The notes below the pieces were generated by a model. That model was given only the letters and a program-made list of their open reading frames with translations. It did not search any database and was not told where the DNA came from. This document shows, one piece after another, positions 1-64,000 of a stretch of DNA of 64,000 nucleotides. Location: contig NW_002060947.1 of NCBI RefSeq assembly GCF_000150275.1, positions 2,283,740 through 2,347,739 of the forward strand. The letters are read 5' to 3'. The stretch comes from Trichoplax adhaerens. Its lineage: Eukaryota > Animalia > Placozoa. The position numbers were made by a program, and so were the translations under genes. The number at the start of each line of letters is the position of its first letter. Position 1 is the stretch's first letter.

Positions 1-139
1 CAGTGCACACAAACCTCATCCACAGCGCGGCGACCAGATACACAGTGCACAAATTTCCTACACAGCGCGGCGCTACAGTACTCCACAAAACCACCTCCAC
101 GGTGCACCACTGTCTACAGCGCGGTCCTCGTTTTATTTA

Positions 140-1270
140 CAACAGTACAGTAGTAAGTAAATTAACTACCGTACAGTATTGCAAGATGCAGGAAGAGTAT
201 TCTCGGCCACCGTACAGTGTACTGTACAGTAGTATTTGTACAGTACTACTGGCCACTGTAGTATTTGTACAGTATTTGTGTACTGCATTACAGTACTGTA
301 CACTGTACAGTAGAAGAAGACCTACAGTACAGTACAGTACAGTACTGTACTGTATAGTACTGTAGTGTGTGCTAAGAACTCACGCCAATGAGCGTTGATC
401 ACTGTACTGTACTGACTGTGCACTCTACTGTACTGTACACTGTACACTGTACAGTAGATCACTATCATTTTGATAGAGTACAGCAGGTCATTTTCTGTGA
501 TCTCGGTGTCATCTAGATTTCTTACCGGCTGGGATTTCTATTCGCCCTTATCCTTTGTCGCATTAATAACCTTACCGTATAGTATCCGGACCAACTTGGA
601 AGAAGTATCCTAAAGAAAGAAGCTTATTTATTAATTAATGTCCCGTCGCGCTCATGATACTTCGCATACTGTAAATTCAATCAGTACTTACTACAATATT
701 AGACACAGTCATACTGTACTCAGTACAGTATGATTATGAACAGTGCCAATGTACACTTGTACAGTACAGTACAGTACAGTAGTAACAGTCCTAATTGTTC
801 TAATCGCGTATACCTGAGTTTTTTCCTTCTATCTCCTGTTCAGCGATCTATTGTAATCCTGCCATCTTTTACTAATAATTTAGTAAGCTTTGCCATATTT
901 CGATTTACATTTATTCCAACGTAATAATGCTCTACGTAGAAAGTTTTGAATGCCTTGAGGACGGCATTACTGACTGCAAACTCAAACACTGTCACGTTTA
1001 CACACCTATTTACAGTGCTCGCAAGACCATTGATTTTGACTCTAGTGCACGTACAGTACTGTACGTACTGTACTGTAAGACAAACGGGGCACGTACGCAT
1101 TACCGTCTGTAATGACAGGGCATGCACTCTGAACTGTACTACAGTACAGTACAGTATACTGTATGGTCACTACAGCCATGGACTACTGTACTGTACTGTA
1201 CTGTACGTCCCGAGATTTGCAGTACAGTATGTACTGTACAGTACAGTACTGTACTGTAATGTACTGTACG
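140..1270. repeat. TACTG/CAGTA palindromic low-complexity satellite blocks upstream of PHD
   Basis: Dense runs of tactgtacagtacagt at ~140-470, ~700-790 and ~1050-1270; they generate the spurious Y/C/T/V-rich ORFs. Confidence 0.85.
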
Positions 1271-1307
1271 GTACGGCCGATCCTTCACTTTTAATTACGG
1301 TCACGTA
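993..1307 (-). promoter_or_regulatory. Cluster of candidate hypoxia-response elements (RCGTG) upstream of PHD
   Basis: CACGTA (= TACGTG on minus) at 1048-1053, 1090-1095 and 1302-1307, plus CACGT at 993-997, all within ~440 bp of the PHD ATG. Confidence 0.55.
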
Positions 1308-1430
1308 CATTACGTTTTACTTCAGTTCACTGCATTTGGGGTTCGTGCGAGAGCCGAAACAAAAAGAAAAGAAAATGATTTCTTTTTAGGTTAAGAACGT
1401 TCGTCAGTTAGTCAACTTCTTAATTCCTAA

Positions 1431-4597
<3,167 letters not shown>

Positions 4598-7500
4598 TAA
4601 AAATCGCAATACGTAAGCATGGCCTGTACTAAATTTTTATAAAAGTCAAGAGATTTCGTTTTCGGCTCTGAATCTACTAAATCGATAGCGTGGACTATTG
4701 AAGTACTGCCAAAATTATTCTGAATCGTGATTCGAACAAGCACGTGTAACAAAACTGTGAAAGGAAAAAAGCGAATCAGAAATAATTTAAAGCTAATTGT
4801 TATAAAGCTTAAATGAGCACAACAGTAGCTTAAAAATTTTATACTGAATTGTACTATAATTTTCGACAAATTTAAAGTAATGCAGTTAAAAATGAAATAT
4901 TGTACCGTACATACTATCAAATCGTTTAGGTATGAAAGACGGCTTCGAGTACTTGGTATTCGCTTACTTTCAAACTGCTTATTATCGTACTTACATAATA
5001 TAATTATTATTTTAAGAATTTATGAAGTTGCTGAGATTTAAGAAATTCTTAGCAAGTCTTAACGAATTAGCTAAATCAAAACAGGTATTGTCTTATCTAC
5101 AGTCTTTAACATGGTTTAAAATTAGTATAGTATAGCTATGTATTGAATGTACCTGTCAATGATCAGCTATGTTGAATATGATTATACTTGTAAGCATGAT
5201 ACGTTGCGCTATGAAACTAATTCACTGTTGCCTGTATTTTATTGAAAATAGCATATAATAATAGCCATATAGCAATAATAATTGGAATATATACAGTATA
5301 ATGTAAATTCGTATACAGTACTACTACCAAGATGGTTGCTAATGGTAATGTTTATATAGATTTGCCTTCGAATGTATACTTAAAGGTAATATCCTAACAG
5401 ATTTAGACAGTTGTAGAGTTGAAAAGATTTCGAAACTGCAGTGTTAAAGTTTTAAAATTACTAATGGATCTACATTGTATCACCCTTCTGCATACTAAAC
5501 TTTCAGCGTTTATTATTTGATTGATTGCGTGTCTTATGGCTGCTAATAATTTCAATGTAGTGAAATTTCATATTATAACGCGCATACGTGATTAATACTT
5601 TATTTTAGAAGTGCTGCGAACTGAATTTAAAATAAGTTGATACGGCTTACTACTGTCTGCGATAGAGAATGTCCGCAACTGTATTTCATACCGTTTAACT
5701 AATACTTGCAATTGTTTCTAAAATTATGTGATTAGTCATATGCCCGTACTTAATTTGTTACAATTAAAAGCTGTTAATTTAACAGTAAGTTTAGTATTCA
5801 ATTGATTCTACCTATCAAGTAGTGCTATAAATTGCCATCTAGTATCAGTTTCGGCCCGGCCCGCCCGACACTGAATTAAACCAAACACCCACAGAAAGGT
5901 TTAGTGTCAAAACTTGTAACCGTCCTCAATAGTCGTTCAACGGAAATGAGTCATGCGTACTGTAAATTTGCTTTCCGAGCGTACTTGTAGCATGTTTCCA
6001 AGTACATTATGTAATTTTCATGAGTTATTAATAACAGTTTTATTAATTAATGGTCAACATACGAGTATGATGAATGTAATCTATCACATGTATTGTATAT
6101 ACTGTATATGGCACAAGTTTGATCCAAATATAGTTATAAACAAACTGCAGGTTTCTTTTCCATAGAAAGATATTAGTTATTCTCACAAAATATGAAGGTC
6201 TGATCTTTAATATTCATGATATAACGCAACCGTAAAGGTTCACTACAGATTTTAATGAAGTAAACAGTTATCAAGCATGAGATTTAAAATAGGTTTAGTT
6301 ATGAACTACGTTAAACTAGGTTTAAGATTGATATCGTTATACCTTGTGAGCATTGAAAAGGACTTTACACAGATTTTGACATAGTGTATAAAAAATCTGC
6401 ACCCTTTTAAATTGTTGCATTATTTTAGCTAATAACGGCTCACAGGAGTGGCCTAGTTTTGGTAATTTAACATTATAATTATTTGTTATTAAACATTGAG
6501 ATGAATATAATAATCGATACTAATAAGACGGCTACTCACGAACGGTATCAATGAAATAGAGAAAAATAGCCGTTTATCAGTATAATGAACAATGCAGGAG
6601 ACGAAAAACTATTCGTTGCCTTATGTTGCACAAAAGTATTTCTACTTTAATGACCTACAACTTCATAATTATTGGCATAACAATTACATACATAGAAGGC
6701 TTATTAATCTTCGTTATAATAAATCTACTGCATCCGAATTATTTAAATCCTAACCACAATATCTATGTAGACAAAAACGTATAAACTAAAATCTAAGAGC
6801 ATTACTTTCTAAAGATTATTATTAGTTTGTAATTTATGCCCACGCAGATCAATCTTCTAATACAAGCAAATATTGTTGGACTTTGAAACACAATTTTATA
6901 CTCAGTATTATTTTACGATCTCAACCCTTATTTTTAGGACGAATCTATATGAAACTCTATCAAGCACAAGGAAAAACATAGATTTTCGTTGTTAATAATT
7001 GAAAATCTTAGTGTTACTTAATATACTCAATGATAGCTTATAATAATATTACTATACTATCAGGGAAATAAAATGACTCAAAAATATCCTAAAGTACAGC
7101 TCAAATTGATAGTATCATCTTTAAAATTATCGATATAAACTTTTATATCGTGACACTTATTAGTATCTACAGTAAGAGCCAAAGTCAATAATGCAACAGC
7201 TGTGATTATTCAATATATATCCAGTTATGATCTTCTATCTGCCCTTTTCTTCGATGTAGCATGCATTTCTTGATATAGAACATGACAAATTGGTTTTTAA
7301 ATTACTTGATGAGTACAAAACTGATCGACGTGTTGCGAGGTGGGCGTTCATGTTGGTTATATGCAGTAATTGATAAGGTCATACAATTAGTGTTCTTATA
7401 TTTTTGGATCCGTTTTAAATCATAACGTACTTAACATATACAAAGAATTAAGCATTAGCAACTAACGAATATGAATTCGTTTCAATCATTATTTTTCCGC

Positions 7501-7912
7501 GGATTTTACTTTGCTGAGCTTTTAAAATTGAACATAGTGCAACAATTCTTAAGTAACAGTTTTCGAATAGCGACATTTGAAGTACATGAAATTCCGCTTT
7601 AAATATTTCCATATTTCAATAGAGGTGCGGTAATCTATCATATTTTATCCGCCATGTCGAAGAGAAGCTTAATCATAATTATCTCTAAGTTAAGATCAAA
7701 ACTAATGCAAAGAGCCCGACTTCCATGTCACATGCAAACTATTCGTATAATTAATAGTCGCAGATGTTGTCTTCATATTTGAATCTAATAATAAGACGTT
7801 ACATCAGTATGTCAAAATATAGGCACTGTGTGACTGATGTAGATGTTTACTTTAACTTACAATCTGTTTCCTTATCAGAATAGCTGAGAATACCTGCTTT
7901 CTCATGCGAAGT

Positions 7913-7939
7913 GTATATATATGCATGTATAGCTATAAA
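7913..7939 (+). promoter_or_regulatory. TATA-box candidates for the RWamide precursor gene
   Basis: tatatatat at ~7914 and tataaa at 7934-7939, upstream of a putative non-coding exon ending at a gtaagc donor (8061). Confidence 0.45.
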
Positions 7940-8211
7940 TTCAGCTAGCAGTAAAAGAGCTATAATCTCCCCATAGTGCCGCAAGAGTCGTAATATAAAT
8001 TACCAATCCGACATAGAGGTATAACGCTAGCAGATTATCTTTGATTATAAGTTTTAACAAGTAAGCAATGCATCTATTACATGAAATTTGGGTATATCAG
8101 GCTTTAAAAAAATGGGCTAACTAAACTGCTGATTATGGAGATCCACTGAACGTATAGTATGCATTTAATAACATTAATCATATTCCTACTGCTATTATTA
8201 TTACGCACAGG

Positions 8212-9381
8212 ATGCTAACGAACCGGTTTATCATTTGGATATTATTTCTTGGTATAACGACTGCGCAAAATGTTGCAAAAGGTATTATAACAAAACATTC
8301 TAGAGATATATGCTATTTAATTTATAGCAATAAAATTTTAAGGTACAAGTAGAAACTAGGATAGTATCTTTATCATAAAAATATTTTATGTATTAGGCCA
8401 TGGAAACTTATACAGAAATAACATTAAGGCGCACTATAGGCTAACTAGAATCGAATTAATCTGTACTCTGTTTTCAGATATTGGCTATAATCAGAAATAA
8501 ATAATTATTTTACTTCAGGTAAAGCCCAAATAGGCAATCATAAATCTGTTTTCCTCAAAAATGAAGCCACTAGACCAGAAAGAGATCAACCACCTAGATG
8601 GGGTAGAGATCAGCCAACTAGATGGGGAAGAGATCAACCGCCTAGATGGGGTAGAGATCAGCCACCAAGATGGGGAAGAGATCAACCATCAAGATGGGGA
8701 AGAGATCAACCGCCTAGATGGGGAAGAGATCAACCGCCTAGATGGGGTAGAGATCAACCGCCTAGATGGGGTAGAGATCAGCCACCAAGATGGGGTAGAG
8801 ATCAGCCACCAAGATGGGGTAGAGATCAGCCACCAAGATGGGGTAGAGATCAGCCACCAAGATGGGGTAGAGATCAGCCACCAAGATGGGGTAGAGATCA
8901 ACCACCTAGATGGGGTAGAGATCAGCCACCTAGATGGGGTAGAGATCAGCCACCAAGATGGGGTAGAGATCAGCCACCTAGATGGGGTGGAGATCAATTA
9001 CCTGAAATGGAAAAAAATCACGCTCCACCAAGGTGGGGTAGAGATCAGTATTCATGGTGGAATCAAGAGCAATATCCTAGCAGATGGGGGAGAGAATATT
9101 CTACCCCTGATAATACTGCAGAAAAATTGTTAGATTCTCTCACTCATCAGTCAGAAAATGCGAAAAAGAATAATTTTCAAGAAATCAATAGTGATTCAAA
9201 TAGTGGTAACGAATCAGCTGTCCATCGCCTATTCTCAAATAAGCTAAAGAATCAGAAAGCAAAATCCGACTCAAATAAATTAATGAATAGCTTTTCAGGC
9301 AGTGAGAGTATTTCCAGACCGCGTGAAAAGAGTTTAAAGCGATCAGAAACACTGGACAATATGCGTATAGATTTAATATAG
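8212..9381 (+). CDS. RWamide neuropeptide precursor (~310 aa): signal peptide, 17 tandem DQP[P/T/S]RWG[R/G] units and 2 further RWGR peptides
   Basis: Exon 8212-8281 encodes MLTNRFIIWILFLGITTAQNVAK (signal peptide); phase-1 intron; exon 8519-9381 reads KAQIG...ERDQPPRWGRDQPTRWGR... and continues in frame into the track ORF 9007-9381 (APPRWGR, QYPSRWGR). Gly amide donor followed by monobasic Arg. Confidence 0.93.
8584..8991 (+). repeat. Coding 24-bp tandem repeat x17 (DQPPRWGR)
   Basis: Unit gatcaRccNccWagatgggg(t/a)aga, 408 bp = 17 units; variation is mostly at third codon positions of the DQPPRWGR frame. Confidence 0.95.
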
Positions 9382-11161
9382 ATTAAAAACTATAACATTT
9401 ACGGCTTTAATGATATATGTTAGGTGACCATCTTGCGGAAAATAGATCGTTAAGACAGTAGATTTTACTAGAATAGTTAGTGATCTTAAATGACTCAAAT
9501 ATTTACGTACCATGCGTTAGTCATCTTTGGTCAATCGCTTGAAATTTAAATTGTAATATGAAGTAAAAACAAAAGAATTTGAATGTGACTGTATACTTAA
9601 TAAATATAGGATTAGCGAATTATGTATTTTTAGTCTTTCAGAAAGAACTAATAATTAGAGGATCAAAAGATCGTATCAACTCTGATCGTATAAACTCTTA
9701 TAAATATTTATCTATGAAGAGGTAATATAGCATTCATCAATTATTGCTTATGTTATACCGCATAAGTACAGAAGAAAAATATGAACTAATTCAATAGCTA
9801 ACGTAATATCGCCAATTCTTGATCGCTAAAGCCTAGCTTTTCTAGCAATCGACTACGAGCAACTATGATCTAGAACTGATTATACGATATATATCATTTA
9901 TGTTCGAATTTCCGACAGAAAAAGATTTGCGAAAGCGTAAATTAGACTAAAGCTAGCGTATCGGTAGAACCATTTACTTTTACCCTTGCTAAGTTAAGTA
10001 TCTATAGCCACCTATAACGTATTTCGTCGATATGGTAGGCTCAACTGACTAGATTGTAATGAGCGAAGTTATACATTAGATCCGAGACTACGTAGGATAA
10101 CGATCACACGCGATATACAGATGATTCAGAAAAAGGTTTAGGTTTATTGCAAGGACACGCTACAGGATCGAGATCGGTATTCCGAGATAGCTATGTAACA
10201 TCTGCATGTATTATATCAGAAGCAATACTATTTAACAGTCTTATTCTGTACTTCGGCTACCGTACTACGGTACGTATACTCTGCAACTACAGCGCTTCGT
10301 ATTATAATAATCATAGTCCTTATCTACATTACATAGTTGGTGTTACTACACATATCACATAGATGATAATATCCATCGTAAATTCAGGAGATGTGAAAGC
10401 GTTCGTCATCAATAATTTGTTTCTAAGTTAAACAAAATACCTTTAACTGGTAGATATCATGTAATATATTTGTACGCTTATAGTGCTGTACATCGCTATC
10501 AATAGTAATATTTCTATATAATATGGGCAGTATTTTAGTTATTACGGTTTATAATGACATAAACAATCCTTGATTGATAAGTCTACGATCACTTGAAACA
10601 AAGCGAAGATAACAAAGGACAACAATTTATTGCAATTTTTATCCTAATGCTGAATTAATATCAAAATCAAAGCTGAATGGGCCTGCAAGGTTGATATGAG
10701 TAATTGTACTGAAATAGAATCCCAATACCCAAAAAAGTAGCGTTTACCTAAACAGATCTCACTCTAATAGAAACGAGGTAGTAACGCTTGAATTAATTTG
10801 GTAAGGGTCAAATTGTATCGTAAATAGCTCAAATTTACATCTTTCATAAATACCAGTACGAAAAATTCAGAGTCGTATAAAATATCTCGCGCCAAACTGC
10901 ATCATCAACATTTCAATTTTGTATCTAGACTACAAAATATGGTCATGTAACACTGTCACAAAACAGCTTTGCAACAAGATAACGTAATCTACGATCAATA
11001 AGTCAATTCCTTGAACTACGTATCAAGGAACGATATCTGCACTATCACGAGCACTTTTGCTCTACTAGCAGACTACACAAAGACTTAAACGCCTCGTATT
11101 TTACGTTAAACACTAAGTTGGACAATTCTTCTTTATTTCACGATATACTGCATTTATATAC

Positions 11162-11219
11162 TACTAGTGCAAACTCCCGTCGCTTTACTGACGGTTTACG
11201 ATAATGTGCTCATTTAACA
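11162..11219 (-). mobile_element. Helitron-like 3' terminus (hairpin + CTAG|T), copy 1
   Basis: 58 bp identical to the reverse complement of 53391-53448; ccgtc-agtaaagc-gacgg hairpin 9 nt before CTAG, which is followed by T. Confidence 0.6.
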
Positions 11220-14200
11220 ATGCAGACAACAGTATTTACGAACATAGACATGTAATGACTAATACAGAATAGTCAGATTACGATATGTCCTATCACGGAA
11301 CATTTCCATGATAATTTACAGTCTACCATAAGTAAATTACAATCACAATGATTCGAACTGTAAGCAGATGATTTGCATTCCCTATTATAACTATTAATTT
11401 CAGTATGTGTATAAGTATCACTGTCATAAAAAGTCAGTGCTATATTAAAACACAGTATATCCAAATTAGAAGTTAACTAAATAAGGATAGTCTAACAGAA
11501 TTATCCTAACATAGTTATTTCTACTGTAATACAGTATTTAACACTGTAACAAACACGTACAAGATATGTATGATTAAGTCCTAGCTACACAGCTGACTAG
11601 ACAATAAATGATTTTCATCATTTATCAATATCGCAAAAATTAAAATTGCGATTACCGTACCCTGTCTATAGTTATACTCCTGTTTACAGTATATAAAGGT
11701 TAGAGAGATTATTTTTCGTCATAAAACTAAACCTTAGTTGGAAGAACGGTGATTTCACCTCTTAATTTTATAATAAATCATCGTGAAATGCGGATATTGT
11801 TCTAAACTCTTTTAGTGTTATGTTATTTAAAGATTTAATGATCAATCATCGGCCAAAAATATTCGTAGTTGCACGAATATTACCAAATGTTGTTGTACTC
11901 ATACATCGTAAGACTACTGCATAAATATGCCATCAATCATTTAAACATGCTGAAAACTCAATTAATCTTTATAGGCTTCTGTATGTACCTAGTGCTCATT
12001 ACTTAGTCATCAATAGGTTTATGATAAGTTCTACGCTTGAAACCGTAATGATTGAAGTAAAAGCCAAATAGATCTAACAAAGATTACGTAACTAAAGAAT
12101 TAAATTCCTTTAGTACCATTTTTAATTACAATACAGGTAAGTCTTGATGCAAAATTAGACTTTTAATCGCTTTTTATTAAGTAATTCACCTCTTATTTGC
12201 TTTGATTTGAGCAAAAATACATAGAGAATTTTTTGTTCGGCTATAAATTTAATAAGAAAATTCATAACTTTTACATGGCATTTAATAAAAGCTGGAATGA
12301 AATCCATTTAATATGTCAAATATTTTCAATTGCAGAAGCCTTTAGCAGCTACCGAATTAGTGTCCAGTATAGCTTATTGGCATCTCGCTTTACATCCAAG
12401 TATGAAATTTTGCATTAATTTGATGTAATAAGGGAAAAGAGATCTAAAATTAAACGACGGCAGAAATGAAGTCTATTCTTCTGGTTTGATCCAATATATT
12501 TTTATATGATTCTCAGCTATGTGAAAACAATAACCGTATTCTGCAGTCTATCCGATACTGTTATTACGGTAAGTAAATGACACATTACCATCGCAGAACA
12601 TAACATCAGATGCGTTGGCATAGGTATTTTAAACTTTCCGAGCTCAGTAGATCTTTATGATTAACTGATAAAAATGGAATTCTATTAATTAATTTTCTAC
12701 CATTTACAAATATTCGCTATTAAAACGGTAAGCAGATGGCTTAAGCGATGTATAGAGATAGATAAATGCTAGGAAATAGTAGCACCTATCAAAGTGATTA
12801 TTATCATGAACTATAAATATCTACAATTGTCGACAATTTATAGGAAATTCTTAATTATTAGTATTTATTACACAGAATCCTTTCGTATTTAATTATATCT
12901 TCTAACATTATTTTGAAAAGTTCTCGTTAAATGAACAAATTCTTTAATGTTATTTATTTTCGTCTAGACGCTGATAATTATCTTTGGAAAATGGAATTAA
13001 TATGATTAAATATGGTAATGAAGACGGTGCGTTCATAGTGAATGTGACTTAAGAAATATTTCAAATTATTCGGATTAAAAGAAATTTGTTTTAGTATGTA
13101 TACATGGTCTTCGTTCCTTTACGCCATAAGTTTTAGATAGCAAAACATAAACAATTTTTTCTATTAACATTAAAAATCAAACATTATCAAAACTGAATAT
13201 AGGAGCGGTAAATATCCTGCAATCATACTCCTTAGAAACATTTATTAAGGAATTTACCTTTGCCGATAAACCAAAATTTCGAGCATTAGCTAACTATGAT
13301 GATAAATAAAATTAGCAATGGCCATTATAACAGAAAATAGCCAAAACTGAATTAATTCCGTGTTGACGATATTATAAGAATGTTCGCTTGGTATTGAAAT
13401 CACTTATTACCCACTTTTGTTGAAGTTAATCAAAATACATACAAGTAATATTACCTTTCTACAACTAAAATGAAAAAACATTTGCAAAGGTTATTTCTTC
13501 ATGTATGTGCAAAATCAATTTGCCCAATATTAATATTAAAAATAACTTAATACTCGCATATCGAAGAGGATGAAGTTTATGACGCCATGGCATGAATTTT
13601 CACTTTGCTTTAATTTAAGAAAGGAGTACTGGCGCCACTAAAATTTTGATAATTATGGATGTATTCACACAGTTAGAGAAAAATTTTCTCTTCGAGAAAA
13701 TTTCTTGATCCCTCTCTCTATAGAATTAGCTGTCCAATTCATTTATTCTCATACTCGTATATTCGCATATTAAAGGCGGTTAACATACAGGAATTTGTGT
13801 TATAAGCTTTATTATACTTAAATTAAAGATACAAGTATGTGGAGGTAAATCATAATGTTGATCAAAAGAGATTATTTTAATTGACTTATCGATAATTAAC
13901 TTACACAGTATTGTTAATAAGCTCTGTAAGATAGATGCATGATAAGCTGTCTGTTATGTAATTATAATATAAATTGAGTTCTATTCAAGTACTTTGTCTA
14001 GTAAGTAAATAAAAATAAAACTTAAACGTACGCGCTGATTAATTTATTCCTAATCCATCATCTATTCTTAAAATATATAATTCGCAGTGATCTTGATATA
14101 CTTATTAGAAAATGGCAATTTATCTATTAATGCTTTCAGACGGAATAGAATGAAAACATTACTCCGTTTCTTGGACTGCTTTTAATAAAATAAAAGACCT

Positions 14201-16022
14201 GGGTCAGCATTATAGATTTTTGAAGTCTTATATTTTGTTGATCTGTTTATATTCTGAGGAGAGGAAATTACTCCAGTAATGCTCGTTATGACATATTACA
14301 CTTTATAAATCATGTTTCGCTTACAGATATTGGGAATAGGGTTACTTTTACTACAACTTTAAATAACTTCTTAGCTAATTGCTTTACTAGGTTAAAATGG
14401 ACACTTTATAATCTACTAATAGTGATAGTCGATCGAAACTACGAAATATTCGTAAATTACCTGAAACATTCCTGAATACTTGTAAAATAATGGATTGAAT
14501 ACTTTCTATTAATACCCAAGTTTAGTAAATTAATAATATTGCCATGTGTACATAATTAACTAAATATTATTTCTTTTGTGACAAAAGGCCCATTAGATAT
14601 TGAAGGTATTTATAAGTTGCTCTATGGCATTAAAGCGAATTAGACGTGCTAAATTAGCAATTAATGGATGGACTTTTTGTAGAAATTAAGATTTGCATTA
14701 CGATATTTTATTACCCTAAAGACATTTCAAAACGCTGTTAATAACTAAGATAAATAGGAAAAGGGTTATTTAGCTGTGATTGAAATTAAGGAATATTTTT
14801 ATTGAAATGGTGATTAAAGATCTGCATTTTACGCTATAACAAGTAACACTCGAAAGTAATAGAATTTGAGGGTTCAATAAAGTAAAATTTGAAGTCGGAA
14901 AGAAATTACATGATTGATTATAGTGCATATTGCTCTGTAGATTTATCAAGCCGTAGCTATTGATAGAGCATAAGTAAACAAAATCTGAAGCAACGCTGTA
15001 CAACATAATAAAATAGATAAGATTCTGTAGAGGGTAAGGCCATTGCCACACAATATAGCTGCCACTAAAAATAAGCAAATAATATCAAAGTAATGTAATA
15101 TGCTGCTAAAAATAAGACGCTATTAAAAAACCTTTACTATAATCATTACTATTGATCTAATAGATTCTATCACGAAAGAGTTAAATCTAAAAGAATTGAA
15201 TGACACATTATAATATTTTCAGTATCAACAGTCGACATATTGTAACTTTCTTAGTAATTTCAATAAAGTAAAAAATTATGAATAATTGTAATTGACACTG
15301 CATTGTTTTCTAAAATTTATTATCTATGGCCATTAAGTCTAAATTTATAAACAGATAGTTTTGATATAATGCTTATTTCTAACGATTGAAGTAGAAGAAT
15401 TATAAATTTTTTATTCTTATATCGTAAGATTTATCTCCGTAATCCTTGCAGTAGATTGTTAAGTAATATAAATGTACTATAAAGTATCAGTTCTTAAGGA
15501 GAATATCAGAGATAGAATAATATCTAATATTGCTAATACATAGGTAAGGTTGTACCAGATCCATACAAAAAGTAAGGAAATGCCTTTAACTGCAAAACTC
15601 GCATTTAGGTTAATCACAGAGGATTTCTCAACCCATACAGTTTTCGGATATGTATAGCGTTTGTATATATTACCGTATAAGCGTATGTTCTAGAGGTAAA
15701 ATTAATCTTTTTGTTATTTTACTGTTAATACTAAATAATTATAGTTTGTCATGTTCTCATCATATTAATATTTATAGCTACATAATTATTAAGATTCAAA
15801 TTGCGATCATATCCGAAACATCTGCTCAATTATAATTGCAGGTAATTTACTACGAGAATTACGAAATCGAATATATAAAATATACTAAAATTATTACAAA
15901 TGTTGATTGCAAGAGTATTGAGAACAATAAATCAATGTATAAATTTAGATGCACTCAATGGACTCATTAGGTGTCGAATTCTGATCAACTTAATTCTATC
16001 TGCGGTAATTGCTGTGAGAAAG

Positions 16023-16031
16023 TATATATAA
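16023..16031 (+). promoter_or_regulatory. TATA-box candidate for the WPPF precursor gene
   Basis: tatatataa ~100 bp before a putative non-coding exon donor (aag|gtcagt at 16126/16127). Confidence 0.5.
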
Positions 16032-16389
16032 GTGTGATTATTCGCCTGAAATGATCGAGTTTCACAATATGTTAACAGACATTCTGCGCCAGTGATCGAT
16101 TCATTCAAGATACAATATCAGCCAAGGTCAGTATACAATTATTCGATACTAACATAATATAGTAATCAAATCGATAGAAGAAACCACTATTACTTCTATT
16201 GGGATCTATTGTATATGTATGCATAAGTGCGTAAATATAAGTACAGCATTAGTGTTCTTAGATTTAAATTTACGGGTACAATTTTGTACTGCGCTGAGCT
16301 CTTTCAAAGTTGAGCTTCTTTAACTTATCCCGAAGATCATATTTAAATTAATCAGAAATTTCTCTTTCTGAATGAATTCTAGGATAAGA

Positions 16390-17752
16390 ATGTATCGATT
16401 ATCATTATGTTGTATAATTATACTTGTTTTATTTGCGAATGAAATTGAGCCTAAGTTTGCCAAACCAAAGGAAGGTAAATTTTATTAGTCCTTTTCGACT
16501 TCGTTCTAAGAAAAATTTGTGTATTGAAAAATGTAGACTTATGAATTTATTATGGTTCAAAAAGCATTGATTAGCCAGTAAAATTCTAGTATTAATATCA
16601 TAAATTTCAGGATAATTGCCTTACAACCGTTGATTTGATTGTATTTATGATTAAAAAATTACCAATAGTAAATAAAAGATGACAAATCTGAAGAACTTCA
16701 TATATGAATATATACTGAATATGTGTGTTAATGCAGATATACCTTGGAATCTACAACGTCGAAGCAATGCTAACAATTTAAAGTCTCGTAGCGATTCTGC
16801 TAAATTATCCAATACGGAACATAAAAAGAAAGACTTGGTTGCTGAAGAGCAATCGCATCCAATATTTGGAAAAGGTTTAGTTAATGAAGGTAGGTGGACA
16901 TTGAATATTTTGTAGATGTAACTTTAAATATTAAACGTTATGATACTCATTATGGTGCTGTATTTTCCTTAATATTTATTCTGCAGATGTATTCATGTAC
17001 ATATCAGCGCAAACGGACAATTTTCATATAGTTGCAATAGCTTATGGCTATACCCTTTTAAGTTAAAGATTATATTTTTATATTTTGCAGCTAAGAAGAC
17101 ATCCAGGAACGAAGCATTGCAATATAATGGTTGGCCTCCATTTCGTCGGGAGGATGAGTCAAAGCAATATAATGGATGGCCTCCATTTCGTCGGGAGGAT
17201 GAATCTAAGCAATATAATGGATGGCCTCCATTTCGGCGAAGTGATGAATTAACACAATACAACGGATGGCCTCCATTCCGTAGAAATGATGGAAAGGAGC
17301 AATACAACGGATGGCCTCCATTTCGTAGGAATGCTGGGATGATGCAATACAATGGATGGCCTCCATTTCGTCGAGATGATGAAAAAATGCAATACAACGG
17401 ATGGCCTCCATTTCGTCGAGAGGATAGAGAAAAACAGTACAACGGATGGCCTCCATTTCGTCGAGATGATGAAGTTATGCAGTATAACGGATGGCCCCCA
17501 TTTCGTCGGAGTGAAGCAGTTCAGTACAATGGATGGCCTCCATTTCGCCGAGACGATCAACAGAACAAGCCCTATAACGGATGGCCTCCATTTCGTCGAG
17601 AAGATCAACAAAACAAGCCATACAATGGGTGGCCTCCATTCCGTCGTGACGATCAACAGAATAAGCCTTACAACGGCTGGCCCCCATTTCGTCGAAACGA
17701 TCAACAGAAAAAGCCTTATAACGGATGGCCTCCCTTTCGTAGAAATAACTAA
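16390..17752 (+). CDS. WPPF neuropeptide precursor (~299 aa): signal peptide and 14 [Q/P]YNGWPPF-RR units
   Basis: Exons 16390-16474 (MYRLSLCCIIILVLFANEIEPK..., signal peptide), 16737-16889 (alternative donor at 16874) and 17091-17752; phase-1 introns. 10 QYNGWPPF and 4 PYNGWPPF copies, each followed by RR and an acidic spacer; no amide-donor Gly. Confidence 0.93.
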
Positions 17753-18678
17753 AATTACTGTGTTGTAAAATGTCCTTTTTAAACTTGCTCCCAACCAGTA
17801 AAGATACGCTCATCGAAATTCTTCAAAATATTCGGATAAAAGTGCATCAATTGATCTTATATTTTAAGTAATTTTCTCCCTCAACGTAATACCTGTATTC
17901 ATTCATAGCGAGACCTTGGAGTCAGATATGCTGCATACTTGACCCAATTTTGAAATACAGAATATGATCGAGACGTAGTACTGTATTGTACTGTACTGCG
18001 CGTTTTTCTTGAATGATTCCTAAACTGTAGTCGAATATTATTTAGATGAGATATAGAAAATGTTTATTCTGAATTATATTCTCCTGATTAGAGTATGCAG
18101 ATGTTCTATTAGGCTTGAGTTTATAACTGCTATAATACTACGTACCTTTATATCTTGCTATCAGTTACCTTTGCTTGTATTATGAATATTCCCTATGAAT
18201 ACTAAATAAAGCCGTTCCGAATTGCGCTACTGTTCGTTATTAAGGGTATAAAATTTTGAATATAAAAATTTTATCTTTACAATTTAAAAGTACGGTACGC
18301 GTATAGTCATATGACTACTTTAGTGCTATACGGATAAATGAGAGATCTCAATTTTCATCTTAGAAGGAATAAAGTAATACAATAGAATTAAGTATTAAAA
18401 GGTATTAGTTAAATATTGTATCGCTGGGATTTTTCTCTTCAATTTAGTGATGCACCAAATGCCTATTTAGACACAGTAATTGTATATATGCGTTACAGTA
18501 TTAGAGATTGCCTTGAAAACGCAAGAGCAAGAACTAATAATGTCAAGCAATATCAATACTTATAACTTAATGTTAGTATAGTGCCTAGAAATTTATTCAT
18601 AAAACTGAGGATGCCACGAGGTGTTACCTTCCATATACAGTATATGATATAGCTGCCAACAATGCATATCTCACCAAG

Positions 18679-19500
18679 GACTCCTCAATCGCCCCAGCTT
18701 CACAAAAAGTTAACTTCAACTTTTTTTGTGAAGCTGGGTTGGTCGACGAGTCTGTCATTCTCACATTACACATACTGTACTTATTTTCACCTTTTAATAG
18801 ACATAGCTATCAACACTTCACAACACTCCCCTAACTAATTTCAACAACTGTTAGAATGCTGCACATGTACAATGTACATACGCGTATATATGTACTGTTA
18901 TAATTATAGCTTTTAAGAAGAAAAAATTGAATAAGTTATTTTATCATGTATGAAATACCGCCATATTGTCAGGGACTACTCAACTAAGATTTCCCCCTCG
19001 AAGCCGTCACTAAAAACTGGACGGCTTTTTTGCGGGGAAATCTTAGCTTAGTAGTCTCTGTTGTTATATATTATTACATTGAGATATAATAAAACATTAA
19101 GTTCAAAAATATTTAGCTAAGACTCTTATTTTGATCTTGATAGTAATATGAAATAATATTATTATAATCGACGCGATTAGCGCCAAAGTAGCAGGTCAGC
19201 CTATAAAATTGGTATCCATAGTTCATATTTGCTTAGACAGGTTTCAAAGTACATTACAGTACATCGTATACACTATAGTCGTTTTAGCAGTACTTGCGGA
19301 TACGTACTTACAGTATGTCACAATTTAGTCTGCCGCAAAGCTACAAGAAACCTAGCAATATTTACGCTATACAGCAGGGCAGGGGTGACAATTTTTATGC
19401 AACAGAGGTACAGTTTTGATTGAGTAGTCCCTAATAGTACTGTCACATGGACTTCTAGAAACATCGAGGGATGCTCAAGGTACAGTATCTAGAAGTCCAT
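18679..19500. repeat. Cluster of long imperfect hairpins (MITE-like foldbacks)
   Basis: Hairpins at 18679-18752, 18970-19060 and 19447-19500. Related GGACT(A/C/T)CT arm ends, and an inverted copy of agggactactcaa at 19420-19432. Confidence 0.65.
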
Positions 19501-19569
19501 ATGCAGTGTAAACATTCAGATTTTAAGTTGAACATCAAGTTACTGGAGGCACGTTTGCTACACAAATAT

Positions 19570-19870
19570 AGTACTGTACGGTACGTACTTTACAGTGTAC
19601 AGTACAGTTTGCGGATGTACTGTACTGTACAGTAGTACACTGTAGCATTGCATAAAAAAATTTTTTCGGCGTGCACATTTACCCGAGTTGTTGTTTTAGA
19701 AAATTAAAAATTTTTTTTTGCCTCTGGTAGTCCAGTGATCAGTGGAGTACTGTACTGTACAGTACCGTACCGAACAGTACAGTACTGTACATGGGGGTGC
19801 GAAAATAAAATCTGTTCCGAATAGTACTGTACTGTACATACTGTACTGTACAATGTACAGTACAGTATAA
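19570..19870. repeat. TACTGTACAG satellite block
   Basis: Dense tactgtactgtacagtac runs. Confidence 0.8.
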
Positions 19871-21139
19871 TAATTAATTATATAATACTATATAATATGA
19901 TATACGGTATACTGTATAATAATATAATATATACTGTATATATAATAGACTCAATCTATCTTTTAGTCAGAACATCCTAGTTATTAGTGCGGCCTCCTCT
20001 TTCAGTTGCCAGTAGAGTACCCATTGGTAAGTAAAAAAAATGTATTTTCTTTTTTCCTGTCATTTTTAATGTACAGTACTATGTTGTGTTCAGGAGGTTT
20101 TGTTTTACTGTCAAACTTGCAATTCTTACTGTAAGAGCTGTTTGTGAAATTATCGCTATTTACCATGCAGTTCTGCGATTGAACATGTAATGGCGTACTT
20201 ATTTGATCATGTATTAACAGATACAGCAGAATAGACAAGAGCTTAATATCTGTATCTACTGTACAGAGTATACTGTAAATGATTGTATGTATTTCACGAT
20301 GAGTCATAAAACGGCTACAATTTACGTTTTCACGCTTTAGTTCAACGCGTTTTGTAATCTTAAAAAATTAATTTGTATAATCAGATGTACATAAGTACGG
20401 TACATTATCCGCTAATATGGTAATGAACGAAAAAATTACAGAGTACCACGTTAAATAGAAATGTTCTGCTACTGCTAGAAAATGAAAATAATCATGGTGC
20501 CCTAGCATGCCGTAAATGTAGAGTTTGCGATGAAAATTTGGATCAATTCTGTTTCATATTTTAATATAGAAAAAATTAGTGTAAACGGTATGTAGGTCAT
20601 TACCGTGCCTATACCTAGTTTCAGACAACAGACGTTCAGCACGGCGGATGATTTATTGTGCATATCTAATAAGCTGTTATAAAAGGGCGGAACTTCACGG
20701 TCATCGCACTAAGCAGCACTTTAAAAAGTTATAGCTTGAGTTGGCACTTTTTACATTCTCGTACGAAATCTAAGAAAATAGGAACTTATGATAACTCAAT
20801 TCGGTCCTTTTCCTTAAACGGGTGAACGATTACTCTAAAAATGAGACAATATCGTATTAAGTGTACAGTACTCATTTATTTTTGTAAGGAACTTCGAAAT
20901 TATGTCAGTGGCGTGAAACATCATTACAAAACTATAACTATTGGTAAAAGTAGTCCAAAAAGCAGGAAATGAATCATTGCTCTGATCGGAATACAGCTTA
21001 AGTGTACGGAAACACTACTGTACGGATATTGAATTTACGGCCTAAAATACTCTCAAATACACGTATAACAAGCATTGACGGGAAGATATAACAACTATTT
21101 AATATTCGAGTAGAAATGCCTTTTTTATTTTTTTCCTTT

Positions 21140-21610
21140 GTATACAGTATACGTGTATGTTACATTATACTGTACAAGCAAGCATAGCAATATACTGTAC
21201 AGTACAATACAGTACAGTATATGTACTGTACATACTGTATGTGTACAGTACAGTACTGTACAGTACTGTATATCTTTCAATATTTACCACAACACTGCAG
21301 TTCCTCTGTTATATTGTACAGTCATTGCACCATTACACTAATTACTACATCGTACTGAATAACCCTATACTGTACTGTACTGTACTGCATTGTACAGTGT
21401 ACAGTCGACAATGTACCGTTAAAAATCTTAACTTGACCGAGATGAGAACCGCACACCTCTGTAGCGTCTGTCTGAAGTTTTACAGTAAACATCTTCGTCA
21501 GTACGGTACTGTACGTACAATACACTACAGTATCTAGTACTATACTGTACAGTACTGTACTGTACTGTATTATTACAATGAATTTATTTATTATAACACT
21601 GTACGTACAG
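21140..21610. repeat. TACTGTACAG satellite block upstream of HIF-alpha
   Basis: Dense tactgtacagtac runs ending ~370 bp before the HIF-alpha ATG. Confidence 0.85.
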
Positions 21611-21977
21611 ATTCTGTAAAGCGTTAATTAAGAATAAAGCATGAAGAATACTAAAGCCGGGCGGATTACAAAAGAAAACTTACTAATAAAACGTTGTGCG
21701 GTAGACTGTACAATATATATTTACTAGTATCACGGGAGGTGTTAACGTTAATAGCAATTACATCTAGTATTTTTACGTGATAAAATTTATTCGCGGTAGG
21801 TAACTATTTTCTAATTTTATACTATTTACTACAATAAATTAGCAATTGCAATAATGCGCAAGCAATTAAGATTGAAGAGCTTATTTGTTTCCTAAACGTA
21901 CTTATGGTTATTCTTTTACAGATTTGCTTCCGAATAGTACTTTCATTCTAAACCATTTCAGCATCTATTGAATCAAG

Positions 21978-24900
21978 ATGATTAATAGACGCAAAGGAAA
22001 TGCAAGTCATAACGCCAAAGCTGCATTGTAAGTTTAGTCGCTAATAATTCTATAACCTATAAGGCTGTTGGTAGCTATCAATTTCTATTGGCGTAGTCTT
22101 CGTTTAAGATCTCTGTTAATGTGCTACCATTTTATTTGAATGTAATTTTGTAATGTGCAAAGAAAATAGTACATCATTCGCTATACAATAACAGTCCTGC
22201 TTATACATTTACATTAGTAGGATGATGTAGATATAGTATCGTAAATTTAGATCGATATTATTGTTGTTATAAATATAGCAGCATATCTGCTAATATCTGT
22301 ATAAGCAGTTGTGAATAAATCATGTCAATTACATTACATAGTATCCAATTTCGTTCTTGATAGAGCAACAGATACCATCTTTTCGATGTCTCTTATTAAT
22401 ATCGGAAGTTTTGAAATAGTAAATAATTCGAATCAGATCAAGCTTTTTACTGATAGAGATATAGATAATTGTTAACTTTACAATAAATTTAGCGATTTCT
22501 TATGAAGAGGAATGTTACTGTAACATTTGTAATCAAATGATACTTTTCTTATAGCAAACAACAAGTTAGAAGAGAAAAGTCGCGAGATGCCGCCAGATCG
22601 AGGCGAGAAAAGGAATCAAATGAAATCACGGCTTTAGCGCAGAGTCTCCCTTTGCCTTTTGCTACTGTTTCAAAACTGGATAAGAGTTCGGTAATTCGTT
22701 TGGCTACAGGCTATATGTTATGCAGAGAGTTGGCCAAATTTGGTTTAAGTATGTTCTATTAGAGGATCTAATTCAATGGTTTACCACGTATATGTCGATT
22801 TACCTATAGTAATGTCATGTTGCTACCTGATGTTGATATCGATTACAAAATGATTGCATTTAAAAGCATTATTGTATTGCTATGTAGGCAAAGCAGACTT
22901 ACCGCATGGCTTAAAAAACGCATATGATGGGGTTGCTTTAGAAGTAAGAGCACTTGCTGTATTATCCTATAACTTTTACCTAAGTCCATTCATACTGAAT
23001 GATTGTTCACTTTTCGATGTTGCAGGCTCTTAATGGTTTCGTCTTTGTTGTAACGCCGGGTGGAAAGATTATCTACATTTCAGACAATGTTGTCTCTTAT
23101 TTAGGATTATCTGCGGTTAGCTAAATAATTTACTACTATATTTTTTATATGGCTATCGATTATAATTACCGAATACTTTATGAACCTAAACTAATGTAAC
23201 TATCCTTTTAACCTCAATAATTGTGTTAATAGGTTGATCTTTGTGGTCTTAGTATCTATGATTATCTACACACTGCGGATGCTCAAGAATTTAGCAACAA
23301 CATTCGTAGTGGTTGTACTGATCTTAGGAGTACATACTGTAAGGATGTAATGAAGAAAGGTAATATGGATTTATTTTATACTCGAATACTGAATATTCAC
23401 ACTACAATCACGCAGGGTAATGATAATAAAATTAATTTTTGCACCTCTGCGAGTAGGAAAATGGCATGAGATCTTTATGCGAATGAAGTCAGCGTTTTAT
23501 AAGAATCAGTCAGTTACTCCGAAATCTCCTGATTATAAGGTAGGGTTTGTTGGAGCTATTTCAGCTATAATAACTGGTTTCTTAACTAGATCTATTAATT
23601 TACAGAACTTCTGAAGCTTTTTGACTATTTGCATATACCTGTGTAGATAAATTTGCTAGATGTTATCTTTGGAAGTTCTATTTCCGTTAAAGTCCGTATT
23701 TTTGTAGACTCTTAGGTGCACTGGGCGATGCTGTGTACAACTACGTTCATCATCTGATAAAATTTGTAATGACTTAAGAGCAACTGATAATATATCAGCT
23801 TGCTTTGTATGCTTTGCGGAGCCTTTGCCTAGCTCTATTGCAATGGACGTGCCACCTCAGCAGAAATACTTCAAAACAACATTTACACTTGACTTAAAAT
23901 TTAACCATTGCGATAACAGGTTCTTCAATGTTAAGAGATTTCTATATTGTGCTGTAGGCGCATTTATTAGATTATTTATTTTCTTACTATTGCTATTAGA
24001 ATAACTGACTGGACAGGATATGATCCCGTGGACCTATACGGAATGTCTTTATATCAGCTCTGCGATAGGGGTGATGATCATAGGGCTAAGGAGTTCCATA
24101 AAAATTGTAAGTTTTTGGCTTTGAATTTAAAATTTTAAGAAGAAACTGGACAGGATTAAAACTTAGTAATTAATATTTATACTAGTGATATTGAAGGGAC
24201 AGTGTGTTCTTACAAACCTGAAAATTTTGGCTAAGTATGGCGGGTGGATCATGATTTACATGAACGCTTCGGTTGTCTGTGATAATGGAGCGCCATCGCC
24301 TCAACGTATTGAAGCCGTTAGCTGTGTTATAGGGTTAGAAGGAAATCTTCATCTGTTGCTTTCTATGATCAACTATATTTATAAACTTTAATTTACTTGA
24401 GCAGGACATCAAGTGGAAAGGATATCACGTCATTGGAGCAACGTTGCGAAAGTCTTAATAACTGTAGAATGTATGCAAGTGAAACTCAAATGTGCTTTGG
24501 AAAAGATGAAAATACAGTAACTCTTAACGCAAATTCAGAAATTTCTTGTGACGTAAGTGATCGTATCAGAATCCCGTATGAAGGGGCGGACGTTAAATCT
24601 GCTTCGGAAATGGAAGAATCCGACGTGGAATGGTTAGCTGATGTACTTGACTACGATACTTTCTCATCAAATCCAATGCTATGCGATTATAACGCGCAGT
24701 CTGAGTTCTGTAAAGACAAGACTGGCAATCATATTGAGGCAGAACAAGTGGCGGTTCCAATTAATGAGAAAGAGGATTATGATGATCTTGCACCATTCGT
24801 ACCTCCTCCAAGCTTCGATAATCGGTTGTATGATAACTTTGTGAGCATTTGCAATGATATACGTACTGAACAGGAATTCATGCCAGATTGCACTTTCCTG

Positions 24901-24984
24901 CCAGCAAATGAAATTTCTAATGAAGATCTAGTTAAAAGTAATTATGACATCATTACTGATAAACGTTACCTGTTGGTTCCATAG
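21978..24984 (+). CDS. HIF1A: Hypoxia-inducible factor alpha (bHLH-PAS-ODD), ~546 aa, 10 coding exons
   Basis: Exons 21978-22027, 22555-22742, 22888-22943, 23026-23115, 23233-23359, 23457-23539, 23708-23919, 24000-24106, 24186-24333, 24405-24984 join in frame. bHLH RREKSRDAARSRREKE..LDKSSVIRLA; PAS-A ALNGFVFVVTPGGKIIYISDNV; PAS-B/PAC LAKYGGWI; ODD EKEDYDDLAPFVPPPSFD (Pro codon 24793-24795). The C-terminal end is less certain. Confidence 0.92.
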
Positions 24985-26784
24985 TTTCAAAGTGCCACAT
25001 TGCATAACATAAGTGCATGATACATTAATGGTGCTACACCTATCGGTAGCTTGTAATTTCGAAATGGCTTCTGTAATAATTAATTTTACCCATCTTTCTT
25101 TATTGTACACAGTGTGAAGTGTACGTTTGACATTTTATGTAGTTAGGCCGAACGTTTTCCATCCCAAAGAATAAATTCTTACTAATTAACTACTTTATCA
25201 CCTCCTTGTCATGATAGATCTTTAAAGATATATTAATAGTAATACGTCGTATATGGTATTAGCAGATCTCTATTTATTGTTAATATATTAACAGTCAATA
25301 AAATGTCTAACCTATATGGAGAATGTGTTCGTTATCATTCTATAAGACTTTATCAGTATTCATAAAATATGAGCAAACTCTAATATCTTTGCAATACTGG
25401 GCATACGCAAAATTTCATTCAATTGCTGATGCCAGATAGCCCTCTATAACCCCGTGATGCTATAGTTCAATAGCTTAAAATTCAGGGTTTCTATAACAAC
25501 TCATTGATACGAAGGATTGGTGAAGTATTGTGAAAAAATTGATATGGTATTGCTGTATGTTCCTAATGATAATCGTATTCACTTTACAAAGTTTGGAATA
25601 CGATTTAGAATTAATTATATATAATTATGGATTTGAGAAACGATAAATTGATATATCAATATTGATATATTACAGTTGAACATCACTGTCACCTCATTTA
25701 GTGTTTGAAACTTATTATTATTTTAAAACAATGACCTTATCGATTTGCGGTAGATCAATTATATTTCTATATTGCATCAGCTCATAAATTGGAAAGCCGG
25801 CACACGTGATAGTTTATAATGTTTCACAATAACCTTTACATTTTGCACGTGTAGGTCATTATTCTGCGACGTATTTGCCTGCGTGTGCTACTGTACGGTA
25901 ATGCAAGCAAGAACCTGTATTAAAATATTAGCTACCTCAATTAGATTATAGCACTGCAAGTGTACTGTAAATTGCCGGTATACGGACACACAAAACAAGG
26001 CTACATCTACAGGTTTGGTGCTGACCGTTGCGTTAATGGATCGAAAGTAAAGAATTCTTTTCATATACGTTAAATTAATATTTGCATATGGATTTGCACA
26101 ATCTTTAATCATGGTGTATCATTACTATAAATAACGATATGCAAATCAATTTTACACTAATTAATACTCTTTTCCTTAGTAACTATTTTGTAGAATACGG
26201 TTAAAAACGCTATTTTAGCTAATAAAATTGCATACAATTGAACTTCGTGAATGCCGGATTTTATTAATAGTTGATAGTCTTTGATAGTAGAAGCACCTGG
26301 ATTAGTTCATTCTCAATGCAAATAAATGTTTATAGTGTATCTGATATGCGTATCCTAATATCGATATATTGATTCCTGAACATAGATTTTTAATAATTGA
26401 ATAAGTTAAAGCAAATTAAATGATTTTATGCATCATATGATAATAATTTTTAGAATAGGCAACAATACACAGAAAGATTGTACATACGCGTATGAGTGCA
26501 ATTCTTGCATTTTTAATATTTATTTCATTAATACCTTGCATAGCTATAGGTACGCATGAGGGATTATACATATACTAATGCACCTGACTATATTCACTAC
26601 GTGGTACATGTAACAAGCTATCGCTATTCGCTAAGACTTGTTTAGTATTACTGTACTACTGTGTTGTATTGGTAGGTATTGGTATTCATTTGAAATTAAA
26701 ATGATCATATAGATGATATAAACTTTCTCGGATAATTATAATCAACAGAAAGGAATTTGGAGAGCGCATCTGATGACGTGATTC

Positions 26785-29700
26785 TTAGTACATGAAAAAT
26801 GGATTTACGGGTGCAGAACCTAAAATAGGTGATAGATAATAGTTACAATAAAATATAACACCTATTTTTCAATTGTAAATACTGAATATAACGTAGGCTT
26901 AATAGAATAAGAGTGCGACATTAAGTAATATCGTTATGAATGGGATTAATATTACTCTAATCTATTCTTAAATGCAACGGTATTATTTTCATCATGATAC
27001 AAAAAACAAGGTATTAAATGTAAAACAATTGGGTAACTAAATTAAAATTATTATTGCTAAGAATCTCTACCATCACAGGTGCAGTTGTTACCATCGTTGT
27101 TAGTAGTACCACTATTTTCATGCATGAATTCTGCATTAAATTGAATTAAATGTTATATGTGCATAGTAGTGAGTGAGAATATCTACCATCTCTGCTGTAT
27201 TCAATGTGCATATGTTAGCATGCTGGTTAATGCAACACTAATTCATGCAAAGATTAGTATGAATTAACTTACTGCCTCATTAAGCAGCCAGTCTTATTAA
27301 TCCTTGATCATTTAAATTTAAATGAGTGCAAATTATTAAGATAGTGTCTAAAACTCGTATCTGCCAGACCTTTTAATTTTATTGATACTAGATCGCTACT
27401 ATACCTGCTCTTGGAATTGAATAATATGACGGAGTTTCTATAAAGATTAATTGTTGGGATGATTAGTAAGTAGCCATATGAGATCTTGCTATGATTATAA
27501 CAAAACATAGTTATATACATAAATCATATCGATAATTATAACGCTGTATATCAGTAATATTAGCAATAATACCATGTAATTACGTATAGTATTTTGAATA
27601 TTTTAAGCAATAGAATGAATAATGCAATCCTACTCCCAATAAAATTTTACCGCGGCAACTCGAAAATTCTCTTTTATTGAAGTACATTTGCTTACCTTCT
27701 GCATTGTTACGGAAAAATTGAGCATCTAGGTTGTTTGATATATAATAGAAATCATTAAAACTCTTGCTTAATATTATTATAATCAAATATTGGTATCTAA
27801 TAACATGCAAAATCAGTAGTAAAATACCATTAACAAGACGTAAAGTTACTAGTTACTTTCTTTTAAACAAAGTTATGGATAATTTTATATCATTATTCAG
27901 TGTTACTTATTTGCCGGCGATGTTTTATGACTATTAAAGTCGTTAAATAAATTAGTTGTTATTATGCAATTAATTTTTTAAGACTGCTTTATTAATTATC
28001 TCTTTGAATTTTCTATTTTCTTATACTGAAAGTGTTAGTCTACATCTGATATATAGAATTGTTCATTAATTTGCAATGACTTTACCAAAGTAGATTCTTA
28101 CTAGAGCAATATCACTGTAATAATTTCTGAAGTCAATTGAAAGACATGATGTGAAATTGTTTAAGTAAATTAATAAATGAATTGACAACTGTTTCATTAT
28201 AATTGGGGTAGTATTTACGTCAAGATGAAACAATTTTCACGGTGAGGTTTACAGTATAATTATCGGTAGCTAGCAACACATAATTTATAGCTATTAGGAG
28301 ATTATACGTGATTGTGCTATTCAAATAATATGCTAAAGCACAGTATTGTTAATAAAGTGTTTATAATTATACTTCTTAATAGTAATTTTATTTTCTGACT
28401 TTTACATTATATAGTATGAAAATTTTTTTTATTGTAAATAATGACTGTCTTAGAAGAGGTCTTAGAAATTTAAACTGACCATCTTTCTTGTTCCCGAAGA
28501 ATTGATCATCTAATTTAAGGAAAGAAACAAAACAAAGTTGAAAGTTATCATCGTAATAATCAGCTAAATAACAGCAACATTGTACCCTACTGACGTGAAC
28601 AGACAAAAGTTGCAAATAATAAAGCTGTCATGAAATAATTCTTTTATGCTAATAATAGTGACAAGTTTATTAATTGCACATACCTTCCTTCTTGTGTCCA
28701 AAGAACTGATCATCTAAAATAAGGAAATAATTTTTAATAAAATAATTAGGGTAGTAATAAGAAAAATTGTAGCTTACTGACAAAGTAGATAAAGGAAGGT
28801 AACTGATAGCAATGTAGAATAATAGTTTTCTTTACAGAGATAAGATATTTATAATAGAGCTGTTAAAAGTACAAGGGGAAAGACAACGATAACACTTTCA
28901 GTTTCTCAACATTTCTTCAATTTATAATATAGCTTGGAGATTCTAAGTTTAACAAAAATTATAATACATAGTATTGCAGTCTTTTCGGGTGACTTTATTC
29001 TAGAAGTATTATTTAAATACCGTAATTGCGCAGTCGAATTAAAAATACCTATGCTGGGTCATTCAAGTTCAAGTACATTACGTTGTGGCATAAGTTATGA
29101 CTATGCTAGCACAATCATAGCTCTAAAATCATTATTCATTTTAAGATATAACACGAAAATATTTATGATGTTATATAAGCTCTATTTAGACTGCAATGAT
29201 CTTGGCTGAAATATATACATAAATTTAATTAAATACCTTTTTTGGAGCCAAAAAATTGACCGTCTGAATGTAAAGAGAATAAAATGTCACATATTTCATA
29301 TATTATCAATAAAATTTATTTGGAATAAAGAATTATTTGCATATCATAGCGATAAAATTTATTAATAGAAGTTCTTAGTTCATTATAAGATTGCATTCAA
29401 TTACCGTCTCTACTCCCAAAGAATTGAGCATCTAAGATAAAGAAATTAAGGATTTCGGATATTAATTATCGTGAAAATATTTATTCAAATGCAGGAAGCT
29501 GGTATATACTACGCATGATAATATAACGACATTGCATAACTACATGTATGTACTCTATTTGAATAGAGTTTTAAATCGATGGACTTGTTAAAGTAGTAAC
29601 TAAGTACATAAAATCTACGAACAAAAAGATGGGTATAGAATGATATAAAATATGACGTAGATAGATGTGAACTACAGGACGATATGTTACTGTTGCGATC

Positions 29701-32700
29701 GTGAGAGTTGTACACATTGCAAGTAATGACCTGAGCAATTGTACACATGCAAAGTATAAACAACTGAAATATTATGAACTGGGATAGGGATTGGTGGTCT
29801 AATTTTCTTATAGTAGAAATTTGAACTAAAGCTATAGAATTTAATGGTTTAAGGAGTTATCAAGTTACAAATGATAACTAATCAGTGATTGTATTAATTG
29901 AGAAATTATTTGTCATGATACTGACTTAGAAGATGAAAAGCTTAGTTTCGTAACATCAAACATATGTTAGAACTAATCAGAGCAGTAATATAAGTTTAAT
30001 ATCTGAATCGTACGATCAGTTCTTACCACGTTTGCCGGGGTTAAAAAACTGTCCATCTAGGTTATAAAAGGGTAAGAAATATTGTGAGGTTAACCATATA
30101 TAAGCAAAATTTTGATATATTTAATTTTAACTTGGTAACTTTTCCAACCTCTTCTGCTTCCAAAAAACTGTGCATCTGATTTATCGAAATTGTAATTGAA
30201 TGTTGGGTTAGAAAGGGATTAAATAATTGATTTAATCAGTTTTCATAATCGATCCTGACCTCCTCTACTGCCAAAGAATTGTTCGTCTGCTTTTTAAAAG
30301 GTAAAACTAATTGTTAGACTAGAAGGGATCAAACATTTGATATCAACTCATATAATCTAAGTGAATTTAATGAACTCTGCAACTATAATCGTTTCCTACC
30401 TTTTCCGCTTCTCTGACCAAAAAATTGGGTATCTGAATCGCAAGATTCCGTAAAGTAAACGATATGATCACAGAGAATCACTAAAAATGAAAAAAACCTG
30501 ACAAGTCATTTCATACCTCGTCTTCGGTCAGGACTGAAAAATTGTGTGTCTAATACGAAAATTTGAGAAAGTAGGTATTCATAACATTAGTATCATAGAG
30601 TTGATAATTAAATGCTTGGTAAACGTACTATTTACCGTATCTACGGCCTGGATTGAAAAATTGGGCGTCTAATTTAAAATTGTAGAGGAAAAACGTTATG
30701 TATTGTCTTATGATTAGTCATTATGGGCAAGTTATAATTATTTTGCTATTATTGAGCTATTTCTAATGATTAAAGTATTTATTGTTATGTATTGGTTGCT
30801 TAGTGAGCTTTCCAGGGTTGAAAAACTGACCATCTAGACAGTAAAATGTAAATTACTTATCTTTTTGATAAATGAATGATAGCATCAAACGATGGAAATA
30901 TTATACGCATATAATTATTTGCAAGATAAATACGTGTTTGTTTCATACCACGTTTGCCTGGGTTAAAAAATTGACCATCTAGTTTGTGGAAAACAAAGTT
31001 TGCACAATTTTAAAGATAAAATAATAGCAACAGTAGGCTGTAATATCATTATCGAATAGTATCTGTTCTTTTTCTTACCACGCTTGCCAGGATTGAAGAA
31101 CTGATCATCTAAATTACATAATGTAAAGCACCATATTTATAATTTGGCAAAGGAATAATATTTGTCAAGAATAATTACATGCGCGCATGTGCTTCTTACC
31201 GCGTTTGCCTTTATCGAAAAACTGTCCTTCTAGATTATGTAAAGTAAAGTTCTTACATTATTGGCAATAGAAGTAATACGGTAGTACTTACTGTAAGGAT
31301 GGAATTATCATTATCAAGGATGATAAGACATCTGTTTCTTACCGCGCTTGCCAGGATTGAAAAATTGACCATCTAGATTTTGGGAAATAAATAGTTAATA
31401 TTCTTTGACAAAAGAATAATCTTGTATATGTGACGCAAAAAATTATAATTGTCAAGACTAATTTAGTCTAGTTTCATACCGCGCTTGCCAGGGTTGAAAA
31501 ATTGATTATCTAGATTTTGGAAAATAAAATTATACACGTGACGAACGAATAATGATGTCTAATGATGCAATATCATAATCCGAATAATTATCTATTTTTT
31601 TACCGTATTTGCGGGAATGGAAAAACTGGTCATCTAGATTATAGAAAGTAAAATACTCAAATCATTAAAGAAGGATGAGCACCTTCCAATAATAGAAATA
31701 TCAAAATCAAGGTTAAATATATTCTGTTTACTACCGCGTTTGCCAGGATTGAAGAACTGACCATCTAGATTTTAGAAAGTAAAGTCTGAATCATACTTTA
31801 TGATGAAGCATTAATGGTATCGAATCGTAGAAATATCAATGTTAAGAATGGTTATATTATACATTTATTTCTTACCGCGTCTACCAGGATTGAAAAACTG
31901 ATCGTCTAGATTATAGAAGTAAAGCAATTACTTTTTTAATAAAGAAATGAAAGTATTCAACGATAAATGTATTATTATTAAGAAAGCATTATGTAGCTAT
32001 TTCTTACCGCGTTTACCAGGATTGAAAAACTGACCATCTAGATTGTAAAAGTAAAGCATATACTTTTTTAACGAAGGAATGAAAGTATTTAACGATAAAT
32101 GTATTATTATTGAGAAAGCATTATATAACTTTTTCTTACCGCGTTTACCAGGATTGAAAAATTGACCATCTAGATAGTATAAGTAAAGCATTTACTTTTT
32201 TAACGAAGAAATGAAAGTATTTATCGATGAATGTATTATTATTAAGAAAGCATTATATAACTATTTCTTACCGCGTTTACCAGGATTGAAAAATTGACCA
32301 TCTAGATAGTATAAGTAAAGCACTTACATTTTTTAACGAAAACATAAAGGTATGTGACGATAAAAATATCATTACTGAGAAACATTGTATAGTTTATTTC
32401 TTACCGCGTTTACCAGGATTGAAAAATTGACCATCTAGATTATTAAAGTAAAACGTTTACTTTTTAGCGAAGAAATGAAAGTATGTAGCGATAAATGCAT
32501 TATTGAGAAAGTATTATTATATAACTATTTCTTACCGCGTTTACCAGGATTAAAAAACTGATCATCTAGATTATTAAAGTAAAGCATTTACTTTTTTAGC
32601 GAAGAAATGAAAGTATGTAACGATAAATGCATTATTGAGAAAGTATTATTATATAACTATTTCTTACCGCGTTTACCAGGATTAAAAAATTGATCATCTA

Positions 32701-35294
32701 GATTATTAAAGTAAAGCATTTACTTTTTTAGCGAAGAAATGAAAATATGTAACGATAAATGCATTATTAAGAAAGTATTATTATATAACTATTTCTTACC
32801 GCGTTTACCAGGATTAAAAAACTGATCATCTAGATTATTAAAGTAAAGGATTTACATTTTTGACGAAAAAATGAAAGTATGTAACAATAACATCATCATT
32901 ACTGAGAAAACATTATATAACTATTTCTTACCGCGTTTACCAGGATTAAAAAACTGATCATCTAGATTATTAAAGTAAAATATTTACATTTTTGACGAAA
33001 AATTGAAAGTACGTAACTACAACAATATCATTACTGAGAAAACGTAATATAATTATTTCTTACCGCGTTTACCAGGATTGAAAAACTGATCATCTAGATT
33101 ATAAGAGTAAAGCATTTACTTTTTTGACGAAAAAATGAAGTATGCAACGATAAAAATATCACTATTGAGAAAACACTGTGCAACTACTTCTTACCGCGTT
33201 TATCAGGGTTGAAAAACTGATCATCTAGATAGTATAAGTAAAGCATTTTACTTTTGACGAAAAAATGAAGGTACGTAACTATAAAAATATCACTGATGAG
33301 AAAACATTATACAACAATTTCTTACCGCGTTTACCAGGGTTGAAAAACTGATCATCTAGATCGTATAAGTAAAGCACTTACATCTTTAGCAAAGGAATAA
33401 TACTATTTGGCAATATAATTATAAAACTATCGTTTCATGAATCATATGTAAGAAAATACATAATTATGTTTTAAGAATAGATAACAGCAAATTGATAATA
33501 TAGTACTTTAGTGAAGTGCGTCGTTTATCCGTGCATTCAGCATTAGATTGAAAATTTAATCTCTAATTCGCAAAACTAACTTTTAAAGCTACGGCTTATG
33601 TATGACGAAAGCTTTATCTAAACACCTAAATTCGACTTAAATCTAAATGCGAAACATTCGAATTGAAATTATCTAAGTAAAGCCACTAAGATGAATTTGT
33701 TACTTTGCTCTTTTTTTTTCCAGAAAATTGAATATAGAGTAGTATACAAGAAATAGATTATATTAAGGAAATTCCGTTGCGGTAAAACATTTTTGGCTCT
33801 ATAGATTTAATAACTATATTTTATGAATGATTATAAATTATGTTTAAGTTGTTTTTATTGTTTAGAAATTTGGTAGAAGTAGTCACTACTGTATTTAGTA
33901 ATCTACTAAATTTATCTACAATTTATTATCGAATGTAAATAAAATTTAATTACAAAATTAGTATTGACATCATACCTTTTTTTTGTAGGTTGTCTTCTAG
34001 AGAATGGAAAATAATTCATTATTAGAGACGATTAGTACTGCATTAACTAAAGTGGTTAAGTTACTTTATAAGTGTCACTTAATATTAGCTAAAGTATGGC
34101 GCTAGTAATTATTACATAATAGTCAAATACGGCAATACTTGTGGAGATAAGACATAAAGTGTCATTATAATATGATTTACTGTAGCTATTATTGTCTTGA
34201 ACAATTACAGAACAACCGCGTATAAGCTGTGATCACCAATTGATCTACGTATGGTCGTGTAAAAGAGATATGTATAGCACTGCTTCCGCAGAATTTTAAA
34301 TAATAGATAATTCTAACACAATTTGTGCACTTATCCAATTAAGAACGAATACGTACTATTTTACTATCTCGAAACTCATTAATTTGAAATAGTATGGTAC
34401 TTTCTTAACTTTATCGCAGATTACTAACTTTTATGGCCAGTAAATCGATCGTTACAGAAATTATTGCAATTAGGTACAATTTTTTGTACCATACTTCTAG
34501 ATTGGAAGTATTAACATAGCGCAAGCAAAAGAAGCTTCAAGAGTAGAAATACAGTAACTTTGTCGGATATCGAATTGGATGCTCTGTTAGTTCGGAGTTA
34601 CAAGTAAGCGCTTACCATCGCAACTATTCTTTTTCTATGAATCCAAGTATTGTAATGATAACTAATCATCTACAGATTTAGTAGAGTGAAAGAGCTATGG
34701 CATTTGGTGCCATTTATAAATTTAATTTGATGATATGCAAACTAATCAGAAAATGCGCATTCTAACAACATACATATTTACGTATTGTCCATATGTTTTA
34801 TCGGATTATGAATTATGGAGGAAAGGGATGATTCACAAAGGTGAATATCGACAATACGATAGCAAACTGGATACAAAATAAATATCGATCATTTTGCTTA
34901 CCGGATCTAGCAACCTTTACGGCTTTTGAGGCATCTAATTTCACGGATGAATTAGTAATAACTACTTTAACGCGCATGTTTCGAAATTCATTAAATTTAA
35001 AGTTATGCCAAAATTAAAAAATAAGCATCGTTTGTACCTTCAGCTTCCTTTTTAAAGAAAGGATTAAATTGTCTCTTGTTAGTTTCTGCTTTACTATCTG
35101 ATTCGTCTACGTTTTAAATTTTCGTTCAAAATGCAATTTTATAAGTCGTTATGTTGATTTTAAGTTATTGTTATATCGAAAGAAATATGTGCAATTTAGT
35201 TTAAAAAATGGTAACAAATAGAGATATTACCTTTAGCTGCGATGATAAGAGGCAAGGCCACGGAGGCGACAAGCAATATGAAAAGGGTTTTCAT
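26785..35294 (-). CDS. FFNPamide neuropeptide precursor (~403 aa), ~37 coding exons, one peptide per micro-exon
   Basis: Signal exon 35294-35231 (MKTLFILLVASVALPLIIAAK); 35106-35038 (..KRQFNPFFKK..); 34934-34902; 33996-33976. Then 30 intact QFF micro-exons with low coordinates 33326, 33195, 33064, 32932, 32800, 32668, 32536, 32405, 32272, 32140, 32008, 31876, 31735, 31604, 31480, 31343, 31200, 31079, 30949, 30636, 30517, 30400, 30260, 30149, 30027, 29405, 29237, 28684, 28480, 27696. Then 27437-27405, 27130-27071 and terminal 26819-26785 (GSAPVNPFFMY*). Every internal exon is YAG|3n nt|GT in phase 1. The non-repeat linker and tail exons are less certain than the QFF exons. Confidence 0.88.
30027..33360 (-). 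repeat. Tandem array of exon+intron units (~111-168 bp; 131-133 bp in the young core 31876-33355)
   Basis: Conserved core cttaccgcgtttaccaggattgaaaaactgatcatctaga recurs 26 times in this span. The intervening intron sequence is also homologous in the core and nearly identical across 32405-32830. Confidence 0.95.
30804..30833 (-). pseudogene. Dead FFNP micro-exon (pseudo-exon) with destroyed 5' splice site
   Basis: Acceptor intact (tag|ATGGTCAGTTTTTCAACCCTGGAAAGCTCA = DGQFFNPGKL), but the donor reads ctaag instead of gtaag and KR has become KL. Confidence 0.7.
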
Positions 35295-35538
35295 GTTTGG
35301 TCAAGTTTAATGTAGCGGGCAACTGTAGGGTTATTCGTTGATAGTTATTATAATTTAATTTGGCCAAAAAAATAATTATCTTTGCAATTTATTTTATGAT
35401 GAAGCATAATATTATTAAGAGAGTAAAATTATATGACAAATATGTAAGTAGATGTTTCATAAGATGAAATTACCCTTTATAGAGAACGCTTCCAATGGGT
35501 GAAAATCAGAAGTGCTTAAAATGAAGGCTACTATGCCC

Positions 35539-35546
35539 TTATATAT
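35539..35546 (-). promoter_or_regulatory. TATA-box candidate for the FFNPamide precursor gene
   Basis: atatataa on the minus strand, ~65 bp before a putative non-coding exon donor (agg|gtaatt at 35474/35473). Confidence 0.5.
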
Positions 35547-38500
35547 GTGCTTGTATGTTTGGAATTGGATACCTAATTACGTAAGATGCAAATATGTAAA
35601 ATACTAATATACCTTAAAATAACAGACTTTACTGTTATTGAATCAGAAAGAAATGTTTACATTACTTAAATTGCATATACCAGAACTTAAATATGTTTAT
35701 TGTCTCAGATCATCCTAGCACGATGATGTATTAGTCATTTCCTTGATAATATCAACACTTAAGTTTGGAGACCGATTTCTAATCAGCAATCATACGATTT
35801 ACTAGTTACAATCGCTGATGCTACAATTAGTCGCTTATATGCCGTTAAGTGTGCCGTATGTACCAAATAGAATAGGTGGACTATTATAGTGGCTTACGGT
35901 GTTTTCGTAATCTAAGCGTCACTTAATTATCGCATTTTCGGGTAATTCATTGTGATGAATGCCATATTAACAATAGGTTACGCAATGCCATACTGTCTAT
36001 TGAGCATTCTAATTCTAGATTGATTTAATTATCTTGTGTCATTTATTATAGTAACTATTATTATAGAATATAGCCTCTACCTTTTGGTAATTATCAAAAA
36101 GTCAAATGCTAATAGGACTATTTAGCGTGGTAAAGAATAATAGAGCTTCTATCAAAGGGATTTATTTTGCTTTGCTAGCTCTAGCAAAGTAGGGCAGAAA
36201 ATAGGTTACCGGAGGCAAATTTTACTAATTTTTAAGCCTCGATTATAGGCTAGTTAACGGATTTATGACAGTATATAGAACTTAGAATTAAAAATTCCTG
36301 TGATATTTGTAACTAGAAATTATCGACTTCTTTACTTATACCCATATTTCATCTTTCTATTTTAAATTAATGCGCCTGCTATAGTAATGCGCATGTAGAT
36401 TAGTATCAATTTGAAATATAAACTATTATTGCAAAATGTAATATATAAGGTGCGATATAATGGATAATCGTCAGATATTTATAGAAAATAGTGGTATTAA
36501 AAAAGAAATAAAAGAAATATCAAATAAAGAATAAATAATAAAGAATAAAGAAATAAAGAAACATCTTTCAAATAAGGTGCATTTAATAGATCAATTAATT
36601 GCGTCAGTGATCGTGAGGTTTGAAGATTAATACAATACATACATATATGGAATAATAACCGTCATCTTATCTGATAATAAATCTGGCTTAGTAAATTATG
36701 ATTGTTACAATACTTTAATGAGATTTATGGCAACAGAGTAAAATACTTCGTGGTACTTCTTCATACCCTTCTTGAGATGCTATATCCGATAGGCATAGTA
36801 TACTATATCTACGTATGATATAAGAAAGCGTAGCTCTGGAAACGGTAATTTTTTTCTGAGATAAGGGCTTTTCTAATCATGTATTGTCGATAAATTTCAT
36901 TTCGTAATGCCTCTATACAGTACGGAGGCTATGATAGATTAGATTAATAAATTTAATGATTTGTAAATCAGTGTGTAGCTATTACGTAATGAAAGATTTG
37001 TTTGCATATCATGACATTATTCAAGCATTTAGCAAACTCTTGTGTAAATATCCGAGAATCATCTTGTTTATTCTGCACTAAACGAATTTTAACAGCTAAA
37101 TTACGTAATTCCTTGGGTTGATTACTGTAACTGAGATTTGAAGTCAAAGCTTGTTATTACTCATTGTCTTCTTATAGAGCCAGATGTTAGGAATTAATAT
37201 CAGACTTTATGTTTCGAAGCTGTGAATGTACTATACTGTAAAGGATTCATGGCACTATTTTTTACCGGTGAATAACGGTATAATACTCATATACCTAAAT
37301 ACGTTTATATTTCATCAAGGAAAATAATAACTTTGGTGTTTCGAAATTAGTAGTCATTAACATTAAAGATTTGATGCGTATCAAATTTAATGCTTCCAGA
37401 GATTTGATACTCACGATAACATGCAATTAGAGCAGCCACTGATAGTTCCCTTAGCGTAAGTATTTGGATCGGTAGCTAAAGTATCATAATTTAGTAAAAC
37501 CTTATCTGTTGGGATCAATCAACGATAGAGTGAAAGAATGATCGAAAATAGTTGAAAATCCGTCAAGTAATATTTTTGATGGCTATGTACAATCATTTCC
37601 CATATTTATGTTGTTATTTTCGTTCGGGTACAGTATTCGGTATTTTTCTTTGATTGTGCGGTATGATCTTGATTGAAATTTCCTAAAAGTTGTTATCACA
37701 TGATAAGTGTTCCTCGGCCTTGTGAAGTTTGATAGATTTATAATGTTATATACTATATCTCTTTTAACATTAACCGTAATTAGGATTTACATTTTGAAAG
37801 TCTGTGTGCTGGATAACACATACTCATATTGATACGTAGATATGCGCGGATAGCTTGTCAGTTGGAAATTAGTAAGCAATAGGCTCCTTAACACAAGAGT
37901 AAATTCAGAATAAATGGTAAGTAATTAAGTCGGGTATTAAGTTATTAGATTTATGGTTTGACTTTATTCCATTATAATGTTGTTTCGATTGATTAATTAT
38001 ATGAATACGGCTGCAGGTATTGATAACAGCGTTAAAATCTCAATGGAAGCAATCGGTAATGTAATTTATAGGTATCTTCTTACATTTGATACAATCAAGA
38101 ATGTAAAATGGTCTTGCTTAGCAGCTATCTCATAAAGGACGAAATCTATGCTATATACAGTATTTGCGCATTTATCGGAATTGTTGCTGTTATATCGTCC
38201 AAATTGACTTGATTACTGTAATGCTCATATGCTGGTGAAATTTTGTTATTGCGTGCAATATTTGCGATTTACAGTTGATGCTTATTGTCATGAGCAGAAA
38301 TATTAACCTTGTTTGCCGCTGCATTCCAGAGTGTAGTGATGCAATAATGCATAGAAATAACTTGAATGGTTATAGCAAAATAAAATGACTCGTGTCAAGT
38401 TTATGAGTTGTAAAATAAATTGATTGGCCGTGTGAAAATTTTGTACTCATGCACGTACATTGTGAGTCGTGTTAATATTGCTTTTGCGCCGAATTATGAA

Positions 38501-39212
38501 TGCTAATCATTTTATAAGTACTAGTCGATCCTTCTCTTGTTTTATTTCGCGTGCTATACTTGTACCCTTTACATTATCACTATCACCCAGTGTGCAGATA
38601 GCCTAGGCATAGCTGGTAATTATTTACTAGAATGAAAGGAGTAAAAATACTTATTAAGTAAAATAAGCGTAGATAAATTTAATTCAGATATGGAAAGAAA
38701 GAAAGTACAACTCAAATGATCTTGAATGAGCTTTTGTTCAGGTCAGGTATGCTCATATTAAAGAGTTCTCTTTCTGAGACGATAGGGAGGGGAGGGGAAA
38801 TGTACAGTACAGTAATAAACTGATAGCGATGATCGAGCCATGTACAGTATACTTAGACTGGAAAGGGAATATGACATATGTAGAACAATTTTGCACTTGA
38901 GCAATAAAGAAGTTACTTTATTGTATGTTATTGTACTCATTGTAAGCATATTTGAGACAGCAAATGACTCATTTTACAGTAATATGCAGGTATACTTTAG
39001 TTATACGCACAGTGATGTATTTTTTACAACAATCAAGCAATTTAAGCTTTAGAACATTACTCATCTGAGTGTACAATTATAATATACGCTTATCATTATA
39101 CAACGAGATCCCTTACATTGATATTGCAATTTTGGCATCAATTTATACCAAATTGATCGCAAATGCATGGCTTTAATATGTACGGTGTTAAGATCACTGG
39201 ATACTAGTTAGG

Positions 39213-39262
39213 NNNNNNNNNNNNNNNNNNNNNNNNNNNNNNNNNNNNNNNNNNNNNNNNNN
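39213..39262. other. Assembly gap (50 N)
   Basis: Run of n characters. Confidence 1.
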
Positions 39263-39847
39263 GGGACCTTTATTACTCCAAAGCACTAATATAGCTCCGA
39301 CTGCTTGTATAGTCGCAATTTCTCGTGGCATGTGGCCACCAACTCCTTTTATAGTCAACTCACTGTGGACCCATAAGATGATATGCTACATATAAAACTG
39401 TATTATACAGTACTGTACAATACTATTAGTATAAATAGTGTTCTGTTACATCAGTTAACTGTTAGAACGTAGCAGTACGATTAGAAATACGTATCATACG
39501 GATAGCTCTTGATTTCGAGATTCTCTACCAGTGATTATTAAGCTAATTTTCATCCGGATAAAGATTAATCAATTAGTAGGTAACTTTCTACAATAAGAGA
39601 TCTATGTGTATTGGAAGGTCCATCACGGTTGGTATTTTTTGAGCGTTTCACTTACAGTCTTTACTACTCAAACATATCGATGAAAACAGATCACATTGTA
39701 CATCATACCAACAAAAAAACTAGATTAAGAAAACTGATCTTAGCGTATCTACTAGTTTAGTACTGTACTGAAAGACCTTTCCTCATTAACATTCCTGCAG
39801 GCTTACTGTACTGTACAATGAGTACTGAGCGGTGTTGTGCAACGGAG

Positions 39848-39997
39848 TGAAAAGCCAACTCGAACCCGATCAAATTGCTGGCTTACTAACCCGAATTGAG
39901 TGCAAACGCTATACAAACACTGTACCATCACAGAAATTCTGAATCCGAATCCCGCCTTCGTGTCGGGTTTAAATCGGGTTTCGGGTTGACTTTGCAC
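39848..39997. mobile_element. MITE-like element with imperfect terminal inverted repeats and internal CCCGAA/TTCGGG motifs
   Basis: Left gtgaaaagccaactcgaacccgat versus right atcgggtttcgggttgactttgcac (reverse complement gtgcaaagtcaacccgaaacccgat); GC-rich relative to flanks. No TSD identified. Confidence 0.4.
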
Positions 39998-40059
39998 ACA
40001 TCCGTGCTTCTGAGTAAAGTACGGTACGACAATACGGAAAACTCCAATACCGTACATTT

Positions 40060-40530
40060 ATTACAGTACAGTACAGTACTATTTATCGAGTGTACTTGCC
40101 GAGCATGAGCAGTGCAGGTGAACGATTTGATCGAAAATGTTAAGTCTTTACAAAGGGTGCGTTACTTAAAAAAACGCGTACTGTAACTGCAGCCTACAGT
40201 ACAGGGCAGACCTGACAGTGCAGGGTGACCCTTTCGCAAACTCCACTACAGTACAGTACAGTACCTCGTACAGTGTACAGTACTGTACAGTGTACTGTAC
40301 AGTACCTCGTACAGTGCACAGTACACATACAGTACTAACACGGACTTCGGAGACAGATACTGTATTGTACAATGTATAGTACAGTACAGTACTGTACTGT
40401 ACACTGATTTTTTCGCTTCAGGCTACTGTACAGTACAGTACACTGTACTGTACACTGTACTGTACAGTACGTACTGTACTGTACAGTAAGGGTCTCTAGT
40501 GTACTGTACAGTGTACAGTGTACTGTATAG
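40060..40530. repeat. TACTGTACAG satellite block upstream of IQUB
   Basis: Dense tactgtacagtacagt runs ending ~550 bp before the IQUB ATG. Confidence 0.85.
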
Positions 40531-41075
40531 TAGATAAAATGAAATGTTTATTACCATGGAAACAGATGCTGTAGCCTGTAAACCTGTAAATCTTTTGGTC
40601 TTCATGTTATGCATGTTCATTTTGTATTTATAGTACTGTCTAGTAAATGATACGATATATATATAACGTAATCTAACGAATGATAGTCTATTGCATTCGA
40701 AACAACCGTGTCTCAGTCTTATTAGCTATAAATTGGTTACCACTGCAATATTTGGCGAATTAAACCCAGGTACTGGTTGCAAAAGTGACTAAAAATTATA
40801 AATTTTAAAATTTGATCACATAAATAGAAGAGTTGATCATATTAGCGTAATGCAGCGTATTAAAATTTGCCATATAGTAGATATAGTATACACGAATTTG
40901 ATTATAAGTTTGTATAGTAAATACAGTAATTATTTTAGTATCAACACTAAAAGATCTGCAGTAAATGCCATGAGTGTAACTATAAGTAATCACTGTCAGT
41001 TTAAAACTAAATTTAGTTTATGACTTACGATTTTGCAATTATGATTTCATGTCTTTCTCATATTCCGTAGGTAAT

Positions 41076-44000
41076 ATGGCATCGAAGGATACCTCATCAG
41101 ATCATGATGATCAAGAACGAAACGATTTAAATAAAGATCCTGATGCGGAAAGTGAGAATCTTCGCAGCGAAATAGTCGTTAAAGCTGAAGTGAATACAAT
41201 AAACAAGAGTGAAAAAGATTTTGAACGCTCGCAAGAAAATGTTATCCACCCATTGGACAACGATCAACAAATAGCATACAAAAAAGAATCAGACATTTTC
41301 CAGATCGACCTTACTACTCAAACACAACAAACTGACATGAATCAGTCAGAAAATGATAACGATGCTGATGATGTTGATGCTTTAACAAGTAACGGTGATG
41401 TGACTATTAATCAGTCAGATGATGAAGATGAGTATAAGTCACATTCTGGTGGAAGTAGCAATGATAATGATAATATTCTAATCGATAATGAGCCAAAAAC
41501 AGAAAGCATACCTGCAGATGTTCAATCATTAGTAAAAGACAGTAATCTTTCGCCTGGAGAATTGGATCCAGTTGGCGAAAGCTCTGCAGCTGGCGAGGCA
41601 GTAAAAAATGATCAAATTATCAAAGATGCAGATTCTGTTCAGCAACGAGAACTAAAAGAATTAGATCACTCAACGAAGAATGAAAATCTTGTTATCGGCG
41701 ATACAGTAAACCAAGACGAAACTACGAGTGTTAACATAATTTCAGAGGACTTAAATCAAGATACTTCAATTAATGCGACTGACGATAAACTTCCAGTGAC
41801 CACAAATAGCAACATATCCGCCAATGTAAGTTCTTCTTTGACTGATAAAAAAGTCATGGAAACAAATACTGCAGATAATGCCAATGATAGCAAAGATAGT
41901 AGGCAAATTGATAGACACGATCTAGAAAAGTTAGATCACCAAAGCGAAGGAACAAAGGAGATTGAACTCGACGCAGCTGTGACTAATGGTAAGTGAGGCT
42001 TGTTTGTTGGGTTGATGTCTTCATTATCTTGATTTCTTGAATTATTCTACTATAATTATGGTCTTTACAATACGTTATAGTTGTATGCTTTATCCAACCT
42101 GAAAATCAGCAAGTTGCAATTGGTGTACTCAGTACTTTTACGGCCGTTGCTGAGATTAAGAATGCTGTTGAAATAAAGACAAAGATTGATTCTAACCGCA
42201 TGACCTTTTTTATTCAAGGTTTCATTTCTTAACTACACACGCGATGATAATCATGCCGGAATACTTGTGCTTTATATACTAAAACACCTTTAATTTATAG
42301 ATGTATCCTATACTGATGATGTCAAGCTTTGTGATATGAATGTTACTATTGGCAATGCGTTACATTGTGACATACGCATAGACTATGTACCAACTAGAGC
42401 TCTAGAGTTTGTTATGCCTGACGTGTTAGAAGTAAAAATTAAAAATGGTAATCTGCCTTAGATATTTACTAATATTGATAACTATAGCAATAGATTCTTG
42501 TTCATTTTAAAGGTTATTGCTCATAATAATTTTGTAAATAGATGACGTCGATGACGTTGCTGTGAAAGTTCATATCCAGAAGTGCGCAAACTGTAAACCT
42601 TACCTGGGTGGATACAGAAGCCGTAAAACTGGTAAAGAATACCATCATGCTTCCATGCAAACGCGCCCTAAGCCTATTAAAGACAATGGGGTAAAATAAA
42701 GTTTTGTTACCGTTTAGCATTGCGCTAGTTTGGCTTGAAACTAAAATGATCTTCAAATAATTAGATTGTCAAGTACCATAGAGAAACCCAAACCGTAAAA
42801 TCAAAAAACAAGTTTCAGCAGTCTACTAACGATACTGCGACACAAATGGTAAAATAGAATCTTTGCTTTGTTTATACTACTCGATTGAGTTTGATTGTAT
42901 ATAGCAGATTTCAATAGTCACTTTGATTGTTAGTAGGACACTTTATGAACCCGTCAATTTGATCATCATAGTAGACCATTTCTGTTCTTGCCTAATTTTC
43001 AACTATTTTGATAGACTACTGGTGGAACATATGTGGCAAATCTAACCGACAAATTAATTGCCCCTGGTAAATATTTAGAGGCAGATGTTTATCTTGAGAA
43101 TAGATTACGCAAGGTAACCTTTGATCGTTATCAATACAATTACTTGAATACTAGGTAGGGTGCTTTACTGATTGATAGTATATCCTTATATTTTAGATAA
43201 TTACCTTACAATCATATATAAGGAGGTGGTTAGCCAAAAACTACGTCAACATGATTCGAGCTCAAAGAGATACAAGGTTGGAATGGGAAAGGCAAGAAAT
43301 TGAGAGAAAGAAATCAGAAAAGGAGGAAAGAATTCAACGAGAGTTACAACGTCGCACTAATCCGCGCACGAAGGAAGATTTTGATCTTTTATACTGTGCT
43401 CTTGAGAGTAAGTTTGCAATGTCTTGTGTATACAATTTACTTTAAGTTTGAAAACAAGCTCATATATTTTCAAAGTGAAAAGTAGTCATGCGTTATCAAT
43501 TTCATAAGTGATATTAATAACAAATTAACAATAGAATGGCGTCAGGAGGAAATGTCTATAATTAACAAGAACAAAACTGGAGCTCAACGTAAGGCAGCTT
43601 TGGCTGCCTTGCTAGAACAAGAAACTCATCTAATAGCTTCTATTGATCAGCATAAAATTATTGCTGAACAAAACAATAGAGAGAGAAATACTCGTAAATT
43701 CTTAGATAAGGTAGAAAATGTACTATTGAGAAAGATCAATGAGGATTATCTTAATATTATTTAATTGACATGCGATTCATGTTAGGCTGCCGATGCTAAA
43801 AGGTGGATATCAGTTGATGGTAAGGTAACGGAAATGGATACGGCTTATACCATTCGAGCCAAGCAATTGCGGGACTTATATACTAGTATTGTCATGAAAT
43901 ACTTAACACAAGAAGAACGACTTGATGTTTTAATGACTTTAAAGCATACAGTTAAGGTTAGGCTAATTATTAATGTGAAAAAGCTATTTTTTATCATTGG

Positions 44001-45422
44001 AATAATACGAGTTAACGCGATTAGGAACATGATTGCAAACTAACACGAGAGATCGTAGAGCTAACAGATCGTGAAGCGGATTTATTGACACGCGGAGTAA
44101 AAGAAGAAAATTTAGAAGGTAAAGATACGAGAATTACTGCACAACACTTTTAGCTTGAGAATTTTATTTTTTTAAAAGTTAATAAATCTTGGATTTCACG
44201 ATCCGAAGATAGGACGATTTGTTGAAGTACTAGATTCTTATTGGATAGCATTTATCTTATTTAGTGTTATTAAATTACATAGGTCTACGAAAGCGCATTT
44301 GTACTTTGTTTCTGGAATATGTTAAAAATCCAGAGTTTAATCCTGAAGCTGCTAGGCTATTGAAAGTGCCTACAGATTCAGCGCTTCTTCCGAATAGTAT
44401 TGCCTTCTGTCCTAGTTGCAATCAGTATAAGCCGTCGACAGAATTTGTACTGACAAGTAATTCAAGGTTAGTTGAGTTGTTCCTTAACAATTAGATTTCG
44501 AAATTAATAAGGTCACATGATAAATTAATTACATTAGGTATTGTAGTTAATATCTTGCTTGAAGAATAATTATACTTGCTACAGATCAGTTGGAAAATGC
44601 CGAAGCTGTCAGAAATTAGATAATGATGCTAGGATGAGGCAGGATTTGTCTCTGTATCGTAAAATGCTACGGAAGATTCGTCAAATAGAGGAAGTATCTG
44701 ATCCTCTTGCCCGTATTGTTTTCCTGTTACAAGTAAGATACTATTGCTTTAATTGGCTATCACGATGCATTTGTCTGATAACCCATAGTACATGGCAAGA
44801 TACATTATATCATATTATAATTACCGAATAGGAATCGGATTTACGTTATTTGGTAGAGAATATATGGAATTCAAAAAGTGCTCTCAGTTCGGAGTCGGAT
44901 CTATATGACATGATCTTAACTCGATGGGATAAACAACAGGAATGGTCTCCATGGAACTGCATATTATTATCATATGATGAAGCTGAAGCACATTTGAAGC
45001 TGGATTCTATCAGTGAGGTAAATCAGATTTTATTAGTAATGAAACTTTACAAATCTTTTATTCGTAACTGCATAAAAATGCTTTAGACATTTTAACACCT
45101 TGGAAGGCTTTTAAAATATAACAAAAATTTGCTTCATTGAGTGCTTATAACTTTATTGATACGATTTTTTGTTTCTGAATTGATAATACAGTCTTACAGT
45201 GCCCCCTTTATACAAAAGATTCATTACAAGCATGTTTTGGCCCGTAATCATTTTTCAAATTTACCAAAAATGGCAAAATCTTTTAGTAAGAAAACAGTTT
45301 CTAAGCAGTCTTCCAGAATTGTTCCTAAAGCTTTACCAACTATTTACCCAAAGTCGAAAAAAGACAAAAGCATTTCAGAAAATACAACGTTAAGCGGTAG
45401 TAGCGAAGTCGATGTTAATTAA
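41076..45422 (+). CDS. IQUB: IQ and ubiquitin-like domain-containing protein (ciliary radial-spoke component), multi-exon
   Basis: Long acidic first exon 41076-41988; ubiquitin-like exons 42081-42218 and 42301-42447. [25 protein letters not shown]-like [33 protein letters not shown] and [17 protein letters not shown] match IQUB family motifs; stop at 45420-45422. Confidence 0.9.
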
Positions 45423-47354
45423 AATATACATAATACGAAAAAACTAATGAAAAGCTATACTCGCATATATTTTAGTCTCAATTTAAGCCTTGATTGCTTA
45501 TAATTGTGAAATAATAATTTAAATCAAAAGCTTAAGTTAACCAAGGCAGTATGTCAATGTTCGTACAATCGATACCGAAGTATGTACCACTACAGTACAA
45601 TTATATCCTTTTATTTGGGATTGCTTCGAAAAATTGTATGACGTAAACTCCTACACGAACTTGTGTTGGAGGAAATCACTGAAATTATTGTGTATAATTT
45701 GTTGTTAAGCTAAAAGAATCATTGACATGACTAAGGTGAAACTGTATGTATATATATATATATAAAGGCAAAGTCTTCTTTTTAGATCAGCTATTGAACT
45801 ATTTTGTTTAAACATTTTACATATGTACGTATTATGGACATTGGGTTTATACGTACACTTTTAAGAAATGGATAAAGTCAATACACCCTTATATTATAAC
45901 TAGACTTGCCTTGTCTTTAATGACACTTTATGTTTGAGTAGTCCTATTGTGAGAAATGATAGCGCGAGTTGCTAAATTTGATAAGTGCTCACTGATAGCG
46001 TTTAACATCAATAAAAGTTCAAACTAAGTGTTGCTAATTCTTCGGATATTGGACGCAAAATTTGCGTATGACTTACAGTTGTAATGTATTAAGCTGCATA
46101 ACAAGAGGGAAAAGATTTTCGGTGGATCTAACTTTAGTTAAGGTATCACACATAAATGCCGTAGTTACAAATTGATTTATTGAATTTTAAAATTTGCAAT
46201 ATACTGTATGATTAACTTGCAACTCTTAACCTTCTACAAGTCAGTCGCTGTATAACTGGAAGCATACCAATTGATCGTTGTTAGCTTAATCGAGATATCC
46301 TGAAATGAATATTGATGAGACGAAATTCGATACTATCGATAATATAACACTTATTGTATAAGTTGCGAATTTATTAGTAAAATCACAGTACGCAAACATA
46401 ATATTAAGCTTATAATAACGTCTTAAATCGTATTTAGAAAAATTAGGAATTTATTATAACGACCAAAAACCTATAGGATGCAGATTACTGGTCCGTTGTT
46501 AGCTATATTTCTCTATGTTCAAAATACTTTTACAATATAGAGTAATTATTGCTTAAAAAAGTATATCCATGTTTGATGCTTTATACCCTGACTGCTGGAT
46601 TATAATTCTAGACAGACGATAGTTGTCTGTAAACAGTAGTTTGGGTTTCACATACGAGTATTTCTTAGTCATACTGTAGTTAGTGAAAAAATATAAGCGA
46701 TAATAAATAAATTTAATATATAGTGCTAAGATGGCATCAGAAATGCATAATAATTAATAATTGATTATTTTTGCGAAGACGAATTACTTGGAAAAGCTTA
46801 GTTTATGAATATAACGACCCACTAAAATGGTCGTTGTGTTGCTTTCGCACAAATAGTACCAATTCAGGTAGAATTGCTACGGCGATACCGCAGATCACAA
46901 ATAGCTCATTTATAAAACTAGATCATAATTTAATACAGAAATTTAGATCCGTTTCGCGGCTAAGATCTTCATTGTAACAGATACTTAAAGAAAATTCCGT
47001 TTTAAATCTACAAGTGAAACAGGTAAAATTTCTTAGTGTACTGGTACAGGCTGTAGTTACGAACCGTAAGGTATATGTATGTAAGACTGTTGTGCTGGTC
47101 TCAGCGATATGAAAGTCGAATATGAGAAATAAATAAAAAAATTTTATGCCATATTTCCTGCAAAGACTTCAATTAAACAGTAGGTAAAGCAGCGGTGGTC
47201 AAATGTTATGTGCAGAAATAGGTAGTAGCACTTGTTGTTCCTATATTTGTTGAAGTTGTTAGCGAAAAATCCACGTATAACTATTACAGTACTAGAGCTG
47301 AAAGCATAGTTAAATATAGCGAGCCAAGCAATTAAACAACTGCAAAATTCTTCG

Positions 47355-50300
47355 TCAAACGCGCGTTTCAAAAAGTGCCTACGGTAGAAGCGAATACGTC
47401 ATACAAGCGTAAGCATATTATACTGTGCATAGCGTGCCGTTCTACCAAGGAAAGCTATTACAATGCTATAAACTCAACTGTACTACATATTGCTTTGACA
47501 TCTACTCTGACTTATTTTCATGTTTAATTTACAACACTTTATAACCAAATTTACCACACGTGATATACCTACCGGAAGATCAGTTCCTCTGTTTTCAATT
47601 TCTAATTCGTGTTTTCTTTGCAACTGTTAATAAAATTGCGAAAAGTAACCCTTAAAGTATTCAGCAGTGGCGGGTAAATAATGTAATCGTTATTGTAACG
47701 ATATATCAGAATTACCACTTTAACGTTATATTCATCAACCGCGTAGACAGCAGCATCGTGCAGAGTAACAAACAGGCTATTTTTACCACACTTTGCAACG
47801 AATCCGCCGTTTTCAAGCATCTTACGAACGTGCCCTATAGACATATTACATCTAAAAGTTATCTGATGGCAACGCACGTAATCTGCTATTAAAATATTAG
47901 GAAGAACTCTTCCAAGGACATTCGTACTTACATTTACATCCCGCTAGCAAAAATTTTATATCTTCAACTTTATACTCTAGAGCGATCTTAATATTAAAGA
48001 TGACTTATGTAGAGATATAATACGAACAAAACCTTTAATTCTGAGACAGTATTGCATTTTCATACCTGGCTAAGTGTAGAGACAGCTACGGAATCAATGT
48101 AATTGAAGGTGCTGCAATCAACTATGACAGTATGTATCGGATAGGCATTCGGATCAATATTAGAACTGTCGCTTATAGTAATTCCAGTATCTTCTGCTCC
48201 AAAATATGAATTATTTGCCGTATCCATATTACTATGCTGCAAATATTCTAAATTCTGTGTGATACAGCGTCGAAGCAGACTCAGTTTCAGCGTAGCTGAC
48301 ATTTAATAAATGTAAGGTCATAAGGTAAAGCGAATGGTTTTCTTACCCCAGAAGTTACAATACGATTTCGAAGATCGTACTGCAATTCCATTGCCGTTCT
48401 ATCTGTAGGGCAAAGTCCAGTTATCTCATAAAGAGTGTATTTAAAGTGTTCCGTATTAGCAAAATACAAGGACGACTCGAAACGAAACATCTTGACTCCT
48501 GGTACCTCCTCAACCTAGTAATTAAGAAATTATATGAATATTTTATTTCGCAAAATGGACGTTATTGGTAAGGTTTTTGGCAATGCTTGCTAAAGGCGTA
48601 TCTTATCGGCGAAAAGCACGGAAAGAACTTTGAGTATAATATTACCCCTTCACTTACCGCAGCATATTTTTTAATATCTCTGTAAAGGTCGGTATTTGGT
48701 ATTCGGCCAAGCAGGCAGTAATATGGTCTAAGTATATATAATTAATTTAGCTAAATAAGTACATATACTTACATTTCGAGATAAAGTAGGAATTGTCTTT
48801 ACCTTGACGTTCTAAAGATAACAGTCAGAAGGGCAATAGCAACGCCAATTAATAAACCGATATCAACTCCCAGTAGAAAAACGCTGCCGAATGTTACCAT
48901 CCATATGATCTTACCATTGTATACAAAACAGGAAAGAATAATAAATTTTCCATTACTTAGGACTAAATTTTTATAATAACTTACAGCATCTATAACAGAA
49001 ATTCGCCAAAGTTGAAAGAAGTGGGTAACTTGCATTAGCAGTCCTTTCAACGCCACCAAAACAATAGAGCCCAAAATAGTATGTGGTAAAAATTGAAATG
49101 CGGGAGCAATGAGGAGTAACACGATCAATACGATAAAGCACGACACCAAGCTGGCAACCTGGATATTAAATTTAGAAAAATGCTATAGGATATACTGTAT
49201 AAAGTGTTAATGTAGAAGCTCATGATATTTACCTGAGTTTTACCACCCAAGTTATCCTGTACAGCAGAACGCGATAACGAACCACTAGCAACAAAGCAAG
49301 AAAAAAAAGAACCAAAGATATTCGATAACCCATACGCAATCAGTTCCTAGTATTATGAAATAGAAATATAAAGAAACTGATTAATTTTCTAACACTATTG
49401 TGTTTAACGATTATTTTGAAGGGAAATTATTACTTTCAATAGTAAATGGAGGCAATAGTAGTTGAATTGATTTAGTTAAAGTAAAAAAATAATTAAATTT
49501 ATCAATGAAACTAGATAACTAACATTCTAAAATTGGATGAAATTATGGTCTACCTGGTTAGAATCGGTAGGGTAGCCATGCTTCTTTTGAAACACTTTAA
49601 CCAACGAAATTGAAACTGCAAACGACACTACAGAAATCGTGATTGCATCACGAAACATTGTACCCATTAATTCAAACGGTGGAGCAGATGGAGGGGGTAA
49701 TCTATGACGCCAATTTTTTGATTTACGTTACAAATTTAATATTGAAAATCGGATTTCATAGCAACTTGATATACATATGTAATTTTCTATTACAATTTTT
49801 GTGGTAACAAGCATTTGCAATAATTTTAATTAAAAGTAACAATCCAAACACCACCAAAATTCGGGCAGAAAAAGCTCCTATATTTTTATGCTAGAATGTA
49901 GTATTGTGCAGCAGTATAGTTTTACCCGGTTGGTATATTTCCGATAATTTTGATATTATGAGGTTTATCGCCTAATTTACCAAGATAAGACGCTAGTGTG
50001 CCAGCAATTACCTATGGTATAGCAACAGTTTCGTATACGTTAAAATATGTAGAGTATTATAAGTTCAACGCCATGACCAGTAGTATTGCGCCTGAAATAA
50101 TTATCGCTATCTTTTCACGAAAAGTTATGTAAGATTCCGATTGAAGTCGCTAAATCGCACTTACGACGAGAAGTTCCGCTGGTATTGGAAACGGTAATTT
50201 ATTTTTATATTTTTCGTTTAATTTTTTCATTACAAGTAGACTTATGATGCATAGAATTCCCATAACCAAGGAAATCCAGTTCGTCCGACTGATGTTTGCG

Positions 50301-52834
50301 AACAAGTAGTAATAGGTCTAAAATGCAAGTCGTTAACAATCTATCAGTCGTAATTACATAATACTTTGTGTTGTTTATAAAAAGCAGAAATAAAATTTTC
50401 CGTGCTATAAACCAAGAGATTATTGAGGCAATAGTTACCCTTGGTATAACGAATGCACCACTGTAGCGAGGCACAGAAATACCGAATACATGTTTAATTT
50501 GACTTGTAAAAACATGACAAGCCGCTCCACAAGTAAATCCACTTACCAAGGGATCTGATAAATAGATTGTGACGAAACCTAAACGTAGGAGTCCCATCAA
50601 TAACTAAAGGGTTATGTAGATCAATTAGTAAGGTTAAATGCAGTGCAATAAAGAGATATGCTTATGGTTCAATTATTTCAAGAAATTTTAATATCTCACC
50701 ATGATAACGCCTACAAGGAAAGTTAAAGCTACAGCTGCTCCTAATTTTTGTAAATCTTGTGGGTTGGTAGTAGTTACAAATGTGTTCGACGATGTTGCGA
50801 TAGTTACATTGTCAACGCCAGTAGCTGCAGCGATCGTGGATATTACAGTAGTTACATCAGAATCCTTGGTAGTCACTAAAGTGGTAGTGTTAAGAATATT
50901 TACAGTGGACGTAGGCGAGGTTAATGCAGCTTGATAAGCTTGTGAGTTGATCGAATTTTGGACGCCTTCAGCAACCAAGAGGGAAATTACAGCAAACGTT
51001 CCTATTTTATGAATGTATGGAAGTAAATAGTAGGTAAGATCTATTCCATACAGCCATTAATTATATAAGTAATTTATGGTAACTGTTGCATCGTTATGTG
51101 CTAATGTGAATAATAATACTGATCATAATATAATCAGGAGCATCAGATGTCGTAATGAAACAATTAGCATGAGTGTACAAATCAATTTGTGAAATATCTC
51201 TTAAAGAGTCATGTTATGTAATGAAATCACTGAAACACAGTAGAGAAACAAAATAGGCGATCAAGTAGAAACAATTGTACAATAGTACTTATATTATAAA
51301 TTAAATTTGTACTGAATACTCGTGAAGTCTGTAAGATAGGCTTGAAAGTACTTGTCAAACGCATATGGTAACTGATTGGCACATTTTATGTTATAGCTAT
51401 TTTACAGACTATTTCTAGAAAATTCATATTCACTTGCGGAAATGAGATATAGATCGTTTCAGAGGGTTATAAGGCTTACAGGCTTACAGTATAGAGCGTA
51501 AACGGATATATGGCTTTTTTATTATTTTTAAAGGGCTACTATTGCAGTATCCGTTTGACTGATTCCTTTTATACTAAGTGCATAAAATTAATACCATGGT
51601 CAACGCAAACAGATTACGAATATAAATTACGAATATAGATTAAGACTACTATTTTACCTATTGATATATGTCTAGATGTCCCGAATAAAGTATAAATTAT
51701 GACAGGAAAGAACGAGGTATAGAGTCCTGTGATCGGTTGGAGGGTAGTAAGCATTGCATATGCCAAACCTATAGACACAATACAATAACAAATATTTGAG
51801 ACTGTTATTCCAACGTAAATGCAGTACATTTCATTGCATGAATGACTAGTAGGAGGTGTATATTGCTCATATTTCATGAATGATTCAATTTATGTATTAC
51901 ATTGCTAGTTCGATATTCAAAGTCTATAGTTTAATTGATTTATTTCGACGTTAATAGTGTATGGTTAGTTTCGTGAGCTCGAGGAATGAATAGGTTCAAT
52001 TTGGTTACAAAGTATCTGACTTTAACAATAAGGTAGTTTAGTAGTTTGGTAATCCAATAATGAGAATAAAAATACTATCCGCAGTATTGCAAATATTGTA
52101 CTGTAATCCTAGTCGAGAATTTATAGATCCTGATTTCTTCTATCCAATCATGCAATGAACGAGTATTGTATAATGCTAAAGCATACATTACAGTATCGAG
52201 AATTACAATAAGTGGGACAACTGGTTAGAATGAATTAAACGTCCTATGATGAGAAAATCAGCGTACACCATCAATGCTATTGGTGATGTGATAAATTTAT
52301 CTTGACTGATATTCAATACGATTCACCTTGAGGGATTTGCATGATACCAACTGTTAAACCAGCGGCAATGTCGCCACCAAGATTTTGACGTCTGTCATAC
52401 TTTGGTAACCAACTTAGTATTGGGATAAAGGAAACGAGAAATTCCATACACGAACACTTGAAGCAGTTACGTAAACCTAATCTGTCTAATGAGGATTTAG
52501 CCCTAGGTGGACGTGGCTCAAATCCTTCATCGAATTGTGATTCTGTATAAACTGGTCGAACCACAGAAGTGGCAATATTAATTTCTTCTTCATCCTCATT
52601 GGGATTCTTGCGTCTCATTCTCCTATCAGTAAGATCAACCGACAACAGTTGATTTGGACTGCCGTTTCTTGTATTCTCATTCAAGAATGATTTAATAGGC
52701 AGTCCTTCTGGATGAGATAGGTAACAGCGAACTTTTTTGGTTCTCACTGTACGTTGTATCGCCTGATCGCTTGCTTCAGCTCCATTCTGGTTGGCATTAG
52801 CTACGCGTACGTTCTCATTGACTTTTTTCCTCAT
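47355..52834 (-). CDS. SLC26 family anion exchanger (prestin/pendrin/SLC26A6-like) with STAS domain, multi-exon
   Basis: [80 protein letters not shown]; [15 protein letters not shown] and [12 protein letters not shown]; [11 protein letters not shown]. Proposed last exon 47378-47355 (ALFETRV*). The start ATG (52834 or 52618) is uncertain. Confidence 0.92.
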
Positions 52835-53109
52835 TGCATGTAGACGATTTGATATTCTATTGGCTAACAATTAACTAGCATATGTTTCATTGATAAAGCC
52901 AACAAGACTTGATTGAATATGGTATTATCGGAAAAGAGAAGGCATATTGCTCCTTTCTGAATCAGGCTACCGCATTGCTACTACAGAACGTGTTATATAT
53001 ATACTGTATATGTTACCATGTACAGAACACGAATACCTCCTAATGGCACGAAATCATACCGATTTATGGTATACGATGACTCAAAGGTTGACGTTGGCAG
53101 GCCAGGCCA

Positions 53110-54285
53110 GGCCTGTACAGTATATTGTACCATTACTGTTATACAGTGTACAGTACACTGTACTGTAGTATTGTCATTATTGTGGATGATAGAGCATGAT
53201 ACTGTACTGTACACTGTACTGTAGTGCTTTATGGCTTTATTCTATATACGGTGTGTGTCAAAATATTTTGTCACTTTGAAAAGAATCAACCAGTGATCTT
53301 AATAAGCAAATACTGATTAATAGTCGTTACATTCCATAGCCTTTTTCAGAATCTCTCCATCAACCATTCTAATATATCATTCTATGATTCTGTTAAATGA
53401 GCACATTATCGTAAACCGTCAGTAAAGCGACGGGAGTTTGCACTAGTAATTATTAAGCTTTGAAGCTTTCTTGTATTGGACGGTCAGGTATACCTAGGGT
53501 GGATATCCAAATGCATGAGGCAACAATATAATATTCGGAGAGCTTGCTTGCTTACGCTGCTAGCTCAAGGTCTGATGCACAACGTAAATGTGCTAGAATA
53601 TTTTCATTTTGCAATAGATAGTCTATGTCAGGACGATCAATTTTACTTTGATACAATCCGAGTGTCCAGCTTTTGTAGTACTGTAGTGTGCTACTGATAT
53701 GAGATGCATTTTATACGTATACAGTAAAACTACTCAGCTCAGATTACAACAGTACATGGTACAAGACAGTGAACGAGAGTTGATAAAGTTGAAAGTTCAA
53801 TAGCAATAGTATCAATCCTGGTGTGTAATATCGTCACTATCATACACTACCGAAATTGGATGACCGATACGAAGATGCGACAAAGTTGAAAGTTCAGTTC
53901 TTATTTGTGAATCTGTCAAAAGCGCAATCATGCTAGTGCACTGCGCAGTACTGTAAGATCATGTGAAGTTCATGGACTTTGGCAGGCGCATTCCACAATA
54001 AATTTTGTACTGTACTGTTAATTAATTAAGAATTTTAATTTAAATTAACAGTACAGTACTGTACGTAGTGTACAGTACATACACTGTACAGTACTGTACT
54101 GTACTGTACAGTACACTACTGTAGGTTCAATTTTTTTGTACTGTACTGTACTGTACTGTACAGTACAGCAGACTGAGCAGAGTTTTGCTAAAGGATCACA
54201 CTGCAGACAACCTGCAAGAATACAGTCACATTGACCCGACGTCCTACAGTATCAAGTTACACATTGCACTGTACTGTACAGTATT
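53110..54285. repeat. TACTGTACAG satellite blocks at both ends of the divergent SLC26/SLC25A20 intergenic region
   Basis: Blocks at ~53110-53225 and ~54005-54285; the second contains a perfect 17-bp inverted repeat gtactgtactgttaatt..aattaacagtacagtac (54007-54059). Confidence 0.8.
53391..53448 (+). mobile_element. Helitron-like 3' terminus (hairpin + CTAG|T), copy 2
   Basis: tgttaaatgagcacattatcgtaaaccgtcagtaaagcgacgggagtttgcactagta; identical to the reverse complement of 11162-11219. Confidence 0.6.
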
Positions 54286-54514
54286 TCCACGCCGGCCACG
54301 CCCCACTGATGCCGTGCTTCAGCAACGAGGGTACTTAACCGGCTAAAGCTTAGGGTTACGTGCGACATTACAACACTTGTAGTGTATAGCAACTAAAAGT
54401 AGACTTTCTAAAGATTTGACCTAACTACTCGGTATCCAGCACTTACCAAAGTAATAATTTCCAGACATTGAGATCATTGCGTAGAAATTGAATGCTAATC
54501 TTTTTCTCTTAGAA

Positions 54515-57027
54515 ATGTCTTCAACGAAAGATAAACGAGGAGTGCAGATGAATAAACCATCACCGATAAAGGATTTCATCTCCGGAGGTATCGGTGGGAT
54601 GGCGATTGTATCAAGTGGTCATCCGCTAGACACGATAAAAGTATAGAGTATAGTTAGGATTATGGTATACATATCCGTTTTTGTTACGCTCCTAATATTA
54701 TTATATGCTATAAGTCATTGATATTCCCAATATAATATGTATCGCGTGCATATATATATATACTGTACATAGTTTGTAGAAATGATAAATCGCATGTGCC
54801 ATATCATCGGAAATGCATTTACAGGTCGTATTTCAGTTGAAAATACTGTCAATATTATACTATTGATTTTGCCCTAATGGTTTCTGTGCCGCTTGTTTCT
54901 ACTGTATAGGTTATTGATAGGTGATAGTTTACAGTACAGTTGTACACACGTAAATACTCAGCTGTTTATAATTATTATTATATTTGCAAACACGATTATG
55001 TTCTGTTACGATTAAATAACTAAATTAAAATTGATGATACTTATACGGTATACGTTGTATATATGACCTTTAGGTTCGACTGCAAACGCAACCAAAGTTA
55101 AAGCCAGGCGAGAAGCCAAAATACTCAGGGACTTTGGATTGTTTTAAAACGACCATAAGGAATGAAGTACAGTGAAATAATATGACTTTATGACGTAAAT
55201 TAGCTTTGTGAAACAGTGCTTTATTACGGCGTTTAATACTTTTTGTAATTGAATGAGCGTACTCTAGTTTAAATGCTTTTTGAGAAACAATTAAAGTATT
55301 GAATTTGATATATTTGTAAAGGGTTTAAGAGGATTATATAAAGGCATGGCTGCGCCTCTAATTGGAGTAACACCTATGTTCGCCGTTTGCTTTTTTGGGT
55401 TTGGTATCGGAAAAAAACTGCAAATGAAATCTGAAAATGATTCATTGAAGTAATACATTTATATAGATTATGATACTCGGAGTGGATGTGCATACGTTTC
55501 TTGTTAACTAGTCCTATCATAGCTCCTTTCAGATATTCAATGCTGGGATGCTATCTGGACTACTTACTACTGGCATTATGGCGCCTGGGGAGAGAATAAA
55601 GTGCTTAATGCAAGTAAGGTAGTACTGTGACAATGCTAGTGTAAGCGGGGATTGATCACATTTTATGATATTTTATCAACTTCTAATCCTGTAAATGATA
55701 TCCGTTTAGCAAATATAAATATTTGTCAATGAAACTTTTCTGATAGATACAATCCGATTCGGGGAGTGCAAAATATGCTGGGCCTTTAGACTGTGCTAAG
55801 CAACTGTATCGTGAATCAGGAATTCGTGGCATCTACAAAGGCACATGTGCAACTTTACTACGAGGTAATGCTACACTAAGTATACTTGTAACTCAACATT
55901 TGTCGCTACTAGGGACTGCCCTTGTTGCTACAGTAGTGGAAAGAGTAAGTATCTTGAATGTTAAATTGCTAGCGCTATATTCGTGGCTGATAGCATGTAG
56001 CATAGAAAATATTTTCTGGTTATTGTTTCGAAATTGCCTTGAGGAGTGTTATCTTGACACGTACATGGCATATCATACACCTTTCTAAAGTTGCAAAATT
56101 ACGAGATTGCATCATCGAAATTTTCTCACGTACATTGATAGACGTGCCAGCTACTGGAGCTTACTTTACCTCATATGAGCTACTATTGAATACGCTAACA
56201 CCTGAGGGAAAAAGCAGGTCTGATTTGGGGCCTTTTCGTGTATTGTTTGCCGGCGGTTAGTAACTTTAAGCTGCGCATGGAAAATATAACATTTTGGTTT
56301 ATTAACCGACAAATATAAATCGATCGTGATCAACTGTAGGAATGGCAGGTGTTTTTAACTGGATGGTCGCACTACCGGCAGATACACTGAAATCTCGGTT
56401 GCAAACAGGTAGGGTGATATAATGCCATATACGTATATTGTATAATATTTGAATTATTTGCGTATTAGTATACCTATAATATATAACATGTGCAATATTT
56501 TTGTGTTATTAGTGTCCACTTATACATACGTATACTAACGTAGTGTAAGATTCTTTTGTGTGTCGAATTAATTATATTCGAAAGTTTAGGTTATTTTCTT
56601 GATGACTTTCATATTTATATGATATTATTTAAGCTCCGGAGGGGAAGTATCCGCGTGGTGTTAGAGATGTTTTTCGCGAGTTGGTAGGTCGCGATTTAAT
56701 TTACTGCTAAGTAATGTGAGGATCGTTTCGCTTATATTGATTGCATTCTTTCGATATTCGTTGGATGTAGATAAGAGAGGAAGGTGTAGGAGCGCTATAT
56801 AAGGGCATTACGCCTGTAATGTTAAGAGCTTTTCCAGCAAATGCAGTACGTAATACAGATAGTCATGATTATGTGGAATTGCTTTATTATTGCAAAGAGC
56901 TTTCTATTTATTATCTACTTATAGATATACGTAAATCACTAATTACTGCACTTGCTTATCATAGGCATGTTTCCTAGCTGTAGAGATTACCATGAAAATT
57001 TTAAATTGGATTGCGCCGAATCTCTAA
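54515..57027 (+). CDS. SLC25A20: Mitochondrial carnitine/acylcarnitine translocase
   Basis: [117 protein letters not shown]-terminus LNWIAPNL*. Confidence 0.93.
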
Positions 57028-59097
57028 TCTAGAACATAATCGTCGGCTTGTTGCTAATAATCATGATTTCACGAATTAATTTAAGCTTATGTATGTTTTG
57101 ATATATACATTTTATATATTCGAATAATAAAGTTACTATTGAGGCCTACAACTGCAGCTGAATAAGAATTCTTGGACAGTGAGTCATTAATGAGATGATA
57201 AATCTTTCGTCTTTTGATTCTCCGAAATTAGAGGCTGAAACTGTCGAATTCTACTATTAACTTTCGTTTACAATCCATAAAGTACTTAATCATTTTCATT
57301 TTCTTTGGGTAGTTTTAATAATGCACGTTTTACGAAGCTATTTGTGTGTTACTGTACTGGAATGCATACATTCAAAGTCCATAGATGGTAAACCTAGTCT
57401 TTCTTTGGTATTACCCGATTTTCAAACCGGCGCAATGTTTGTGTATTCAAATACCTCCAGTCCTTTCATCTTTCAGATAGTATAGGCAAATCAAATGAAT
57501 TACCTTACTGTTTGAAAGAGCATTCTGCAAAATGGAGATGATTATGCACTGTAGTCTGTAGCATGATAGCCTTATTATGTGTTGTACATTGTATGCACCT
57601 GAAAGTAGCAGCATCTTTCTGTAATGCCGAATAGGATATTGCATTTAATTCTCAATTTATAATTAAGATCAACAACAATTTTTAGGAATAAATTACGGGT
57701 ATTTTTCTCTAATACTACACGTTTAATAAATGTCGCATTTTGTATCCTGCGTCAATCTATAACATCGTATAGTCTTTATCTCATAAAGACACTTAATAGA
57801 GAATCGTATGGTGAAATTTGTGCGTTAACTAATTTTTTTAGATAAGCCTAAACGGCTGCAGAAAAGAGGCTTTATTGTTTATTTGATGAACTATCTCATC
57901 CCCTGCAGCGCGCTTAAATTACTGTTTCAGATGAGCAAACTTGTGAAAGATCTTTGTGATACATTTATTGGTGGCTCAATGTACTTTAATATACAAAGTT
58001 TAACTGGATTTGCTACTAAGATATTAAACGATGCACTCATCCAATTTCTGAAGCTTTTATGCGGTTTTGTATTGTTTTATACTTATTAAAGTCATGACAT
58101 GCGTACATGAATGTACAGGTATGCTCGTAGATTATATTCGATTAGATATATTATTGATGTAGTACAAGTGAATAACATTTTATTATACAAGTATTTAAAA
58201 CGCTCAGTAGGAATTGCTACCTGCCTATATGCTGCATGCAAGAGACTACGGAAAAAGATTTTCACGTTTTTTTTTTTTGCATGCAATGGGACTGGAAACG
58301 AGCTGAAAGGCAATCAATTGCTATCGAAACAGATTTAAGAAATTATGGCGAGTCAACCCTTTAATTAAAGTTTGTTTCAAGTGCTGTAGTTAAGTCACAC
58401 TCATAATATATATGTTATATACGTATAATTCCAGGAATAACCAGCTATTTACTACAAACAGTACAGTTCACAGTGCAAGTGTAGATCATAGGTCAGGTCC
58501 GAATGAAAATAGGCTTAAATTGCAAAAAGTGCTTTATTATATCATTAATTAACCATTTGCATTTGCAATAAATTCAAACTGAAGTGAGTTTAACAGAACA
58601 AACTCTTAATAGTACGATTTCATATAGTAACTTTATTTCGTATTTTGACGGAGAAAATTATAGTAATTCTTTGTGTAAGTTAAACTGCAGATATCGTTTT
58701 GATAATAAACACTGACGTAACAAATACATTTTCAAAAGCAGATAAGAAAATCGTTTAACAAGAGACCTTGTAATCAGTTTCAATTTTAATTTCGAAAATA
58801 AGGCATGAGTGCGAATTATTTCTTTTGAATAATAAACTTGTTGCAACTTGGAAATATAACTTTAATTAGAGCGTACAGCTCATTTCAATATCTTTGCGTG
58901 CGTAATAGATCATAACCTCCATAATTAACTCCTAACAACCGGATCAAATTTATACATTTTTACACAGAATCGATTTTGTGAAGTAAACATCTACTATACT
59001 CATACAATCTAATAATCTCGGGAAATGAACAATGTCTGCAAACACTACAGCAAAGCAACCGCAGTTATAGTATTTGCAGAAAAGTGGAAGACAACTT

Positions 59098-62000
59098 CTA
59101 CATATTGTGACCAGACATAATATTCGCAGTATGCTGAGGTGCAAGTAGGCCAATCCTTTGCTTTTGTTTTCTCTGTTCCATCATCTATTTTAATTTAAAT
59201 TAACAAAAAGAACGTAGATAGTAACTATGCAGTATTGCCAAAAAAGATTTATTTCTACTAGTCGAAGGTACCTGATCTTTCAATTCATTGAGCTGTTGAG
59301 ATAAGTTAAGGACTAGAGTATTGGTTGCCTCTAACTGATTTTGTAAGTTTCTCAGTTCGTTTTGCTCACTGTCGATTTCCTCGACTGAGAGTGACATAGC
59401 TCGCATCCGGGGAAACCAGTCCAAGTCATGGCGCTATACAAGTATAAAATAAAATTTATCAAGGAATGCTGATAAGTGTCTTGTTTCATATTCATCGTCT
59501 AGGAATGTACCTTTATCATTTCGTATACATAACTTTCAGGACCGGTAAATTCAGTTGGATCTTTAACTCTGACTAATACAATGAAGTACAAATAATGCCA
59601 CATATTGTGTTCTTCTTTTGTGTGTTCCTCAAAAGTGACTGATTTATTATCAAAGTTTGCTCTGTCGAGACCTATGATTAGTAAATATTTTAGTTTTTAA
59701 AATATATTGTTTTACCAACCGCTGAAGAATCTTACCGCAGATAAAGCATGTATTTTTCAGAATTTCTTCTTTCTGCTGTTTCTCACTTCTCAAATCAGCA
59801 AAAGTGTCGATGATTACACCAAAGATGAGATTCAACACGATGATAATAACAATAAAGAAGAAAAGGAGGTCGTAAACAACGCGGCCGACAAAAAGAGGCT
59901 CCTAAAAGAAGTAAGAAAAGGTTAAATCTCTATTGTAAAGTTTAGTTGTAATAAAAATCCGGTAAACTCTGCATTTCAGCAATTACTCTTGAAGAAGGCT
60001 TTCTAAGAACATCGCCTATACCACCACCATTTCTGAGACCCTGGTTCAAAGTAGTGATAATGCACATCAACAATGTGTCACAAGCTCTCTCTTTATCCGA
60101 ATCGTATTCTATTTCGTCATCGTCGTCCTCTTGCCCTTTCATAACTGTGGCAAATTTTATATTGCGATCGTTATGCAAAAGAAGGCTAGTTAAAGTCTTC
60201 TTGCCATTAACAGGGGCTTCTTTACAACTACCATCGGGGCAAGAGCCAGAAGAACTATTTTTGGCCTTTTTAATAACTCTCTGTTCAGATTCTATTATAA
60301 AGTCATCCTTAAGATACAGGAATCCAACAATTGAAAATAAGTAAACCAAAATTAAGGCAAGCAGAGCTGTCAGTAATATTGAACGGCCGTTTCTAGTTAC
60401 GCTTTTTATCACATTAATGAGAGTTTCTTCCCGATAGACCACGTCGAATAACTAATGAAATTATATTTATATTAGACAGAGAGAGAAACTGTATGTTTAA
60501 ATTTGTCGAGAAGATTAATTGAAAGATTATAAAATACTATAAACATTCTAACTCACCAATAAGCTATAAAAGAATTCATGAACGCATAAGCCCAGGATGC
60601 AAATAATTAAATAAACTAGGTGATATATTAATTCTACGTCGCTTAGTAGCTGCCAGTATCCTTTCGAGATCTTTCCTTTGTTGGCTAGCCAACTTACCAT
60701 AAACGTAATCTTGACCGTTACCTAGTAGTGAAAGTAGTGAAGCACCGTTAAACTGGAACAAAGGTAGTATAAGCGTGATAACATGTCAAAGACGGCAAGA
60801 AATTAACAGTCTACCACTTCGATAGCTATACACTGTTATACAAATAGTAACTAGTTACTTATAGGACAGATATGATTTTACTGTCTGAGGTAAGTCAAAA
60901 ATCATAATAGGGTCATGTATTACAATTACTATCAGTATACAGTATTTCCCTTTTAAACATACATTTAGCAATCCTAGCAACGCCACTGTCGCATCTAGTC
61001 CTACTGAAAATATTAGGCGTAAGATAGTCGAGCCAATAAACGTTCGAATGCCAGATGGACGGGGTGCAGTAAGAATTACTGCTAAAGAAATTATCATTGC
61101 AGTCCACACTAAAAGCGACAACCTGGGATCCAGATCTAAATTGCATTTGTAAAAGTGTCAATTCAAACAATGAAGTAGTGATTCATCGTGGTCAGAAATT
61201 TTAAGACGTTTACCTCGAGTATTGACTGAAAAGGGATAAAAAAAAGCTACGAAAAGATTAATTAGGACAGCAAAGTAGAAGCAAATGTTTCCCCAAACAG
61301 TCATTTGGCTGCTAAACCAAAAAAATATTCGGTGACCTATATAGAACAGGATGAACAGGATAAGTAAAACGTAACGGCTGTCAGCTAAAGATTAACTTTT
61401 ACTTCTTAGTTTCTTCTGCCACTGCATTTCCTCAAACATATCATCTCCCTTTAGAAAGAAATCTGAAATCTATAGAAAGTTTGTGTTACAATTTGAGCTA
61501 CAATTTTTTTATAAATAGCAAAGGAATACCGGATGGTTACCTTACTGCCCTGGTCGTCTCGTTCAGCTGTATGGTATACTCTGTTCTTAGTTTCTTCTGT
61601 TAAATATTCACATAATGGAGGCACCGGGAAAACAATCCTTTCCAGAGTACGGTCTTGTCTCACGATCTACAGGTAGACCAGTAGAGTGTTAGTAATTAAT
61701 CAAGAATGAAACAGTATCTATGATAACAACATTAGTGAACCTCAATCTGGGCGGTATGCGAGGCGTAGTACTGTAGAGCTCCTTCCTGGGCATTTACAAC
61801 TTCGTCCTCTGGATCACTTTTTAGCAGCGACTGCAGGTCTTTATTGTGCTGAACCAACTAATCATTTAGGTAAAGTTTAAGCCTGTTAGTAACAAGAAAA
61901 ATAGCGAACTCATCTACTAGCTACTCATACCTGATGCGCAAGGATAAATATATTATGTCCGACTTCCAGTGGTGAAATTTGGTTTTCTTCATCGTCTTCA

Positions 62001-64000
62001 CCAATATCAATTTTTGCTCTTTCACTCATTCCTTGTTTGTAGGCTTGTCGACAAACATCAACCTAAAAATTTGGAGTGATATTGATGAAATTGTACAGTT
62101 AATTTGCTCAATTATGACATAAGAATATATAACCTAATCAGAACGTAGATAAAATTAATCAATTAGGACATAAGAATATGTAATCAAAGAGGATAAATAT
62201 ACCAATTGCTTCGGACTAATATGCAGTAGAATACGGTCGGCATTTTCGCTATCATGTCTGCTTTCCATGACCGCTAACAGTAGCTTTGAGGCATTATTCT
62301 AGTATCATAGTAATATACCATAGAATAGAGTTAAAACAAATAAATAACACTTAACTTTAAAGAAAGCATACTTTAAGCTCCAGCACCAAATCCATGCGAT
62401 GTTTTCCAAGTGGATTAATGTCATTTAAAACGAGGGCAGTTATGATGTCAATTCCGTTAGATTCATGCGATGCGATACAGTTCTATTTATGTAAATTCAA
62501 TTTTGAAGAATTTAATTATAGTCAACTCTCAAAAATTAGTCCATTGAGTGTTGGTAATTGAAAGCAAACGCATTACTTGATTTTCGTGACAAGGACCCTG
62601 ACAATACTCTGTTAAGCTCTCTAGGCACTGATTAATAAGACCAACATTATGCTCATTGATGTACAAGCCGAGAAGCCCTAAACCCCCACTGGTACTGCCA
62701 CAAATACAGTCTAAAAATTGCAACGCTTCCAGAACAAGGTTATAGTTGGTCTTATTATCCTGCTTCCGAATATAGTTCTAAACAGTTATAAGGATTAACG
62801 AAAGCATAAATTAATCGACAGGATCATTGTCCGCTTTATCCAAATGCGAACATGTAGTGTATCGCTATACAACATTCGGTAAAGGTAAGGAAGTATCATT
62901 ACCTGTAAGTCTAGATTGTGGTTTTCACATAGTAACTGCAAGAAGCGTAAAATCGGACCCATGCACATTATTTCAGGCGCCATCATGGCTTTTTTCGCAT
63001 CACTTTTTAAATTTTGGACTCCCGTTCCGGCTAACATTTCTGATGAAACTGCTCCACTACTACTAGATAAATTATGACCAGAAGATCTAGTGTTACTACC
63101 ATTGCCTTGAGTGCCGTAGTTTGACTTTTGTCCATCAGTAACTGGAACGCAAGCGAATGACAAATGTTTTTTAGAGTTTTAGCCAAACGGAATCGATGCA
63201 AATACTAAAGTTACATGGGACTATCACAAGTATTGCCTACCTTGGTCGGTAGTCATTAAGCTAATACTATTTTTTATTTCTAATTGCGCTTCTTTCATTC
63301 TATCGCAAATGCATTTGAAAAAGGCTTCGGATTTCGATTGGCAAAATCGGTCAAAAAAGGACGCCTATTTTAAGAAGGGAGTTATGTAATCACTTCAAAT
63401 GCATATCTAAATCTAGAATATTGAAACAATGTAAAAATTTAAAGCTTTAAGGTAACCTGTATAACACTATTTCCTCCTTCCAAAAGAGCAATTCCAAGCT
63501 CTATACTTTCTAAGAAAACTCGACGACTGATACTCGTCATTACAAGATCAATCACTAGATCAGACGCCCCGTTTTTATCAAGCTGACATTGAATCTGGCA
63601 AAGGGTCATGTCAATTCGGGACAGCTTTACATTTCCGGGATGAGAATCAACATGAACAGAGATTCGATCCATTTTCGGCTTTCCTAACGAAATAACACCG
63701 TGGGCTCTACTATTATTTCCTGTTGAAATTTCACCATTACTTGTTAGTTTCAGACTGCCATCAATACTCGGCCTACGAAAATTCTTTCCGAAGTATCTAA
63801 TTAATAAGTTGTTACGTAATTCTTCTCCCTGGGTTTGTTAAAATAATAAATTTCCAGTTATTTAAGCGCTTTAGTGATTCCTGAGATATAATGGTTTAAT
63901 CGAGACTACCTTGTTATTAAAGCCAACGTCGACAGTCATCATCTCTCTTAAAATTTGTAGGACTTTCAAGCATAAATTCTCTTCACCTTTGTCCAATAAC
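59098..64000 (-). CDS. ITPR1: Inositol 1,4,5-trisphosphate receptor, 3' portion (gene continues beyond the window)
   Basis: [43 protein letters not shown], pore [53 protein letters not shown]; last exon [14 protein letters not shown]...NM* with stop at 59098-59100. Confidence 0.96.

Follow-up and report, generated by a model that had tools for sequence, protein, structure and literature searches.

Structure of the locus

The window, that is, the whole 64,000-nucleotide stretch of Trichoplax adhaerens DNA that we analysed, carries on its minus strand, from 35294 to 26785, a 36-exon gene with a coding sequence of 1152 nt. The gene opens with a signal-peptide exon and three short exons for the N-terminal part, continues with 30 micro-exons and closes with a 33-nt exon and a short exon that completes the coding sequence. 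The 30 QFF micro-exons, found by a mechanical minus-strand scan for phase-1 segments between AG and GT, followed by curation, run from 33355 down to 27696; each encodes one [D/E]-x-QFF...-basic unit, and they measure 30 nt (n = 23), 27 nt (n = 4) or 33 nt (n = 3). A preliminary description of this DNA had counted 31 micro-exons, 30 of them intact, which corresponds to these 30 plus a donor-less unit at 30836-30807; the coordinate 26785 that it gave as the start is the end of the stop codon. Its claim that all introns are in phase 1 and all internal exons are multiples of three was borne out at 35/35 introns and 34/34 internal exons, so that any subset of exons stays in frame, and the in-frame skipping that it considered possible follows from the sequence. 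The acceptor of the micro-exons is most often tctag/AT (15/30) and the donor G/gtaag (17/30). The split codon, said to give Asp or Glu always, does so (GAT, GAC or GAA) at all 30 micro-exons, exons 2-4 and exon 35, and fails only at the last junction, where it gives Gly. QFFNPG[KR]R is encoded by 18 units, as had been counted before (16 GKR and two GRR).

Splicing was assessed with assembled RNA contigs from four studies (runs X5, X6, X8 and X11), which drop rare variants, over the stretch from exon 16 downstream, chosen to avoid the tandem block. The exons are as follows, with the contig joints and published MS peptides that touch them.

35231-35294 (-), exon 1: ATG and signal peptide MKTLFILLVASVALPLIIAAK, 64 nt, phase-1 end; the published table tags the gene 'wSP'
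35038-35106 (-), exon 2: 69 nt, DESDSKAETNKR-QFNPFFKK-EAE; MS pyroGlu-QFNPFFKK; EAEDASKAVKVA crosses the exon 2/3 junction
34902-34934 (-), exon 3: 33 nt, DASKAVKVARS; MS EDASKAVKVA and EAEDASKAVKVA
33977-33997 (-), exon 4: 21 nt, EDNLQKK; basis sequence
33326-33355 (-), micro-exon 5: DDQFFNPGKR; scan; included in the unit-count match to the H2 model
33195-33224 (-), micro-exon 6: DDQFFNPDKR, without amidation signal because Gly is replaced by Asp; scan; required by the published counts 18 and 19
33064-33093 (-), micro-exon 7: DDQFFNPGKR; scan
32932-32961 (-), micro-exon 8: DDQFFNPGKR; scan
32800-32829 (-), micro-exon 9: DDQFFNPGKR; scan
32668-32697 (-), micro-exon 10: DDQFFNPGKR; scan
32536-32565 (-), micro-exon 11: DDQFFNPGKR; scan
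32405-32434 (-), micro-exon 12: DGQFFNPGKR; scan
32272-32301 (-), micro-exon 13: DGQFFNPGKR; scan
32140-32169 (-), micro-exon 14: DGQFFNPGKR; scan
32008-32037 (-), micro-exon 15: DGQFFNPGKR; scan
31876-31905 (-), micro-exon 16: DDQFFNPGRR; abuts exon 17 in contigs of X6, X8, X11
31735-31764 (-), micro-exon 17: DGQFFNPGKR; joint 31633/31735, 4 runs
31604-31633 (-), micro-exon 18: DDQFFHSRKY; joints on both sides, 4 runs
31480-31509 (-), micro-exon 19: DNQFFNPGKR; joints on both sides, 4 runs
31343-31372 (-), micro-exon 20: DGQFFNPGKR; joint 31372/31480, 4 runs
31200-31229 (-), micro-exon 21: EGQFFDKGKR; contig loose ends to exon 22; MS EGQFFDK-amide
31079-31108 (-), micro-exon 22: DDQFFNPGKR; contig loose ends to exons 21 and 23
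30949-30978 (-), micro-exon 23: DGQFFNPGKR, last unit ahead of the 280-nt intron; joint 30668/30949 in X6, X5, X8
30636-30668 (-), micro-exon 24: 33 nt, DAQFFNPGRRY; joints on both sides
30517-30549 (-), micro-exon 25: 33 nt, DTQFFSPDRRR; joints on both sides, 4 runs
30400-30432 (-), micro-exon 26: 33 nt, DTQFFGQRSGK; joint 30432/30517, 4 runs
30260-30286 (-), micro-exon 27: 27 nt, DEQFFGSRG; joint 30175/30260, 4 runs; upstream joint absent among those listed
30149-30175 (-), micro-exon 28: 27 nt, DAQFFGSRR; joints on both sides, 4 runs
30027-30056 (-), micro-exon 29: DGQFFNPGKR; joints on both sides, 4 runs
29405-29431 (-), micro-exon 30: 27 nt, DAQFFGSRD; joints on both sides, 4 runs
29237-29263 (-), micro-exon 31: 27 nt, DGQFFGSKK; joints on both sides, 4 runs
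28684-28713 (-), micro-exon 32: DDQFFGHKKE; joints on both sides, 4 runs
28480-28509 (-), micro-exon 33: DDQFFGNKKD; joints on both sides, 4 runs; MS pyroGlu-QFFGNKKD
27696-27725 (-), micro-exon 34: DAQFFRNNAE; joints on both sides, 4 runs; MS FRNNAEETPSY crosses into exon 35
27405-27437 (-), exon 35: 33 nt, ETPSYYSIPRA; joints 27437/27696 and 26817/27403 (cut +2), 4 runs; MS TPSYYSIPR
26785-26819 (-), last exon, coding part: GSAPVNPFFMY and stop
30807-30836 (-), dead micro-exon within intron 23: ctag/DGQFFNPGK..., donor lost

The 3' UTR extends below 26785, with RNA contigs from 26817 to <26700 at depth 530-5750. At micro-exon 27, a tandem acceptor (aag/cag) would also permit a start at 30289.

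Two further precursors lie in the same 27-kb cluster, RWamide (about 8560-9380, 19 units) and WPPF (17117-17752, 14 units). Like the FFNPamide gene, they carry many peptide copies between basic sites and belong to a class of cell-type-specific peptidergic genes, but each keeps all its repeats in one open frame, as had been noted, without the exon-per-peptide arrangement. The WPPF neighbour is the same in the published H2 data, where TrispH2_001134 is the WPPF precursor.

Identity with the FFNPamide precursor

The gene is the known Trichoplax FFNPamide precursor, already present in public models, and is not new. FFNPamide had been named as a known placozoan peptide, and this is indeed published: an FFNPamide antibody labels ventral epithelial cells and the synthetic peptide affects behaviour. 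The expectation that gene callers would miss the gene did not hold, since it exists as Ta-63942/XM_002112788.1 (H1) and TrH2_TrispH2_001136 (H2; orthogroup OG_1189). In the rows of Table S5 of Najle et al. (2023; PMC10580291) considered here, the latter is named 'FFNPamide_precursor', with a fold change of 1131 in peptidergic_gamma cells, and has the MS peptides TPSYYSIPR, NNAEETPSYYSIPR, FRNNAEETPSY, EAEDASKAVKVA, RDGQFFNPG, D[DG]QFFNPGKR, pyroGlu-QFFNPGKR, pyroGlu-QFFGNKKD, pyroGlu-QFNPFFKK and EGQFFDK-amide. All of them can be read off exons in the window, several of them across exon junctions. Fully processed pQFFNPamide is absent from the same rows, where only GKR-bearing forms occur.

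With one mismatch allowed, the H2 model in these rows matches QFFNPGKR 19 times, DDQFFNPGKR 18 times, DGQFFNPGKR 16 times and RDGQFFNPG 16 times, and the unit counts from our exons are identical, which means that the annotation already contains these exons. Exon 4 alone supplies the K that this model lists before DDQFFNPGKR, an indirect support for that exon. The Tadh model, as given there, has 17 QFFNPGKR-type units vs 19 and no EAEDASKAVKVA; this public model may be incomplete, with a few units missed by the callers.

Chance is far from explaining the clustering of QFF micro-exons. On the minus strand, these 8.5 kb hold 33 copies of the QFF-coding motif CARTTYTTY vs six in the other 55.5 kb, and the entire plus strand of the window has six. 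Moreover, a pattern coding for QFFNPG[KR]R gave 18 matches in the 105.6-Mb genome, all within this gene, and its reversed control gave none, showing that the gene is single-copy.

Splicing of the micro-exons

It is evident from the RNA contigs that the micro-exons are really spliced together, as the preliminary description had modelled. The 15 best-supported junctions, which are listed above, show CT..AC when read on the plus strand, which is GT..AG on the gene's own strand; 14 of them were found in all four runs and 30668/30949 in three. Contig depth at spliced junctions is 371-6183 vs 3-50 for most introns, and published peptides cross junctions as well. Four further junctions are supported by contig loose ends and by exons directly abutting in contigs. 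Exons 1-15 are probably included as well, judging from splice sites that are intact and almost identical and from the agreement with the H2 counts; for the near-identical exons 5-15 this inclusion is probably constitutive.

The idea that cells regulate the skipping of cassette exons, setting the copy number of FFNPamide and its ratio to the variant QFFG-type peptides, would suit the symmetric phase-1 exons, and the preliminary description had proposed such tuning, by splicing, of both the dose and the mixture of peptides. However, all the 15 best-supported junctions from exon 16 downstream in the four studies join neighbour to neighbour, with no exon-skipping junction among them, though contigs drop rare variants. 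Twelve weaker joints exist besides these, and depth changes in steps along the gene, with contigs breaking at several exons, but such breaks are expected anyway because repeated exons share 31-mers. Skipping among the near-identical exons 5-15 would alter only dose, which is also what Roelants et al. (2013; PMC3731216) concluded for Xenopus genes, where alternative splicing was judged to add dose, not diversity. We therefore find the tuning idea unsupported and regard regulated skipping as improbable.

Retention of intron 23 was the only isoform signal noticed.

30669-30948 (-), intron 23: 280 nt; retention varies by run

Contigs spanning most or all of 30636-30978 have a depth of 371 in X11 and 98 in X8 (vs 2.5-9 for the intron bins with low depth in these two runs), 50 in X5 and 9.8 in X6, compared with 3-30 for other introns. 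Splicing is thus not uniform across samples, since retention in X11 amounts to a sizeable share of the adjacent spliced depth. Reading through the intron extends the frame by 30 codons before a stop, so that a regulated switch here would give a truncated precursor stopping after the FFNPamide-rich block. Such a precursor would lack the TPSYYSIPR tail and eleven units at the 3' end, of which ten are variant QFF peptides. The X11 contig that retains the intron is normally spliced on its 3' side, and the dead exon sits within the intron. Nevertheless, such a switch seems unlikely to us. In X5 (50 vs about 6000) and X6 (9.8 vs about 600) retention hardly exceeds background, and contig depth measures it only coarsely. 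It could also reflect a single long intron with a weak donor (gtatga) that is spliced slowly, or a difference between strains, as at 30843 and 30873 the contigs of X5 and X6 do not agree with the window. The premature stop may simply cause the transcript to be degraded.

Growth of the array

31866-33388 (-), young tandem block: 132-bp unit (30-nt exon and about 102-nt intron) repeated 11.6 times; TRF, 87% matches

The identity among introns is 73-98% for introns 1-11 (5' block), 59-72% for introns 12-18 and 46-68% for later ones; shuffled controls gave 59 +/- 4%, so the 3' introns are at background. Q-F-F is invariant in 30/30 units even though its codons vary (CAG 15 and CAA 15; first Phe TTT 24 and TTC 6; second Phe TTC 18 and TTT 12), and the 16 QFFNPGKR units show synonymous third-position differences at all eight codons. 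A non-coding tandem repeat or pseudogene, to which the 132-bp repeat by itself could point, has next to no probability, being ruled out by the high-depth spliced RNA contigs and the MS peptides; the invariance of the QFF core despite synonymous change, beside introns decayed to background, speaks against it too.

We thus prefer, with a probability of about 0.85, a single-copy 36-exon FFNPamide gene whose main transcript has every micro-exon and whose layout is best interpreted as a trace of the gene's growth. The array expanded through tandem duplication of the 132-bp exon-plus-intron unit, probably by unequal crossing-over. Each new copy is in frame owing to the phase 1-1 symmetry, and selection preserves the QFF core as the introns between the units decay.

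Counterparts and implications

Comment on the exon-per-peptide, all-phase-1 layout in placozoans was not found in the literature searched, and the preliminary description could not confirm that the architecture had been described; it has described counterparts in hookworm ancylotensin, Xenopus caerulein/magainin and schistosome micro-exon genes (MEGs). MEG exons are symmetric, and their variation via exon skipping is said to be documented. Unlike the FFNPamide gene, MEGs have long introns (up to 5 kb) and exons that do not encode one processed peptide each, and homology between them is not expected. Caerulein exons are reportedly 45 bp, with cDNAs of 1, 3 or 4 copies, a variation in exon number of a kind not seen in the FFNPamide contigs. 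The caerulein/magainin genes of Xenopus laevis likewise have one peptide per repeated exon (Roelants et al., 2013; PMC3731216). Unlike the FFNPamide gene, they encode skin-defence peptides of a vertebrate, contain few repeats and have some exons that are not micro-exons. MEGs resemble the FFNPamide gene in their secreted products and in a signal-peptide exon followed by many exons of 3-81 bp (PMC10526429). Similarly, hookworm ancylotensin genes have one peptide per repeated exon, with basic-site flanks and an initial Gln/Glu that becomes pyroGlu (bioRxiv 10.64898/2026.01.24.701534). These nematode peptides are unrelated, and the genes have 10-16 exons vs 36; their exons are homogenised throughout, whereas the FFNPamide gene is young in its 5' block only, and its 3' units have changed into other peptides.

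The exon-1 signal peptide would bring the FFNPamide precursor into the secretory pathway, where cleavage would occur at the KR, RR or KK sites ending each exon-encoded unit, the C-terminal Gly would be converted to an amide, and the N-terminal Asp-x dipeptide would be trimmed and the exposed Gln cyclised, probably in this order. Given such processing of exon-per-peptide units, one precursor would yield up to 18 pQFFNPamide copies and, besides these, a tail of variant QFF peptides. The layout gives fast evolution of peptide copy number and not, on present evidence, regulated exon choice.

Results

Gene model and exon layout

The FFNPamide precursor gene was modelled by a mechanical scan of the minus strand for segments preceded by AG and followed by GT, open in phase 1 and containing a QFF-like motif, and the result was then curated. 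The model has 36 exons with a total coding length of 1152 nt, and its parts are as follows (window positions).

35294-35231, minus strand: exon 1, ATG and hydrophobic signal peptide, ending in phase 1
35106-35038, minus strand: exon 2, 69 nt
34934-34902, minus strand: exon 3, 33 nt
33997-33977, minus strand: exon 4, 21 nt
33355-27696, minus strand: 30 QFF micro-exons (exons 5-34), 23 of 30 nt, four of 27 nt and three of 33 nt
30836-30807, minus strand: dead unit, acceptor good and donor lost
27437-27405, minus strand: exon 35, 33 nt
stop at 26785, minus strand: coding part of the last exon, from the curated model

All 35 introns are in phase 1 and all 34 internal exons (21-69 nt) are multiples of 3. 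The codon split by the intron is GAT, GAC or GAA at each of the 30 micro-exons, while Gly occurs only at the last junction. The motif QFFNPG[KR]R is encoded by 18 of the 30 units. Exon 1 encodes a putative signal peptide, MKTLFILLVASVALPLIIAAK, which was called by eye. The product has the make-up of a secreted prepropeptide, with 30 repeated units, basic cleavage sites and Gly as amide donor, and every repeated exon holds a single peptide with its cleavage site under a uniform intron phase. Symmetric micro-exons hold most of the coding sequence with conventional exons at the ends, as in micro-exon genes. The coordinates, counts and phases of the preliminary description, 30 intact micro-exons and one unit without a donor, were all recovered by the scan and curation, and the gene model is confirmed as correct.

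Two details of single units were also noted. In the young block of the array, the unit at 33195-33224 (minus strand) reads QFFNPDKR through a single change of GGT to GAT (Gly to Asp); it would give a non-amidated peptide, and the exon, intact in other respects, seems to have lost its amide donor recently. Exon 27 is preceded by a tandem acceptor, aaaaag|cag| (30286-30289, minus strand), whose upstream AG, if used, would add one codon and change the split codon from Asp to Ala.

The array is far from a chance pattern of the region. The QFF-coding motif occurs 33 times on the minus strand within the 8.5 kb of the gene, as against six times on the same strand in the remaining 55.5 kb and six times on the entire plus strand of the window. 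In the 105.6-Mb assembly, the pattern coding for QFFNPG[KR]R has 18 matches, all 18 of them inside this gene, and the reversed control has none. The pattern QFFNPGKR|gta gave no match in a metagenome scan. No ORF of at least 110 aa is present on either strand at 25-41 kb of the window.

The gene lies close to two other precursor genes, so that the RWamide, WPPF and FFNPamide precursors all fall within 27 kb of the window.

about 8560-9380, plus strand: RWamide precursor, 19 units in a single frame
17117-17752, plus strand: WPPF precursor, 14 units in one ORF
41049-41996, plus strand: ORF of 315 aa with a high content of Asp, Ser, Asn and Glu, obvious repeats absent

As had been stated from the sequence, both neighbouring precursors keep their repeats in a single frame, whereas the FFNPamide units are spread over 30 micro-exons. 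TrispH2_001134, the neighbour of the FFNPamide gene in the H2 genome, is likewise listed as the WPPF precursor (PMC10580291).

RNA evidence for splicing

Logan contigs of four public runs from four studies (X5, X6, X8 and X11), one of which is recorded as RNA, were compared with the stretch 26700-31870, which covers exons 17-36 and lies outside the 132-bp tandem block. All of the best 15 of 27 joints fall at predicted exon borders and read CT..AC on the plus strand, that is, GT..AG on the gene strand; all four runs share 14 of these 15, and three runs share the other one. Contig depth at the listed joints is 371-6183, as against 3-50 for most intron contigs. Four extra junctions, including 30978|31079, 31108|31200 and exon 17|exon 16, are backed by loose ends and the between-letters table, and the same table places exon 35 as an internal exon joined to the last exon at 26819. 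The splicing of the micro-exons into RNA, which had been predicted from the sequence, is thereby borne out for exons 17-36 in four studies by the best 15 of 27 joints.

One joint seemed to go back from 31765 to 31343, as if the exons were re-ordered. We rejected this reading, because the letters between the two parts are those of exon 16, which lies just past the compared stretch, and the exon after it was assigned to the most similar one within that stretch.

Identity with the published gene and peptides

Table S5 of Najle et al. 2023 (PMC10580291) names TrH2_TrispH2_001136 as 'FFNPamide_precursor', marks it 'wSP_nTM' and gives a fold change of 1131 in peptidergic_gamma. All of the MS peptides in the rows compared from this table can be read from the window exons, and several of them cross exon junctions: EAEDASKAVKVA crosses exons 2|3, FRNNAEETPSY and NNAEETPSYYSIPR cross exons 34|35, and RDGQFFNPG crosses a junction between two units (PMC10580291). 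The modified forms pyroGlu-QFFNPGKR, pyroGlu-QFFGNKKD, pyroGlu-QFNPFFKK and EGQFFDK-amide are also reported there, and these published processed peptides map to window exons; mature pQFFNPamide is not among the Table S5 rows compared. TPSYYSIPR, ASKAVKVA and QFNPFF occur once each in the window, within exons of the model. In the rows compared, both the unique non-repeat peptides and the repeat composition agree with the published model, which places the gene in the FFNPamide orthogroup OG_1189.

The match count of Table S5 is the number of places in a gene model that fit a peptide with at most one mismatch. For QFFNPGKR, DDQFFNPGKR, DGQFFNPGKR and RDGQFFNPG, the counts are 19, 18, 16 and 16 in the H2 model and 17, 16, 14 and 15 in the Tadh (H1) model, which is without EAEDASKAVKVA (PMC10580291). 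The window exons, counted in the same way, give 19, 18, 16 and 16. Since these equal the counts of the H2 model, that public model already has this micro-exon set, and the expectation that annotation would miss the gene was mistaken, at least in the case of H2. As the Tadh model is two QFFNPGKR-type units short and lacks EAEDASKAVKVA, it is probably incomplete, or its array differs slightly; the shortfall (17 against 19) suggests either an incomplete H1 model or a small haplotype difference in copy number.

The peptide itself is known from placozoans, as the preliminary description had stated. Apart from the precursor entry in Table S5, Mayorova et al. 2025 localised expressing cells by in situ hybridisation and gave the H1 gene as Ta-63942/XM_002112788.1, Varoqueaux et al. 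used an antibody against FFNPamide and found effects of the synthetic peptide on behaviour, and Senatore et al. included it among custom synthetic peptides. The gene, the peptide and the gene models are already public.

Origin and selection of the array

Tandem Repeats Finder detected a 132-bp unit in 11.6 copies at 31866-33388, which corresponds to a 30-nt exon plus an intron of about 102 nt. Pairwise identity is 73-98% among introns 1-11, 59-72% among introns 12-18 and 46-68% among later introns, while shuffled intron controls gave 59 +/- 4% with a maximum of 68%. The 132-bp period and the intron identity relate these exon plus intron units through recent duplication or homogenisation, and the fall of identity to background from 5' to 3' indicates that the 5' end of the array is young and the 3' end old.

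Q-F-F does not vary across the 30 units, although Gln is encoded equally by CAG and CAA (15 each) and both Phe codons are variable. Among the 16 QFFNPGKR units, synonymous third-position variation was found at all eight codons. Together with the decay of the introns, the invariant QFF and the synonymous changes form a sequence signature of selection on each peptide, which would have acted while the introns decayed. The most economical mechanism would be repeated unequal crossing-over of exon plus intron units, and the phase 1-1 symmetry would make every product of such crossing-over viable. The array is probably tolerable because its introns are short (most 84-113 nt), which lets splice sites pair across the intron.

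Intron 23 and alternative splicing

The symmetry of the exons had led to the proposal that splicing tunes the peptide mixture by combination. None of the best 15 of 27 joints skips an exon, in whichever of the four studies they occur; the joints come from contigs, which miss rare forms, and the proposal is unsupported, as an absence of evidence only.

A single sign of an isoform was found, at intron 23 (30948-30669, 280 nt), which contains the dead unit: unspliced contigs on it have a depth of 371 in X11, 98 in X8, 50 in X5 and 9.8 in X6, as against about 2-31 for the low-depth intron bins of the same four runs. Those of X11, X8 and X5 reach wholly or partly into both flanking exons, and that of X11 runs on, properly spliced, to exons 25 and 26. 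On translation, read-through of intron 23 supplies 30 further codons before a stop; judged from the sequence, retention would leave the precursor short of the eleven 3' units, ten variants among them. Regulation, slow splicing or a difference of strain could each account for this retention; the intron-23 contigs of X11 and X8 are identical to the window, while two substitutions, A>G at 30843 and T>C at 30873, are present in those of X5 and X6.

The last intron (27046-27402) also has RNA contigs, at 27069-27134 in X8 (depth 167), at 27271-27402 in X5 (depth 87) and in the bin 27046-27218 of X6 (depth 146). They partly mismatch the window and may represent either retention or an alternative 3' exon. 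If intron 35 were read through, the protein would end in ...SIPRAGIVAI.

That splicing, besides transcription, sets the peptide output of FFNPamide cells, either by skipping of micro-exons or by run-dependent retention of intron 23, with one peptide per micro-exon as a possible general plan for placozoan secreted peptides, we regard as unlikely (probability roughly 0.15). If it were true, retention of intron 23 would make the cells produce a truncated precursor rich in FFNPamide in place of the full mixture.

Discussion

The FFNPamide gene is itself known and belongs to a known kind of architecture, of which it is a striking and well-evidenced case. Hookworm ancylotensin genes consist of 10-16 exons, each of which from the second onward encodes one peptide, and all their introns are in phase 1, short and uniform (bioRxiv 10.64898/2026.01.24.701534); in Xenopus caerulein/magainin genes the peptide-encoding exons stand in tandem repeat, which has been ascribed to unequal crossing-over (PMC3731216). 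Schistosome micro-exon genes, as outlined in PMC10526429, share with the FFNPamide gene the plan of a signal exon followed by micro-exons. Micro-exon genes of that type vary their proteins by exon skipping; for the FFNPamide gene, the best 15 of 27 contig joints include none that skips an exon. Sequence homology to micro-exon gene families is not expected. Our literature search found no paper on placozoan nuclear micro-exon neuropeptide genes and none that draws attention to this layout in placozoans, although Nikitin 2015 or Jekely 2013 might mention exon structure; the architecture itself has close counterparts elsewhere.

Exons of 30 nt can be dropped by short-read aligners and by homology-based annotation. 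Because of this, quoted precursor copy numbers may differ by annotation, as the 17 and 19 units of the two public models suggest. Since the gene, peptide and models are public, what is gained here is description, unless splicing proves to be regulated.

With its phase-1, one-peptide-per-exon solution, the FFNPamide gene joins the hookworm and frog genes, apparently independently. Moreover, a single locus keeps young, middle-aged and old exon plus intron copies together with one dead copy, and with this mixture of ages the locus illustrates cleanly how peptide cassettes evolve by birth and death. Antibody, in situ, proteomic and behavioural data exist for few placozoan signalling peptides; FFNPamide is one of these, and its gene is for this reason a good test case for the expansion of peptide precursors in an animal without neurons.
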